This document shows positions 1-64,000 of a stretch of 64,000 nt of DNA, one piece after another (position 1 is the first letter of the stretch; each line of letters begins with the position of its first letter). The position numbers and the translations under genes are program-made. The notes beneath the pieces are model-generated. The model had not been told where the DNA came from. It made no database searches and worked only from the letters and a program-made list of their open reading frames with translations. Origin of the DNA: an uncultured Pseudomonadales bacterium (GTDB taxonomy: Bacteria; Pseudomonadota; Gammaproteobacteria; Pseudomonadales; JANQJO01); assembly GCA_964510525.1 (NCBI GenBank), contig CAZECE010000071.1, positions 11,986 through 75,985 on the forward strand, in the 5' to 3' direction.

Positions 1-1009
1 TACCAAGAATGATATCCCAACCTTGAGAGTCAAGCATTTCCACCATACCTTTGTGGCCCGCCATACCAAATACACCCACATAATTTGGATGATTCGTTGG
101 CACATAGCCTTTACCCATAGGCGTTACGATGACCGGCCAACGCAAACGTTCAGCCAGTTCCAAAATCAAATCAACGCATCCCTGCGCGTAAGCCCCAACC
201 CAAATAACCCCTTTAGCAGGCACTTTGGAGAGCGTGTTCGGGGGAACGATTGCTGAAAAAAGTCGTTTTTTTACAGGCAAATCAGCAACCACTTTTGGCT
301 TTAAAATCGGTAGAAAATTCCCGTGATCAGGTAACAAGGATATCTCTTGATCTAAAATATCTCTTGGTATAGAGAGATGCACAGGACCAGGATTGGGACC
401 AAACGCTTTGCTTAGCGCCCGTACCAATTTAGAAATCATCTGATCTTTTGAGCTAACCAACGTGTTGTAACGCGTGCAACTTTCAAAAACTTTTATTAGA
501 TCAACACCGCCACCACAAGCCGACTCTTGCAGCGCCCCGGATCCAAAGCTGTTCAGTGACGTTTGAGCTGTCACAATTAACATGGGCACGTAATTCATAT
601 AAGCAGCACAGACGCCCGTCAACGCATTCGTCGCTCCTGGCCCTGTAGTTGTACAAACAACCCCCAACTTCCCACTGAGCCGAGCATAACCATGTGCCAT
701 AAAAACGGCACCGGCTTCATGACGTGAAGAGATATGCTGGACCCCACCAGGCAGGCGCTCTGACTCCGCAATGGCATTGTAAAAAGGCTCAATGTTGCCA
801 CCGGGAATACCGAACACATATTGTACACCAAGTCTTTCTATACAATTTACGATAAATTGGCTGCAGGTCAGCTTTAATAGCTGGGGTACTTCTGATTGGC
901 TGTACTGAGGTTTCAAATGATGGGAAGAATTGGCGTTAAAACGCAGCTTAGCATTTTCCGGCGTTAAATCGCCTCCAAACTGCGGCTGAGATTTTTCTAT
1001 AATCTCCAT
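1..1009 (-). CDS. Thiamine-pyrophosphate-dependent enzyme, acetolactate-synthase-like family (N-terminal ~336 aa; gene continues past the left edge)
   Basis: Absent from the ORF track because it is edge-truncated. Hand translation of the reverse strand from ATG at 1007-1009 stays open to position 1. It reads MEIIEKSQ...YVFGIPGGNIEPFYNAI...SRHEAGAVFMAHGYARLSGKLGVVCTTTGPGATNALTGV...GSGALQES...PGPVHLSIPRDIL...VTPMGKGYVPTNHPNYVGVFGMAGH. This gives a TPP-enzyme N-domain with catalytic Glu and GPGATN motif plus the central domain. Track ORFs 23..256(+) and 619..831(-) lie in other frames of this gene. Confidence 0.75.
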   Translation of the reverse strand, partial: MEIIEKSQPQFGGDLTPENAKLRFNANSSHHLKPQYSQSEVPQLLKLTCSQFIVNCIERLGVQYVFGIPGGNIEPFYNAIAESERLPGGVQHISSRHEAGAVFMAHGYARLSGKLGVVCTTTGPGATNALTGVCAAYMNYVPMLIVTAQTSLNSFGSGALQESACGGGVDLIKVFESCTRYNTLVSSKDQMISKLVRALSKAFGPNPGPVHLSIPRDILDQEISLLPDHGNFLPILKPKVVADLPVKKRLFSAIVPPNTLSKVPAKGVIWVGAYAQGCVDLILELAERLRWPVIVTPMGKGYVPTNHPNYVGVFGMAGHKGMVEMLDSQGWDIILG

Positions 1010-1241
1010 ATATTGATATCCCTATCTTTCAATCCAAGTTTTCGTAAAGTAAAACTTATGGCACCATCCTGGCACTCAATTCACCAATCAAAAAGCTATA
1101 AATAAGCTTCGAAATTGATTATTTTGTTATAGCGAATATCCAACAGATTCCCTGTACTTGTAAAGCACTTTATTGTAAAAAAAAAGAACTATTTTAAGTC
1201 GAGTTGACGACGTTAAAGTCCCGCCTTTCTTTATAACAATG

Positions 1242-1294
1242 TTTTATAAAAAATTTTCCTGGTTTTATAAAACATTTATCCCGGTTTTATAAAA
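1242..1294. promoter_or_regulatory. Three phased copies of the perfect 10-bp palindrome TTTTATAAAA (candidate operator array)
   Basis: TTTTATAAAA occurs at 1242-1251, 1263-1272 and 1285-1294, each preceded by G, with spacings of 21 and 22 bp. Copies 2 and 3 sit in a ~22-bp tandem unit GGTTTTATAAAA-N3/4-TTATCCC. A TACAAT -10-like hexamer follows at ~1308-1313. The array lies in the divergent region between the TPP-enzyme gene and the DUF4282/dUTPase pair. Confidence 0.4.
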
Positions 1295-1404
1295 AGATTA
1301 TCCCGTTTACAATGCCGGGGATCATACGCCTGACTAAGCACACAATAAGCTACTGGATAGGCACTCTTTCAAAATTTATTTACCAGAAAGGCCAGGAAGA
1401 CGCC

Positions 1405-1986
1405 ATGCAAGCCCAATCTGCCGAACAAGAACCAGCGATTCAATCCGCATCAGAGCACCCTGCGATACACTCAACAACACCTTCATTTTTCCAGTCTTCT
1501 TGGTCCTTTTTAACCGAGCTGTTTGATTTTCAATTTAAAGAAGTCATGACCGTCAAAATGCTGCCTCTTATTTACGGCGTTGCGATTCTCTCCATCGCGG
1601 CCACGACTTTATATTTAGGAATACACGCAGCACTGACGTCTTACTTGCTCGGCATTGTTTACTGCGCATTCATCGCACCCGTGTTTTTTATTTTCAGTAT
1701 CTCAGCCGTTAGAACAACGTTAGAATTTTTCTCCGCGCTTTTTTCTGTACAGCACCAGATGCAAAAAATGAACATGTCAATGGAAATCATTGGTAGTCAA
1801 CTGAAAAAAATGAACGAAAACACCACCAGTATGGAAACCCATACAGCCACCATGGCTGAAACCTTAAACGAGCTCAACGGTGTTACGGATAAAATTCCTT
1901 TTTTCAAAAAACCCAAAAAAACCAACAAGCACCTAAGCTGGGCTGAAGCCCCTTTAAAAGACCACTTAAATAATACAGCGGAGTAA
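1405..1986 (+). CDS. DUF4282-like small membrane protein with polar coiled C-terminus
   Basis: The track ORF is 1312..1986. I prefer ATG 1405 because AGGAAG lies 6 nt upstream. It has TM helices LPLIYGVAILSIAATTLYLGI and LLGIVYCAFIAPVFFIFSISAV flanked by FDFQFKE and RTTLEFF, the pattern I associate with DUF4282. The family call is from memory, not a search. Confidence 0.6.
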   Translation: MQAQSAEQEPAIQSASEHPAIHSTTPSFFQSSWSFLTELFDFQFKEVMTVKMLPLIYGVAILSIAATTLYLGIHAALTSYLLGIVYCAFIAPVFFIFSISAVRTTLEFFSALFSVQHQMQKMNMSMEIIGSQLKKMNENTTSMETHTATMAETLNELNGVTDKIPFFKKPKKTNKHLSWAEAPLKDHLNNTAE

Positions 1987-1994
1987 TTCAAATC

Positions 1995-2639
1995 ATGACC
2001 ACCTCATTACATAACAAACAATTAGCTGCAATGCTGCAAATGCAAGACAACATCAACCAACGTATTCACTCAGCTTGGCGTGATCAACAACATCCTTGGT
2101 ACCGCGCCATTTGGGTCGAATGCGCAGAGCTGATGGACCACCAAGGCTGGAAGTGGTGGAAAAAACAAACACCCAATATGGAACAAATACAACTCGAACT
2201 CGTTGACATATGGCATTTTGGCTTAAGTGATCTACTACAAAGAGATCCCTTAATAACAGAGAAAGAAAAATTAGATGCGTTATCTTTAACGCCCAATAGC
2301 CCACACAGCTACTCCGACTTTTTAACCGGCATTGAGCACTTTGCAAATTTAACCCTTCAAACAAAACAATTTTCGGCACCCCATTTTTTTGGATTATGTC
2401 AGCAAACCAATTTAACATTTGAAGCGCTATATCAGCTTTATATTAGTAAAAACGTATTGAATTTATTTCGACAAGACCATGGCTACCAGTCAGGGGAATA
2501 CCAAAAAAACTGGTCCGGCAAAGAGGACAATGAACATCTCAGTGAGATCGTTGCTCTTCACCAAAATACAGAAGGTGATTGGCAAAAGATCATTTACGCT
2601 GAATTACAAACAAGATATGAAACTCAATGTTCAGCCTAA
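1995..2639 (+). CDS. Dimeric all-alpha dUTP diphosphatase (dUTPase_2 family, Campylobacter/trypanosomatid type)
   Basis: Full-length resemblance to C. jejuni dimeric dUTPase as I remember it: WYRAIWVECAELMDHQGWKWWKK, ELVDIWHFGLS, YISKNVLNLFRQDHGYQSGEYQKNWSGKEDNEHL. The start is 8 nt after the upstream stop, consistent with an operon. Confidence 0.8.
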   Translation: MTTSLHNKQLAAMLQMQDNINQRIHSAWRDQQHPWYRAIWVECAELMDHQGWKWWKKQTPNMEQIQLELVDIWHFGLSDLLQRDPLITEKEKLDALSLTPNSPHSYSDFLTGIEHFANLTLQTKQFSAPHFFGLCQQTNLTFEALYQLYISKNVLNLFRQDHGYQSGEYQKNWSGKEDNEHLSEIVALHQNTEGDWQKIIYAELQTRYETQCSA

Positions 2640-2652
2640 CCATTAGTTCAGC

Positions 2653-3690
2653 CTAAAAATCGCCACCCCAAACATCGGGTTCAGGCAATAAACGAACGCC
2701 CAATGTCTGCCAAACACTGTGTTGAATCGATTGAACCAACTCGATCAACTCTTTAGCCGTACCATTATTAGGGTTCACTAAGACCAAGGCGTGATCTTGG
2801 TGAACCTGAAAGCCCCCCACCGCCTGACCTTTCCAACCACACAACTCGATTAAGCGACCTGCTGCTAACTTCACCTTGCTCGAAGAGACTTTAAACCCCT
2901 TAACGGCCGGTTGAAGCGCTTGCAGCTCATGAAAAAAATCAACTGACACCAACGGGTTTTTAAAAAAACTGCCCACATTAGGCAGCACGTTTGGATCCGG
3001 TAATTTTTTACGCCGTATGTCAATAACCGCTTCAAATACAGATCCGAGACTGACAGCACGGTCTTTTTGGGCAAACCAAGTTTGCACATCGGGATAATCC
3101 ACTTGCGGCTGAAATCGCTTGCGACAAGCAAGCACCACGTTGAGTACCAGCCATTGATCACGATACTCTTCGAGCTTAAACACGCTGTTTCTATACTCAA
3201 GCTGGCAGTCATCTTTCGAAAAAACACGCGTTTGACCTGTTTTTAAATGCAAAGCCTCAACTTGAACCAAACCATCCGACAGCTCCACCCCATACGCCCC
3301 AATGTTCTGAATCGGCGCCGCCCCAACAGTACCCGGAATCAAAGCCAGATTTTCATAACCAGACAGCCCTTGATTCACCGTAAAACAAACCCAGTCATGC
3401 CAAGCCAAGCCCGCCCCCACCCGAAAGGTGGCCGAATTCGCTGTTTCAGTCACTTTTTGAATCGATGAGTTATTCAGCTGAATCACAACCTGATCCAAAT
3501 CCCCCAACAAGACCAAGTTACTTCCGCCACCCAACACCTTAACGCCGTGCTTGTGAATGAGCGCTCTAAACTCTTCTGTTGCAAACACATCCACAGATTG
3601 CGACGCAACGAAGTAATGAGCGCGACACGGCATATTGAACGTATTAAGTGCTTTTAGAGAATAGGAATGCTGCAAATTACGATCAAGCAT
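2653..3690 (-). CDS. murB: UDP-N-acetylenolpyruvoylglucosamine reductase
   Basis: Motifs LKALNTF, VLGGGSNLVL and NVGSFFKNP. The track start at 3708 is TTG. ATG 3690 overlaps the upstream stop (ATGCTTGA) and matches the usual MurB N-terminus. Confidence 0.9.
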   Translation of the reverse strand: MLDRNLQHSYSLKALNTFNMPCRAHYFVASQSVDVFATEEFRALIHKHGVKVLGGGSNLVLLGDLDQVVIQLNNSSIQKVTETANSATFRVGAGLAWHDWVCFTVNQGLSGYENLALIPGTVGAAPIQNIGAYGVELSDGLVQVEALHLKTGQTRVFSKDDCQLEYRNSVFKLEEYRDQWLVLNVVLACRKRFQPQVDYPDVQTWFAQKDRAVSLGSVFEAVIDIRRKKLPDPNVLPNVGSFFKNPLVSVDFFHELQALQPAVKGFKVSSSKVKLAAGRLIELCGWKGQAVGGFQVHQDHALVLVNPNNGTAKELIELVQSIQHSVWQTLGVRLLPEPDVWGGDF

Positions 3691-4165
3691 CGCGTACGAT
3701 CGACGCAATCAAATGATCCACGCCCCGTTCAATCAGATCAATAACACGCTCAAAGTCAGCCTCTCCCCCTTGATAAGGATCCGGCACATCCAGCACATCC
3801 ATTTCAGGCACCCCCTGCAAAAACAGTCGCGGCTGAGCAGCAACGCCACTGGCGCCAGGAGCACCCGTACCTGACAAGGACAGCAAATCATGTAAATTAG
3901 AATGATCCATGGCCAAGACGTGCTGAAACGTCATGAAATCATCTGGCACCACTTGGCGCGCACGAAGCGATCCTAATGAATAGCCTCTGGCCTTTCCAGC
4001 CGCTTGCGCCCGCTGATCCGGCGCTCTTCCGATGTGCCAATCACCCGTACCCGCCGAATCAACCTCCACCCAATCCAACTTTAACTGCTCTAACTTGAAT
4101 CGCATCACGGCTTCAGCGGTCGGAGAACGGCAAATATTGCCCAAACACACAAATAAAACGCGCAT
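3683..4165 (-). CDS. Low-molecular-weight protein-tyrosine phosphatase
   Basis: N-terminal P-loop VCLGNICRSP (CX5R-S) and a DPY general-acid region, about 160 aa. It occupies the same position (between lpxK and murB) as ptpA in Pseudomonas, as I recall. Confidence 0.85.
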   Translation of the reverse strand: MRVLFVCLGNICRSPTAEAVMRFKLEQLKLDWVEVDSAGTGDWHIGRAPDQRAQAAGKARGYSLGSLRARQVVPDDFMTFQHVLAMDHSNLHDLLSLSGTGAPGASGVAAQPRLFLQGVPEMDVLDVPDPYQGGEADFERVIDLIERGVDHLIASIVRDA

Positions 4166-4170
4166 GCTGA

Positions 4171-5205
4171 TTACTTCCTTACCTTTAATGCCAACAATTC
4201 GTTTAATAGTACATCATCGGGAAACAAGTTGATCGAAATTTTAAGATACCATAGCTGCGGCAAATCCATTGAGCGCAACTTCACCGCATCTTTTTCTGTG
4301 ACCAAAATCACCGCCTGATGATCCAGAACCTCAAAATCTGCATCCGAGTAAGCATGATGATCAGGAAAAATATGCTGCTCGAATTTAAGCCCCATTTGGA
4401 TCAAGGTTGCAAAAAAACGCTGAGGATGACCAATACCGGCAACCGCTTGTATTTTCGGCGCGCCTGGTAACAGCGTTTGCCAATCTGCCACCAACGAATC
4501 ATCCACAACCCGATACACCCCCTCAGGTACAACCTGCATATAACTCACGGGCAAAGTCTCACCCACCACCTTAGGTCGATCATGAGACATCGAATTGACC
4601 ACCAAATGCTGCACAGAGCCCAAGCGCGACAGTGGTTCTCTCAAGGGTCCCGCAGGCAACAAAAAACCATTACCCCAACCCCGCGCATCGGTCACCACAA
4701 TTTCAAAATCACGAGGCAGCTGATAATGCTGCAACCCATCATCACTGACTACCAGATCAAGCGTTGGGTACCGCTGCAACAGCGCTTCCAAAGCATTAAC
4801 ACGTTGCGGGTCTATGACAACGGGGACACCACAAGAACGCGCAATCATCGCCGGTTCGTCACCAAAGTTACTCACAGGCTGATCTAAGGCAACAAACCGA
4901 GGAAACGGCCACGCTGAACACTGTTGAGCGCCATAGCCCCGAGAAACAACCCCAACTTTTAGGCCTCTTGATACCAAGGTCTTGACTAGGTGTATTAAAA
5001 GAGGGGTTTTACCCACACCGCCAACCGTTAGATTGCCCACCACCACCACAGGCACATGTTTTTTTTCAGGAGGGAAGCACAGAAACCACATTCGTTTCAG
5101 CCAAACCAAGGTCCTGACAACCCCAGAGAAAGGCAGCAACAAAACACTGACACGAGAAGAACCAAACCAGAGCAATTGAAAAAAATGCGACAGTCTTGCT
5201 CTCAC
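4171..5205 (-). CDS. lpxK: Tetraacyldisaccharide 4'-kinase
   Basis: Walker A VVVGNLTVGGVGKTP after an N-terminal membrane helix. The GTG start directly abuts the msbA stop. Confidence 0.9.
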   Translation of the reverse strand: MRARLSHFFQLLWFGSSRVSVLLLPFSGVVRTLVWLKRMWFLCFPPEKKHVPVVVVGNLTVGGVGKTPLLIHLVKTLVSRGLKVGVVSRGYGAQQCSAWPFPRFVALDQPVSNFGDEPAMIARSCGVPVVIDPQRVNALEALLQRYPTLDLVVSDDGLQHYQLPRDFEIVVTDARGWGNGFLLPAGPLREPLSRLGSVQHLVVNSMSHDRPKVVGETLPVSYMQVVPEGVYRVVDDSLVADWQTLLPGAPKIQAVAGIGHPQRFFATLIQMGLKFEQHIFPDHHAYSDADFEVLDHQAVILVTEKDAVKLRSMDLPQLWYLKISINLFPDDVLLNELLALKVRK

Positions 5206-6942
5206 TCAAGCCTCGCTCAGACCTGCATGGTAAAGCCTGGCATAGGGACCATTAGCGGCGAGCAAGGCCGCATGGGTGCCTTGCTCAACAATTTTTCCGG
5301 CCTCCAGTACCACAATTCGATCCACAGACTCAATCGTAGACAGCCGGTGCGCAATAATGATAGCCGTTTTATCTTGTAACAAAATGTCGAGCGCCTCTTG
5401 AATCACTTTTTCAGTTTCTTGATCCAACGCCGAAGTGGCTTCATCTAAAATCACAATGGCTGCATTTTTTAACAACGCACGCGCCAGCATAATGCGTTGT
5501 TGTTGGCCGCCTGAAAGCTGCGTTCCTTGCTCCCCTCCGATAGGGGTATGGATCCCTTGGGGTAATGCAGCGACAAACTCCGCCGCATTCACCTGATTCA
5601 ATATATCCCAAACAGCCTGTTCATCCACATCCTCCAATGCGCCATAAGCAATATTACGCAACACCGAATCGTTAAATAATTGCCCTTGCTGACTGACAAT
5701 CGCCAGCTGTTGCCTTAAATGCTGCAGCTCGAGGTCTTGCAAAGGATGATCATCTAGATAAACCGTGCCACTTGAAGGCTCCAGGAATCGAGCAACCAAA
5801 TTAACGACACTTGTTTTACCCGCACCTGAACGTCCAACCAACGCCACTTTTTCACCTGGCCGAATGCTCAAGGTAAAGTTCGAGACAGCAGGCTCAGGTT
5901 GACCTTTGAAGCGAAGCTCAATCTGATCAAACTTAAGACTACCGGCTACATGAGACAACCGCGTCTTTCCTTGGTTGGCCTCATTGGGAACATCCAGCAT
6001 CTCAAAAACAGAGCGCGCACCAGCAACTCCACGCTGAACAACGGTATTTACTTGGGTTAACTGCCTAATGGGTTTAGCCAACATACCCGCTGCTAAAATA
6101 AAAGCCAAAAATTCGGCCGTGGTAGTGTCTCCAAAGATAGTCGGCTGCAAAGCCAACCACACCACAATCGAAAACGCCGAAGCCACAAGAAACTGAACAA
6201 TCGGCGTATTAATTGCCTGTGTGGCAACCAATTTCATGCTCTGCTTTAGGTTATGGGCGTTTGCCACTAAAAATCGATTGCTTTCATAGGATTCACCCCC
6301 ATAAATTTTAACGGTATGGTACGAGTGGATTGTTTCAGTGACGACATGGGCGACATCCCCCATTGAGTCTTGTATATCATGACTCAAACGGCTGAGCCGC
6401 TTGCCTGCGTAATTCACGACACCACCAATTAAAGGCCCCATCGCGAAAAAGATTAATGCCAATTTCCATTGCGTATACGTGAGGTAAACCATCAAGCCCA
6501 AAACTGTAAAACCTTCTTGCAACAGAGTTTTCAATGCATCCGTGCTAGCGCTGGCTACTTGTTCAACATCGTACGTCATTTTAGACAACAAACGACCAGA
6601 TGTTTGACGTTGGTAGTAATCGTTATTAACAAATAACATTTTGGCAAACATCTCTTCGCGCAAACGATAAACAACGTGTCTTGCCACATAAGCAATGCCA
6701 TAATTGCCTAAAAAGGATCCAACTCCGCGAATAAAGAATATGCCAGCGATGAACACCGCTATTAGGCTTTTTGCCTGCTGATCCTCTTTTTCAATGGATT
6801 CGACAATATACTTTAATAATTCGGCCCAACCCCATTGCGTAGACGCATAAATAATAAATCCCAAAACACCGACCATAAATGCGAATAAATACAAACGGGT
6901 ATATCGGAGTAAACGCCAATAAATTTGCCAGCCGGAGCTCAT
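5206..6942 (-). CDS. msbA: Lipid A export ATP-binding/permease protein
   Basis: Six-TM ABC exporter domain plus GRSGAGKTS (Walker A), LSGGQQQRIMLARAL (signature) and ILDEATSALD (Walker B). It is adjacent to lpxK as in E. coli. Confidence 0.9.
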   Translation of the reverse strand: MSSGWQIYWRLLRYTRLYLFAFMVGVLGFIIYASTQWGWAELLKYIVESIEKEDQQAKSLIAVFIAGIFFIRGVGSFLGNYGIAYVARHVVYRLREEMFAKMLFVNNDYYQRQTSGRLLSKMTYDVEQVASASTDALKTLLQEGFTVLGLMVYLTYTQWKLALIFFAMGPLIGGVVNYAGKRLSRLSHDIQDSMGDVAHVVTETIHSYHTVKIYGGESYESNRFLVANAHNLKQSMKLVATQAINTPIVQFLVASAFSIVVWLALQPTIFGDTTTAEFLAFILAAGMLAKPIRQLTQVNTVVQRGVAGARSVFEMLDVPNEANQGKTRLSHVAGSLKFDQIELRFKGQPEPAVSNFTLSIRPGEKVALVGRSGAGKTSVVNLVARFLEPSSGTVYLDDHPLQDLELQHLRQQLAIVSQQGQLFNDSVLRNIAYGALEDVDEQAVWDILNQVNAAEFVAALPQGIHTPIGGEQGTQLSGGQQQRIMLARALLKNAAIVILDEATSALDQETEKVIQEALDILLQDKTAIIIAHRLSTIESVDRIVVLEAGKIVEQGTHAALLAANGPYARLYHAGLSEA

Positions 6943-7059
6943 ACGGTCACTGCCCTAGAATCAATGCAAAAGAGAATGGTTGTTGAAAAAACAAGCCTAA
7001 TGAAAACAGTCGAAGAGAATAATGCCCCTGAGGCAATTATCCAAGAGCCGAACAGACAT

Positions 7060-7467
7060 TTACTGCGGCTTTTGAGTGGTAATGCTAACGTTTACATAAC
7101 CCACTTGCCCAACCACATCTAAAACGGTGATCACTGCTTGGTGAGGGGCCATGGCATCCGCGGTGATCACAATCGGTAGAGAGGCGACATCCCCTTCAAT
7201 CCGCATCAAGGCCCTTTTGAGTGCAGCGGCCGTGTTGACAGCCAATGGATCACCGTTTATCGCGTAACTGCTGTTCGCCCCTATGGTAATCTCAGTAGGT
7301 TGAGCAACAGCCTCAGGCGGTTTACCTTCAGCTTCAGGAAGGGTCAAACTTAACCGAGTTTCCTTGGTAAAAGTCGTGGTGACCATGAAAAAAATTAACA
7401 GCAAAAACACCACGTCAATCAAGGGTGTTAGATTTAGGGAAAGCGCTTCGCGACGTCGTCTGATCAT
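7060..7467 (-). CDS. exbD: ExbD/TolR-family biopolymer transport protein
   Basis: LNLTPLIDVVFLLLIFFMVTT TM helix with a periplasmic domain. The track start at 7476 is TTG; ATG 7467 gives MIRRRREAL. Confidence 0.85.
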   Translation of the reverse strand: MIRRRREALSLNLTPLIDVVFLLLIFFMVTTTFTKETRLSLTLPEAEGKPPEAVAQPTEITIGANSSYAINGDPLAVNTAAALKRALMRIEGDVASLPIVITADAMAPHQAVITVLDVVGQVGYVNVSITTQKPQ

Positions 7468-7480
7468 ATGCGTCAACCCA

Positions 7481-8122
7481 TTATTTAGGCGTAGATTTCA
7501 CAACATCTGCAGGAAGACTGTCCACCAACACCATGGCTTCGCTTTCTAACGAAATACCAAAATCATCAATACGACGGATCAAAAAGCGATGAAAAAACAA
7601 GCTTGGAATAGCAACAAACAAGCCACCCGCCGTGGTCACTAAGGCCTTTGAAATACCACCAGCTAGAACCGTGGCATTACCGGTTCCTTGTAAAACGATC
7701 ATCGAAAAAACGTCAATCATACCCAACACAGTACCCAATAAACCGAGCAAAGGTGTAATAGCCGCGACCGTGCCCAATGCATTTAAATAGCGCTCCATTT
7801 CGTGCGTTTCATGATAGACCACCGCATCAATGTTATCTTTCAAAACATGTCTCTCGGCACCAGAGTGTTTCAGCCCTTCAGCCAAGACGCGACCGAGCGG
7901 AGAGTGTGCTTTTAATTCAGCCATTTTTTTGGCATCCAGCTTATTTTTCTTCAGCCAAACTCGAACCATGCCTGATAGTTTAGGTGGTATGATTTTTTTA
8001 GTTTGCAGCGCCCAAAAGCGCTCAAAAATAATGGCCAAAGCCACCACAGAACACAGCAAAATAGGAAACATTAAAATCCCACCTTGCTGCATTAAATCAA
8101 TTAAACCAGTGCCACCTTCCAC
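7481..8122 (-). CDS. exbB: ExbB/TolQ/MotA-family proton-channel protein
   Basis: Three TM helices and the LGLLGTVLGMI motif. The GTG start has AGGAG 5 nt upstream. Confidence 0.85.
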   Translation of the reverse strand: MEGGTGLIDLMQQGGILMFPILLCSVVALAIIFERFWALQTKKIIPPKLSGMVRVWLKKNKLDAKKMAELKAHSPLGRVLAEGLKHSGAERHVLKDNIDAVVYHETHEMERYLNALGTVAAITPLLGLLGTVLGMIDVFSMIVLQGTGNATVLAGGISKALVTTAGGLFVAIPSLFFHRFLIRRIDDFGISLESEAMVLVDSLPADVVKSTPK

Positions 8123-8143
8123 ATTGACTCCTAATAAATTTGA

Positions 8144-8650
8144 TCAGGCTATTTCGATATCGGTTTGCTTCTGTTCAACTTTCTTTTGAACTAAGGTTTG
8201 TAAAAGTTCAAGCTCGCTTCTCGAGACATCAAAAGCGCGCATGATAACAGCTTCATCAACGCCTTCGCTAATCAACTGAGAAATTTTTTGATAATCCATA
8301 TTCGCAACAGCGCCAGAAGACGGAGCACTGTCAGCCGGTTTGGCATTTTGCTGAGCACTAGAGACAACTTCCTTTGGGGTTTCTGGTGTTTGAATTTCGG
8401 GAGGGAGTGTTTCAGCTTCTTGATGCATGACAATACGAGTCAACGTTTTAATCTGTGCCCGCATCAAGGCTTGCTGTTGGTGCCGAGCCATTATACTGGC
8501 TTGTAACTCATCAAAACGGCCATTGACTTCAATCTCGAATTTTAACTGACGATTTTTCATCACAACCGTAAAAGACCACAGGCTAATCAAGCATCCTGTA
8601 ACAAAAAGTAGAATAAAAGCCGAACTGACCAACGCTGAGCTAACCAACAT
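8144..8650 (-). CDS. DUF2802-like protein conserved at the end of che/fla clusters
   Basis: One N-terminal TM helix and a C-terminal ISQLISEGVDEAVIMRAFDVSRSELELL helix-turn-helix-like tail. Its position after cheW matches PA1465-type genes (from memory). ATG 8650 lies 4 nt after the cheW stop; the track start at 8701 is TTG inside cheW. Confidence 0.6.
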   Translation of the reverse strand: MLVSSALVSSAFILLFVTGCLISLWSFTVVMKNRQLKFEIEVNGRFDELQASIMARHQQQALMRAQIKTLTRIVMHQEAETLPPEIQTPETPKEVVSSAQQNAKPADSAPSSGAVANMDYQKISQLISEGVDEAVIMRAFDVSRSELELLQTLVQKKVEQKQTDIEIA

Positions 8651-8654
8651 CGAA

Positions 8655-9149
8655 TTACCCAGCCGCCAGTTCTTTTTGGGAGTCGGGCATTTGAGATTCA
8701 ATCATTTGGCCAACATCCATTAAAATAAGCAACTCACCTTGCTTATGTGAAACACCTTGGAAAAAATGCCGTACATGCTCCTTACCTAGATTTGGCGTAG
8801 GCTCAATGCTGTTGGTTTCGATATCTACGACATCCTCCACGCTATCAACCAAAATACCAACAACCTGTTCAAGAGCCTCAACAATCACTATCCGGGTTTT
8901 TTCTGAAATTTCGTGACTGTCCAAATCGAACAAGCTGCGCGCGTCCAAGACGGTGACAACATTGCCACGCAAGTTAATGATACCCAAAACACTTCTACGA
9001 GTACCAGGCACGGGGGTGATTTCTGCGTATCGCAAAACTTCACGCACCTGCATGACATCCACACCATAACGCTCATCCGCAATACGGAAAGTCGCCCACC
9101 GGATGACTTCAGCCCCGTCAGAACTTCCATGTAACTCTGGTTGTGACAT
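8655..9149 (-). CDS. cheW: Chemotaxis coupling protein CheW
   Basis: Single CheW domain: YGVDVMQVREVL, VLGIINLRGNVVTVLD. ATG start with GGAGAGACA SD. Confidence 0.9.
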   Translation of the reverse strand: MSQPELHGSSDGAEVIRWATFRIADERYGVDVMQVREVLRYAEITPVPGTRRSVLGIINLRGNVVTVLDARSLFDLDSHEISEKTRIVIVEALEQVVGILVDSVEDVVDIETNSIEPTPNLGKEHVRHFFQGVSHKQGELLILMDVGQMIESQMPDSQKELAAG

Positions 9150-9183
9150 ACCTGTCTCTCCCTAATTCAAATCGCTTATGCTG

Positions 9184-9669
9184 CTAGCTTAGGCGGTCCA
9201 TTTCTTTCCATTCTTCTTCAGTTAAAATTTTGCCCAACTCAACCAATATCAACAGAGTATCATTTTTATAACAAACCCCTTGGATAAAACGATTGTTCTC
9301 TTCATTGCCCACATTAGGCGCATGCTCAATTTCGGATTCACGAATATAGACCACTTCGGCCACGCTATCGACCAGCATACCAATGACGTTGTTTCCCGCC
9401 TCAATAATCACAATACGACTGTGATCAGTGATTTCTTGTGAGGCCAGCCCAAAACGCTCCCGAGTATCCATCACCGTTACCACATTACCACGCAAGTTAA
9501 TGATTCCCAACACATAGGAAGGCGCACCAGGTACCGGAGCAATTTCTGTATAACGGAGAACTTCCTGAACTTGCATCACATTGATACCATAAGTCTCACC
9601 CGCTAATTTAAACGTGACCCACTGAACAATAGGGTCATCTGAAACAGTGTTTTGTGCAGCGTGCGACAT
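9184..9669 (-). CDS. cheW: CheW-like coupling protein (tandem paralogue, in the position usually held by parP)
   Basis: Single CheW domain: YGINVMQVQEVL, VLGIINLRGNVVTVMD. Roughly half of positions are identical to the downstream CheW by eye. It has the same GGAGAGACA SD. Confidence 0.85.
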   Translation of the reverse strand: MSHAAQNTVSDDPIVQWVTFKLAGETYGINVMQVQEVLRYTEIAPVPGAPSYVLGIINLRGNVVTVMDTRERFGLASQEITDHSRIVIIEAGNNVIGMLVDSVAEVVYIRESEIEHAPNVGNEENNRFIQGVCYKNDTLLILVELGKILTEEEWKEMDRLS

Positions 9670-9824
9670 AATTGTCTCTCCATTAATTAGGAATTAGTAA
9701 GCTCTTTACTAAGCTTAGAATCCATTGCTTCTTTTGCAATTTAACTGAGCTTGGCTCTTATCTATTCTGGTGCCTATCTATTCTTGTACTTATCCACACA
9801 GGCGCCGATCCACTCTAGTCATTA

Positions 9825-10511
9825 TTAATCAAGCCCATCCGGTCTAAGCAGAGCACCTTTTGATATCATCAAAACCACCCGACGATTTTTTTGGCGGCCT
9901 GATGATGTCAGGTTATCCCCAATCGGCTGATACTCACCATAACCCACAGCAGCCAACCGCTCAGGCTGAATGCCATTAGCCACTAACTGACGGACCACAG
10001 TCGTGGCTCTCGCGACGGACAACTCCCAATTTGACGAATACTGGCTATTGGCTATTGGCTGATTATCAGTAAAACCTTCAACTCGAATGGCATTTTGAAA
10101 TTGAACCAAAATATCGGCAACTGCATTTAAAACTTCTTGAGCTTCGAGTGTTAATGTCGCTTGACCGACGTCAAATAAGAGTCGACTGGGAATATCTATT
10201 TCCAACCAGTCCGAGCTGGCGTGTATGGATAATTGACTTTCTTGCATCCAATCAGGCAACCCATGATGCAATTGAGCCTCTAATTGGGATAAATTTAACG
10301 AGCCTTGACCATATTGATCATAACCCGTGGACGCCAAGACACCATAAAATGCTTGCTCAAATTGCTCGGACAGCACTTTATACTGGCCTTCATTGACACT
10401 TGAAATCGAATACATAATGACAAAAAATGCAAACAGCAGCGTTATGAAGTCAGCATAAGAAACCACCCATCGAGTTTCCTCATGAACATCGTCATCTATG
10501 AACCGTCTCAT
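9825..10511 (-). CDS. motD: Flagellar stator protein, MotB/MotD family (OmpA-like C-terminus)
   Basis: VSYADFITLLFAFFVIMY TM/plug region and an OmpA-like domain (GFTDNQPI...NWELSVARA). The start shows an ATGA overlap with the upstream gene. Confidence 0.85.
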   Translation of the reverse strand: MRRFIDDDVHEETRWVVSYADFITLLFAFFVIMYSISSVNEGQYKVLSEQFEQAFYGVLASTGYDQYGQGSLNLSQLEAQLHHGLPDWMQESQLSIHASSDWLEIDIPSRLLFDVGQATLTLEAQEVLNAVADILVQFQNAIRVEGFTDNQPIANSQYSSNWELSVARATTVVRQLVANGIQPERLAAVGYGEYQPIGDNLTSSGRQKNRRVVLMISKGALLRPDGLD

Positions 10512-11278
10512 GATGCTTTCGCCAACCCTTGATCGCTGTAATGCAAGTAGCCTTCAAGGCGTTTCTCTAATAGAAGGCTGTGCTCGCCCTCAGCAATGGC
10601 AACCAAACCATCCAACAACACCTCATCTTCGAGCAGTTGATGTCGAATGAGCGCTTTGAGTTTATTGCCAATGGGTAAAAAAATAAGGTTGGCAAAACCA
10701 ACTCCATACAAAGTCGCTATGAAAGCGGTCGCAATGCCCAACCCTAAGCTTTCCGGCTCTCCCAAATGCCCAACAACTTGAATCAAGCCAATAACAGCCC
10801 CCATAATGCCAATGGTCGGAGCATAACCGCCCATAGAACTGAATACTTTGGCGGCCATCATTTGCTTATGTTCTCTGGCCAAAATATCCGTCTCCAACAC
10901 ACTACGAATCGCCTGAGGTTCCGTACCTTCGATCAACAAAGACAACCCTTTTCTCGCAAACTCATCACTTTCAAGATCTAACGCTTCTTGAAGACTGATA
11001 ATGCCTTCTTGACTCACCGAGCCACTCCAAAATTTCACCTTATTCACTTGATCAGAAAGACTTAAGGCAGGAGGGTGAAACACCCAAGAAAGTAAATGAA
11101 CAGCCTCTTTAAAAGTAGACCTAGGCGTTTGTAACAACACCGCCCCGACAGTACCGCCAAGAACAATTAAAAAAGCAGAAGGGTTAACAAAGATGGCAAG
11201 AGCCCCCCCTTCAAGTAAGACTCCTAGTATAACAGCACCCAGTGCCATCAGACCGCCGATTAAGCTCAATTTATCCAC
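10508..11278 (-). CDS. motC: Flagellar stator protein, MotA/MotC/PomA family
   Basis: Four TM helices and MGGYAPTIGIMGAVIGLI. GTG 11278 has GGAGA 6 nt upstream and gives VDKLSLIGG, like MotC N-termini. The track start at 11293 is another GTG. Confidence 0.85.
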   Translation of the reverse strand: MDKLSLIGGLMALGAVILGVLLEGGALAIFVNPSAFLIVLGGTVGAVLLQTPRSTFKEAVHLLSWVFHPPALSLSDQVNKVKFWSGSVSQEGIISLQEALDLESDEFARKGLSLLIEGTEPQAIRSVLETDILAREHKQMMAAKVFSSMGGYAPTIGIMGAVIGLIQVVGHLGEPESLGLGIATAFIATLYGVGFANLIFLPIGNKLKALIRHQLLEDEVLLDGLVAIAEGEHSLLLEKRLEGYLHYSDQGLAKAS

Positions 11279-11324
11279 GCGGATTCTCCGCACTCTTTTA
11301 TATTTATAGCATTAGGCATTTATA

Positions 11325-13898
11325 TTATGAGGCGATACGCCAGATCTCACCACTGGATGACGAACGAGAGGCGTACTCAAATAACATATTAGGCACATCA
11401 AGAATTAAGGCAATTCGGCCATCACCCGTGATGGTCGCACCCGCCATGCCAGCCGTACCATTCAGCATTTTACCCAAAGGCTTGATCACCACTTCTTCTT
11501 GACCAATCAACTGATCGACAACAAACCCAACCTTCTGCGTCCCTACAGACACGATAACCACGTGACCTTCCCCATCACTGGATTCTTCTAAGCGACTTTC
11601 TGGTTCAATTAACCATTCACTTAAGCGAAACAAAGGAATGGGTTTTTCACGCACAATCACCACTTCTTGTCCGTCGACTTCATTCGTCTTAGTCAGATCT
11701 AAGTGGAAAATTTCATTAACGCTGACCAATGGGAAAGCAAAAGTTTGCTCGCCAAGCATCACCATCAACGTAGGCATAATAGCCAACGTTAGAGGCACTT
11801 TGATCGTTAATAGCGTTCCTTTACCCGGTTCAGAAGAAACATTGATGCTGCCATTGAGTTGAGTGATTTTCGTCTTAACAACGTCCATCCCAACACCACG
11901 ACCTGAAATATCAGAAATCTCTTCTTTTGTAGAAAATCCTGGATGAAAAATTAAATTAAAGGCTTCATTGTCAGTTAAACGCTCAGCCGCTTCAAAATCC
12001 ATCAACCCTTTTTCTTCAGCCTTACGTCGTAACACACTGGCATCCATACCTGCACCATCGTCTTTGATGGTCAGCATAATATGATCGCCTTCTTGTTCAG
12101 CAGACAGCACAACATTTCCCGCTGCGTCTTTACCTGATTGCTTTCGTGTTTCAGGGTCTTCCACACCGTGATCCACCGCATTACGCACTAAGTGGACCAA
12201 AGGATCCGCCAAGGCCTCAACCAGGTTTTTATCCAGATCCGTCTCTTCACCTTTAAGAACCAAGTTCACTTCTTTTTTAAGCGATCGAGCCAAATCTCTG
12301 ACCACACGAGGGAAACGACCAAATACTTTTTTAATGGGCTGCATACGCGTTTTCATCACCGACGCTTGTAAGTCGGCCGTCACGACATCCAGGTTAGCCA
12401 CCGCTTTGGACATGGCTTCATCGGTTGTTTTTAACCCCAGACGAACCAAACGATTCCGCACCAGCACCAGTTCGCCAACCATGTTCATGATGTCGTCTAG
12501 ACGCTTAGTGTCGACCCGTACGGTTGTCTCGGCTGGCGGGGCATCCTTGGCAACCGGTTTTTGCGCCGCCGCTCGCGGCGTTCTTTCAGCAGGTTTAGCA
12601 GCCGCTGGTTTTGCAGTAGTTGGCTTTGCGATAGCCGGCTTAGAAGCAGCAGGAACTTCTTTCTTTGCAGCAGCAGGAGCAGCCGTAGGTGTCAGTGTTG
12701 GTGCCGGCGCTTTTGGAGATTCAGCAGGCTTGCTAACTTCAGCTGGCTTAGGTATTTCAGCTGTTGTCGCGTCTGAATTAGCGGTATTACTAGAAGTCGA
12801 GGGGGTAGTCGCAGATGCAGCCGCCGGAGCTTGAGCTGCAGTAGGCTGACTGGAAGAAGGTTTATTAGCAGACGGATTATTTCCAGGCTGTTTATTACTA
12901 GACTTAGGCATTACCTTATCATGACCATGCAAAGCGTCTAATAAAGATTCAAACTCATCATCCGAAATATGTTCATCAGAACTGTTGATAATCGCATCGA
13001 GAGCACTGTTATTTGCTGGCGCTTCAGTATTTTCTTGAGCATCTACATGAGCTGGTTCAGGTGGGCTGATAGGCTCTGAACTGCCCTTCGCTTCTGGAGG
13101 CGAAGCGGCTGGCGCCTCACCTTTGGTCTGGCCTGGCGCTCCACCTGCACCGTGCAATTGATCTAAGAGCGCCTCAAACTCACTTTCTGTGATTTCATCA
13201 CTGCTGGCCTTCGCATCTGATGCATTGGCGTTAGCTTGAGATGACTCACCCGGTTTAGCGGATTCCGAATTAGCGTTTGTGCTGTTTTCAGTCGCACTCG
13301 CTTCTGCAGCACTGGCTTGCGGCGCATCGAACAATTCGATTCCGGCTTCTTGTGGCGCCTCTTGCGGTGTCTCTTGCGGAGCAGCTTGAGAAGGCGCATC
13401 AAAAAGCTCAGCATCGCTATTCTCTGAAGCACTATTATCCGGTGTGATATCCGCCGTGCTGTCAGATGGTGGCGTTTCTGCATCTTGCTGTGCCGGCGCT
13501 TCTGCTGCATCAGGCGCCACCAGTTTATGCAGGGCTTCCAGAATATCAGGCGGTGCCGGATCAGGGTAGGCTCGCCCTGTCACCACATCAAACATGTCTT
13601 TCAAGACATCGGTTGAGCGCAGCACCACATCCATTAATTCCGGTGTGACGAGCAATTTGCCATTTCTAAGCTCATCAAACACATTCTCTGCAATATGACA
13701 AAGCTCAACTAAAGGCTCTAATTGCAGGAAACCAGCACCGCCCTTTATCGTATGAAAGCCTCGGAAAATTGCATTCAACAGATCAAGATCATCACCAGAG
13801 GTTTCCAGAGTGACCAACTGCTCAAACAGAAGCTCGAGGATTTCTCCCGCTTCAACTAAAAAATCACCAAGGATCTCTTCATCAGCATCAAAACTCAT
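11325..13898 (-). CDS. cheA: Chemotaxis histidine kinase CheA (Hpt, long disordered linker, dimerisation, HATPase, CheW-like; no obvious P2)
   Basis: Hpt motif FHTIKGGAG. Dimerisation region TVRVDTKRLDDIMNMVGELV. N-box HLVRNAVDHG, G1 DDGAGM, G2 GRGVGMDVV. C-terminal CheW-like domain. Confidence 0.95.
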   Translation of the reverse strand: MSFDADEEILGDFLVEAGEILELLFEQLVTLETSGDDLDLLNAIFRGFHTIKGGAGFLQLEPLVELCHIAENVFDELRNGKLLVTPELMDVVLRSTDVLKDMFDVVTGRAYPDPAPPDILEALHKLVAPDAAEAPAQQDAETPPSDSTADITPDNSASENSDAELFDAPSQAAPQETPQEAPQEAGIELFDAPQASAAEASATENSTNANSESAKPGESSQANANASDAKASSDEITESEFEALLDQLHGAGGAPGQTKGEAPAASPPEAKGSSEPISPPEPAHVDAQENTEAPANNSALDAIINSSDEHISDDEFESLLDALHGHDKVMPKSSNKQPGNNPSANKPSSSQPTAAQAPAAASATTPSTSSNTANSDATTAEIPKPAEVSKPAESPKAPAPTLTPTAAPAAAKKEVPAASKPAIAKPTTAKPAAAKPAERTPRAAAQKPVAKDAPPAETTVRVDTKRLDDIMNMVGELVLVRNRLVRLGLKTTDEAMSKAVANLDVVTADLQASVMKTRMQPIKKVFGRFPRVVRDLARSLKKEVNLVLKGEETDLDKNLVEALADPLVHLVRNAVDHGVEDPETRKQSGKDAAGNVVLSAEQEGDHIMLTIKDDGAGMDASVLRRKAEEKGLMDFEAAERLTDNEAFNLIFHPGFSTKEEISDISGRGVGMDVVKTKITQLNGSINVSSEPGKGTLLTIKVPLTLAIMPTLMVMLGEQTFAFPLVSVNEIFHLDLTKTNEVDGQEVVIVREKPIPLFRLSEWLIEPESRLEESSDGEGHVVIVSVGTQKVGFVVDQLIGQEEVVIKPLGKMLNGTAGMAGATITGDGRIALILDVPNMLFEYASRSSSSGEIWRIAS

Positions 13899-13923
13899 TC
13901 AGCTTCCACTCCGTTGGCTCGCA

Positions 13924-14715
13924 CTAAAATCCCAAACTGGACAATAAGTCATCCACATCATCTTGATTGGCCACAACATCTTCCCTTTCATCTTTATTGA
14001 TAATGGGGCCTTCTAAATATTCCGCTTCTTGGTTTTCCATTTCATAGCGGATTGCATCAAGTTCAGAACTATCACCCGAAAAGCTTTGCAAAGTTGCCGC
14101 TAATTTAACAAGCTCAACTAAATTATCTTGAACATCAGAAACAATGCTGATGACTTTTTTAATGACCTGGCCCGTTATGTCTTGAAAGTCTTGAGCCAGC
14201 AATATGTTATTTAAGTTTTCATTCAGCTGATCTGAATTATCAATGGCTTCGTCTAAAAAGTTTTCCATTTCGCCATAAAGCGCTCGAAACTCTTCTGCAC
14301 TGAGTTCACGCTTAATCAATCTTGCCCAAGTCTCTTTTAATTCACGTGCTCTGGAGCCCAAATTTTCAGAAATCGGCACCGTATCTTCGACCATGTCCAT
14401 GGTTTTATTCGCCGCATCTTCTGTAGTCTTTATCACAAACTGCAAACGATCTGACGCACTTAAAATTTGCTGAGCTTCGCTGTTGTCAGTAGCCTCTTTG
14501 CCTTTCGCATCAATGCTGAAATTAACTAACGCACTGTGCAAAGCACGAGTCATTTTACCGATTTCATGATACAAGGTTTTATCTTTGATCCGATTGATTT
14601 CGCCTAACTGGCGATAGGCATCGGTCGTATTTCCGGCTTCTAGTGCCACTAAAAGTTCTCGGGCAGACTCGGCGAGATCCTCTCGATATTGATCGGTTAT
14701 TTTTAAACTGTCCAA
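13924..14715 (-). CDS. cheZ: CheY-P phosphatase CheZ
   Basis: Active-site region AQDFQDITGQ and the C-terminal CheY-binding peptide DDVDDLLSSLGF. TTG start with AAGGA upstream. Confidence 0.9.
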   Translation of the reverse strand: MDSLKITDQYREDLAESARELLVALEAGNTTDAYRQLGEINRIKDKTLYHEIGKMTRALHSALVNFSIDAKGKEATDNSEAQQILSASDRLQFVIKTTEDAANKTMDMVEDTVPISENLGSRARELKETWARLIKRELSAEEFRALYGEMENFLDEAIDNSDQLNENLNNILLAQDFQDITGQVIKKVISIVSDVQDNLVELVKLAATLQSFSGDSSELDAIRYEMENQEAEYLEGPIINKDEREDVVANQDDVDDLLSSLGF

Positions 14716-14770
14716 AATGCCATCCTTGTCTGTCTAAATCCTGTCTGTCAAACCATGTGACTTACGATCG

Positions 14771-15157
14771 TTACGCGCCAGCCCTTTCAAAAATCTTATC
14801 AATTTTGTCTTTCAACGCGGCCGCCGTAAAAGGTTTCACCACATAGCCGTTCACACCAGCTTGCGCCGCTTCAATAATTTGCTCACGCTTCGCTTCAGCT
14901 GTTACCATCAAAACAGGTAAGCCGTTTAGTTTTTCATCCGCTCGAACGGCTTTGAGTAACTCAATCCCTGTCATGCCTGGCATGTTCCAATCCGTTACCA
15001 AAAAGTCGAATTTCGTACTTTGCAACATGGGTAAAGCGGTATTACCATCATCCGCTTCATCCGTATTGGTGAAACCAAGATCACGCAATAAGTTTTTGAT
15101 GATTCTGCGCATAGTCGAGAAATCATCGACGATGAGAATCTTCATGTTTTTGTCCAA
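14771..15157 (-). CDS. cheY: Chemotaxis response regulator CheY
   Basis: [27 protein letters not shown]. The TTG start has AAGGAGAGG 5 nt upstream; the alternative ATG 15145 gives MKILIVDD. Confidence 0.95.
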
Positions 15158-15289
15158 GGCATCCTCTCCTTACCAAAAGGCCAGTAAACTCTCTTGTTAT
15201 ATTTACTGTTTTTCTCTTTTTAAAGTCTAGTAGGGCTTTGAAGGCTATCCAGTTTGGAATAAAAAAATTTCCGCTTACAACGCGTTTTT

Positions 15290-16051
15290 TTATTCATTCA
15301 CTTCGCCAGTTTGCCAAGATTCCAGATAATGCCGCAATCGAATAGCCGCTTGGCTGTGAATTTGACTGACCCTGGACTCAGTAACCCCTAAAATTTCCCC
15401 TATTTGTTTTAAATTAAGCTCTTCTTTGTAATAAAGCGATAAAACCAGTTGCTCTCGCTCTGGCAAATCGCCAATACACTTGGTCAACGCCACCTTAAAC
15501 AGTTTATTTTCAATCTGTTCTGAAGGCCCTAAATTATCAGTATCAGGGGTTTCTGGCATCGCAGGGGGCGATTCATCACCATCACTGAAGGTATTCAGCT
15601 CACTGAAATTGAATAGCTTGCTGCCTTGGGTATCTTGAAGCATTTCGTAGTATTGCTCGATCGAAACACCTAACTCATCTGCAATTTGCGCATCCGTCGC
15701 TTCGCTGTGATGTCTATTTTCCACTTTGCGAATGGCCTCAGAGATTTTCCGAGTATTTCTATGAACAGACCGAGGCACCCAATCACCACGACGGATTTCA
15801 TCTAACATCGCGCCTTTAATCCGGATACTAGCAAAGGTCTCAAAGCTGGCACCTTTTGATGCATCATATCGCTTACTGGCTTCAATCAGGCCAATCATGC
15901 CCGATTGCACCAGATCCTCTTTGGAAACATTGGCCGGCAGTCTCGCCAACAGGTGCGCAGCAATTTTTTTAACCAAATCAGCATGACGCTCAATCAAGCG
16001 ATGAAGCTCGGCCTGAGGATCCTGATTAACTTGGCTAATTTTGTGGTACAT
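15290..16051 (-). CDS. fliA: Flagellar sigma factor FliA (sigma-28)
   Basis: Sigma-70 regions 2-4 (LVQSGMIGLIEA, IRRGDWVPRS, LNLKQIGEILGVTESRVSQIH). It sits between flhG and cheY. Confidence 0.95.
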   Translation of the reverse strand: MYHKISQVNQDPQAELHRLIERHADLVKKIAAHLLARLPANVSKEDLVQSGMIGLIEASKRYDASKGASFETFASIRIKGAMLDEIRRGDWVPRSVHRNTRKISEAIRKVENRHHSEATDAQIADELGVSIEQYYEMLQDTQGSKLFNFSELNTFSDGDESPPAMPETPDTDNLGPSEQIENKLFKVALTKCIGDLPEREQLVLSLYYKEELNLKQIGEILGVTESRVSQIHSQAAIRLRHYLESWQTGEVNE

Positions 16052-16072
16052 AAAAACGTATAAATCCCAGAA

Positions 16073-16891
16073 CTAACTGGCAACCCCTTGCACTAAACGC
16101 TCTACAAAAAACTCCAAATTACCGCGTGGAACAGAAGGCAGTGGCCATGAATCAACTTTTTTAGCCAAACTCTTAAACGCCAATGAAGCTTTACTTCTTG
16201 GGTAAAGATCGCAAATGGCCTTCTGCCGCTGCACCGCCTTCCTGAGATTTTCATCGAAAGGAATAGCCCCAGTATATTGCAAGGTGACATCTAAAAATCG
16301 ATCGGTCACTTTAACCAGCTTTTCATAGATTTCACGCGACTCTTGAACCGTACGCGTCATATTCGCTAAGACATGAAATCGATAGAGGTTGTAATCTTGA
16401 TTTAGCATTTTAATCATTGCATATGCATCTGTGATAGATGTCGGCTCATTACATACCACCAGTAATAGCTCTTGAGCTGCGCGAACAAAACTGACCACGG
16501 TATCCGAAATACCCGCCGCTGTATCAATGATCAACACATCAACTTGATCTGCCAAATCATTAAAAGCATTGATTAACCCGGCATGCTGCAATGCATTCAA
16601 CCCAACCATTTCATGGGTACCGGAAGCCGCCGGAACAATGCGAATGCCTTTGGGGCCTTGCACCATGATGTCATTTAAACTGCATTCGCCATTCAAAACA
16701 TCGTGCAAATTACGTTTTGCCGAAATCCCCAACAAAATATCCACATTGGCCAACCCTAAGTCGGCGTCTAACAACACCACCCGGCGCCCCATTTCAGCCA
16801 AAGAGATCGCCAAATTTACGGAAACATTGGTTTTTCCAACGCCGCCTTTGCCACCAGTAACGGCTATCACCTGTACGGAATGCCTTCCCAT
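16073..16891 (-). CDS. flhG: MinD/ParA-type ATPase FlhG (FleN), flagellar number regulator
   Basis: Deviant Walker A TGGKGGVGKT. It lies immediately downstream of flhF. Confidence 0.9.
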   Translation of the reverse strand: MGRHSVQVIAVTGGKGGVGKTNVSVNLAISLAEMGRRVVLLDADLGLANVDILLGISAKRNLHDVLNGECSLNDIMVQGPKGIRIVPAASGTHEMVGLNALQHAGLINAFNDLADQVDVLIIDTAAGISDTVVSFVRAAQELLLVVCNEPTSITDAYAMIKMLNQDYNLYRFHVLANMTRTVQESREIYEKLVKVTDRFLDVTLQYTGAIPFDENLRKAVQRQKAICDLYPRSKASLAFKSLAKKVDSWPLPSVPRGNLEFFVERLVQGVAS

Positions 16892-17033
16892 GCCTGCTTT
16901 CTTCCTTAATTCTTATGTTGTTCAATTACTTAATACGGTGGAAAAACCGCAACATCCTTTTGAGTGTAATCCAAATAATGCCACTCAACCCAATGTATAC
17001 CCATGTACTCACCTCTCCCCAAGTCATCCCTCA

Positions 17034-18530
17034 TCATCCTGCCATACGTTCGACCCTCTCATCTCGCTCGGGCTGCAATAGACACTGCATCAATTGCGAC
17101 ATTTCAATATCACTGACATCGTGCCCCTGGCTCAACTCCAAGGCCTTTTTAATTAAGGTCAATGGCTGAAAGCGGCTGATGTCTTCAACCAAACTCAACC
17201 CATGGGTGACATAAGCTAACGGTAATTTGGAATCCATCAAAAAGCTTAAGACCTCGCCTAAGCGACGCGCTTCATCCAACTTAGTGGCGATTGCTCCCGC
17301 TATATTGATAGCACCCGATATATTTAACCTATCCGTCGACGAGCCTGCAGCAGCATATTGCTCAAAACACTCCGTCATCACCGAATTTTGATAGGTGCAA
17401 GCAACGGTAATAAAACATTTTAACTGCGGACCAAAAGCCCGTAACATTTGTAATTGATTGCTCCAGGCACCATCGTTATAAGGTAACCCAGCGGTATCCA
17501 CCAAAATCAAGCGGCGATCTTTAAACTGCTCCAATACCGACGTGACTTCCGCTGCCTCTGAACAAAACGCAACAGGCACATTCAATATCTGGCTTAACGT
17601 ATTCAATTGATGGTTAGCTCCCATACGAACACCATCAATCGACACCAAAGCAATTTCTTGTGAACCGTATTGTTGAACACATTTTGCGGCGATTTTTGCA
17701 ATACTCGTGGTTTTTCCTGAACCCGTGGGACCAATTAAAGCGAACACACCGGATTCATTGATAATTTCTTCAGGGTAAATGGGAATGTCTTGCGCGAATT
17801 TCTCAATAACGTGCCGCCACACCGTTTGCTGCTCATCCGTAGAAGCATCGATATCAACGACAAAACGCTCTGCAACAGAGGATGCAATTCCCATGGCGCA
17901 TAAGCGTTGTAATACATGGCTTTTAGCAGGATGATGTTGATGACACTGCCCCCAATTTAAAGCCGCGGCTTGACTGTCCAACAGGTTACGCAACCATAAG
18001 ACTTCGTTTTCTAATTTTTGTATAGTTGAACGCTCGGACGCCGCGGCTTTAGCTTCATAACTGGACTGGAGAGCGGGATTCTCCCGATTTTTTGTTGTCT
18101 GTACTTTTTTTGTTTTGCTCGAATCTGAAACCAGTTTAGGTGTAGATGCAGGTATAGAGGTAGGTGTCGTTGTTGTTTTTTCTGAAAGAGTCGCTTTTTT
18201 GGGTGGGCTCTTTTTTTCGCGAGAGGTTGATTTGTCGAGAGAAGTTGATTCCACTTGCAACGTTTTATTCAGGTGTTGTTTGGCTTTTTTCAAAACAGCC
18301 TTCACTTCTTCAGAATTTGGACTGCTGGCCCAATTCGCAGCTTGAGACTCGGTTATTTCTTTTTCTTTTAATTTTTCCATTACGCGTTCTGAAGTGCTGT
18401 CAGAGGCAATCATTTCAATGCCTTCTGGAACCTTCCGCTGACTCAAAATAACAGCCTCTTCCCCCAACAGTTCTCGGACCTGTTTTAAAGCATTTTTCAT
18501 ATCAGGTGCAATAATTTTTTTAGCATTCAT
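17034..18530 (-). CDS. flhF: SRP-type GTPase FlhF, flagellar placement
   Basis: Low-complexity basic N-domain followed by GPTGSGKTTSIAKIA and DTAG GTPase motifs. Confidence 0.9.
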   Translation of the reverse strand: MNAKKIIAPDMKNALKQVRELLGEEAVILSQRKVPEGIEMIASDSTSERVMEKLKEKEITESQAANWASSPNSEEVKAVLKKAKQHLNKTLQVESTSLDKSTSREKKSPPKKATLSEKTTTTPTSIPASTPKLVSDSSKTKKVQTTKNRENPALQSSYEAKAAASERSTIQKLENEVLWLRNLLDSQAAALNWGQCHQHHPAKSHVLQRLCAMGIASSVAERFVVDIDASTDEQQTVWRHVIEKFAQDIPIYPEEIINESGVFALIGPTGSGKTTSIAKIAAKCVQQYGSQEIALVSIDGVRMGANHQLNTLSQILNVPVAFCSEAAEVTSVLEQFKDRRLILVDTAGLPYNDGAWSNQLQMLRAFGPQLKCFITVACTYQNSVMTECFEQYAAAGSSTDRLNISGAINIAGAIATKLDEARRLGEVLSFLMDSKLPLAYVTHGLSLVEDISRFQPLTLIKKALELSQGHDVSDIEMSQLMQCLLQPERDERVERMAG

Positions 18531-18610
18531 AGTCTGGTACCTTAGTTTCTAACTGTATTCTTTCTTACTACCCTGTTCAGTCGCATTATTTTTCCTTAAA
18601 TTTTTCTCCG

Positions 18611-20800
18611 CTAGCTTTGCCCAATTTGAGCAATCACGGTTATATTTTTTCCTTCTGGAATTTCGTTGTAAGACAACACGCTTAAACCTGCGAGCCCATA
18701 GCGTAAAAATCGAGCCAACATATTACGAATACCCGAAGCGACCAATAAAACGGGAGGCAACCCTTGCATTTCTTGTTGGGTCACCAGGTTAGCCACCGAT
18801 TCTTGTAATTTTTTAGCCAAAGTGGGTTCAATGGTGGCATCGGTTTCTTTACCACCATTCTGCTTGGCTTGAAAAACTGCTTGCGTCAGAATTTGCTCTA
18901 ATTCAGGCTGAAGCGTCATAACTTTTAACTCTTGTTCGGGACCCGTTAGCCCATGAACAATCATTCTCGACAATGCCAACCGAGCCGCACTGACCAAAGC
19001 TTCGTGGTTTTGTGCCTGATCACTGACTTGAGACAAGGCTTCCAAAATGGTGCGTAAATCTTTAATCGGAATTTGCTCACGTAACAACATTTGCAATACG
19101 CTTAACAAGGTACTGAGCGAGATAGGCTGAGGCACAACATTTTCAACCAATTTGGCATTCTTTTTACTCAGCTGATCCAATAATTTTTGTAATTCTTCAA
19201 ATCCAAGCAATTCATCCGCATGTGTTTGCATCACATGATTAATGTGAGTCGCAATCACCGTACTGGGATCCACCACTGTGTACCCAAGATTTTGCGCCTG
19301 ATCTTTTTGAGCGGCTTCAATCCAGATGGCATCCAAGCCAAATGCGGGGTCTTTTCCAGGAATACCCGGCACGTTGCCAAACACTTGACCAGGATTGATC
19401 GCCAACTCACGATCCACATGGATTTCAGCTTCCGCAACCGTGACCCCTTTTAAAGTAATACGATACTGAGTGGGCAATAACTCTAAATTATCTCGAATAT
19501 GAACCGTCGGCATTAAAAAGCCCATTTCTTGGGATAATTTTTTTCTAACCCCTCTGACTCGCGTCAACAAATCACCTTCTTGGCTGTCATCCACTAACCC
19601 AATTAAGCGATAACCAACTTCCAGTCCCACCAGGTCGACCGGTTGAACATCGTCCCAACCCAACTCTTTTGGTTGGGAACTGACTTCCCCGCTGATAGGC
19701 TCACCGGATTCAAGCGTTCCTTGAATAGGTTGTGCGTTACCGGTGGATCCCATGTTCGCAGCCCCACTGTTACCAGTCCCCAAGTTAGCCATGACCCCAG
19801 ATCCTTGATCGTCCGGCAACGGCCGTTTTTGAATAAACACCGACAACCCAACACAAGCGCCCGCCAAGGTCAGAAACGACAAATGCGGCATGCCTGGCAC
19901 AATACCCAAAACACCCAGTACACCGGCCGCTAACATCAACGCATCTGGGCTATTCAACATCTGCTTGCGAACTTGATTAGATAAATCTTGTGCGCTATTG
20001 ACACGCGTTACCATAATAGCGGCAGAAACTGACAGTAACAGTGACGGCACTTGCGCCACTAATCCATCACCAATGGTCAATAAGGCGTATTTTTGCATTG
20101 CATCGGCAAACCCTAAGTCGTGTTGCGCAACGCCAATTGCGAGACCACCAATGAGGTTAATTAACAAAATTAATATGCCGGCAACTGCATCCCCACGCAC
20201 AAATTTGCTGGCACCATCCATCGCCCCATAAAAATCCGCCTCTTCCGCAATATCGGCCCTTCTAGCCTTCGCTTCCGTTTGATCGATCAACCCGGCATTT
20301 AAATCCGCATCAATGGCCATTTGCTTACCGGGCATGGCATCCAATGTAAAACGAGCCGTAACTTCTGAAATACGCCCCGCACCCTTGGTCACGACCATAA
20401 AATTGATAATGATTAAAATCAGGAATACCACCAAGCCCACCGCATAATTGCCACCAATCAACACCTCGCCAAAGGCTTCAATCACTTTCCCAGCAGCATC
20501 CCCACCTTGATGGCCTTCTAGCAGCACAATACGTGTTGAAGCGATGTTCAATGCCAAACGCAGTAAAGTCGCAACCAATAGCACCGTGGGAAATATGGCG
20601 AACTCAACAGGCCGCAAGGTTTGCAAACTGACCAATAACACTAATAACGACAACGCAATGTTAAACGAGAAAAAAACATCAAGCAGAATGACGGGCAATG
20701 GCAACGTCATCATCGCCAAGATCGCTACCAAAAAGATCGGCGGCGCCAACTGGCTGTAGTTTAATGACTTAACGGTTTGTTGCAGATCGGCGATCACCAC
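18611..20800 (-). CDS. flhA: Flagellar export gate protein FlhA
   Basis: N-terminal 8-TM domain (MMTLPLPVILLDVFFSFNIALS, TIGDGLVAQVPSLLLS) and a C-terminal cytoplasmic ring domain. The TTG/GTG/GTG start cluster lies at 20803-20795; GAGGG is 5 nt before GTG 20800. Confidence 0.95.
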   Translation of the reverse strand: MVIADLQQTVKSLNYSQLAPPIFLVAILAMMTLPLPVILLDVFFSFNIALSLLVLLVSLQTLRPVEFAIFPTVLLVATLLRLALNIASTRIVLLEGHQGGDAAGKVIEAFGEVLIGGNYAVGLVVFLILIIINFMVVTKGAGRISEVTARFTLDAMPGKQMAIDADLNAGLIDQTEAKARRADIAEEADFYGAMDGASKFVRGDAVAGILILLINLIGGLAIGVAQHDLGFADAMQKYALLTIGDGLVAQVPSLLLSVSAAIMVTRVNSAQDLSNQVRKQMLNSPDALMLAAGVLGVLGIVPGMPHLSFLTLAGACVGLSVFIQKRPLPDDQGSGVMANLGTGNSGAANMGSTGNAQPIQGTLESGEPISGEVSSQPKELGWDDVQPVDLVGLEVGYRLIGLVDDSQEGDLLTRVRGVRKKLSQEMGFLMPTVHIRDNLELLPTQYRITLKGVTVAEAEIHVDRELAINPGQVFGNVPGIPGKDPAFGLDAIWIEAAQKDQAQNLGYTVVDPSTVIATHINHVMQTHADELLGFEELQKLLDQLSKKNAKLVENVVPQPISLSTLLSVLQMLLREQIPIKDLRTILEALSQVSDQAQNHEALVSAARLALSRMIVHGLTGPEQELKVMTLQPELEQILTQAVFQAKQNGGKETDATIEPTLAKKLQESVANLVTQQEMQGLPPVLLVASGIRNMLARFLRYGLAGLSVLSYNEIPEGKNITVIAQIGQS

Positions 20801-20846
20801 CAATACCCTCGTAAAATTGACACAAATTGATCATCATTAAGCTACA

Positions 20847-20862
20847 AGCAAAAATCTAACCA
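20847..20862 (-). promoter_or_regulatory. Candidate sigma-54 promoter upstream of flhA
   Basis: The minus strand reads TGGTTAGATTTTTGCT. GG-N10-GC spacing is correct and the -12 element TTGCT is perfect. It lies 45-60 nt upstream of the flhA start. Confidence 0.35.
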
Positions 20863-20890
20863 ACTTTTACGATATGGGTATCAATTCACC

Positions 20891-22024
20891 TTAATCTCGA
20901 CGAAACTCTTCCGGAATGGGGAAATTAGGATGACCAATAGGCTGTTTTCTGAGCCCTTTCTTGTACTGGTTCATCTGATACACATAAGCAAGTGCTTGCG
21001 CGACCGCCAAATACAAACCGGCAGGAATTTGCTGATTAATTCGAGTGGCGTAATAAACAGCCCGCGCTAAAGGCGGCGCTTGCAATACTTCAATATCATG
21101 AGATTCGGCTATTTCACGGATTTTCAAAGCAACAAGGTTTTGCCCTTTGGCAACCAACACAGGCGCTTCGTCCTGAGCGCTGTTGTACCTTAACGCAACA
21201 GCGTAGTGCTGCGGGTTCGTAATGACAATATCCGCTTCTGGCACCTTATCCATCATGCGACGCTGCGCCATCTCGCGTTGTAATTGACGAATTCGACCTT
21301 TGACCTCTGGCGTACCTTCCGCCGCTTTATGCTCTTCTTTGACTTCTTGTTTGGTCATTTTTAACTGCGTTGTGTGTTGCCAAAGCTGGAACGGTACATC
21401 GATCATCACCACAACAATGGTACTGGCAGTAACCCACAAAAAAGTCTCGCCTATCGTTTTTAAGCTGACTAACATGGCTTGGCTCGGCGCCAATTTACTA
21501 ATCCCGATGAGTTCCGGCACTTTGATGCTCAACACAAAAATTGAAACGCCCGCCACTAACAAAAATTTGGCGATCGCCTTCAAAAGCTCAACTAACGACT
21601 TGCTTGAGAACATCCGCTTAAAGCCCTTAATGGGATTAAAGCTATCAAATTTAGGCTGCAGAACCTGTGTCGAAAATCCAACGCCTCCGAGCAAGCAAGA
21701 GCCGACAACTCCGATGGCAAAAAGAGAGAGAAATAAAGGCCAAGCACTGAGTATGACCCTTTCAATACTCGAATTTAATAAACGGACAATTTCGTGTTGA
21801 TTTTTCACAACATTTTCTGGAGCAGAAAACAGACCAGAGGCCACCTCAGACACATTGATCGCAATGCTGGGACCTAAAATGATAATCATAATGGCGCCCA
21901 GCATGATCACACAAAAACTGGTGAGCTCCTTAGAACGCGCAACCTGACCTTTCTCGCGGGCCTGCTGGAGTCGCCGCCCCGAGGGGTCTTCCGTTTTTTC
22001 TTGACCGCTTTCTGACTCTGCCAT
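20891..22024 (-). CDS. flhB: Flagellar export switch protein FlhB
   Basis: Four TM helices and a C-terminal domain with the autocleavage site reading NPQH (canonical NPTH) at aa 270-273. Confidence 0.95.
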   Translation of the reverse strand: MAESESGQEKTEDPSGRRLQQAREKGQVARSKELTSFCVIMLGAIMIIILGPSIAINVSEVASGLFSAPENVVKNQHEIVRLLNSSIERVILSAWPLFLSLFAIGVVGSCLLGGVGFSTQVLQPKFDSFNPIKGFKRMFSSKSLVELLKAIAKFLLVAGVSIFVLSIKVPELIGISKLAPSQAMLVSLKTIGETFLWVTASTIVVVMIDVPFQLWQHTTQLKMTKQEVKEEHKAAEGTPEVKGRIRQLQREMAQRRMMDKVPEADIVITNPQHYAVALRYNSAQDEAPVLVAKGQNLVALKIREIAESHDIEVLQAPPLARAVYYATRINQQIPAGLYLAVAQALAYVYQMNQYKKGLRKQPIGHPNFPIPEEFRRD

Positions 22025-22056
22025 ACTAAATTAGCCAGCATGTTGGCTGATACAAG

Positions 22057-22857
22057 TTAAAATTCACTGATCATCAGCTGCATAAAATCCAAATGCTCAG
22101 CCGTAAATTGTTCAAATTGAGGCAAATATCCCCCCACACAAAACCAAATCATAAGAACGCCAAACACCATATTAAAAGGAAAGCCAATCGCAAAAATATT
22201 CAACGTCGGTGCCAACCTCGCCATCAAGCCAAACGCTAAGTTAACCAACAGCAAGGCCGTTACCGCAGGCAACGCAACAAGCAAAGCAGCACCAAATAAC
22301 CAAGACGCATGACCAACCAGCACCATCATCCCTGATGCCTCAAAACCACGAGCGGAAATGGGCAGCATCGTGAAACTGTCTGTCAATACCTGCAATACCG
22401 CAAGATGACCATTCATGGTCAAAAACAATAAGTTGGTCAGCATTAAATACAGCTGACCAACAGCAGCCACGTTAATGCCATTCACAGGGTCAATTAAAGT
22501 CGCAAAGCCCAAACCATTTTGCATGGCAATCATTTGACCGCCTACGACCGCAATATGAAATAAAATTTGGACGCTGAAACCCAAAGCAACCCCAATAAAA
22601 ATTTCTTTCACACTCACCCACATAAGCTGCCACCAAGCGAGTCGCGTCATGTCATCAAAAGGAAGAGCTGGCGCATAATCCATTAAAAAAGGGAAAAGCA
22701 TGGCCGTAAAGGTAATGGCCAGCAACAATCGCACCCGAACGGGAACCAACCGGGTACCGATGATGGGAACAGTCATCATAAAAGCGCTAATGCGGAAAAA
22801 AGGCCATAACATCTGGGCCAAGCCGACCATCAACTCATTCAAGGACAAAGTAAACAT
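22057..22857 (-). CDS. fliR: Flagellar export apparatus protein FliR
   Basis: Polytopic membrane protein. ATG 22857 (MFTLSLNEL) avoids the 53-nt overlap with fliQ that the track start at 22929 would give. Confidence 0.9.
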   Translation of the reverse strand: MFTLSLNELMVGLAQMLWPFFRISAFMMTVPIIGTRLVPVRVRLLLAITFTAMLFPFLMDYAPALPFDDMTRLAWWQLMWVSVKEIFIGVALGFSVQILFHIAVVGGQMIAMQNGLGFATLIDPVNGINVAAVGQLYLMLTNLLFLTMNGHLAVLQVLTDSFTMLPISARGFEASGMMVLVGHASWLFGAALLVALPAVTALLLVNLAFGLMARLAPTLNIFAIGFPFNMVFGVLMIWFCVGGYLPQFEQFTAEHLDFMQLMISEF

Positions 22858-22876
22858 GATTACCCTATTGCCTCGA

Positions 22877-23146
22877 TTACCCGATGAGGTGCGGAATCTC
22901 ATTGAACAGTCTTTTGGCAAAACTGACAATTTCAGAACTCAACCAAGGCGCAGCAATAGATACCGCAAACAAAGTAGCCAACAGCCTGGGCAAGAAACTC
23001 AACGTTTGTTCATTAATTTGAGTGGCCGCTTGAAAGGCTGAAATGATCAAACCGACAAACAAACCGGGCAAAATAATGACAGACACCATGCTCACGGCTA
23101 AAAAAATACCCTCTCTAAAAATATCGAGCACAATCTCAGATGTCAT
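22877..23146 (-). CDS. fliQ: Flagellar export apparatus protein FliQ
   Basis: 89 aa with two TM helices, between fliP and fliR. GGAG SD. Confidence 0.95.
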   Translation of the reverse strand: MTSEIVLDIFREGIFLAVSMVSVIILPGLFVGLIISAFQAATQINEQTLSFLPRLLATLFAVSIAAPWLSSEIVSFAKRLFNEIPHLIG

Positions 23147-23189
23147 AATAAACTCCCGAAAGCATGACTATCACCAGCCTCCATGCTCA

Positions 23190-23951
23190 TTACAAACCAA
23201 AACTGGCCGCCAACGTCCCAATAATCATGGCCCAGCCATCAACAAATACAAACAGCATAATTTTAAAGGGTAATGACACAATTAAGGGGGATAACATCAT
23301 CATCCCCATTGCCATCAAAATACTCGCAACCACCATATCAATGATCAAAAAGGGCAAAAACAATAAAAAACCTATTTGAAAAGCGGTTTTCAGCTCGCTG
23401 GTAACAAAAGCTGGAATCAACATGGTCAGGCTAATGTCGTCTGGCGAGGCCACCGCTGGCTTGCCTGACATTTGCATGAACATCAGTAAGTCGTCTTCTC
23501 GTGTTTGCGCCAACATAAATTCTCTAAACGGTTTTTGTACCGCGTTAAACGCTTCTTCAGCATTTATTTTTTCTTCAATATAAGGTTGAACCGCGTCTTC
23601 ATAAGCCGTTTCAAAAACCGGCGCCATCACAAAAAACGTTAAGAATAATGCCAAGCCAATTAAGATTTGATTGGAAGGTGTTTGTTGCAATCCCATGGCT
23701 TGTCTCAGAATTGAAAAAACCACAATTATGCGTGTAAACGCAGTCACCATCATTAACAACGCAGGTAAGAAAGTCAGCGCCGTCATTAAAGCGACAATTT
23801 GAATGGTCATCGTATACTCAACCGATTCATCTGGGCCTTGCACCACCTTCATGATGGGCAAGCCAAATGCCTCCGCATACACACCCTGTGCTGAGAGCAG
23901 CAACCCTAATGAGCAAAGAGCAATGACGATCCGTTTTAAATTATTCATCAT
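23190..23951 (-). CDS. fliP: Flagellar export apparatus protein FliP
   Basis: Signal peptide plus conserved [29 protein letters not shown] and [27 protein letters not shown]. Confidence 0.95.
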
Positions 23952-23988
23952 ATTGTTTTATTCAAATTTTTTGTTCAAGTTTTCTTGT

Positions 23989-24624
23989 TCAAGTTGTTTT
24001 GGACCAGATTTTTTTTAACACATCATTAAAAGAAGCCGCCTGTTGCGTCGTTTGTTCAGCCATTGATTGATCAACAGCGTCTGAAACAGACGTCTTGCCT
24101 TTCGCTTGCCCTAACCAAGCGGCCAGTTCGGATTCATCTTCAGCCGTAAACTCTTTTAGCAGATTCACATTATGATCCGTTACTCCAATCAAAAAGTGAC
24201 TGGATAGCATTTTAACCAAAACTATTTTTTGCTTAGGCCCTACAGACAAAACCGTGACTATTTTAAGACCCTGATGGTGTGCCTGATTAAACAGTGCCGT
24301 ACGCCTATAGATAAACGCCATCGCCGACATCACGGCGATCACTAAAATCAACCCCAATATCATTTCCAACAGCATTTCAGAAAACGTCGAGTTATCTTCT
24401 GCTTTTTTTCCAAAACGACTTTGAGTAGAAGACTTATCATCGGACTTTTCAAGTGACTGAGTCGGCTCGACATCTGCCACTGCTGCCAATGAGTTGCTGG
24501 CTGCACCATCTTCCGCCAACAGCTCCCCAGGAAGTGCTAGCGTTATCGACAGTAACAGCAACTCTAACAACATCACAACGCTAGGAATGGAGGGTAACGA
24601 TGTATGCCGAAAAAAGGTCATCAT
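23989..24624 (-). CDS. fliO: Flagellar biosynthesis protein FliO (long form)
   Basis: Located between fliN and fliP. Central TM helix MILGLILVIAVMSAMAFIYRR followed by the GLKIVTVLSVGPKQKIVLVK beta region. It also has an extra N-terminal signal-like helix and an acidic segment. Confidence 0.75.
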   Translation of the reverse strand: MMTFFRHTSLPSIPSVVMLLELLLLSITLALPGELLAEDGAASNSLAAVADVEPTQSLEKSDDKSSTQSRFGKKAEDNSTFSEMLLEMILGLILVIAVMSAMAFIYRRTALFNQAHHQGLKIVTVLSVGPKQKIVLVKMLSSHFLIGVTDHNVNLLKEFTAEDESELAAWLGQAKGKTSVSDAVDQSMAEQTTQQAASFNDVLKKIWSKTT

Positions 24625-25034
24625 TTGAGGCGCTTGATCCGGTCAGAAGGACTCACAATATCCGTTAAACGAATGCCAAATTTTTCATTAACCACCACCA
24701 CTTCACCATGCGCTATTAAGGTGCCGTTAACCATCACATCTAAAGCCTCACCGGCTAAACGATCCAGCTCAATCACCGAACCTTGATTGAGTTGCAATAG
24801 ATTGCGAATGCTGATTTCAGTACTGCCGACTTCCATCGATATCATCACCGGAATGTCTAAAATCACATCCAGATTCGGGTTATCCTCACCCCCCAGCGGG
24901 ACAGAATTATCAATGAGCTGATCTAACTCAGCCGCCTGAACGTCCCCACCGTCTTCATCCACTTGCTCTTCTAAAGCCGCAGCCCACTCATCGGCTAAAG
25001 CGCTGTCATCTACGGGTTGTTCATCTTCTGCCAT
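24621..25034 (-). CDS. fliN: Flagellar motor switch protein FliN
   Basis: Acidic N-terminus and C-terminal SpoA domain (LLQLNQGSVIELDRLAGEALDVMVNG). Confidence 0.9.
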   Translation of the reverse strand: MAEDEQPVDDSALADEWAAALEEQVDEDGGDVQAAELDQLIDNSVPLGGEDNPNLDVILDIPVMISMEVGSTEISIRNLLQLNQGSVIELDRLAGEALDVMVNGTLIAHGEVVVVNEKFGIRLTDIVSPSDRIKRLK

Positions 25035-25060
25035 TATTTCTCACCTTACTTACCTTAAAT

Positions 25061-26038
25061 TCAAGAGACTTTCTTGCGCTCATAACGATCCATCACTTGC
25101 AGCGCCATGCTGCCTTTAGAAACCCCTAATTTTGTTTTAAACGTCGGCACCCCATTGGCCATTAACGTTACATGATCTGGCATATCAACCGGAATCACAT
25201 CACCTGCTTCCAAATCACAAAGGGACTGCAAAGACATTTTTTTCTCAACCACTCGCGCTCTAATTGGCACCTTCGCATCCATCAAATCTTCTCTCAGTGC
25301 TTTACCCCAACGCTCATCGGAATCATCCACATCACTCTGAACACCAGAATCCAGGACTTCTCGAACCGGCTCGATCATCGAATATGGCATCGTAAGATGC
25401 ATATCACCACCGCCACCATCCAACTCAATGTGAAAGCTGTTCACAATCACCACTTCACTTGGGCTGACAATATTCGCCAACGAAGGGTTTACTTCCATAC
25501 CTAAATAATCAAACTCGATGTTGTAGACAGGGTTCCAGGCTTCTTCCATATCTTTAAAAGCCGTCTCTAACACCATTTGAATCACACGATTTTCGGTCGG
25601 CGTAAACTCTCGACCTTCGATCTTGACGTGACGCCCATCGCCGCCAAAAAAATTATCGACCAACTTAAACACCAACTTCGCATCTAGGACGAACAACCCC
25701 GTGCCTCTTAAAGGTTTGAGCTTGACCATATTCAAACTGGTGGGAACGTATAGGGTATGCACATATTCGCCAAACTTTTGAATTTGAACGCCACCCACTG
25801 AGACATCCGCTGTACGGCGTAACAAATTAAACAAACTAATGCGCGTGTATCGAGCAAAACGCTCATTGATCATTTCCAGCGTCGGCATGCGCCCACGCAC
25901 AATCCGATCTTGAGTGGCTAGGTCATAGCCTTTAATCCCCTCCGCGCCTTCATCGCCTTCCGTTTCAACAGAGCCGTCATCGACCCCGTGAAGCAAGGCA
26001 TCAATTTCATCCTGTGAGAGTAAATCTTGTATGGACAC
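25061..26038 (-). CDS. fliM: Flagellar motor switch protein FliM
   Basis: N-terminal CheY-P binding peptide LSQDEIDALLHG, plus middle and SpoA-like domains. GTG start with AGGAAA upstream. Confidence 0.95.
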   Translation of the reverse strand: MSIQDLLSQDEIDALLHGVDDGSVETEGDEGAEGIKGYDLATQDRIVRGRMPTLEMINERFARYTRISLFNLLRRTADVSVGGVQIQKFGEYVHTLYVPTSLNMVKLKPLRGTGLFVLDAKLVFKLVDNFFGGDGRHVKIEGREFTPTENRVIQMVLETAFKDMEEAWNPVYNIEFDYLGMEVNPSLANIVSPSEVVIVNSFHIELDGGGGDMHLTMPYSMIEPVREVLDSGVQSDVDDSDERWGKALREDLMDAKVPIRARVVEKKMSLQSLCDLEAGDVIPVDMPDHVTLMANGVPTFKTKLGVSKGSMALQVMDRYERKKVS

Positions 26039-26101
26039 CTAATTTCCTACTGTTAAATACAAACTGTTAAACACAAATAATGCGACACTGGCTCATGCAA
26101 A

Positions 26102-26653
26102 TTATTGAATGATAAATGTTGTGTAGTAAACATCTTCAATCGAGGGATCACCCACTTCAGCCTCCATCAAGGTTCTGATTTCTTCAACTAAAGACTCACG
26201 CATGATTTCTTTGCCTTCTGGGCTTTGAAGCTCATCAAACAGTTGAGCCGCAACCAAAGTGAGAATATTACTGCGAATCTTGGGTAAGTGTTTGATCACA
26301 GCAGTATAAGAATCGTCTGAACGTGTCATCAACGTTAACTCTAATTGCAGATAGCGCTTTCGCCCCGAGTCATCAAAATGCGTCACAAAGGGAGGCTTTA
26401 ACGGTATATACATGGCAGGGGCTTTTTCTTCTTCAACCACCTCTTCTGCTACCATCTCAGCTTCTTCTTCACTATCGCCGCTTAACAGAAAAAAAGCCGC
26501 GCCACCGCCGATCAACAACACTACAACGGCCGCGATAATAATTAATAAAAGTTTACTGCCTCCTTTCTTCCCAGAGCCATCATCATCACCACCGCCTCCG
26601 CCAATGTTCTCATCTCCAGAAACTTCGAGATCGAGTGCCTGATCATCTGCCAT
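26102..26653 (-). CDS. fliL: Flagellar basal-body-associated protein FliL
   Basis: Acidic/Gly-rich N-terminus, a single TM helix and a FliL periplasmic domain (YIPLKPPFVTHF). First gene of the fliL-R block. Confidence 0.85.
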   Translation of the reverse strand: MADDQALDLEVSGDENIGGGGGDDDGSGKKGGSKLLLIIIAAVVVLLIGGGAAFFLLSGDSEEEAEMVAEEVVEEEKAPAMYIPLKPPFVTHFDDSGRKRYLQLELTLMTRSDDSYTAVIKHLPKIRSNILTLVAAQLFDELQSPEGKEIMRESLVEEIRTLMEAEVGDPSIEDVYYTTFIIQ

Positions 26654-26794
26654 GAATGCTCTCCCTAAAATGCTGCGTACTCAGTTATATCGCGCGTCAG
26701 TAGTTTGACAAGATACCAACGGTTAATAGCGACAAAACGCATAATAACGACAATACGCCAAATAACCGATTAAATTCTTTCGATATTATGCACA

Positions 26795-26810
26795 AGCACA
26801 AAGGATGCCA
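26795..26810 (-). promoter_or_regulatory. Candidate sigma-54 promoter for fliLMNOPQR
   Basis: The minus strand reads TGGCATCCTTTGTGCT, with GG-N10-GC spacing, a TGGCA -24 element and a GC-T -12 element. It lies ~140-155 nt upstream of the fliL ATG. Confidence 0.45.
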
Positions 26811-26838
26811 ACAGAAAATGGGCGCGAAGAACTGCGCG

Positions 26839-27729
26839 TTAACGATGGTTAAATAACTGATCAAGTTTTTCTTCATACCGAGGATAATCTAAAAACTCAT
26901 ACAGCTCTTTTCGGGTTTGCATAGAATCCACAACGGAAGCTTGAGTCCCTTGTTCCCGGAGGGTTTTAAATACATTAAGTGCTGCAGCATTCATCGCTCG
27001 AAACGCCGACAAAGGGTAAAGCGCTAATTGAATCTTTGCTGACGCTAACTGTCCACACGTAAACAAGGGGGTCACACCAAATTCCGTCAGATTGGCTAAT
27101 ACGGGCACTGACACTCTCTCAGTAACCTCACGATAATCATCTAACGTCATCATGGCTTCAGCAAATATCATGTCAGCCCCGACCGCTTCGTAAGCACTGA
27201 TGCGATCCAGCATAGCGACTTTGCCTTCTACCGCCAACGCATCGGTTCTGGCCATCACGACAAAATCGCTGTCGGGCTTAGCATCAACAGCAGCTTTGAT
27301 TCGATCACACATTTCTTCGCAAGAGACCACGGCTTTATTGGGCCGATGACCACAGCGCTTTTGTTCGACTTGATCTTCAATGTGAACGGCGGCGACCCCA
27401 GCTCTGACCATTTGTCGAATAGTACGAGCAATATTAAAAACACCACCCCATCCGGTATCAATGTCTACTAACAAAGGCAAGGATGAGGCCGCGGTGATCC
27501 GACTCGCCTCTTCGACCACTTCAGACAAAGAGGTCATCGCTAAATCCGGCAACCCATAAGCGGCATTGGCCACACCAGCCCCCGACAAATATAAAGCGCG
27601 AAAGCCAACTTGCTCGGCCATAAGCGCACAATAGGCGTTGATCGTACCAATCACTTGTAAAGGCGTCTCTTGAGCAACAGCGTCACGAAACCGTTTTCCG
27701 GGCGAGATGTTTGTTAATTCTGTGTTCAA
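26839..27729 (-). CDS. prpB: 2-methylisocitrate lyase / PEP-mutase-isocitrate-lyase superfamily
   Basis: ISPGKRFRDAV...PLQVIGTINAY, LPLLVDIDTGWGG, EDQVEQKRCGHRPNK. Both candidate starts are TTG. TTG 27729 has AGGGG upstream and matches PrpB N-terminal length. The track start at 27822 would overlap the kinase gene. Confidence 0.8.
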   Translation of the reverse strand: MNTELTNISPGKRFRDAVAQETPLQVIGTINAYCALMAEQVGFRALYLSGAGVANAAYGLPDLAMTSLSEVVEEASRITAASSLPLLVDIDTGWGGVFNIARTIRQMVRAGVAAVHIEDQVEQKRCGHRPNKAVVSCEEMCDRIKAAVDAKPDSDFVVMARTDALAVEGKVAMLDRISAYEAVGADMIFAEAMMTLDDYREVTERVSVPVLANLTEFGVTPLFTCGQLASAKIQLALYPLSAFRAMNAAALNVFKTLREQGTQASVVDSMQTRKELYEFLDYPRYEEKLDQLFNHR

Positions 27730-27766
27730 GGAAGAACCCCTAACTGAAACCAGCTTTAGACCTAAA

Positions 27767-29434
27767 TCAGGCCTTATGCAATTTAAAAAAGCGATTACCT
27801 TCTTCGGGCTGCTTTTCAACAACCTTATTGCGCATCGACTGAGTTCTGGGCCAAATCAACGTAAAACGCGCCCCCCCCAAACTCGATCGATTGACGCTCG
27901 CAACACCACCATGCCAATAGGCAATTCGCTGCACAATAGACAAACCTAAACCATAGCCACCTGAGGCCCGCGTACGGCTATCATCCAACCGCGCAAAAGG
28001 CACAAACACCTTTTCCCATTTATCCGGCGGTATACCCACACCATCATCTTCCACATCAACGCGACACATCCCCCCTTCACAGGCCGTTGAAACGCGCACC
28101 CGCGATTTCGAATAACGTAACGCATTTCCCACCAGGTTTTGCACCACTCTATGTATGTAACGCTCTTCACATTCCACTAATTTAGAGCCACCTTCTTTGG
28201 GAGGCGTATGTTCAATAGTGATGTCAGTAGAAATAGTCGATGCTTCTTTTTTAACTTGCTCTAAAATCGAATTGATATCCACCATCTGTAAATTTAACGA
28301 TGGCGTCCCTTCTTCTAAGGCGGCATAAGTTAATATTTCATCAATCAGAGTTTCCAGCTCTTGAATATCTTCATCAATGTCTTTGATTTGTCGCACTCGT
28401 AAGTCGGCATCATCGGCATCTTGCAACATTTCCAGACCAAATCGAATTCTCGCCACGGGAGTTCTCAATTCATGAGACACCGCATTGGTCATTTCTCGTT
28501 GCGAACTGATCAACCGCTGAATATGCTCCGCCATATCATTAAAGGTCGACGCCAAACGCCCTAGGGCGTCATGACTGTCAACGGTCACGCGCGCGCTCAA
28601 ATCATCACGACGAATTTTAACAGCCGTTTCCTCCAAGCCCTTTAAGCGAATCAATAAGGGTTTTACTAAAGCATACGAAGCCAGCCCCATTGTTATGATC
28701 GCCACAATGCCGCAGACAATAAATAAATGAAACGGCAGCCAATCAAACAAGTTAACCGGCCCAAACACCAAATATTCCAGCTGACCAGGAATTTTCACCA
28801 CCACTTCCACAGTAGACAAATTATTCGCGCTGTTACGAAACAACATCACGACTTGGCCTTGCTCTAACCGCAAACGCTGACTGGCATCAACATCGATTTG
28901 TTCAATAGAACGCCGCTGAATCGGAAAACCAAACAAGGCTTGAAATCGAGCCAACATGGGTTCCCACTCAATCAGTGGGTATTGCTGTAAATTCTCCAGA
29001 ACGATTTCAATGGTGCCAACGATTTGCCTTTCCGTAAACTCCGCCATTTCACCATACAAAACCAACTGCTCCTCGGAAGGCACTTTCACCATCACATAAA
29101 TTGTATCACCAGTGAAATCTCGCCGGATATGCACCTCTCCTGCCGCCAAATCTCGCGGCACTATAGCGCCATCCCACTCGAGGCTGTCTGCCGACCGGAT
29201 TTGCAACCCCGCGCCGTAATGTTGTTGCACTCGACGAAACCATTGCTCGCGCTCTTCTTGATGCTTATCGACAAAGACATCAGCCACTATCCGAAAAGCA
29301 CCACGCAACATGGCTTCGTGATAAGCGGTATTAAAGTGAGTATTACTGCGAGTGATAAGAAAGTAGGAAATTAGACCAACCAACAACATGGAGGCCAACA
29401 TTCCCCCATAAATTCTGACAAAAATGCTGCCCAC
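27767..29434 (-). CDS. Sensor histidine kinase (two TM helices, ~200-aa periplasmic domain, HAMP, HisKA, HATPase)
   Basis: H-box SHELRTPVARIRFGLEML, N-box LVGNALRY, G1 DDGVGI, G2 GGYGLGLSIV. GTG start. Confidence 0.85.
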   Translation of the reverse strand: MGSIFVRIYGGMLASMLLVGLISYFLITRSNTHFNTAYHEAMLRGAFRIVADVFVDKHQEEREQWFRRVQQHYGAGLQIRSADSLEWDGAIVPRDLAAGEVHIRRDFTGDTIYVMVKVPSEEQLVLYGEMAEFTERQIVGTIEIVLENLQQYPLIEWEPMLARFQALFGFPIQRRSIEQIDVDASQRLRLEQGQVVMLFRNSANNLSTVEVVVKIPGQLEYLVFGPVNLFDWLPFHLFIVCGIVAIITMGLASYALVKPLLIRLKGLEETAVKIRRDDLSARVTVDSHDALGRLASTFNDMAEHIQRLISSQREMTNAVSHELRTPVARIRFGLEMLQDADDADLRVRQIKDIDEDIQELETLIDEILTYAALEEGTPSLNLQMVDINSILEQVKKEASTISTDITIEHTPPKEGGSKLVECEERYIHRVVQNLVGNALRYSKSRVRVSTACEGGMCRVDVEDDGVGIPPDKWEKVFVPFARLDDSRTRASGGYGLGLSIVQRIAYWHGGVASVNRSSLGGARFTLIWPRTQSMRNKVVEKQPEEGNRFFKLHKA

Positions 29435-29486
29435 ACTTGGTCTCTTTGATCGGATCGCTCAGGTTAGATAATGCTTAAAACCAAGC

Positions 29487-30251
29487 TTAATTATTTAACA
29501 CGTCTTTGACAAATAAATATCCCTTACTGCGCACCGTTTTAATACGACGTGGGTTCATGGGATCATCACCGACTTTCGGGCGAATTCGAGACACACGGAC
29601 ATCAATCGAACGATCTTGTCCATCGTATTCAATTCCTCTCAAGCGTTCGAAAATTTCTTCTCGAGATAAAATTTTTCCGGCGTTGGAAGCCAATAACCAG
29701 AGCAGGTCGTATTCAGCACTGGTGAGATCGACCGCATTACCTTCCAAGCGAACTTCTCGGGCTCCGTTATCAATCATTAAATCACCGAACTGCAACCGAT
29801 CTTGAGAACCCGTCTCCTGGGTTTCCTCAACCGTTTCCTGCCCTTCATTACGACGCAACAACGCACGAATACGAGCCAACAACACCCTGGGGCGAACAGG
29901 CTTTGGCACATAATCATCAGCCCCCATTTCCAAACCCAGGACTTGATCCACATCATCCGTTCGAGCAGTCAACATTAAAATGGGTTTGTGGTACTGACCT
30001 CGAACCTCTTTACAAACTTCCAAGCCATCTGCACCAGGTAACATCAAATCCAACACAACAAGATCAGGCTGATCTTCAATAATCTGATCGATAGCTTGCT
30101 TACCGTTATTAACAACACCCACTTCCAAGCCGTTACTTTCAAGATAATCCTTACTCAAGTTAGCAAGACGCTCATCATCTTCAACGATCAGAACCTTTGG
30201 CTTTTCACCTGATTGGTTTGCCCCCTGTGCTGCGCTCATATTTTGATCCAT
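29487..30251 (-). CDS. OmpR-family response regulator (RstA-like)
   Basis: REC domain (VLIVEDDERL, VVLDLMLPG, MLTAR, KPV) plus a winged-helix domain (RSIDVRVSRIRPKV...IKTVRSKGYLF). Confidence 0.9.
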   Translation of the reverse strand: MDQNMSAAQGANQSGEKPKVLIVEDDERLANLSKDYLESNGLEVGVVNNGKQAIDQIIEDQPDLVVLDLMLPGADGLEVCKEVRGQYHKPILMLTARTDDVDQVLGLEMGADDYVPKPVRPRVLLARIRALLRRNEGQETVEETQETGSQDRLQFGDLMIDNGAREVRLEGNAVDLTSAEYDLLWLLASNAGKILSREEIFERLRGIEYDGQDRSIDVRVSRIRPKVGDDPMNPRRIKTVRSKGYLFVKDVLNN

Positions 30252-30277
30252 GATACTTTCTCGCTACATGCTTTCCT

Positions 30278-30312
30278 GTTAAGGACTTTAAATTAATCCC
30301 GTTAAGGACTTT
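30278..30312. promoter_or_regulatory. 12-bp direct repeat GTTAAGGACTTT x2 upstream of the response-regulator gene
   Basis: Exact copies at 30278-30289 and 30301-30312 (23-bp period), 27-61 bp upstream of the regulator ATG. A third AGGACTT lies at 30382-30388. Confidence 0.3.
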
Positions 30313-30585
30313 GTAAAAACAACTCTCTTAAAAAATTCCGTCAAAAAAAAGTTTTCTCTTTTACGGTTTTCTATAGAGTATAGGACTTATTAAAATATTA
30401 GAAGACTTCGCGCCAAGCCACAATTTTATTCTTATTTTTCATACAAAATTGTTTTTTTAGACAGCATCAAAATGACATCTCAAAATCTCACACGCTGACA
30501 CAAGATCAAAGTTTAAACCAGGCAATCAAATACACACTTTATTCACAACTTACCCCCACGTTTTTCACTTGCAAAACAAAACCAT

Positions 30586-30633
30586 GCGCATTATCTTGTT
30601 GTTCTGATACAGCTATAACACAAGATGTTGGGG
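30586..30633 (+). promoter_or_regulatory. Candidate tandem NrdR boxes upstream of nrdA
   Basis: GCGCATTATCTTGTTG (30586-30601, ~10/16) and ACACAAGATGTTGGGG (30618-30633, ~12/16) compared with the remembered consensus acaCwAtATaTwGtgt. The start-to-start distance of 32 bp is typical of paired NrdR boxes. Confidence 0.4.
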
Positions 30634-30659
30634 CAACGCCTTTACATATTGGCCACCGA

Positions 30660-33632
30660 ATGAACACGCCACTAATCATGTCACCATGGAGTCAGTCAGC
30701 GCATATGGATCACGTTATAACGCCTAGTAAAACCCGCTCTTCAGCCAATATCCAACCTGAAAAAAACCAATCAATTGCGGACGCTTCTTATTCCACGGCA
30801 ACCCCTGCCACCCCAGGTGAGCTACGAGTCATCAAGCGCAATGGTGGCGTTATGCCGTTTTCCAACGACAAAATTCAAGTGGCTATTACTAAGGCTTTTT
30901 TAGCGGTCGAAGGCGCGGTAGCCACCAACTCAAACCGTATCCACGATACGGCCAACCAACTTGCCCAGCAAGTCATTGACACCTTCTCTCGCCGTTTACC
31001 CACCGGCGGCATTCTGCATATTGAAGAAATTCAAGATCAGGTAGAACTGGCTTTAATGCGTTCTGGCGAACACAAAGTAGCGCGCTCTTATGTACTGTAT
31101 CGCGAAGAGCGATCACGGCAACGGGCGGCCACCCGTCAAGAAAGTCATGCAGCCCCCTCTTCTCACGACCTTTGGGTCACCGCTGCCGATGGTTCCCATC
31201 AACCCTTGGATCTTGCACGCCTGAACACCATTATTGAAGAATCCTGTGATCTGCTTGAAGACGTCGATTCCGCCGTGGTCCTCGAAGAGACTCTGCGTAA
31301 TCTCTACCACAACATGCCAATAGACGAAGTACAAGCCGCTTTATTGATTGCATCTCGAACCCTTATTGAGCAGGACCCCAATTATAGTTTTGTCACCGCG
31401 CGCATTTTGCTCGACACCATTCGCAGCGCCAGCTTGTCATTTCTGGGCTTGGCCAGCCAAGCCACCCAAAGTGAAATGGCGCACTATTACCCTCTTGCGC
31501 TTAACGCTTTTATCGAGCAAGGCATTGAACTCGAGCTGCTGAGCCCCAAGCTGGCCGAATACGATCTGGCTGCTCTGGGCCAAGCACTTCAGCCTGAACG
31601 CGATCAACTCTTCACTTATTTAGGCTTACAAACTTTATTCGATCGTTATTTTTTACATCACGAGGACATTCGATTTGAATTGCCTCAAGTTTTCTTTATG
31701 CGCGTCGCGATGGGCTTGGCACACGAAGAAGAGGACAAAGAAGCACGTGCCATCGAGTTTTATGAAGTACTGTCTAAATTTGATTACATGAGCTCAACAC
31801 CGACATTATTTAATTCCGGCACCTTGAGACCTCAGCTGTCTTCTTGCTATCTAACCACTGTGCCTGATGACTTATACGGCATTTACAGCGCCGTACGAGA
31901 CAACGCCATGCTTTCTAAATGGGCAGGCGGCCTAGGCAACGACTGGACACCAGTGAGAGCATTAGGCGCTTACATTAAAGGCACCAACGGTCGCTCTCAG
32001 GGCGTGGTTCCGTTTTTGAAGGTAGCGAATGATACCGCCGTAGCCGTCAATCAGGGCGGCAAACGCAAAGGGGCTCTTTGTGCTTATCTAGAAACCTGGC
32101 ACCTTGACATTGAAGAGTTCATTGAGTTACGCAAAAACACCGGCGACGATCGACGCCGTACGCACGACATGAACACCGCCAACTGGATACCTGATTTATT
32201 CATGCAGCGCGTGTTTGAAGAAAAAGACTGGACACTGTTTTCGCCCAATGACGTACCCGACCTGCATGATCTTTACGGCAAAGCCTTCAACGAACGCTAT
32301 GAAGCCTATGAAGCTATGGCTCAAGCCGGCGATATCAAGCTGTTTAAAGTGGTTCCGGCGCAAACGTTATGGCGCAAAATGCTCTCCATGCTGTTTGAAA
32401 CAGGTCACCCTTGGATTACCTTTAAAGACGCTTGCAACATTCGCTCTCCTCAGCAACATGTTGGCGTCATACACTCTTCGAATCTATGCACTGAGATTAC
32501 GCTAAACACCAGCAATGATGAAATTGCCGTCTGCAACTTAGGTTCAATCAATCTCGTGAATCATCTTGAACCAACAGACAGTGGTTACCAGCTCAACCTT
32601 GAAAAGCTAAAAGTCACCGTAAATACCGCTATTCGCATGCTGGACAATGTCATCGACATTAATTACTACGCCGTACCTCAAGCTGAAAACTCCAACCACA
32701 AGCACCGGCCAATTGGCTTAGGCATGATGGGTTTCCAAGATGCCCTGTACTTACAGCAAATCCCATACGGCTCACAAGAAGCGGTTGAATTTGCCGATCG
32801 GTCGATGGAAGCGATCAGCTATTTCGCGATCGCCAGCTCAAATGCATTAGCCATTGAAAAAGGCAGCTATGAAACCTTCAAAGGTTCACTGTGGAGCCAA
32901 GGCATTCTGCCGATCGACTCACTGCAACAACTCAGAGACAGTCGCACCACGCTAGAGGGTAAGACTTACCTCAACATCAATACTGAGCAAACCCTAGATT
33001 GGGAAACCTTGCGCGACCAAGTCAAACAAACCGGTATTCGAAATTCCAATGTTCTGGCGATTGCGCCAACCGCGACCATCGCTAACATCATTGGTGTTTC
33101 CCAATCGATTGAGCCGACCTATCAAAACCTCTATGTAAAATCGAATCTCTCAGGCGAGTTTACAGTGGTCAATCCTTACTTGGTTCAGGCATTAAAATCG
33201 CTGGATTTATGGGATAACGTCATGGTCAATGATTTAAAATACTACGACGGCAGCATCCACAAAATTGACCGAATTCCCGAAGAACTCAAAGCCCTATTTA
33301 GCACGGCCTTTGAGGTTGAGCCTAAGTGGCTGGTGGAGTGTGGCAGTCGGCGCCAAAAGTGGATCGACCAAGCCCAAAGCTTGAATCTCTACATCAACGA
33401 AGCCAACGGTCGTAAGCTTGACATCACTTACCGCATGGCATGGTACTTAGGCTTAAAAACTACCTATTACCTCAGAGCCATTGGCGCAACGTCGACAGAG
33501 AAATCGACCGTGACCACGGGTCAATTAAACGCTGTTTCCAATCAAGGCACCAATGATCCGCAACCAACGGAAGCCGCCCCAATCCCATTGGCTTGTTCCA
33601 TCGACGACCCCGATTGCGAGGCCTGCCAATAG
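30660..33632 (+). CDS. nrdA: Ribonucleoside-diphosphate reductase alpha subunit, class Ia (Pseudomonas-type long form)
   Basis: ATP-cone LRVIKRNGGVMPF, active site SSNLCTEI, C-terminal redox pair CEAC. The exact start is uncertain: ATG 30660, 30678 or 30705, none with a good SD. Confidence 0.95.
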   Translation: MNTPLIMSPWSQSAHMDHVITPSKTRSSANIQPEKNQSIADASYSTATPATPGELRVIKRNGGVMPFSNDKIQVAITKAFLAVEGAVATNSNRIHDTANQLAQQVIDTFSRRLPTGGILHIEEIQDQVELALMRSGEHKVARSYVLYREERSRQRAATRQESHAAPSSHDLWVTAADGSHQPLDLARLNTIIEESCDLLEDVDSAVVLEETLRNLYHNMPIDEVQAALLIASRTLIEQDPNYSFVTARILLDTIRSASLSFLGLASQATQSEMAHYYPLALNAFIEQGIELELLSPKLAEYDLAALGQALQPERDQLFTYLGLQTLFDRYFLHHEDIRFELPQVFFMRVAMGLAHEEEDKEARAIEFYEVLSKFDYMSSTPTLFNSGTLRPQLSSCYLTTVPDDLYGIYSAVRDNAMLSKWAGGLGNDWTPVRALGAYIKGTNGRSQGVVPFLKVANDTAVAVNQGGKRKGALCAYLETWHLDIEEFIELRKNTGDDRRRTHDMNTANWIPDLFMQRVFEEKDWTLFSPNDVPDLHDLYGKAFNERYEAYEAMAQAGDIKLFKVVPAQTLWRKMLSMLFETGHPWITFKDACNIRSPQQHVGVIHSSNLCTEITLNTSNDEIAVCNLGSINLVNHLEPTDSGYQLNLEKLKVTVNTAIRMLDNVIDINYYAVPQAENSNHKHRPIGLGMMGFQDALYLQQIPYGSQEAVEFADRSMEAISYFAIASSNALAIEKGSYETFKGSLWSQGILPIDSLQQLRDSRTTLEGKTYLNINTEQTLDWETLRDQVKQTGIRNSNVLAIAPTATIANIIGVSQSIEPTYQNLYVKSNLSGEFTVVNPYLVQALKSLDLWDNVMVNDLKYYDGSIHKIDRIPEELKALFSTAFEVEPKWLVECGSRRQKWIDQAQSLNLYINEANGRKLDITYRMAWYLGLKTTYYLRAIGATSTEKSTVTTGQLNAVSNQGTNDPQPTEAAPIPLACSIDDPDCEACQ

Positions 33633-33707
33633 CCTAAAATTTTACTCGTTATTTAGTTTCACGTTACTTAAAGGACACACTGACAAACTCACGGAGAGAT
33701 CAGAATT

Positions 33708-35069
33708 ATGGTGTTAGACTGGGATACCTACCACGACGCAGACGCAAACAAAGCGGCTTCAAATAGTGAATCAGCCAAATCCTCTGCTGCCTCTGCAACA
33801 GAAGCGGCCAGCGAATCAACTAAGGCCGTATGGTCAGCCTTGGAACAACCTCAAGCACCTTCGTTTCAGCAAAAGCTAAAATTGAAGCCTGCAGCGCCCA
33901 CTGGCTCGGTTTCACAAAAAACGTCAAATCCGTTACCCGCTGCTGACACTCAGCCAAAAGCAGACATGAAACCAAAACTATCACCAAAAACTAAAGCCAA
34001 AAAGCAACCGCAGCAAAACCAAGAGAATCAAGAACAAGAAGCAACATCTTTTGCGGGCCGGATCAATGTGGATGACAAACGCATGATCAACTGCCGAGCG
34101 GACTTAAATCAATTAGTTCCTTTTAAGTACGACTGGGCCTGGCAGAAGTACCTAGACGGCTGCGCGAACCATTGGATGCCGCAAGAAATCAATATGACCG
34201 CAGATGTCAGCCTTTGGAAGGATCCAAACGGCCTTTCAGAAGACGAGCGCTTAATTGTCAAACGCAGCCTCGGTTTTTTCTCAACCGCAGACTCACTCGT
34301 GGCTAACAACCTAGTGCTCGCCATCTATCGATTAATCACCAACCCTGAATGCCGACAATACATCATTCGTCAAGCCTTCGAAGAAGCGATCCACACCCAC
34401 GCTTATCAATACTGCATTGAGTCCTTAGGCATGGACGAGGGCGAAATTTTTAACATGTATCGAGAAATACCCTCTGTCGCCCGTAAAGCCGAATGGGGCC
34501 TCAAATACACGCAAGACTTGGAAGACCCCAATTTCCAAACAGGCACCGATGAAGACGATCAACGCTTATTGAAAAACCTAATCGCGTTTTACTGCGTCTT
34601 GGAGGGGTTATTTTTCTACTGCGGCTTCACCCAAATACTGTCGATGGGTCGGCGCAACAAAATGACCGGCACAGCAGAGCAGTTTCAATACATTTTAAGA
34701 GATGAGTCGATGCATGTTAATTTTGGTATCGACGTTATCAACCAAATCAAAATTGAGAATCCTCACCTTTGGACTCCGGAGTTTCAAGCAGAAGTAGTTG
34801 AAATGCTGCGTGAAGGCACGCAATTAGAAATCGACTATGCTCGAGACACCATGCCACACGGCGTACTCGGTATGAACGCCAATATCATGGAAACTTATCT
34901 GCAATTCATCTGTAACCGACGCGCAGCACAATTGGGCTTACCCGAACAATTCCCCGGCGCCCAAAACCCCTTCCCCTGGATGTCGGAGATGATGGATCTG
35001 CGCAAAGAGAAAAATTTCTTTGAAACGCGCGTCACTGAATATCAAGTAGGTGGTGCTTTGAGTTGGTAG
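33708..35069 (+). CDS. nrdB: Ribonucleoside-diphosphate reductase beta subunit with low-complexity N-terminal extension
   Basis: [24 protein letters not shown] and diiron ligands EEAIHTHAY and [17 protein letters not shown]. Confidence 0.95.
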
Positions 35070-35097
35070 ACACTCGCCGTAGCCATTCTTAAAACCC

Positions 35098-35136
35098 CTA
35101 CACTTGATGCGAAACACATCAACTGTAGTGTTTCGC
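35098..35136. terminator. Overlapping hairpins between convergent nrdB and the GGDEF gene (probable bidirectional terminator)
   Basis: CTACACTTGATG (35098-35109) pairs with CATCAACTGTAG (35117-35128) with one mismatch. GCGAAACAC (35109-35117) pairs perfectly with GTGTTTCGC (35128-35136). CTGTAG/CTACAG forms a third pairing. There is no strong U-tract. Confidence 0.45.
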
Positions 35137-35154
35137 TACAGAATAGGTAAGAGC

Positions 35155-36894
35155 TCAGTTAGCAGATGTGTTGGGCTCAACCACAAAAGGATGCCGCATC
35201 ACGCATTGCTTGCCACTGGCCTTAGCCTCAATCAGAGCTTGACTGGCCAGTTTCTCCAAACACGGAGCTGGATTCAACCGCAAGGCCGTAGAATCCAGCT
35301 CATTTAATTCAGCAACACCTGCAGAGAATCCTGCCTGACATTGTTCGTTGCCAGAAAACTCAAAAATCCGACTTGAAAAACGATATAAAATGTCCGACAC
35401 CACCATCTTGGCATCCTCAACCGACGTATCAGGTAACACCAATGCAAAACGCCCCCCAGCGCATTTGGCAATAACATCGGAAGCACGCAGTCGATTTTTT
35501 AAGGCATCCGCCAATGCTTTTAAAATATCATCACCATGCAAATGCCCATACTGATCATTCAAACTTTTTAAATTATCGACATCAATAACACAAAGAGAAA
35601 GATTCGCCTGGTTACGAACAGCGTATTGAATTCTTTGCTCCAACGCCAAATCGTATGCAGACTGCGTGGTTAAATCGGTTAGAAAATCACGCGTGATTCT
35701 GCCAGTCAACCGGCGTGCTCGAATCAGCTTATGCGCCACAATCGACGAAAATTGTTTTTCATCAATCGGCTTATGCAACACATCATCGGCACCTAAATTT
35801 CTAGCGAGATAATCCGTTTCCGGTCGTGTATCCGAGGTCAACAATACAATCGGATGAGACGAGAACAAGTCGTGATTGCGTAAATATTTAATCGCTTCAA
35901 TGCCCGTCAGCTGAGACTCCAAAGCCATGTCAATAATAAACAAGTCAGGAGGACACACGGTGGCTTTCTCAATAAACTCATCAATATTGTTCGAAAAAAT
36001 CGTGTTAATGCCTAAAAACTTTAGGTTACTGGTCATTTTGTTAAAAACTGACGCATCGTCGTCTAACACAGCCACGGTCATCTCTCGTTCATGGCGTGCA
36101 TTCTGTTGATGATCCAGTAGATAGCTCACAACATCGCTCTTATTAACACAGCAGTCGGCTCCAAAACGAAAACTGGCTCTAACCGCATCCGGTGTCTTAT
36201 CGGCCGTAATAAAAACCACTTTGGGCTTCACACGCAATTGATCTAAATACTCTTTAAAAATGGCCATATTATTTTCATTGTGCTCAACACTGGATTGATT
36301 AACCACAATATGCAGCGATCGAACGCGAAGCGATTTTAAATCTTCAAAACTAACACACATTGATTTGTAAGACCTTAACTGCAACGCCTTGCACAGCTCA
36401 TTAAGATCTCCCACGAATAACGTATTAATAGACCAAAAGCCGTCTTTGGTGTCTTTGCTCACAGGTTCAGTTGATCCCGTCTGCTTTTCAGAAGCATCGA
36501 CTCCAGCAGAAACCTCTGCTTTCTCTTGTGACATGCCATGCGTAATACTGACCAGCTGTTCAGACTTAGCCGACAACAGATCCCGCATAATGGCGTCCAT
36601 CCCATCATGCTGAATGGACTCAAGTGCTCGCTCTAATAATCTAGCAATACGGGTGTGTTGCGGTTGACCATAACTGGTGGCAGTTGTTGCTATTTTATGA
36701 AGCGTTTGCTTAAGCCGAACCGTATCTTTAAGGCCTGCACTGCCACGAATCACATCGTCAATAATCGAAACCACCACGCGAACATCGCTTAATAAGCGCT
36801 GATTAAAAGATACCTTGCCTCGGTTTTCTAATTTACTTAAAAGAGCCTCTGCTGATCTTTGAGGATTGGATTCAACTGCTTCTTGACTATTCAT
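35155..36894 (-). CDS. Multidomain signalling protein: Hpt-like N-terminus, pseudo-receiver, receiver, degenerate GGDEF domain
   Basis: LHKIATTATSYG is an Hpt-like motif (tentative). The first REC-like domain has Asn at the phospho-site (HIVVNQ). The second REC is intact (VLDDD, FIIDM, LLTSD, HKP). The GGDEF domain is recognisable (DVDNLKSLNDQYGHLHGDD), with AGGRF at 35446-35460 in place of GGDEF and RASD (RxxD) at 35476-35487. Confidence 0.8.
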   Translation of the reverse strand: MNSQEAVESNPQRSAEALLSKLENRGKVSFNQRLLSDVRVVVSIIDDVIRGSAGLKDTVRLKQTLHKIATTATSYGQPQHTRIARLLERALESIQHDGMDAIMRDLLSAKSEQLVSITHGMSQEKAEVSAGVDASEKQTGSTEPVSKDTKDGFWSINTLFVGDLNELCKALQLRSYKSMCVSFEDLKSLRVRSLHIVVNQSSVEHNENNMAIFKEYLDQLRVKPKVVFITADKTPDAVRASFRFGADCCVNKSDVVSYLLDHQQNARHEREMTVAVLDDDASVFNKMTSNLKFLGINTIFSNNIDEFIEKATVCPPDLFIIDMALESQLTGIEAIKYLRNHDLFSSHPIVLLTSDTRPETDYLARNLGADDVLHKPIDEKQFSSIVAHKLIRARRLTGRITRDFLTDLTTQSAYDLALEQRIQYAVRNQANLSLCVIDVDNLKSLNDQYGHLHGDDILKALADALKNRLRASDVIAKCAGGRFALVLPDTSVEDAKMVVSDILYRFSSRIFEFSGNEQCQAGFSAGVAELNELDSTALRLNPAPCLEKLASQALIEAKASGKQCVMRHPFVVEPNTSAN

Positions 36895-37079
36895 ACAACG
36901 CCCACCTATAACTGCTGCCTTAGCCCAAATGACTTAAAGCAATATTCACTGCACCCTCTGAAGTGTAGGCACAACGCAGCGGTTGTTGAGCAAACCACTT
37001 AGGCTAAATCTGAGATTTGAGGAACAGGACACACCCTGTATAGGACTTAGGACTCATTCAATCAGAACACACGCAAAGA

Positions 37080-37826
37080 TCAGTCAGAACACACCTGACA
37101 AGCGGGATCGGCCACAATTCGAGTCTTACGGAACGCTTGTTGCCAAGCGTTCCAAGACAGCAAAAAGGGCTCAACTTGTTTTCGCTTAGGCAACAACAAC
37201 TTAATCGTTTCGACCACTTGCAGACCGCCAATCACGTTCGGTACCGGGACTAACACCCCAGATTCACTGCAACTGTCCGCTTCTTCGTCCAAACCCGGAA
37301 ACAAACAATGATAGCAAGGGGATGGCTGATGGGAAAAATCAAAGCTGGCCAACTGCCCTTCACCCCCAATAGCCGCACCACTGACCAAGGGAACCGACGC
37401 GGTCACACAGGCTTTATTGATGGCGTAACGTGTGGCAAAGTTGTCCGTGCAATCCAGCACCACATGGTATTCTGAAAGATCGTGCTCCGACGACCAACCG
37501 GCGAAGTCATTCACATAGCTCGTGATGGTGGCACTGGCGTTACGCGCTTTCAACGCCAAGGCTAAGGTACTTGCCTTAGGCTGCCCAATATCAGATTCAC
37601 AATAAGCAACCTGACGGCCTAAATTGCTCAGTTCAATGGCATCCGAATCCAACAAACTGATTCGACCAATACCACAGCCCACTAAGAGCAAAGCCGTGAT
37701 GGAACCCAAGCCCCCCAACCCCACCACCAAGACATTAGCGTCACACAACGCTTCTTGTCCTGCGATATCAATTTGAGGCAAAAAAACCTGCCGGCTGTGT
37801 CTGAGTAGAGCGTCATCATCAAACAT
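37080..37826 (-). CDS. moeB: ThiF/MoeB-family adenylyltransferase (molybdopterin-synthase adenylyltransferase-like)
   Basis: RHSRQVFLPQIDIAGQEAL, GLGGLGS nucleotide loop, two CxxC pairs (CYHC, CQVC). ATG 37826 is preferred over the track GTG 37832. Confidence 0.8.
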   Translation of the reverse strand: MFDDDALLRHSRQVFLPQIDIAGQEALCDANVLVVGLGGLGSITALLLVGCGIGRISLLDSDAIELSNLGRQVAYCESDIGQPKASTLALALKARNASATITSYVNDFAGWSSEHDLSEYHVVLDCTDNFATRYAINKACVTASVPLVSGAAIGGEGQLASFDFSHQPSPCYHCLFPGLDEEADSCSESGVLVPVPNVIGGLQVVETIKLLLPKRKQVEPFLLSWNAWQQAFRKTRIVADPACQVCSD

Positions 37827-37865
37827 AAACACAGGCCTTATTACTTATTTGAATCAAACCTTAAA

Positions 37866-38768
37866 TTAAACAACACCCACAATTTTTCCAATCGTGACAC
37901 GATCCAAACCGGCTAAATCTTGGAATGTATGCGATTCTTCAAAACCAACTTGCTGCATACGGCCACGAACCTCTTCAGCTTGACCCGAACCATGCTCCAG
38001 CATCAGCCAACCAGGACGTTGCAACACCCAGGTCGCTTGATCAATGATTTTAAATAAATCGGCATAACCCGAATCATCGCTGACCAATGCCTCGCGCGGC
38101 TCGAAGCCCATTTCAGGCGCTTGTAAGTGCGGATCACCTTCCGCAATATAAGGCGGATTGGCCATCACGATTCTAAATCGCTGCTGCCCCTCAAATGGCA
38201 ACAGCCAATCCGATTGGACCCAGTGCACATTAGTCGCTTTTCTCTTAACCGCATTCGCTGCTGCGCACGCTAATGCCGAACCGCTTTTGTCAACGCCAAC
38301 AACCGTGACCTGAGGAAATTCGTAAGCCAACGCCAAAGCCACAGCACCAGAACCTGTCCCTGCATCACATAACACAATGTCCTTGCCATAACCCATGCCA
38401 AGGATTTCTTCAACCACGGTCTTTACCGCCACTTCCACCAAAATTTCGGTTTCAGGGCGAGGAATTAACGTCTCAGACGATACCTGTAACTCCATATCCC
38501 AAAAATCTTTTTTACCAAGAATATAGGCCACCGGCTCACCTTTGGCGCGACGTTTAAACAGCCCCATGAATTGCTCACGTTCGCGAGGGAGCAGTATATA
38601 GTTATGAGACAAAATTAAGTTAGACCGCGACAACTTTAACACCGCAGCCAGCAACAGCTCCACATCCAAACGTGCTGTGGGTGATGGCGCATGAACCTCG
38701 AGCGGGTTCTCAAGAATGGGCGAAAAGCGAGTAATGGTGTCGTAGACAGAACCCGGCTCAATATTCAC
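37866..38768 (-). CDS. prmC: Release-factor glutamine N5-methyltransferase
   Basis: DAGTGSGAV SAM motif and NPPY. It lies directly downstream of prfA (GTG 3 nt after the stop). Confidence 0.9.
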   Translation of the reverse strand: MNIEPGSVYDTITRFSPILENPLEVHAPSPTARLDVELLLAAVLKLSRSNLILSHNYILLPREREQFMGLFKRRAKGEPVAYILGKKDFWDMELQVSSETLIPRPETEILVEVAVKTVVEEILGMGYGKDIVLCDAGTGSGAVALALAYEFPQVTVVGVDKSGSALACAAANAVKRKATNVHWVQSDWLLPFEGQQRFRIVMANPPYIAEGDPHLQAPEMGFEPREALVSDDSGYADLFKIIDQATWVLQRPGWLMLEHGSGQAEEVRGRMQQVGFEESHTFQDLAGLDRVTIGKIVGVV

Positions 38769-38771
38769 GTG

Positions 38772-39857
38772 TTACTCTTCTCCCATTTCAGCTAACAAGT
38801 CGGCTTGATGTTCTTGGTGTAGCGCATTCAAAACCTCATCCAAGCTACCCTCCATTATTTCAGGCAACTTGTATAGCGTTAAGTTAATACGATGATCCGT
38901 CACTCGGCCTTGCGGGTAATTATAGGTCCGAATCCGTTCAGATCGATCACCGCTGCCCACCAAAGAACGCCGTTGATCACTTTGAGATTGTGCTTGCTCC
39001 GAGCGCGCATGATCCAATAATTTCGCTTGCAACAACGACATCGCTTTGGCTTTATTTTTGTGCTGAGAACGCTCATCCTGACACTCAACCACCACCCCAG
39101 AAGGTAAATGCGTAATGCGAATCGCCGAATCCGTGGTGTTAACATGCTGGCCACCCGCCCCCGAAGAACGGAACGTGTCAATACGCAAATCATTACGATC
39201 AATATCAACGGACTCTACCGATTCCACTTCGGGCATGACCGCTACTGTGCACGCGGAAGTATGAATTCGACCTTGCGACTCAGTTACAGGGACTCGCTGA
39301 ACCCGATGCGCGCCAGATTCAAATTTCAAACGCGAATACACATCCACCCCACTGATGCGACCAATGATTTCTTTGTAACCTCCGTGCTCACCAGGGCTTT
39401 CACTGATCACTTCGATTCGCCAACGTTGTGACTCAGCATAACGACCATACATCCGGAACAAATCCCCTGAAAATAAGGCCGCTTCATCCCCTCCGGTACC
39501 GGCGCGAATTTCCAAAAAGATATTACGATGATCATTAGGGTCTTTCGGCAACATTAAAACCTGCAATTGATTGCTCAATGCTTCAAGCTTTGGCTGAGCC
39601 GCCGCAAATTCCTCTTCACCCATGGCTTTCATCTCGGCATCCGGCTCTTGCATCCAAAGCTGAGCTTGATCTGCATCGTCGGCCACCTGACGGTATTCGT
39701 TATAACATTGCACCACGGGCTCCAGCTCAGAATACTCAATGGAAAGACTGCGGAATTTATCTTGATCTTGCATCACATCCGGCTGACTCATCAGCACGCC
39801 TATCTCTTCGTAGCGCTCACTGAGTCTCGCCAACTTTGCAAAAATGGAGGGTTTCAT
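38772..39857 (-). CDS. prfA: Peptide chain release factor 1
   Basis: PVT tripeptide anticodon ([10 protein letters not shown]) and [11 protein letters not shown]. Confidence 0.97.
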
Positions 39858-39912
39858 AAAAAGCCTTTCTATAACCTATAAAAATTAATCTATAACAGGG
39901 TCTATCTTCGAA

Positions 39913-41193
39913 TTATTGATCTGATCGATCATCTAATGTATCTGAATGGCCCAGCAATAACTGACGCGCATTGGCCAACGCATCTACGTGACCCCGTTCC
40001 GCCAATTTACGCATTTCAACCGTTGGGGCATGCATGATTTTATTAATCAAGTCGTGACCGTAGCGTTTCAGTACTTCTTCGGGCGATCGCCCTTGCTCCA
40101 ATGCTTTAGTCGCTTTTGCTATCTCAGATTGGGCTAACGCCTCTAAGCTGTCGCGATAAGCCCGCACCACCTCAGATGCTTGCCAGGTTTGCACAGCATG
40201 ACGGTATTCACTGGCTTTATGGGCCACCAGAGTTTCAGCCGCTTCTGCCGCACTGAGACGTTGTGCTTTATGATCCGATATAACCGACTGCAAATCATCC
40301 ACGGTATAAACAAACACATTAGCAATCTCATCCACTGCCGGCTCAACATCCCGAGGAACAGCCAAATCAATCACAAACATCGACTCGTATTTACGCTGCT
40401 TCATGGCCTTTTCAACGATCCCTTTACCCACGATAGGCACTGGACTGCCCGTACAACTCACCACAATATCCGCATCAGGCAGCTGGTTGGCCAAGTCTTC
40501 TAACACCAATGCCTCACCACCCACCTTATCCGCCAAACGTTGTGCACGCTCCAATGTGCGATTCACCACCTTCATTTGACAAACGCCCGCCGACTTAAAG
40601 TGCATCGCGACCAACTCAATGGTCTCACCAGCCCCCACCAAAAGAGCCTTTTTTTCACTCAAATGATTAAAAATTCGTTTGGCCAGCAACACAGACGTAG
40701 ACGCCACAGACACAGGGTTAACACCAATATCCGTTTCGGTTCGAACTTGTTTTGCGACTCGAAAGCCAAAATCAAATAAATGACGTAAATTACGGCCCAA
40801 GGTCCCCTGCTGTTCCGCCTGCTGATACGCTTCTTTGATTTGACCTAAAATCTGTGGTTCACCGACCACCATGGAATCTAAGCCACTGGCCACTCTTAGC
40901 AAATGCTTTACCGCTACTTCATCTGAGAATTCGTAGGTTAACGCTTTTAACTGCCGGACACTGCCACGCCTGATATCACTCCACCAGCCCAGAAGGTGAT
41001 CCGTTTTAAGCCGATTGACCTTCAAGTAAAACTCAACGCGATTGCACGTTGAAACAATAGCGGTTTCATCCACCCACTGCTGCGACTGAAGCTCACTAAG
41101 GAGATCGGGCATTTGCTCAGGCAAAAATACCCACTGCTCCCGCTCATCTATCGGAGCCGTTTTATGGCTCAACCCTAAAGTCAATAACGTCAT
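39913..41193 (-). CDS. hemA: Glutamyl-tRNA reductase
   Basis: STCNRVEFY catalytic Cys and LVGAGETIEL NADPH loop. Part of the hemA-prfA-prmC order. Confidence 0.95.
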   Translation of the reverse strand: MTLLTLGLSHKTAPIDEREQWVFLPEQMPDLLSELQSQQWVDETAIVSTCNRVEFYLKVNRLKTDHLLGWWSDIRRGSVRQLKALTYEFSDEVAVKHLLRVASGLDSMVVGEPQILGQIKEAYQQAEQQGTLGRNLRHLFDFGFRVAKQVRTETDIGVNPVSVASTSVLLAKRIFNHLSEKKALLVGAGETIELVAMHFKSAGVCQMKVVNRTLERAQRLADKVGGEALVLEDLANQLPDADIVVSCTGSPVPIVGKGIVEKAMKQRKYESMFVIDLAVPRDVEPAVDEIANVFVYTVDDLQSVISDHKAQRLSAAEAAETLVAHKASEYRHAVQTWQASEVVRAYRDSLEALAQSEIAKATKALEQGRSPEEVLKRYGHDLINKIMHAPTVEMRKLAERGHVDALANARQLLLGHSDTLDDRSDQ

Positions 41194-41283
41194 AATTCTG
41201 GAAGTATTTCTACGCTGTTGGTATTAACTCCGCTATTATTAAGCAGACAGTTATAGCTCAATCAAACAACTATTAGGTTAAGA

Positions 41284-43149
41284 ATGAATCCATTACTAAC
41301 AATCATTTTAGTACTGATGGTGTTAATGAGTGGCTGCCAAACGGCCCCTCAATCAGAATCCAACCGTCTTTCAACTAAAAACACCCAAGATAACGCTCAA
41401 GAAAGTGTAAAAAACAAACAAAAGCAACCAAAAAACATCACCATTAAATCGGGTAGCCTTAAATCTAGCGAGCCCTCTTCAGATCTAACAATAACGTCAA
41501 ACCCGAGATTAAAAGCAAATTTAGAGCAGAAATCGACGGCCGTTAAAGCTCCCGACCTGGAAGCGGAATCTTTATACGACCTTCTGACAGCAGAATTAGC
41601 TGGCAAACAAAATCGGTTGGATATTACGCTAGGCAACTACTTGAAACAAGCACATAAGACCCGCGACCCACAGATTGTTCGACGTACTACCCGAATTGCT
41701 CGCTTCATGAAAGCGCATCAAGCCACACTGGATGCCGCCAAACTTTGGGTCGAAATTGAACCCAACAATGAAGAGGCCTTGCAAACCCTGACCATGCAAT
41801 TGGTTCAAAAAGGCGATTTTGAAACCGCCTTTTTATACATAGATCGTTTAATTGACAACCAAGCAACCGCTAACTTTGATTTCCTCGTCGTTCAAGTGAA
41901 TCAACTGCCTATTCAACGTCGTACAGAAGTCTTGAAAGCATTTGACACGCTGCTCGATAAGCACCCAAAAAACCCGCAACTTTGGCTAACAAAAGCGCTT
42001 ATTCTGCAACAAAATGATCAACTGAAAGACGCGTTAAAAGCAGCGCAATTAAGTTTAGAAATCGAATCCAGCTACATTGCCGCCAGTATTTTAGAAGCCA
42101 ATTTACTCAATCAACTCGGCAAAACAGATACGGCAATCAAAAAACTGAAAAGCACTGTTAAGAAAAATCCGGATCATAAACAGCTAACCATCGTATACGC
42201 ACGACTCCTCATACAAACGGATCAGCTCAAAGCAGCGCAAGCCCAGTTTGCCAGCCTAGTAAAAAAGAACCCTGACGATGACGACCTTGTACTTTCTATG
42301 GCGTTACTCTCTTGGGAAAACAAACTCAACAAACAAGCCAAAAAATACCTTGAAACACTGATCTCTGAAGGCCGCAAGGTCGACACAGCGCACCTCTATC
42401 TGGCTCAAATATACGAAGATGAACAGAACAATGAGCAGGCCATCAAGCATTACCAACAAATCTCATTGGGCCCATTGTTTGCTAACTCTCAAATTGCACT
42501 GGCGGCACTGCAACAGCGTGACAATAAAATGCCAGACGCTAGACAAACACTAGCAGCAGCCCGATCTTTGTTGCCTCAACAAGCCATCAATTTTTATGCC
42601 GCAGAAGCCGAACTTCTGGATAAAGACGCTCAAACAGACGCCGCGTTTAAGCTGCTTGGTGAAGCCTTATTGGAGTTTCCAAATGACACCAGCCTTCTTT
42701 ACTCCAGGGCGATGCTGCATGAACAAAATGACCATTTAGCTGCGATGGAAAAAGACTTGAGAAAAATTCTGGCCATCAAACCCAACAGTGCGCTTGCACT
42801 CAATGCCTTGGGTTATACCCTAGCAGACCGGACCGAGCGCTTTGATGAAGCCTTAGACTTAATCAGCAAAGCCCTTTCCATTAAACCGAATGACCCCGCC
42901 ATTTTAGACAGCATGGGCTGGGTGCACTTCAAACTCAACAATCATCAAGTGGCCTTACAGTATTTGCAGAAAGCCTATCAAATGCTCAAAGATCATGAAA
43001 TTGCCGCTCACTTAGGTGAAGTCCTTTGGCAGTCCGGCAAAGAAAAGCAAGCCAAGCGCATTTGGCGAGAAGGCCTTAAAAACACCCCAGAAAGCACTCC
43101 TTTAACATCAACCCTGCAGCGACTCTGGCCAGAAGGCATCAAACCTTAG
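41284..43149 (+). CDS. TPR-repeat lipoprotein (conserved neighbour upstream of lolB)
   Basis: Lipobox LMSGC followed by many TPR-like repeats (ALNALGYTLADR, ILDSMGWVHFKLNNHQVALQYLQKA). Confidence 0.75.
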   Translation: MNPLLTIILVLMVLMSGCQTAPQSESNRLSTKNTQDNAQESVKNKQKQPKNITIKSGSLKSSEPSSDLTITSNPRLKANLEQKSTAVKAPDLEAESLYDLLTAELAGKQNRLDITLGNYLKQAHKTRDPQIVRRTTRIARFMKAHQATLDAAKLWVEIEPNNEEALQTLTMQLVQKGDFETAFLYIDRLIDNQATANFDFLVVQVNQLPIQRRTEVLKAFDTLLDKHPKNPQLWLTKALILQQNDQLKDALKAAQLSLEIESSYIAASILEANLLNQLGKTDTAIKKLKSTVKKNPDHKQLTIVYARLLIQTDQLKAAQAQFASLVKKNPDDDDLVLSMALLSWENKLNKQAKKYLETLISEGRKVDTAHLYLAQIYEDEQNNEQAIKHYQQISLGPLFANSQIALAALQQRDNKMPDARQTLAAARSLLPQQAINFYAAEAELLDKDAQTDAAFKLLGEALLEFPNDTSLLYSRAMLHEQNDHLAAMEKDLRKILAIKPNSALALNALGYTLADRTERFDEALDLISKALSIKPNDPAILDSMGWVHFKLNNHQVALQYLQKAYQMLKDHEIAAHLGEVLWQSGKEKQAKRIWREGLKNTPESTPLTSTLQRLWPEGIKP

Positions 43150-43150
43150 C

Positions 43151-43870
43151 GTGCTAGCCACCTCACCCTCACTCCAATCTAACTTGTTTAGGTTTCGTGT
43201 CTTTCGTAGGCTCGTCATCCTGACGTCGATCTTGGCTCTCACTAACTGCACTCAGATACCTACAAAACAAACAAGTACGCTGACCAAAGAGCAGCAGCAC
43301 TATCTAAACACCCAAAACCAATTACGCACAAACATAAAAACGTGGGCGCTAGTAGGTAAAACCTCGACCCAAATCAAACCCAAAAAACGCGTCATCGCCT
43401 TGGTCAATTGGCAGCAACAAGCAAAGCAAATTTACCAAGTAATCATTCAAGGCCCATTGGGAGCAGGCAGGATTCAGCTTAGCAGTGAAACGAACCCAAA
43501 CACAGGCGAACACCAGGTTCGTTTGACGACCCAAAAAAACGAATTAATCACCACCACCCCTCAGCAAACTCTTCACCAAGAGACAGGATTAAACCTGCCG
43601 ATTAACGCACTGCCCTGGTGGTTAAAAGGTTTACCAGAACCCAGCGTGATCCACACCATTACTAAAAGCCAGCCCAGTGGCCTGACCGAGCGCTTTTCTC
43701 AACACAACTGGACCATCCGCTACGCCGAGTTTACCCAAGTACAAACACCTGAAGGAACACCCGTTTTTTTGCCCAAAAAAGTCTATCTCGACGGACAAAA
43801 AGCCGGCAACACCGTTTCGATGAAATGGGTTATTACTCAGTGGGACGTTTCGTTCACCGATCCAATCTGA
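43151..43870 (+). CDS. lolB: Outer-membrane lipoprotein receptor LolB
   Basis: Lipobox LTNC and LPINALPWWLKGLP (compare E. coli MPIPLNSLRQWILGLP). GTG start 1 nt after the upstream stop. Confidence 0.8.
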   Translation: MLATSPSLQSNLFRFRVFRRLVILTSILALTNCTQIPTKQTSTLTKEQQHYLNTQNQLRTNIKTWALVGKTSTQIKPKKRVIALVNWQQQAKQIYQVIIQGPLGAGRIQLSSETNPNTGEHQVRLTTQKNELITTTPQQTLHQETGLNLPINALPWWLKGLPEPSVIHTITKSQPSGLTERFSQHNWTIRYAEFTQVQTPEGTPVFLPKKVYLDGQKAGNTVSMKWVITQWDVSFTDPI

Positions 43871-44778
43871 GCAGACACTCGCTCAGCAATCACAGCACGC
43901 AACGCTCGACGCCAATGACGTGGCGCACGCCCCAGTATCTCAATCGTCTCTGACTTATCCAACACACTGTAAGCAGGACGTTTAGCCGGTGTGGGAAAAT
44001 GTTCTGTGGTGACCGGCTCAATCAAGGCCCTATTCATCAGCAACTTAGCCGCCGTCGCCTCTTCTTGAATCGCCACGGCAAAATCGTACCAACTGGCCAC
44101 ACCAGCGTCCGTCCAATGCTGAATGCCCGACACCTGAGGTTGCTCAACCAAATGCCAAAGCGCATCGGCCATATCCAGCGCCGAGGTAGGACTTCCAACT
44201 TGATCACATACCACGCGTAACTGAGGTTTTTCGGCCATCAGTTTCAGCATGGTATTCAAAAAGTTTTTACCCAAATTTGAATACAACCAAGCCGTACGCA
44301 CCACGGTCCAATCCAAATCTTTGTAGCGCATCAACTGCTGCTCACCGGCCAATTTACTGGCACCGTAAACGTTAATGGGACTGGTGTGGTCGGTTAAGCG
44401 CATCGGCACAGAGGACTGCCCTGAAAAAACATAATCAGTCGAGACATGAATTAAGCGCGCCTTTATGCGCTCACAAACCTCAGCCAACACACCAACAGCA
44501 CGGCCATTGACCTCAAAGGCCAAAGACTCTGCCTGCTCAGCATGATCAACCGCCGTATAAGCGGCCGTGTTGATCACCACCTGAGGTTTGAATGCTTCCA
44601 GCTGACTCGCGACCAGGGCCGCATCCAGCAAATCAAACTCAGGTAAATCAAACCCCTTCACCTCATAGATCGATTCTGAGCCATTAGCGGAAGCATGGCT
44701 TAGCAAATGCTGACCTAACTGACCATTGGCCCCTAAGATGGCAACTTTTGGCTTATTAAACTCTTTTACCAGACTCAC
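43837..44778 (-). CDS. rfbD: dTDP-4-dehydrorhamnose reductase
   Basis: ILGANGQLG Rossmann loop, YGASKLAGE catalytic YxxxK. GTG start with GAGGG SD. The 3' end overlaps the lolB 3' end by 34 bp. Confidence 0.85.
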   Translation of the reverse strand: MSLVKEFNKPKVAILGANGQLGQHLLSHASANGSESIYEVKGFDLPEFDLLDAALVASQLEAFKPQVVINTAAYTAVDHAEQAESLAFEVNGRAVGVLAEVCERIKARLIHVSTDYVFSGQSSVPMRLTDHTSPINVYGASKLAGEQQLMRYKDLDWTVVRTAWLYSNLGKNFLNTMLKLMAEKPQLRVVCDQVGSPTSALDMADALWHLVEQPQVSGIQHWTDAGVASWYDFAVAIQEEATAAKLLMNRALIEPVTTEHFPTPAKRPAYSVLDKSETIEILGRAPRHWRRALRAVIAERVSAQIGSVNETSH

Positions 44779-44849
44779 GATGCAACCCTCTTCACTGCTA
44801 AATACGGTATCTTTTCTGTTAGTTCTTCGTAGTTATTTCTTCGTAAAAT

Positions 44850-45395
44850 TTATATAGGCGTACAATCGGAAAACGCACACCCTTGTAAATCTTTAGGGGA
44901 GACATTGGGAACTTGGCCATTCAGAGGCCAATCGATCGCCAAGTCAGCGTCATCCCATAAAATGCCTTGCTCCAAATCGGGCGCATAGACATCCGTGCAT
45001 TTATAAACCACTTCGGCTTCGGGCGTTAACGTATAAAACCCGTGTGCAAAACCTGCCGGAATCCAGAGCTGGTTTTTTTGCTCAGCACTTAAAGTCAACG
45101 CAACCCACTGACCATAAGTTGAAGAAGCCTTACGAATATCGACCGCAACATCCCAAATTTCCCCACGAATGCAACGCACCAGTTTACCCTGCATTTGCGG
45201 CGCTAACTGATAATGCAAACCTCGTAACACACCTTGAGTAGAAAAGCTGTGATTGTCCTGCACGAAGATATCAGGAAGGCCCAGTTCAGCAAACTTAGGC
45301 TGATGATAGGTTTCCATGAAAAAACCCCGCTCATCGCCCCAAACTTTGGGAATGATTTCAATCACATCAGGTATTTTGGTGGGTTTAAACTCCAT
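44850..45395 (-). CDS. rfbC: dTDP-4-dehydrorhamnose 3,5-epimerase
   Basis: GDERGFFMETY, LRGLHYQ, GFAHGF cupin motifs. Confidence 0.9.
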   Translation of the reverse strand: MEFKPTKIPDVIEIIPKVWGDERGFFMETYHQPKFAELGLPDIFVQDNHSFSTQGVLRGLHYQLAPQMQGKLVRCIRGEIWDVAVDIRKASSTYGQWVALTLSAEQKNQLWIPAGFAHGFYTLTPEAEVVYKCTDVYAPDLEQGILWDDADLAIDWPLNGQVPNVSPKDLQGCAFSDCTPI

Positions 45396-45422
45396 GCGCT
45401 TATTCTCTCTTAATAATCTTTC

Positions 45423-46841
45423 TTAATTTCGCCCATATTCATCAACAAAACGCACAATATCATCTTCACCCAAGTAGGCGCCGGTTTGCACTTCAATAAT
45501 CTCAAGAGGGATTAATCCAGGGTTCGCCAAGCGGTGCTTTACACCCAGCGGAATATACGTCGATTGATCTTCCGTCAACATGACCACTTCATCATCTCGC
45601 GTAATCTCAGCAGTACCCTTTACCACCACCCAGTGCTCAGCGCGGTGATAGTGCATCTGCAAAGACAGTTGCGCTCCAGGCTTCACCTGAATGCGCTTTA
45701 CTTGAAATCGTTCACATGCACAAATCGACTCATACCAACCCCAAGGTCGATAAACGCGTTGATGATGATGGGTTTCATAACGCTCATCAGAATCCAGCAA
45801 GCCAACAATTTGCTTAACCTGCTGGGAGGCTTTCATATCAGCAACCAACACCGCATCCGCTGTTTCCACCACCACAGTATCTTTCAAGCCAATGGTAGCG
45901 ACCAAGCGCGAATCCGCTCGAACCAAACAGTTTTCACTCTCTATCGTTCGCACGTCACCCAAGATAGAGTTGCCATCAGCGTCCTTAGGCAACTCTGCCG
46001 CAACCGAATGCCAACTGCCCACATCACTCCAATGCCCTGAAAGCCCAACAACCGCCGCTTTTTCAGTGGATTCCATCACTGCATAATCAATCGACTCGCT
46101 GCGTACTTCAGAAAAAGCATCCGCATCAACGCGTATAAAGTCTCGATCTTGCTCACACCGAGCAAACGCTTGCTCAGTGCCAACGGCGATGTCTTCCGCA
46201 TAGCGGTTTAATTCAGACAAATAAACAGCCGGGCTTAGTAAAAACATCCCACTGTTCCAGTAATACCCTCCCTTAGATACATACCCTTCCGCGGTTTTTA
46301 GATCGGGTTTTTCGACAAATTGTTGTACTTCCCAGGCTTGAGGCTGATTCTTTATCGCGGTTCCGGCTTGGATATAACCAAAGCCAGTTTCAGGTCGCAT
46401 CGGTTCAATACCAAAGGTGACTATGCAACCATCCTGCGATAACTGAAGACCGGTTTGAACCGCCTGCGCAAACACCTTAGTATCCTGCAAGGTTTGATCC
46501 GACGGCAACACCAACAACGAGGTATCGCTTCTGCCATTTTTCTCGGCCCAAAGTGCAGCCAAGGCAATCGCTGCGGCCGTATTCCGCCCGCAGGGTTCTA
46601 ACAAAATATGCGCTTTGCATTCAAGTTGATTCAACTGCTCAGCGACTATAAAACGATTATTTTCACCACAAATGACCAACAGTTCTCCCACCCCAGGTAA
46701 AGCCTGAGCGCGTTGAACCGTTTGCTGGAATAAGCTCAACTCATCATCCAATAAGCTGATGAATTGCTTTGGGTAGCCTTTTCGAGACAATGGCCACAGA
46801 CGTGTCCCACTACCTCCTGCCAAAATAACCGGTGTTAACAT
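45423..46841 (-). CDS. manC: Mannose-1-phosphate guanylyltransferase / mannose-6-phosphate isomerase (bifunctional type II)
   Basis: MLTPVILAGGSGTRLWPLSR N-terminus (ATG 46841; the track start at 46913 is TTG). C-terminal cupin domain HYHRAEHWVVVKGTA. Confidence 0.9.
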   Translation of the reverse strand: MLTPVILAGGSGTRLWPLSRKGYPKQFISLLDDELSLFQQTVQRAQALPGVGELLVICGENNRFIVAEQLNQLECKAHILLEPCGRNTAAAIALAALWAEKNGRSDTSLLVLPSDQTLQDTKVFAQAVQTGLQLSQDGCIVTFGIEPMRPETGFGYIQAGTAIKNQPQAWEVQQFVEKPDLKTAEGYVSKGGYYWNSGMFLLSPAVYLSELNRYAEDIAVGTEQAFARCEQDRDFIRVDADAFSEVRSESIDYAVMESTEKAAVVGLSGHWSDVGSWHSVAAELPKDADGNSILGDVRTIESENCLVRADSRLVATIGLKDTVVVETADAVLVADMKASQQVKQIVGLLDSDERYETHHHQRVYRPWGWYESICACERFQVKRIQVKPGAQLSLQMHYHRAEHWVVVKGTAEITRDDEVVMLTEDQSTYIPLGVKHRLANPGLIPLEIIEVQTGAYLGEDDIVRFVDEYGRN

Positions 46842-46936
46842 CTTAAATACCATCCTGCTGGTCGACATAATCAAGGTGCGGACTTTAACATGAATATTTG
46901 CAGGCCGGAACAAAGCCAGATCACAGAGGATAGTAA

Positions 46937-46958
46937 GCGGATTTTGGGCGGATTTTGG
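46937..46958. repeat. Perfect tandem 11-bp repeat GCGGATTTTGG x2
   Basis: 46937-46947 and 46948-46958 are identical. The repeat lies in the manC leader/promoter region, downstream of the orphan ORF. Confidence 0.7.
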
Positions 46959-46981
46959 TATGCTAGTTTGTGTTACGTTTT

Positions 46982-47662
46982 TTATTCTTCATCACTTAAT
47001 TTTTTCAGTCTAAAGGATTCTTCATCCAAAAATAGCTGAATTTCTGCTTGAGAATAAAACAAGTCTGACCTCCCTTCAGGGGTGAAATTAGGCACTTCGT
47101 AGACTTCATTATGGGATAGAAACAGCACCGTTTTAGTGTCTTTCAGTAATTTTTGAGCCATATCAGAAGGATAAGGGTTTGATTCAAGACCTTGATAAGG
47201 CCTTTTAAAATTGAAAATATCGTTCAATCTGGCGCGTTCAATTACTTTAAAAATATATCGGCGCACTTGTACTTGATCGAAGGCTTCACCATGGCCACAT
47301 TTGCTTTCTAGTTGACAGGTGAATTCTGAAACAACCTTACGCCTGATTTGATCGTCAGACCCCAACGCTTGGTATGTTTTAAGGGACTCGATTCGGCCAA
47401 AATCAACACTTTCTGGCAAATCAGAGCTTGAATCAGGCATGCGAGAAATCGACTTACTATTGGGTACAACTTTCCTAGTGTTAGACACTTTCCCTGAATC
47501 AGCAGGGCCACCAGGGATGATTTCTTTAAGGCAAGAGCTCCAAAAAAAATCCGGCAATAACACATCTTCATGAGTACTACTTGTTTCTTTATGAGTACTA
47601 CTTGTTTTATTTCGAAGAACATTTCCTTGATGAGGATCACCGGACACATTCATACTGCACAC
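46982..47662 (-). CDS. Hypothetical protein, no family recognised
   Basis: 226-aa ORF in a visibly AT-richer stretch. Ser/Thr/Pro-rich N-terminal half with duplicated TSSTHKE/TSSTHED. The C-terminal half looks globular (YIFKVIERARLNDIFNFKRPYQGLE...VLFLSHNEVYEVPNF). No motif I can name. Confidence 0.5.
   Translation of the reverse strand: MCSMNVSGDPHQGNVLRNKTSSTHKETSSTHEDVLLPDFFWSSCLKEIIPGGPADSGKVSNTRKVVPNSKSISRMPDSSSDLPESVDFGRIESLKTYQALGSDDQIRRKVVSEFTCQLESKCGHGEAFDQVQVRRYIFKVIERARLNDIFNFKRPYQGLESNPYPSDMAQKLLKDTKTVLFLSHNEVYEVPNFTPEGRSDLFYSQAEIQLFLDEESFRLKKLSDEE
47570..47611. repeat. In-frame 21-bp tandem duplication inside the orphan ORF
   Basis: ATGAGTACTACTTGTTTCTTT is followed by ATGAGTACTACTTGTTTTATT. 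The first 17 nt are identical. On the minus strand they encode TSSTHKE-TSSTHED. Confidence 0.8.
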
Positions 47663-47826
47663 CTTACAACCACACCTATCAAAACTGGTGCAAAATTACG
47701 CATTTCCCTTGTTTTTTTCAAGTGTTTTATTTGATCCCTTGGATATAATGCTGCCTGAATAACTGCAGCAATATAGATAAACTCAACAACCCCATCGACA
47801 GCTCATTACTAAATACTTTATCAGCC

Positions 47827-49725
47827 ATGCCATTAATTCATTTTGACCAAGTATCCCTTACATACGGCGATCGTACTCTGTTAAAAAAAGCCGAGTTTAC
47901 CTTAGAGCCAGGCGAGCGAGTCTGCTTAATCGGGCGCAATGGCGCCGGCAAATCGAGTTTACAAAAACTGGTAATGGGTGAAATCAATCCAGACGATGGC
48001 GAAATCCGCTACAAACAGCTGTTAAAAATAAGTCGTCTTGAGCAAGCCCTACCTGAAGCCCTGGATCTTAATGTGAATGACATCATTCACGAAGGGCTTA
48101 ATGAGCTGAAAACCACCATTGATACCTATAATACCGTCTCATCAGCTCCCGAGACACCCGATACTCCAAAGCAATTACAAGAACTGCAAGCTAAGATTGA
48201 ATCTCTGGGGGGCTGGGAAATTCAACGCCAAGTCGATACACTGGTCTCACAGCTAGAACTGCCGCAACAAAAAAAACTGAGCGAGCTCTCGGGTGGCTGG
48301 CGAAGGCGCGTGATGCTGGGCAAAGCCTTGGTGAATCAGCCTGACGTTTTGCTGTTAGACGAACCCACGAACCATCTGGACATTCAAACCATCGAATGGC
48401 TTGAAAACCACCTCAAACAGTGCAATGCCTGCATTCTGTTCATCACCCATGATCGTATGTTTTTACAACGACTAGCGACTCGAATTTTAGAGCTGGATCG
48501 CGGCCAACTGACCAGCTGGCCAGGCAGTTTCAGCAACTATTTAAGGCGAAAACAAGAAACCGAAGAAGCCCAAGCGCATCAAGATGCCTTGTTCGATAAG
48601 AAACTTGCACAAGAAGAAGAATGGATTCGCCAAGGCATTAAAGCACGTCGAACTCGTAACGAAGGTCGCGTACGCAGCCTTCACGCCATGCGCGAAGAAG
48701 CCGCGCAACGCCAACCAAAATCGCACACGGCCCGCATCCCCCAACAACAAGCCGAACCGTCTGGGCGCATTGTCATTAATGCTAAGAATGTTTCCATGTC
48801 CTTAGGCGGCCAGTCACTGATTAGCGATTTTTCTTTAAAAATTCAACGCGGTGATCGCATCGGCATCATTGGCAACAACGGGGTCGGCAAAAGCACCCTG
48901 CTTCGTCTCTTGTTGGGCGAGCTGGAACCTGAAAAAGGCAGCGTCAAGCAAGGCTCGAATTTACAGATTCGTTATTTCGATCAGCTGCACCAAAAACTGA
49001 TTCCAGAAAAATCCATTGTTGATAACATCAGCGATGGAAAAGATTACATCAAGATTCACGGCAAAGACCGTCATGTTATTGGCTATCTCAGGGACTTTTT
49101 ATTCTCCCATGAACGAGCGCAAACACCAGTCAAGGCTCTGTCAGGTGGGGAGCAAAACCGCGTCTTATTAGCCAAGCTCTTCAGCAAACCGGCCAATCTA
49201 CTCGTACTGGATGAGCCCACCAATGATCTTGATGTCGAGATGCTCGAAGCCTTAGAAAACCACTTAAAAGCCTACAATGGCACATTACTGATCGTCAGTC
49301 ATGATCGTAAATTTTTAGATAACGTCGTCAGCAGTATTTTAGTGTTTGAATCCGATGGTCAAATTGGTCATTACCACGGGGGTTACAGCGACTGGCTCAA
49401 GCACAATAAAGCCTTAGCGGTTGCAGAAAAAGAGCAAGCCCCTAGCAAGCAAAAGCCCAAAACAGAAAGTGAACCAACCGCGAGCAATGGTAAAAAAACC
49501 AAATTAAGCTACAAACACCAACGCGAACTGGATGGCTTACCCTCTAAAATCGAAGCGTTAGAAACCACCATCGCAGAACTGGAAAACACCATCAGCGACC
49601 CCAACTTTTACGACCAAGACCACGGCCTTGTCGAGGCGACCTTAGATCAACTGGCAGAACATCAATCCGAATTAGAATATCTAATGGATCGCTGGCTAGA
49701 ATTAGAAGAAGGCGGTCAAGCGTAA
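47827..49725 (+). CDS. uup: ABC-F family ATPase (Uup-like)
   Basis: Two ABC cassettes without TM domains (GRNGAGKSS / LSGGWRRRV; GNNGVGKST / LSGGEQNRV) and a C-terminal coiled coil. Confidence 0.85.
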   Translation: MPLIHFDQVSLTYGDRTLLKKAEFTLEPGERVCLIGRNGAGKSSLQKLVMGEINPDDGEIRYKQLLKISRLEQALPEALDLNVNDIIHEGLNELKTTIDTYNTVSSAPETPDTPKQLQELQAKIESLGGWEIQRQVDTLVSQLELPQQKKLSELSGGWRRRVMLGKALVNQPDVLLLDEPTNHLDIQTIEWLENHLKQCNACILFITHDRMFLQRLATRILELDRGQLTSWPGSFSNYLRRKQETEEAQAHQDALFDKKLAQEEEWIRQGIKARRTRNEGRVRSLHAMREEAAQRQPKSHTARIPQQQAEPSGRIVINAKNVSMSLGGQSLISDFSLKIQRGDRIGIIGNNGVGKSTLLRLLLGELEPEKGSVKQGSNLQIRYFDQLHQKLIPEKSIVDNISDGKDYIKIHGKDRHVIGYLRDFLFSHERAQTPVKALSGGEQNRVLLAKLFSKPANLLVLDEPTNDLDVEMLEALENHLKAYNGTLLIVSHDRKFLDNVVSSILVFESDGQIGHYHGGYSDWLKHNKALAVAEKEQAPSKQKPKTESEPTASNGKKTKLSYKHQRELDGLPSKIEALETTIAELENTISDPNFYDQDHGLVEATLDQLAEHQSELEYLMDRWLELEEGGQA

Positions 49726-50010
49726 TCGCGGTACACACTTCGATGACAACCCTTCACAACTGTACCTGTCATTACACACATTTTCCCCCTACCAACATTA
49801 CCAAACAACTAAAATGCAATTTACATGCAATTTTTTCAGATTTATTAGATTAATTTTAGATACAAACCATCACTCAATATGCCAATAAATTCATCGACAG
49901 TTACGAACAAATTCGTTAAAAATAACGTTACCTAAGCAGCAGTGAAAAAACTTAGTCCAGAAAATAACTTAGTCAACAAGTTAAGAACTGACACAGGAGA
50001 TCTGCATATC

Positions 50011-50232
50011 ATGAAAAGAGTCAAACGAGATAAATCACATCGAGCGTTTCAAAGAGGGTATCAAGTGGGCTTATCCGGGCGATCCAGAGAGTTATGCCCT
50101 TTTGAAGAATTCAAATCTCGGCAACATTGGCTTGAAGGCTGGCAGAATGGTCGTGCGGATCACTGGAGCGGTTTCTCAGGTATCGCCGGGTTGCACAAAG
50201 TGAATCAGCTTAGCTATCAGCAACCTTGTTAA
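50011..50232 (+). CDS. rmf: Ribosome modulation factor
   Basis: MKRVKRDKSHRAFQRGYQVGLSGRSRELCPFEEFKSRQHWLEGWQNGR matches E. coli RMF (MKRQKRDRLERAHQRGYQAGIAGRSKEMCPY...WLGGWREA). AGGAG lies 8 nt before ATG 50011. The track GTG 49942 extension is rejected. Confidence 0.9.
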   Translation: MKRVKRDKSHRAFQRGYQVGLSGRSRELCPFEEFKSRQHWLEGWQNGRADHWSGFSGIAGLHKVNQLSYQQPC

Positions 50233-50242
50233 CATCACACAT

Positions 50243-50282
50243 CCCCCTCTTTTGAGGGCATTAAAGAAGGCCAACCGCCTTC
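50243..50282 (+). terminator. Two short hairpins after rmf (convergent with pyrD)
   Basis: CCCTC-tttt-GAGGG at 50245-50258 and GAAGGC-caacc-GCCTTC at 50266-50282, followed by CTATCTTT. Confidence 0.45.
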
Positions 50283-50321
50283 CTATCTTTAAGGGGCGCA
50301 GGGTTAGAGTATTAACCACTT

Positions 50322-51365
50322 TTATTTCTGACTCTGCGTTATTTTTCTATTTTGATGTAACAAATGGACAATATCTCTCAACAAACTTGGGCCTCGGTAG
50401 ATCAAACCACTGTACACTTGAACCAAATCAGCGCCTAGATTCAACTTTTCAATGGCATCATCAGCACAGGTAATGCCTCCCACGCCAATAATAGGTAGCT
50501 TGCCTTGGGTACGTTTGAAAATTTGGCTTAATACTTGGTTCGACTTTCTCTTTAATGGTTTGCCACTGAGGCCCCCCATTTCTTGACCAAATGGCTGATC
50601 CTCTACGGCCGAATGATCAATTGTTGTATTGGTTGCGATCACACCATCGGTCTGTTGAGACACGAGTGTATCAGCAATCACATCAACTTCTTCACCGGAC
50701 AAATCAGGCGCTATTTTTACCAACAGGGGTTTACGCTTACCCAGGCGCTCATTTAAAACCTGCTGTTTATTCTTCAACTGTTTAAGCAACTCAACCAAAT
50801 ACTCTTGCGTCTGCAGTGCACGCAACCCGGGGGTATTAGGAGAAGAAAGATTCACCGTAATATAATCACAGTGCGCGTAAGCCGCTTCTAAACAAATCAA
50901 ATAATCTTCTACCGCCAAATCAAGAGGCGTGTCTTTATTTTTACCAATGTTGACCCCAACAAGCCCCGGCACCTGCCGCTGGTTAAGACGCTCAACCAAG
51001 TAATCTATTCCCTTATTGTTAAACCCCATCCGATTAATAATGGCCTCGCTCGCTGACAACCTAAAGAGCCGAGGTTTGGGGTTGCCGGGCTGCGGCTTTG
51101 GCGTCACGGTACCAACTTCTACAAAACCAAAGCCCAAGGTTAACAAACCATCTAAGTAATCCGCATTTTTATCCAAGCCAGCCGCCACCCCCACAGGGTT
51201 CTTAAACGTCAACCCAAACACAGTTTTCGAAACAGCAGGCAATTCAGAGCCATTAAAAAAACCACACTTTTGAGCCATAGGTAGGCTCTTAAAGCTCACA
51301 TCGTGAGCAAACTCTGGGGATAAACGAAATAGCAAAGGCCGAATGGCCTGATAGAAATCTGACAT
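50322..51365 (-). CDS. pyrD: Dihydroorotate dehydrogenase (quinone), class 2
   Basis: GFGFVEVGTVTPKPQPGNPKPRLFRL, MGFNNKG, GVGGI. ATG 51365 (MSDFYQAIRPLLF); the track start at 51371 is TTG. Confidence 0.95.
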   Translation of the reverse strand: MSDFYQAIRPLLFRLSPEFAHDVSFKSLPMAQKCGFFNGSELPAVSKTVFGLTFKNPVGVAAGLDKNADYLDGLLTLGFGFVEVGTVTPKPQPGNPKPRLFRLSASEAIINRMGFNNKGIDYLVERLNQRQVPGLVGVNIGKNKDTPLDLAVEDYLICLEAAYAHCDYITVNLSSPNTPGLRALQTQEYLVELLKQLKNKQQVLNERLGKRKPLLVKIAPDLSGEEVDVIADTLVSQQTDGVIATNTTIDHSAVEDQPFGQEMGGLSGKPLKRKSNQVLSQIFKRTQGKLPIIGVGGITCADDAIEKLNLGADLVQVYSGLIYRGPSLLRDIVHLLHQNRKITQSQK

Positions 51366-51640
51366 CAGCAAAAGGACACACGTTTGTTTAAATGACTGAA
51401 AATCTTACTGAAATACAGTGAAAATTCCTATTCTTAAAAGTCGTCTTTAGACTTTTAGGTCCCAATCTCTCCGGAAAAAACTAATCACAAACACAAAAAA
51501 ATTTCGCGTTAACATATTTACAATAAAAACAATAACTTAGCATGTTAATTAAAAATTTGAAGACCAGAACACACTTTTTCTAATGATTTCAGACTAACAA
51601 ATGACTGTATATCACACTATATCAACTAAAATTAAGTATT

Positions 51641-52216
51641 ATGAACAGAATTTTTAAACATAAATCTTCTTCACGCGGTTTTACGTTGATCGAGCTGATG
51701 ATCACGCTCTCGATTGCAGCCATTTTATTCTCGATGGCCGCCCCTGCTTATCGAGACTTTACAATGAATAATTTGCTCGCCAGTCGCATGAACCATTTCA
51801 ACAGCGTTTTACAGTATGCGAGAAGCCAAGCCATAAAGGATAAATTGCCCATCACACTGTGCGCAAGTGCCGACGAATTGGCGACCTGCAATGGCACTGA
51901 CTGGCAATCAGGCTGGGTATTGTTCTCCACCGATGCTGGCGCTAGCACCACCACCGTATTAAAAGTAGGCTCGGACTTCTCTGACAGTAACGACAGCACA
52001 CTAACGGCAACGTTTGGACTGAATATTGTTTTTGATACAGAAGGAACTCTAACAGGCGGCACTGGGCGCGGCAGTTTTGTGATGTGCGATAACAGAGGTG
52101 CAAGTTATGCTAAAGCCATCATTTTAAACAGCGTCGGCCGAACCCAAAAAGCCTACGATTCAAATGAAGACGGTACCGTTGAAGATCACGATGGCAACGC
52201 CGTAACCTGTACTTAA
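51641..52216 (+). CDS. fimT: Type IV minor pilin, GspH/FimT/FimU family
   Basis: Prepilin signal RGFTLIELMITLSIAAILF, a GspH-like body and a C-terminal Cys pair. Confidence 0.75.
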   Translation: MNRIFKHKSSSRGFTLIELMITLSIAAILFSMAAPAYRDFTMNNLLASRMNHFNSVLQYARSQAIKDKLPITLCASADELATCNGTDWQSGWVLFSTDAGASTTTVLKVGSDFSDSNDSTLTATFGLNIVFDTEGTLTGGTGRGSFVMCDNRGASYAKAIILNSVGRTQKAYDSNEDGTVEDHDGNAVTCT

Positions 52217-52242
52217 CATTGAAAACTCGCAGGAACCAACCC

Positions 52243-52800
52243 ATGAGTAACACCACCAACAAAGCTCGTAAGTCTCATCCCATGACACCTCATCTCATAA
52301 AGTCTCAGGGCTTTACCTTAGTCGAGCTCCTAGTCACCGTTGTGGTGTTAGCCATTGGCTTATTAGGCATGGCGGGATTGCAAACCACTGGGTTAAGCGC
52401 CAACCAAAGCGCTTACCACCGATCGCAAGCAACGGTCGCGATTTCCGACATAATAGATAGAATGCGCTCAAATACAACCGGCGTCACCAATAACGATTAT
52501 GTTGAAGATGGCTCAACACTCACTGTTAACACCTCCACATCGACCACAGGTCAAGACTGTATTGACAATACGGCAGGCTGTACACCGGCTGAATTAGCCA
52601 GTCATGACATCGCCCAATGGGCCCGCTATTTTTCAACCTCTGGCGGCAATACCCCCATATTACCTAATGCATCAGGCGCCATTGCTCGAACCGGGAGCAA
52701 CTACATCGCTACCATCACTTGGGAAGAAATCACTTGGAACGAAGAAGGCACTCTAAAAGAAGCTCAAAACAAGCAGATGGTCGTCAACTTCTTTTTATAA
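52243..52800 (+). CDS. pilV: Type IV pilus minor pilin PilV
   Basis: QGFTLVELLVTVVVLAIGLLGMAGLQ is typical of PilV. ATG 52243 has AGGAA upstream; the track start at 52219 is TTG. ATG 52282 would give a shorter leader peptide. Confidence 0.75.
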   Translation: MSNTTNKARKSHPMTPHLIKSQGFTLVELLVTVVVLAIGLLGMAGLQTTGLSANQSAYHRSQATVAISDIIDRMRSNTTGVTNNDYVEDGSTLTVNTSTSTTGQDCIDNTAGCTPAELASHDIAQWARYFSTSGGNTPILPNASGAIARTGSNYIATITWEEITWNEEGTLKEAQNKQMVVNFFL

Positions 52801-52806
52801 ACGTTT

Positions 52807-53043
52807 TTATAAACGCTTAATTGAACATAATTTATTAGGTACCACAGAAACATCAAACGCAATTTCAAAAGACCCCGATACACCTTCATGTGAAATAAAA
52901 GGCCTTAAACTATCCACCGGGAAAGACACTCGCTGCCCACATCGAGACACAGCCGAAACTGAACGCGCTTGCCCACGATACCACTTGAGGTATTCTTCCG
53001 AAGAAATACTCAAATCGATAATCACCGTTGAAACAGACACCAT
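52807..53043 (-). CDS. DUF2835-family small protein
   Basis: 78 aa. The LSISSEEYLKWYRGQARSVSAVSRCGQRVSFPVDSLRPFISHEGVSGSFEI pattern matches my memory of DUF2835. GGAGGA SD. Confidence 0.6.
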   Translation of the reverse strand: MVSVSTVIIDLSISSEEYLKWYRGQARSVSAVSRCGQRVSFPVDSLRPFISHEGVSGSFEIAFDVSVVPNKLCSIKRL

Positions 53044-53097
53044 TCCTCCTCAAATTAGCCGATAAAAACCAGCCTAACTCTCTGGCGATATCATTAT

Positions 53098-53763
53098 CTA
53101 GCTTGGAATCCCGCTGTGAAACCGAAACTCCGTGTCTGGTGACGTAATTAATTCCGCCTCAACGTCCGCAAAAAAAACCAAGCGATCATCAGTCGGCTGA
53201 TCAGAATACATTCTCGCAAGTTGCAAATAATCCTCAAAATGCCGGGATTCTGAAGCCAGCAAGAACTTGTAATACTTTGCCAAGCGCGGCTCTTCAATGA
53301 CATCTATTAACGCCGCAAAACGCTCACACGAGCGCGCTTCGATATACGCACCCACAAGCAAACTGTCTACCAACCGTCCTGGCTCTGATGTGCGAATGCC
53401 TTTCCGCAACCCCATGGCATAACGAGAAGGCGACAAATGAGTATAAACAAAATTGTAAAAACTGATGTGTGACAACACTTGATCAAAGTGCAGTAATTCC
53501 TCTCGAGCCAACTGAGACAACTTACTCAAAAGTTCAGGCCGATCCACATAACGAAACATCAGATTGAGCGCACTGGCAGCGGCTTTTTTCTCACAATGCG
53601 CGTGGTCGATCAGCAAAATTTCTTTTTGATCCTTAGCCACTGCCAACCACTCAGTTGGGGTTCTAACCGTTAAAAACGCCAAAACCGGAGCTAACAAGTC
53701 TTCATGTTTTTCAGTTGAAACAGCCGACTCACTAACCGCTTGATCTAATACCTCAACACTCAT
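53098..53763 (-). CDS. miaE: tRNA-(ms2io6A)-hydroxylase MiaE (diiron)
   Basis: [26 protein letters not shown] and [10 protein letters not shown] ferritin-like diiron ligand motifs. ATGA overlap with the accD stop. Confidence 0.8.
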
Positions 53764-54674
53764 GATTCCAAAGGTTCTTCTTCTGGTTCGGCGGTCACGG
53801 CTGGCGGCTTATCCATAAGCAAGTTAATCATATCCGCCAAGGTATCCCGCAAAACAGAGCGATGAACAATGGCATCCAAGCAACCATGCTCCAACAAAAA
53901 TTCAGACCGTTGAAACCCTTCCGGCAACTCTTGGCGCACCGTCTGTTTGATCACTCGAGGACCGGTAAAGCCAATCAACGCCTTAGGTTCGGCTAAATTA
54001 ACGTCCCCCAGCATGGCCAAGCTAGCCGAAACACCGCCGTAAACAGGGTCTGTCATAAACGAAATATAGGGCAACTTTTTTTGTTTTAATGTTTCCAATG
54101 CCGCACTGGTTTTCGCCATTTGCAGTAATGAGAAAATAGACTCTTGCATACGAGCGCCACCGCTCGCCGAAAAACACACAAAAGGCAGTTCTTGCTCAAC
54201 AGCACGATTGACACCTTGAACAAAACGCTCCCCCACAGCGGCCCCCATCGAGCCTCCCATAAACTGGAACTCAAATGCAGCCACCACCATTTCCACGGCT
54301 TTTACAGAGCCTTGAGCAATCAAAATGGCTTCTTTAGCATTCGTTGTTTTTTGTGCGCCACTGAGCCGATCTTTGTATTTTTTACTGTCTTTAAACTTCA
54401 AACGATCCACCGCCTCTACATCATTGGCAACCAACTGATAAGAAAGCGCTTCATCCTCCGTTTTATCAAACAACATATTAAATCGTTCTGTTGCGGACAG
54501 CCGCATGTGATGATCGCATTTTGGACAAACCTCCAAGGTTCGTTCCAACTCCGGGCGATATAAAATAGCCTCACAATTCGGACATTTTTTCCATAACCCT
54601 TCGGGGATTTGGCTGTTTTTTTTATTTGACTCCACCCGAATTTTCGGGAGAATTTTTTCTATCCAAGTGGCCAT
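53760..54674 (-). CDS. accD: Acetyl-CoA carboxylase carboxyltransferase beta subunit
   Basis: Zn ribbon CPNCEA...CPKCDHH and the carboxyltransferase domain FMGGSMG. Confidence 0.95.
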
Positions 54675-54726
54675 GGAAAATCCCTGTTTCTGTCAGAATA
54701 TTTGCACTAATACTAAGGACGACTAC

Positions 54727-55554
54727 TTAAGAAGGCTCAGTCTCTGTAATCGCGGTTTTTACCGTACCAATTAAGTCAGACACGGCCTCTAAGCAACGCT
54801 GCTTTTGCTGTTCTGACGCGGACTCCTTCGTACACTGCTTTTCAATGGTTTCGACCAAGGCACTGCCCATCACCACGCCTTCGGCAACAGGCGCGACATT
54901 TTTAGCCGTTTCCGCATCTTTGATGCCAAAACCCACCAATACAGGTAATGCGGTATGACTTTTTAACTCGGCAATTTTACTTTCGACTTCCTCAATATTT
55001 AAATTGCTCGCACCGGTCACCCCTCGAAGCGATACATAATACAAATAACCTGAAGCGTGTTCTGCAATCTGAGCCATGCGCTCGGGTGTCGTCGTCGGGG
55101 AGACCAAAAAGATCAGGGCCAATTGGTGAGCCGACAAAATGGGTGCCATCTCTTTCGCTTCTTCTGGCGGCAAATCAACAATCAACACCCCATCAACCCC
55201 AGCGTCTTGCGCCGCAGCCGAAAACGCCGTTATTCCCATGTGCTCTATGGGATTCAGGTACCCCATCAACACAATTGGGGTTTGATGTCCTCGAGCACGG
55301 AAGTCTTTCACCAAACCAAAAATATCCTGTAAACCGACATTATTCATTAACGCGCGATCGCTGGCACGCTGAATCACAGGGCCATCCGCCATGGGATCTG
55401 AAAACGGCACCCCCAGCTCGATGATGTCCGCACCCGCAGACACCATGGTTTCCATTAAATGCAGCGTCATCTCTATTGATGGATCACCGGCAGTAATGAA
55501 TGGCACTAATTTTTTTTTCTTCGACTGTTCAAATTCATCAATAATTCGTTGCAT
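54727..55554 (-). CDS. trpA: Tryptophan synthase alpha chain
   Basis: LVPFITAGDP, ELGVPFSDPMADGPVIQ, GFGI. TAATG overlap with trpB. Confidence 0.95.
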   Translation of the reverse strand: MQRIIDEFEQSKKKKLVPFITAGDPSIEMTLHLMETMVSAGADIIELGVPFSDPMADGPVIQRASDRALMNNVGLQDIFGLVKDFRARGHQTPIVLMGYLNPIEHMGITAFSAAAQDAGVDGVLIVDLPPEEAKEMAPILSAHQLALIFLVSPTTTPERMAQIAEHASGYLYYVSLRGVTGASNLNIEEVESKIAELKSHTALPVLVGFGIKDAETAKNVAPVAEGVVMGSALVETIEKQCTKESASEQQKQRCLEAVSDLIGTVKTAITETEPS

Positions 55555-56780
55555 TACGCTGACTCCTGTCGGGCGGCAATCGCCATCAAATCTTTGTCAC
55601 CTCGCCCAGAAAGGTTGACCACAATATGCTGGTCTTTACGCATTGTTGGCGCCATTTCTTCAATGTAAGCCAAAGCATGACTGGTTTCCAAGGCAGGAAT
55701 AATGCCCTCAATGCGACTCACCTTCTCAAAGGCTTTTAATACCGCATCATCATTCACGGCCACGTATTGCACACGCCCCAAATCTTTTAACCAAGCATGC
55801 TCAGGACCCACACCGGGATAATCTAAACCCGCTGAAACAGAGTGCGTACCTATAATCTGACCATGATCGTCTTGCATAATATAGGTTCTATTACCATGCA
55901 GAACGCCTGGGGAACCAACCGATAAAGGCGCCGCATGACGCCCCGTCGCAATCCCATCGCCACCCGCCTCAACACCGACCATTTGCACTTGGCTATCCGC
56001 TAAAAAAGGATGGAACAAACCAATCGCATTCGAACCACCACCAACACAGGCCACCAACGCATCCGGCAAGCAGTCGTATTTCGCCAACATCTGCTCACGC
56101 GTTTCAGTTCCGATCACCGAATGAAAATCCCTGACCATCATTGGGTAAGGATGAGGACCGGCGGCGGTGCCAATAATATAAAACGTATTGTCTACATTAC
56201 TCACCCAATCACGCAGCGCTTCATTTAAAGCATCTTTGAGCGTTTGCGAACCGCTGGTTACCGGAATAACTTCTGCTCCCAGCAATTTCATGCGATAAAC
56301 ATTTAACGCCTGCCGTTCAATATCTTCAGCTCCCATATACACCGAGCACTCAAGCCCTAAACGAGCGGCCACCGTCGCCGTCGCAACACCGTGCTGCCCC
56401 GCTCCGGTCTCGGCAATCACGCGTTTTTTGTTCATGCGCCGCGCCAACAAAGCTTGCCCAACGGTGTTATTAATCTTATGAGCCCCAGTATGGTTTAGGT
56501 CTTCCCGTTTGAAATGAATTTGCGCGCCGCCTAATTCCTCACTCCAGCGAGCTGCATGATAGAGCGGTGTCGGACGCCCAACGTAATCCTTCAAATCAGC
56601 ATGAAATTCAGCTTGAAAAGCCGGATCCGCGATTAACGCTCGGTAGTTTTGCTCCAACTCAAACAACGCGGACATCAAGGTCTCAGCAACAAATCGACCA
56701 CCGTAAGGGCCAAAATGCCCATCTGCATTTGGATACGACGAATAATCTATTGTTTCCGGTTTATTTTCACTGCTGTGCAC
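55554..56780 (-). CDS. trpB: Tryptophan synthase beta chain
   Basis: [14 protein letters not shown] and PLP lysine [12 protein letters not shown] 56780 has GAGAGG upstream; the track start at 56801 is TTG without an SD. Confidence 0.95.
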
Positions 56781-57411
56781 AACAAAGCACCTCTCGTACA
56801 AAGTCTTGTATTTTGTTTTGATCTTTTACGCCTGGAGAAGCTTCCACCCCACCACTGACATCGACTGCAAAAGGCCGCAGCCGTTTGATCGCTTCGGATA
56901 CGTTTTGAGGGTTTAATCCACCCGCCAGTATCAGTGGCTTTGTCGCTTGTTCCGGCCAAAGAGACCAGTCAAATACGTGACCAGTGCCACCCCATTGCCC
57001 CGTTCTAGCCTGCGGGTTATCACTTCCCGCATCTAATATAAACCCAGCCGCTTGTGTATGCGCCGACATAACGGCCAACCAATCTGTTTCAGCTTTTGGT
57101 CTCAGGGCTTTGATATATGGTAAACCAAACTGTTCACAATATTCAGGGCTTTCAGTGCCATGGAATTGCAATAAATCGACGAGCCCTGTTGCTACGACCC
57201 GCTTTACATCAGACTCCGCCGCATTCACCCATAACGCCACTCGATCCACAAAAGGTGGCCAATTTTCTACGAGTGACTGAAAACGCTCAAAAGTAACCGC
57301 TCTGGAGCTTGCCTGATAAAACACAAAGCCCAACGCATCAACACCTGCATCAATGGCAGCCGCAATGCCTTTAGGTTCTGTTAATCCACATATTTTGATT
57401 CGGGTGTGCAA
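56767..57411 (-). CDS. trpF: N-(5'-phosphoribosyl)anthranilate isomerase
   Basis: [29 protein letters not shown] start. Confidence 0.9.
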
Positions 57412-57466
57412 AACGGTTTCTCTGCAAAAAAACGCGCCTATTTTACCCTTTTTTAAAGAAATAAAT

Positions 57467-58261
57467 CTATTTATGCCTAGGCGATGCCAAAGAATTACCG
57501 GTCGGCTTGTTCAAACCGCATTCAACCGGATAAAAAACTTCAGTTAAAAACAACCCATTAGGTGGGGCAGTAGGGCCTGCCGCCGCTCTATTGCGTGCTG
57601 CCAACACCTCAGCAACCCAATCGGGTGGCCGTTTTGATTGACCAACCATCAGCAAAGTCCCAACAATGTTACGAACCATGTGCTTTAAAAACGCATTGGC
57701 TTTAATGTGCAGCACAACACAGTCACTTTCGGTGCGCAGCTCGCACTTTAAGATGCAGCGATTGGGTGTTTTGGCTTGGCAATCTTGTGCCCGAAAAGAC
57801 GTAAAATCCTGCTCTCCTAACAGATAATGCGCCCCAGCCCGCATGCTATCAACATCCAAGGCGTAATAAACACGCGTCCTTAATTGACTCATAACCGCAA
57901 AGCGTACGTTAGCGCTCTGAATCCAGTACTGATATTGCCGCCACTCGGCACTGTAACGAGCGTGAAAATCATCAGGAACTTCCTGCGCCCACTGAATCGC
58001 CACCGTATCAGGCAGGAAACGATTAGCGCCACGCACCCAAGCTCTCATGGGGCGACTCACTTGGGTATCAAAATGTAAAACCTGGCCCAGCGCATGCACC
58101 CCGGCATCGGTGCGCCCCGCACAAACCGTCTTGATGGGCTCTCCCGCTATCGAAGACAATGCAGACTCAACGCAAGCCTGAATGGTGTTGGGATCATGGG
58201 ACTGAATTTGCCAGCCATGAAAATCTGAGCCCAGGTACTCCAGGCCGATGGCTATTCTCAT
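57467..58261 (-). CDS. truA: tRNA pseudouridine(38-40) synthase
   Basis: MRIAIGLEYLGSDFHGWQ and catalytic GRTDAGVHA. Confidence 0.95.
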   Translation of the reverse strand: MRIAIGLEYLGSDFHGWQIQSHDPNTIQACVESALSSIAGEPIKTVCAGRTDAGVHALGQVLHFDTQVSRPMRAWVRGANRFLPDTVAIQWAQEVPDDFHARYSAEWRQYQYWIQSANVRFAVMSQLRTRVYYALDVDSMRAGAHYLLGEQDFTSFRAQDCQAKTPNRCILKCELRTESDCVVLHIKANAFLKHMVRNIVGTLLMVGQSKRPPDWVAEVLAARNRAAAGPTAPPNGLFLTEVFYPVECGLNKPTGNSLASPRHK

Positions 58262-58288
58262 AGTGACGTGACGCCTAAGCCAATAACA

Positions 58289-61200
58289 TCAGCCCATCTG
58301 GTCTAATAACGATTTAGCCTGCTCTTTTTGTTGATCATTACCTTCTGAGAGAACCTCTTCCAGGATCTCTCGAGCACCATCGCGATCACCCATATCAAGA
58401 TAAGCGCGCGCCAAATCCAGCTTAGTAGAGGCTTCATCGGTTCCTGCAAAAATATCAGATTCAATATCGTCTAAATCGTTAGGCTCAGCTTCTGTCGAGC
58501 CAACATCTAAATCAGCTCCCAAATCCAAATCAGCCCCTAAGTCCACGTCAGCGCTTAAATTAACGTCAGAACCTAAATCCAGACCAGAATCTAAATCCAA
58601 ATCCGAGCCTAAGTCGGCTCCCAAATCAGTAGCGGACTCATCCAGCACAACAGGGTTCACCAAATCATCCCCAGCCATGCCCTCAGCTTCTAAGTTGAAT
58701 GAAATAGGCTCTTCTATAAGAGGGTCTTCGGAAGCAGTGCCTTCAGCATTGGAATCAAAATCATTGGAATCAAAATCGCTTGACCCCAAATCACTCGTTC
58801 CAAGATCCAGTGCAGCTGCATCAAAATCTGCTTCGAAGCTCTCCAAGCCGTCATTGGATTCATCACTTAAAGTCGCATCGAGCCCTGATTCATCAAATTG
58901 AAAATCCACTTCTTCAGTTTCGGCCGCAGCAATCTCTGGTTCCGACAAGTCCACTCCAAGGCTATCATTTTCTGGCTGAGCAGCGGCAGCTGCGGATACA
59001 TCAGAGGCAGGCGCATCAATCGGCAACTTTATTTTTTTTTTCAGCCTTTCAACGCGCAATGAAAAATCCGCACTAAAACCTTGGGCAATCAGCTTTTGCT
59101 CAATCGTAGCGAACCCTTCAGGGTTTTGCTGTTCTGCGTGAACTTCTAACAACTTGAGGTAAAACTCAGGCTGGTTGGGGTCTTTTTCGATGCCATCTTC
59201 TAATACTTTTTGCGCATCGGCGAAACGACCGTAGGCCAAGTAAATATCAGCCTCACCCAGAATATCAGATGCTTCTTCTTGAATAGCTGCGGAAACACCT
59301 TGATCTTCTTCAAAGCTGGTATGCACATCTTCTAGAGATTCCAAGATGTCATCATCCAGATCATCTTCAATTTCTTCCTCTGCCAACACATCATCCAAAA
59401 CAATCGTCGAATCATCTGAAGAGGGAGCTTCTGCAGAATCAATGCTGTCCAATACAACCAGATCATCTTGCGACTCATCAGGCGCTGCAATTGATTCTTT
59501 ATCAGCGTCTTCTAAACCCTCTTCGTCCTCATCATCAAATTCATCATACTCATCCGACGTTCGAGAGCTTCTCAAGAATATGACCATCAGAATAAACAAC
59601 AGAATAATGCCGACAACAGCCCCCAGATAAATAGGATTATTAAGCACCTTGTCTAATAATGCTTTAGCGCCGCTCATAGGATCGGCATCTTTTGAAGGTT
59701 GTTGCGATTTTTTGTCTAACGCCTGCTCTTTCTTCGATTCAACCTTTTTAGGTTCAACTTTTTTAGACTCAACTTTGGCTTCTGTTTGCGGCTTAATCTT
59801 TGGAACAACCGGTTGCGCGTCATTAGTCTTCTCTGAAGTCTTATCTGACTGCTCGGTAAGATCTTTTAAGACGTCTTCAACATTCTCAACGGCCTCAACA
59901 CTTTCTCCAGATTCTTCAGAGTTTTCTCCAGCCTCACCAGAAACATCCGTCTTAACAGCCTTTTCTGGCGCAACTTCTTTAATTGGTGGTTCAGGCAATT
60001 TCCCAACTTTTAAGCCTTGTTTTTCAAGCGCTTCAAGGCGAGCAATTAACTCCGATATCTGAGCACTTTGCATCTCAATTAACTGGTTAGCTTGGTTTAA
60101 TTGATCTCGCTCAGCAGCTAAGTCGCTGGACAGCACCTTGTTTTGCTCGGAAAGTCGGTCTTTTTCATTTTTAATGGATGAAAGTTCCGCTTTAACACTT
60201 TCCGCTTCGCCAGCACCACCTGCACCAGCACCGCCCATAGCTGAGCCTGAATCCAGTTTGATTTTGCCCCCAGTATCATCAACGGAAGCAAAACGCTCGA
60301 CCTCTTCACCAGCCGCCGTCGGTGCATAGCCCCCTTCTTTTAATTGGCCGCTGCTGCGCGCAACTTTTTCACGCCATACTTTGTTCTGCTGCTTAACCCG
60401 ATTAATGGCCGCGACCGGATCAATGGATTTAGCGTCCGCAACTTCAGGCAGCTGCAACTCTTTATCTTTCTTAAGCAAATTGATGTTATCGTCGATAAAA
60501 GCATCCGGATTGTCTCTTTGGATCGCCAGCATCATCTGCTGAACCGACACATCTTCATTCCCTTCTCGCGCCAGTTCGGCTATGAACCAGAGGTTATCCT
60601 GACTCTGAGTGACATATCGCTCGTTTCTTTCAACCGGTGTTGGCTCAGGAGCCGATGCCACCAATTCAGGTTCAACTGACTGAGGCTCTGGTACTGGCTG
60701 CGACTCTTGGATTGGCTGTGGCACTTGAGCTGGCTGCGGCACTTCCACTTGCTGCGGCACTGCTCGCTCAACTGGGGCTGCAGCCATTGTTTGATTCTTT
60801 TCTAATACCGAAGCAATGGTAGCTTGCGGTTCAGGCTCAACAGCAGGCGAAGGCGTCACTTCAGGCTTAGGTTGCGTGGCAGCCCTAACCAGAGGACTTA
60901 AAGCTGGCTTTGCGACAACCGCTTCTTCCACATCAAAAGTTTCACGAGCCAGTGTTTCAGATTTTTCTGGAACAGAAGCCGCTGGGCTTGGAGCGATTGC
61001 TGGCTGTACGGCTTGCACAGCCTCTGAAGCGAACACAGGGGGATCAACCAAAATGGTATATTCCCGCAATAAACGACCCGCAGGCCACAGGATTTCCACT
61101 AAAAAGTTAAGGAAAGGTTCTTTTACTGGTTTTTTAGTGGTTAGGGAGATAAACAGTCGACCTTCTTCTTTTTGAACAACATCCATTTGAATCGATGAAA

Positions 61201-61429
61201 GGAAAAAAGTTCGATCCACACCCGCTGCTTTAAAGTCATCAATACTGGCCAAGCTCGCTAAAATTTCATTGCGCGACAAATCACGAACCTGCAACAACTC
61301 AATTTCTGCTTCCAAAGGTTGATTGAGGTTAGACTTCAGGTTAATCTGGCCCAAGCCCAGCGCATGCACCAAGGATGGAAATATCACTGCCGACAACAAA
61401 CTAAGAATCAGAAAAGCGTGGCGCACCAT
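58289..61429 (-). CDS. fimV: FimV/HubP-family polar scaffold protein (LysM, TM helix, acidic repeats, FimV C-terminal TPR-like motif)
   Basis: Signal peptide from ATG 61429 (the track TTG at 61465 is rejected). LysM region YVTQSQDNLWFIAE...LLKKDKELQLP. TM helix IYLGAVVGIILLFILMVIFL. Long Asp/Glu-rich repeats. C-terminal TKLDLARAYLDMGDRDGAREILEEVL. Confidence 0.85.
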   Translation of the reverse strand: MVRHAFLILSLLSAVIFPSLVHALGLGQINLKSNLNQPLEAEIELLQVRDLSRNEILASLASIDDFKAAGVDRTFFLSSIQMDVVQKEEGRLFISLTTKKPVKEPFLNFLVEILWPAGRLLREYTILVDPPVFASEAVQAVQPAIAPSPAASVPEKSETLARETFDVEEAVVAKPALSPLVRAATQPKPEVTPSPAVEPEPQATIASVLEKNQTMAAAPVERAVPQQVEVPQPAQVPQPIQESQPVPEPQSVEPELVASAPEPTPVERNERYVTQSQDNLWFIAELAREGNEDVSVQQMMLAIQRDNPDAFIDDNINLLKKDKELQLPEVADAKSIDPVAAINRVKQQNKVWREKVARSSGQLKEGGYAPTAAGEEVERFASVDDTGGKIKLDSGSAMGGAGAGGAGEAESVKAELSSIKNEKDRLSEQNKVLSSDLAAERDQLNQANQLIEMQSAQISELIARLEALEKQGLKVGKLPEPPIKEVAPEKAVKTDVSGEAGENSEESGESVEAVENVEDVLKDLTEQSDKTSEKTNDAQPVVPKIKPQTEAKVESKKVEPKKVESKKEQALDKKSQQPSKDADPMSGAKALLDKVLNNPIYLGAVVGIILLFILMVIFLRSSRTSDEYDEFDDEDEEGLEDADKESIAAPDESQDDLVVLDSIDSAEAPSSDDSTIVLDDVLAEEEIEDDLDDDILESLEDVHTSFEEDQGVSAAIQEEASDILGEADIYLAYGRFADAQKVLEDGIEKDPNQPEFYLKLLEVHAEQQNPEGFATIEQKLIAQGFSADFSLRVERLKKKIKLPIDAPASDVSAAAAAQPENDSLGVDLSEPEIAAAETEEVDFQFDESGLDATLSDESNDGLESFEADFDAAALDLGTSDLGSSDFDSNDFDSNAEGTASEDPLIEEPISFNLEAEGMAGDDLVNPVVLDESATDLGADLGSDLDLDSGLDLGSDVNLSADVDLGADLDLGADLDVGSTEAEPNDLDDIESDIFAGTDEASTKLDLARAYLDMGDRDGAREILEEVLSEGNDQQKEQAKSLLDQMG

Positions 61430-61503
61430 TGTTTTTTTCCTTTCAAAATACCAAAATAATATCAATCACTTGGCGGATTCATTTTTCACCAAATAAGTAT
61501 CAG

Positions 61504-62523
61504 TTATAAACACTCTTTTATCAACTCTTCGGCAATCTGTACGCTATTTAATGCGGCACCTTTCCTTAAATTATCTGAAACCACCCACAAATTGATTCCA
61601 TTTTGATGTGAAATATCCTCACGAATACGACCCACGTAAGTAGCGTCTTGCCCAGCCGCATCCGTCGAAGCCGTCGGGTATCCCCCGGGTTCTTGTTCAT
61701 CCATCACCACAACTCCGGGCGCCTTCTCTAATAGCGATCTGACTTCAGGTGCTGTGATTTTCTTTTTTGTTTCTATATGCAAGGCTTCAGAGTGCCCATG
61801 AAAAACCGGCACACGAACACAGGTTGGGTTAACCTGAATACTCTCATCCCCAAGGATTTTTTGTGTCTCCCAAACCATTTTCATTTCTTCTCGGGTGTAG
61901 CCATTTTCTTGAAAGGTATCGATGTGCGGCAATGCATTAAAGGCGATTTGTTTGGGGTAAACGTTAGGCTCAATGGGTTTGCCATTCATCAACGCAGCGG
62001 TTTGACCAGCAAGCTCTTCAATCGCATTTTTGCCGGTACCTGAAACCGCTTGATAAGTCGCCACATTTATTCTCGTGATCTGAGCCGCATCATGAATGGG
62101 CTTTAATGCCACTAACATTTGAATGGTGGAACAATTAGGGTTAGCAATAATGTTACGCACTTCATAACGGTTCAAATGTTCCGGGTTCACCTCTGGAATA
62201 ATCAGCGGAATTTCAGCTTCACGTCGAAAGTGTGAGGTATTGTCAATCACAACACACCCCGCAGCGGCCGCTTTGGGTGCATATTCAGCGGACACAGAAC
62301 CGCCTGCTGAGAACAACCCAATTTGCACCTTTGAAAAATCAAATCCCACCAGGTCTTGAACTTTTAACATTTTACTGCCAAAAGGAACTCGTTTACCCGC
62401 AGAACGCGAACTCGCCAAAGCAAACACTTCGCCCACAGGAAAATTGCGTTCAGCCAAAATTTCCAACATCGCCTCACCAACAGCACCGGTCGCACCTACT
62501 ACCGCAACATCAAATGTTTTCAT
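61504..62523 (-). CDS. asd: Aspartate-semialdehyde dehydrogenase (short, ~340-aa type)
   Basis: VVGATGAVGE, catalytic Cys in NPNCSTIQM, VPVFHGHSEAL. Unlike USG-1, the active-site Cys is present. Confidence 0.9.
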   Translation of the reverse strand: MKTFDVAVVGATGAVGEAMLEILAERNFPVGEVFALASSRSAGKRVPFGSKMLKVQDLVGFDFSKVQIGLFSAGGSVSAEYAPKAAAAGCVVIDNTSHFRREAEIPLIIPEVNPEHLNRYEVRNIIANPNCSTIQMLVALKPIHDAAQITRINVATYQAVSGTGKNAIEELAGQTAALMNGKPIEPNVYPKQIAFNALPHIDTFQENGYTREEMKMVWETQKILGDESIQVNPTCVRVPVFHGHSEALHIETKKKITAPEVRSLLEKAPGVVVMDEQEPGGYPTASTDAAGQDATYVGRIREDISHQNGINLWVVSDNLRKGAALNSVQIAEELIKECL

Positions 62524-62526
62524 TTT

Positions 62527-63639
62527 TTACAAACTCCCAGTATTCTTAACTTGTAATTTTTGCAATTCGACAATGACAGCCTGCCCCATCTCTTCCGTAG
62601 AAACACAGCTCAATGCAGGATGACCCGCGTCACTGGCATCACTCATGATGTCCGGGGTACGCAAACCGTTTTTAATCACCGCCTGTATAGCGGCTTCCAA
62701 AAGATCCGCTTTTTCAGGCTTGCCTAATGAGCTGCGAAAGCCCATCGCAACCGACAACAAAGTGGCCAGCGGATTGGCCTTATTTAGACCGGCAATATCA
62801 GGTGCTGAACCATGACAAGGCTCGTAAACGCCCAAGCCATCCTCCCTCAACGACGCTGACGGCAACATACCTATAGAGCCCGTCAACTCTGCCGCCGCAT
62901 CCGATAAAATGTCACCAAACATATTACCCGTCACGATAACATCAAATTGCTTCGGATCTCGGATCAACTGCATGGCCGCATTGTCAACATAAAGATGAGA
63001 CAAACTGACATCTGGGTATTGCTGAGCTACATCATCAAAGATTTCCCGCCACAAACGCGTCACCTCTAATACATTGGCCTTATCAACAGAACACAGTTTT
63101 TGTGATCTTTGCTGCGCCATTTCGAAAGCAACCTTGGCAATACGTCTGATTTCAGTTTCGGAATAACGATAAGTATTAAACCCTTCGCGTTCACCGCTAT
63201 CTAATACACTCACACCCCTCGGCTCACCAAAATAAATACCACCTGTCAGTTCACGAACAATCACAATATCCAAGCCAGCGACGACCTCAGTTTTCAAGCT
63301 TGAAGCCTCCGCTAATTCAGGGTACAGCGTTGCTGGGCGAATGTTGGCAAACAAGCCCAAGGATTTTCGCAACTGTAATAACCCTTTTTCTGGACGCAAT
63401 TCCGGAGGATTTTGGTCCCACTTAGGACCACCCACCGCCCCCAATACAATCATTTTTGCCGACTGCGCGGCTTGCAACGTCGCATCAGGAAATGGCGTGC
63501 CCATTTCATCAATGGCCTGACCGCCAATCAGGGCATCGGCTTGGCGAAGCTCAGGTGCCAGTACATCCACCACCTCTTTAGCCTGATCAATGATTTCAGG
63601 ACCAATACCATCACCTGCTAACCACAAAATATCTGTCAT
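62527..63639 (-). CDS. leuB: 3-isopropylmalate dehydrogenase
   Basis: [37 protein letters not shown]. Confidence 0.95.
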
Positions 63640-63699
63640 AAATTAAACCTATATAATTTCTTCGCTATTTATTTCTACGCTATCTATCTACTTTTACGA

Positions 63700-64000
63700 C
63701 TAAACCACGTCAACGACGGGAATCACTTTGGCTAACTGCGCTTCTACCTTTTCAGCAATAGCGAGATACATTGTCGCAAGATCTCCTTCAGAGTCTTTAA
63801 CGACAGTCGGTGCACCATCATCCATGGCTTGTCGCAGCTCAGATCGCAGCGGGATTTGTCCCAGCAAGTCCAGTCCATACTGATCCGCCAACACGGCACC
63901 ACCGCCTTCCCCGAAAACCCATTCTTGATGACCACATTGACTGCACTGATGCATCGCCATGTTCTCAACAATACCTAACGTTGGCACCTTGACCTTGTTG
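63700..64000 (-). CDS. apbC: Fe-S cluster carrier ATPase ApbC/Mrp (C-terminal ~100 aa; gene continues past the right edge)
   Basis: The track ORF is 63700..63987, but the frame stays open to 64000 (…KVKVPTLGIVENMAMHQCSQCGH…). GIVENM and the CxxC motif are typical of the Mrp/NBP35 C-terminus. Confidence 0.8.
   Translation of the reverse strand, partial: NKVKVPTLGIVENMAMHQCSQCGHQEWVFGEGGGAVLADQYGLDLLGQIPLRSELRQAMDDGAPTVVKDSEGDLATMYLAIAEKVEAQLAKVIPVVDVV

Follow-up and report, generated by a model that had tools for sequence, protein, structure and literature searches.

The cheA gene described here lies in a 64-kb stretch of DNA (referred to as the window) and raises the question of which protein the conserved peptides in the linker of a P2-less kinase might hold when the gene for their documented or predicted partner, ParP, is missing from the cluster. 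In the CheA proteins of E. coli and Thermotoga, P2 is an alpha/beta fold that spans about 70-80 aa. Most CheAs do without it: P2 is missing in more than 50% of them, and these P2-less proteins consist of a four-domain core plus an extended unstructured linker between the Hpt and dimerisation domains (PMC10782961). So far, the LID/EFExLLD repeats have been taken for ParP anchors and nothing else, and their occurrence is described as restricted to places where ParC/ParP exist. A lineage without parC-parP in the cluster but with two repeats under strong selection is a clean test system for other partners of the repeats. Very probably, the window CheA is an F6-type kinase with a P2-less disordered tether, in which conserved, helix-forming LID-core motifs act as docking peptides. 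The fuller reading, a LID-type docking tether with a ParP-independent partner in a lineage whose cluster lacks parC-parP, is our best explanation as a whole, and we hold it at a little under even confidence.

Besides the Hpt and H-kinase_dim domains (Table 1), Pfam recognised HATPase_c (aa 565-704) and CheW-like (aa 711-839) domains, and the window CheA shows in this way the four-part Pfam core of the F6 type. A protein identical to it (P0001) occurs on metagenome/NCBI contigs, the Pseudomonas CheA matches it at 623 bits (BLASTP), and the core is 81-82% identical to that of its closest CheA relatives. From synteny and core identity, rather than from class-specific HMMs, we infer that the window CheA is probably an F6-type (polar-flagellum cluster) kinase. 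The initial annotation had placed His49, the phospho-accepting residue of Hpt, in FHTIKGG and had begun the dimerisation domain near aa 458; the ORF translation and Pfam agree with both assignments, and the P1 region (aa 11-130) is modelled by AlphaFold2 with a pLDDT above 90.

Table 1. Features of the cheA region and comparison peptides, with positions in the window
Feature	Position	Strand	Basis and remarks
cheA, 857 aa	11325..13898	minus	ORF; Pfam: Hpt, dimerisation, ATPase, CheW-like; without P2
P1/Hpt domain, aa 1-127	13518..13898	minus	Pfam Hpt aa 8-104; His49 in FHTIKGG
P1-P3 linker, aa 128-457, predicted disordered	12528..13517	minus	AlphaFold2 pLDDT, composition, charge
ELFDAP island 1, aa 164-169	13392..13409	minus	[DE][LF]FD-type, acidic-aromatic
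ELFDAP island 2, aa 188-193	13320..13337	minus	sequence
Repeat 1 DEITESEFEALLDQLHGAG, aa 234-252	13143..13199	minus	EFExLLDxLHG candidate docking peptide, predicted helix 238-249
Short helix SALDAIINSS, aa 298-307	12978..13007	minus	AlphaFold2 helix 298-304; I[IV]NS signature
Repeat 2 EHISDDEFESLLDALHGHD, aa 309-327	12918..12974	minus	predicted helix 313-323, pLDDT ~80
Basic Pro/Ala/Lys-rich linker tail, aa 396-457, net charge +7, adjoining P3	12528..12713	minus	charge count
P3 dimerisation domain, aa 458-517	12348..12527	minus	Pfam H-kinase_dim; begins TTVRVDTKRLDDIMN
Two cheW, 161 aa and 164 aa, directly after motD	8655..9669	minus	Pfam
motC (261 aa) and motD (228 aa), directly after cheA	9825..11293	minus	Pfam
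cheZ; C-terminal CheY-binding peptide DDVDDLLSSLGF at 13927-13962	13924..14715	minus	Pfam CheZ
cheY, 124-128 aa, candidate partner	14771..15157	minus	Pfam Response_reg; 224 bits (BLASTP) to Pseudomonas CheY
flhG, MinD/ParA-like ATPase	16073..16891	minus	Pfam; sole ParA-like gene in window
FliM N-terminal peptide LSQDEIDALLHG, comparison peptide	25985..26020	minus	sequence

The initial annotation had seen no P2 domain between P1 and P3, and every search bears this out. The Pfam P2 and CheY-binding models gave no match at E<=10, either with the whole CheA or with the linker alone, NCBIfam had no match inside the linker, and the Pfam P2/CheY-binding families were found in none of 120 homologues. 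When the linker profile (120 sequences) was aligned with residues 125-265 of the E. coli CheA by hhalign, the probability was 0.14% (E 0.41). A PDB sequence search with the linker returned noise only (ketosynthase, E ~1), and the matches obtained with the whole CheA covered only P1 and P3-P5. In the AlphaFold2 model, built from the 120-sequence alignment, pLDDT is below 50 across nearly all of aa 134-462 and there are no strands; the main exceptions are three short helices of 7-12 residues (aa 238-249, 298-304 and 313-323), of which the motif helices reach a pLDDT of 63-80. Taken together, these searches and the predicted structure confirm that the window CheA has no folded P2 domain.

The annotated Pro/Ala/Ser/Glu-rich, disordered character of the linker agrees both with its composition (76 A, 44 P, 40 S and 31 E of 330 residues) and, as a prediction, with these pLDDT values. 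Two further ORFs overlap the linker region, one on the opposite strand (12334-12834, plus) and one in an alternative frame (13163-13510, minus); they arise from its skewed composition and do not represent genes. The first ~200 aa of the linker are strongly acidic and the last ~60 aa are basic; in the linkers of relatives, the median charge is +4 in the last 60 aa versus -41 in the remainder. The acidic disordered chain probably acts as a flexible leash, which the basic Pro/Ala/Lys-rich stretch connects to P3.

Embedded in this chain are two repeats, the cores of which, ITESEFEALLDQLHG (aa 236-250, nt 13149-13193) and ISDDEFESLLDALHG (aa 311-325, nt 12924-12968), contain EFEALLD and EFESLLD, both of the EFExLLD form of the LID/repeat region, and both sit, as that region does, between the end of P1 (~aa 127) and the start of P3 (aa 458). 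The family has the consensus I[ST][DE]xEF[ED]xLLDxLHG, and very probably it is the one that makes up the core of the CheA LID in Pseudomonas and Vibrio. One to four copies are present in all 120 best homologues, the same motif family occurs in ~200 locus CheAs, and among the ORFs of 86 loci only CheA has the motif. Across 633 motif instances (345 unique), E-F and L are invariant at the core positions, and the only invariant alignment columns of the linker fall within the two motifs. The alignments support the view, already taken in the initial annotation, that the repeats are short linear motifs, and show them to be conserved, far more than chance would give, and not noise. At the DNA level, the two repeats are 60% identical, with synonymous differences, which rules out a recent tandem DNA duplication as their origin and points to an old duplication kept by selection at the protein level. 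Repeat 2 is preceded by the short helix with the I[IV]NS signature, which is found only in the two-repeat group; A[EQ]I[IV]NS is kept in L005, L008, L009 and P0004/23/37/39. We infer that the motifs act as docking peptides, which would keep a partner protein near the kinase.

Neither the absence of P2 nor the EFExLLD repeats are new, as both have already been described. P2-less CheAs in general have the four-domain core and the long unstructured linker in common with the window CheA, but the survey of these proteins (Berry, Andrianova and Zhulin 2023; PMC10782961) makes no mention of linker linear motifs, which the window CheA possesses; the words 'LID', 'ParP' and 'disordered' have 0 occurrences in its text. 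In P. putida CheA, repeats (DEITDAEFESLLDQLHGKG, core EFExLLD) overlap the LID and are predicted by AF3 to contact ParP (bioRxiv 10.1101/2025.10.27.684771), a description that the initial annotation did not have. The P. putida and window proteins share the position in the P1-P3 linker, the motif (DEITDAEFESLLDQLHGKG versus DEITESEFEALLDQLHGAG), the cluster type and a P2-less CheA. However, P. putida has three repeats and parC-parP, whereas the window has two repeats and a cluster that lacks parC, parP and cheB, and the window CheA has in addition the I[IV]NS helix before repeat 2 and a much longer linker (330 aa).

The LID of Vibrio is the localisation and inheritance domain of CheA (Ringgaard et al. 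2014, as cited in PMC5706961 and PMC7534058); it binds the AIF domain of the CheW-like protein ParP (PMC5706961; PMC7534058) and is described as present only with ParC/ParP. As far as these descriptions go, the Vibrio LID, which recruits the array-associated ParP AIF, resembles the window linker as an extra region before P3; it differs in following a P2 and in occurring with ParC/ParP, whereas the window has no P2 and no local ParC/ParP. According to a review on Vibrio, CheA has a P2 as well as the LID (PMC7534058). The idea that the peptides replace P2, put forward in the initial annotation, is one that the literature does not require, as more than half of all CheAs do without P2 and the Vibrio LID exists besides one (PMC10782961; PMC7534058). 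Similarly, CheY had been named as the partner, but the documented or predicted partner of LID repeats is ParP (bioRxiv 10.1101/2025.10.27.684771; PMC5706961; PMC7534058). In relatives, at least some of the three to four repeats that stand alongside parC-parP would dock the CheW-like domain of ParP, and ParP would anchor the arrays at the pole.

The gene order of the window, flhA-flhF-flhG-fliA-cheY-cheZ-cheA-...-cheW-DUF2802, is that of Pseudomonas minus cheB, parC and parP; comparison with L004-L007 shows that cheB is missing between cheA and motC. Among 121 informative loci, parC-parP lie between motD (or cheB) and cheW in 117, while in the four exceptions (the window, L005, L008 in GCA_037380725.1 and L009 on contig JANQJO010000114.1) motD is followed directly by cheW. 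BLAST against ParC/ParP references found no homologue in the 64-kb window, and none is present within +/-9-10 kb of L005, L008 and L009; a scan of JGI metagenomes added 0 further parC-parP-less loci among 44 informative ones. With a motD-cheW gap of 155 bp, the window has no room for a parC-parP remnant.

These gene orders bear on two readings that keep to CheW-like partners. The repeats might simply have the plain LID function, docking the AIF of a ParP from parC-parP encoded elsewhere in the genome, in which case the finding would be ordinary. This is quite unlikely: the LID-ParP interaction is reported (PMC5706961; PMC7534058), AF3 contacts are predicted (bioRxiv 2025.10.27.684771), repeats and parC-parP stand together in 117 loci and clusters can split, as happened in the related locus L050, but in the four exceptions motD runs straight into cheW, as if parC-parP had been cleanly deleted, and the window holds neither a ParC/ParP homologue nor space for a remnant. 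Alternatively, the partner of the repeats might be a different CheW-like domain (CheV, P5 of CheA, CheW or its divergent second copy), through which they would stabilise the kinase in the array in place of ParP-AIF. All four parC-parP-less loci (4/4) have two cheW genes where parC-parP-cheW normally sit, and the 164-aa CheW paralogue has diverged from canonical CheW (55-60% identity), while the known LID partner is itself a CheW-like domain (PMC5706961). We nevertheless consider this reading unlikely: a second cheW coexists with parP in Ketobacter-type loci (L006, L013 and L059), which argues that it is not a ParP replacement, and neither CheW of the window resembles ParP.

Repeat number differs with gene content. 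In the 117 loci with parC-parP, there are three repeats in 66, four in 47 and two in four, while all four loci without parC-parP have two and have lost the first (LLDALDE-type) repeat. The lower number where parC-parP has been lost fits a ParP link. All members of the I[IV]NS group with a locus reaching cheW (4/4) are without parC/parP; the contigs of the other members are too short to judge, those of P0023 and P0004 ending just after cheA. The four parC-parP-less loci probably share one ancestral loss, and n is effectively 1. An NJ tree of the CheA core leaves the monophyly of these loci unsettled, with a core ~81% identical to almost everything, and the shared I[IV]NS helix marks the clade better.

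Motif conservation against a diverging linker, which the initial annotation had proposed to look for among orthologues, is pronounced in the four parC-parP-less loci. In pairwise comparisons, repeat 1 has an identity of 0.75 and repeat 2 one of 0.78, compared with 0.15 for the rest of the linker, 0.73 for P1 and 0.83 for P3-P5. Repeats that are 75-78% identical in a linker that is 15% identical indicate purifying selection without a local ParP, and the core identity together with the randomised linkers indicates that the four loci are not very recent relatives. It could be argued that a ParP-docking array is decaying after the loss of parC-parP and that the repeats remain from it without a function, as repeat number has fallen from 3-4 to 2 and the first repeat is gone, but conservation of this degree, with the key residues invariant, makes such a decay extremely unlikely. 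At least at the locus level, the retention of the repeats in four loci contradicts an exclusive link between the LID and ParC/ParP. In the preferred reading, parC-parP and also cheB would have been deleted from the cluster of the window lineage and the repeats would have come down to two. As these two are as conserved as the folded domains despite the deletion, the retained repeats most likely serve a second, ParP-independent partner.

CheY binds the FliM N-peptide and the CheZ C-peptide through its alpha4-beta5-alpha5 face, and the initial annotation had pointed to a likeness between these peptides and the CheA repeats. The FliM and CheZ termini are as quoted there (LSQDEIDALLHG and DDVDDLLSSLGF), and the likeness holds by PSSM rank but not by strict profile HMM. 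A smoothed PSSM built on the CheA motif puts the FliM N-peptide 3rd among ~28,000 non-CheA sequence windows of the 64-kb stretch and the CheZ C-peptide in the top 5 of ~9,400 sequence windows in 69 of 86 loci (median rank 3), the latter being effectively one observation replicated over related loci; chance windows, e.g. ELQKLLDQL of FlhA, score as high as FliM and CheZ. An hmmsearch with a 19-column HMM of the motif against all ORFs of the 86 loci gave no non-CheA protein above ~4 bits, which indicates that FliM and CheZ are unrelated to the motif at the profile level. FliM-N (LSQxEIDALL) and CheZ-C (DDLLxSLGF) are, like the CheA repeats, acidic amphipathic helices with an acidic-hydrophobic-acidic-x-L-L register, and [LI][ST]xxE[IF][DE]xLL is common to the CheA motif and FliM. 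On the other hand, Phe is invariant in the CheA motif, an Ile lies five residues upstream, the LHGKG tail is conserved, and the motif is internal and repeated whereas the FliM and CheZ peptides are terminal, with no profile-level significance between them. The comparison suggests a resemblance of the CheA repeats to CheY-binding peptides at the level of pattern only.

The same likeness allows a different partner. FlhG reportedly binds the EIDAL peptide of FliM/FliY, and the repeats might mimic this N-peptide, binding FlhG (or its paralogue ParC where present) and tying the kinase to the flagellated pole. The register [LI][ST]xxE[IF][DE]xLL(..)HG, common to the repeats and the window FliM N-peptide, and the presence of flhG in the same cluster would suit such a role; however, the Ile of FliM corresponds to an invariant Phe in the repeats, which also have one more turn, DxL, ahead of HG, and we regard FlhG binding, a purely analogical reading, as very unlikely.

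Within the preferred reading of a ParP-independent partner, CheY is the leading single candidate, a possible one that we put forward tentatively. It would dock on the repeats via its alpha4-beta5-alpha5 face, as on the CheZ C-terminal and FliM N-terminal peptides, and docked CheY would be more concentrated locally beside P1, a task that falls to P2 in E. coli. The repeats and P2 have an equal position in the protein and possibly an equal job, i.e. to concentrate the response regulator near P1, but P2 is a folded domain, whereas the window CheA has ~17-aa helical peptides in a disordered chain, without sequence or profile similarity to P2. The preference of FliM-like peptides for CheY-P is less than ideal for recruiting a substrate. 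In a single-sequence AlphaFold2 model of a chimera of CheY (124 aa) and CheA aa 196-335, the mean pLDDT was 46.8, and the fold of CheY itself was of low confidence. The only reason to keep CheY in play is that parC-parP have been lost from the cluster while two motifs have been kept under selection. More broadly, and rather doubtfully, the repeats might not be only ParP anchors: at least two could be CheY- (perhaps CheB-) docking motifs filling the role of P2 in this large class of gammaproteobacterial CheAs, with ParP and CheY competing for or sharing the peptide array. If so, array anchoring would be linked to phosphotransfer, and the window lineage would be a natural 'ParP knockout' exposing the second function; with CheY as the partner, Pseudomonas, Vibrio and many marine gammaproteobacteria would have a substitute for P2 made of linear motifs.

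The linker also carries the two ELFDAP islands. An island of the [DE][LF]FD type is present in about half of the relatives and missing in some members of the closest clade, and as judged from these alignments the ELFDAP islands are less general than the two repeats. Both islands lie, like the two repeat peptides, at the residues that the initial annotation had given.

Between its Hpt (P1) and dimerisation (P3) domains, the window CheA is missing P2, the CheY-binding domain, as judged by three independent tests. The Pfam P2 and CheY-binding models gave no match at E ≤ 10 to the whole protein or to the linker alone; E. coli CheA residues 125-265 aligned with a 120-sequence linker profile at an hhalign probability of 0.14%; and AlphaFold2, using the 120-sequence alignment, placed nearly all of residues 134-462 below a pLDDT of 50, the main exceptions being short helices at 238-249, 298-304 and 313-323 (block pLDDT 63-80). 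The initial annotation had described just such a predicted disordered linker with no recognisable P2, and the strings it quoted, including LSQDEIDALLHG at the start of FliM and DDVDDLLSSLGF at the end of CheZ, were all found at their positions. Beyond the core domains, Pfam gave only a sub-threshold SHOCT match, which is really the EFEALLD peptide. The lack of P2 is not unusual: it is absent from more than 50% of CheAs even with HHpred, and for these AlphaFold gives an extended unstructured region in its place (Berry, Andrianova and Zhulin, PMC10782961). Against the E. coli P2 region, hhalign gave the linker profile a single local match, which paired DEITEDEFEALL (window CheA aa 234-245) with GDIAEDDITAVL (E. 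coli CheA aa 201-212, inside P2) and was not significant (E 0.41, 12 columns). It serves only as a lead that the CheA motif may be what is left of a P2 helix.

Coordinates of cheA, its domains and linker features, and neighbouring features in the window
Feature	Window position (nt)	Strand	CheA residues	Remarks
cheA	11325-13898	minus		857 aa
Hpt (P1)			8-104	Pfam; His49 within FHTIKGG
Linker	12528-13517		128-457	exact correspondence
ELFDAP islands			164-169, 188-193
Repeat 1			234-252
Repeat 2			309-327
Basic tail	12528-12713		396-457	just before P3; net +7
H-kinase_dim (P3)			458-517	Pfam
HATPase_c (P4)			565-704	Pfam
CheW-like (P5)			711-839	Pfam
Other-frame ORF	12334-12834	plus		166 aa; rejected
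Other-frame ORF	13163-13510	minus		115 aa; rejected
cheA-motC junction	11294-11324			gap of 31 bp only
cheY	14771-15157			longest ORF, TTG start, 128 aa
Tandem cheW paralogues	8655-9669			161 and 164 aa
ORF at DUF2802 site	8144-8701			185 aa, TTG start
ORF weakly matching CheB	29487-30251			254 aa
flhA	18611-20803			motif-like segment around aa 531

The two linker peptides, which had been proposed as short linear motifs, are real features. The pattern I[ST][DE]xEF[ED]xLLDxLHGKG occurs in one to four copies in 120/120 of the best database homologues of CheA, all Pseudomonadales in the broad sense (Ketobacter, Thalassolituus, Oleispira, Pseudomonas and others), and it holds the sole invariant linker columns of their alignment (I236, E240, F241, I311, E315, F316, L319, L320, D321 and L323). 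Among 633 motif instances (345 unique), E-F and L12 were invariant and I3 and L11 nearly so, and the motif was found in no other protein across 86 loci. Because the two window repeats share only 60% DNA identity, with synonymous differences among the changes, they are an old duplication kept at the protein level.

Searching literature full texts with the motif strings led to a single paper, a P. putida preprint (10.1101/2025.10.27.684771) describing three repeats, DEITDAEFESLLDQLHGKG, with the core EFExLLD. AlphaFold 3 predicts their contact with the CheW-like domain of ParP, inconsistently between models; the repeats are stated to be confined to organisms that have both ParC and ParP, and to overlap the LID (localisation and inheritance domain), sufficient for ParP interaction in Vibrio parahaemolyticus. 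In Vibrio, the LID is described as an additional domain, lying between P2 and P3, that binds the AIF domain of ParP and is found only together with ParC/ParP (PMC5706961; PMC7534058). The motif is therefore already known, with ParP, not CheY, as its accepted partner; likewise, a disordered linker that lacks P2 and carries conserved short linear motifs is a correct description of something known. The earlier proposal of CheY-docking peptides that would replace P2 is a hypothesis in competition with the published ParP-docking role.

However, the neighbourhood of the window cheA does not fit the ParP explanation. The gene order is flhA, flhF, flhG, fliA, cheY, cheZ, cheA, motC, motD, two cheW genes (161 aa, then 164 aa), a gene weakly resembling DUF2802, exbB, exbD, msbA and lpxK, whereas Pseudomonas (L004) has cheA, cheB, motC, motD, parC, parP, cheW and DUF2802, and Ketobacter-type relatives (L006) have parC, parP, cheW and cheW; by this comparison the window cluster lacks cheB, parC and parP. 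Neither window CheW protein shows any likeness to ParP, the shorter being a canonical CheW (75% identity to that of Pseudomonas) and the longer a divergent paralogue (55-60% identity) that lies beside parP in Ketobacter too. FlhG is the sole ParA-like protein within the 64-kb window.

A survey of 80 species-representative genome loci, 80 metagenome loci and 7 context look-ups, annotated by BLAST against reference proteins from loci L004-L007, related repeat number to parC-parP. The 117 loci with parC-parP carried three repeats (66 loci), four (47) or two (4), and all four loci without it that reached cheW (the window, L005, L008 and L009) carried two. These four probably reflect a single ancestral loss; in all of them repeat 2 is immediately preceded by a helix specific to the clade, A[EQ]I[IV]NS, and repeat 1 is followed by a tail, HGxGGxPG. 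Their pairwise identity is 0.75 in repeat 1 and 0.78 in repeat 2 (P1, 0.73; P3-P5, 0.83) against 0.15 in the remaining linker, whose composition also differs (Ala/Pro/Ser-rich in the window, Lys/Asp/Glu/Ser-rich in L009). With the motifs conserved and the linker divergent, the repeats are thus under purifying selection although these genomes have no parC-parP in the chemotaxis cluster. The window locus adds an orphan LID, in which the repeats persist, down to two, in a lineage with parC-parP deleted from the cluster; for the cluster and its flanks, this contradicts the stated restriction to organisms with ParC/ParP, and it is likely that the repeats have a second partner. That repeat number falls from three or four to two when parC-parP is lost suggests that the repeats which went had served ParP, while those kept do something else. 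The alternative that ParP is encoded elsewhere in the genome is unlikely, although clusters can split, as one surveyed locus (L050) did, and absence was scored over the cluster and its flanks.

CheY (or CheB) is the leading, still tentative, candidate for this partner. When a PSSM of the CheA motif, smoothed with BLOSUM, was used to rank about 28,000 non-CheA windows of the 64-kb window, the FliM N-peptide came 3rd; the CheZ C-terminal peptide was among the five best of about 9,400 windows in 69/86 loci (median rank 3). The registers match, CheA I-T-D-D-E-F-E-A-L-L with FliM L-S-Q-D-E-I-D-A-L-L, and the CheA core EFESLLDALHG with CheZ DVDDLLSSLGF. However, the best non-CheA match was an FlhA segment, ELLGFEELQKLLDQLSKKN (11.3 bits), whose likeness is taken to be chance and served as a yardstick for the FliM and CheZ scores; chance windows thus reach equal scores, and a strict HMM of the motif found no FliM or CheZ match in 86 loci. 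A CheW-like domain (CheW, CheV or P5), plausible by analogy with ParP-AIF, would be a rather unlikely partner. FlhG binds the EIDAL peptide of FliM/FliY, and by that analogy it could bind the repeats, which we consider very unlikely; that they are a functionless relic is highly improbable. The remaining probability falls outside these candidates.

Other linker features were also seen. The ELFDAP islands are part of a looser acidic-aromatic class (DLFD, FFDI, FIDL). Roughly half of the relatives carry such islands upstream of their repeats, and some members of the closest clade lack them. Linker charge is polarised, with net -38 over the first ~200 residues and +7 over the last 62, and 119 relatives share this polarity (medians -41 and +4). 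The basic Pro/Ala/Lys-rich tail (AKPxxAKPAAAKPA-like) could interact with the membrane or with acidic polar-landmark proteins. The linker coding sequence is locally GC-richer (0.51-0.56 versus about 0.43), and the other-frame ORFs over it are not genes, being by-products of this Ala/Pro/Ser-rich coding sequence.

Around cheA, the tandem cheW pair also accompanies parP in Ketobacter-type loci and is therefore older than the parC-parP loss. In almost all related loci cheA is followed by cheB, but the window and L008 lack it; no cheB homologue was found within the 64-kb window, where one ORF matches CheB weakly (62 bits). The ORF at the DUF2802 site of relatives (168 aa by the gene caller) overlaps cheW by 47 nt and matches DUF2802 weakly (24 bits, under the 33.5-bit cut-off). 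The cheY start is ambiguous: the public gene call places it four codons downstream of the TTG, at an ATG, which gives 124 aa (MKILIVDD...). In Cellvibrio-like metagenome loci (L140 14439-18512; also L126 and L160), a 1357-aa ORF follows motD at the usual parC start, and parC-parP is not scorable there. A YLDxLL peptide, resembling one half (LLDxL) of the CheA repeat, occurs in ParP N-termini (IQSYLDTLL, IFQYLDEMLSD and LQGYLDQLL, at L004 15034-, L006 15299- and L007 15035-) and in a separate 137-aa ORF between parC and parP (LGDYLDELL; L007 14629-15042) in Bacterioplanoides/Thalassolituus-type loci.
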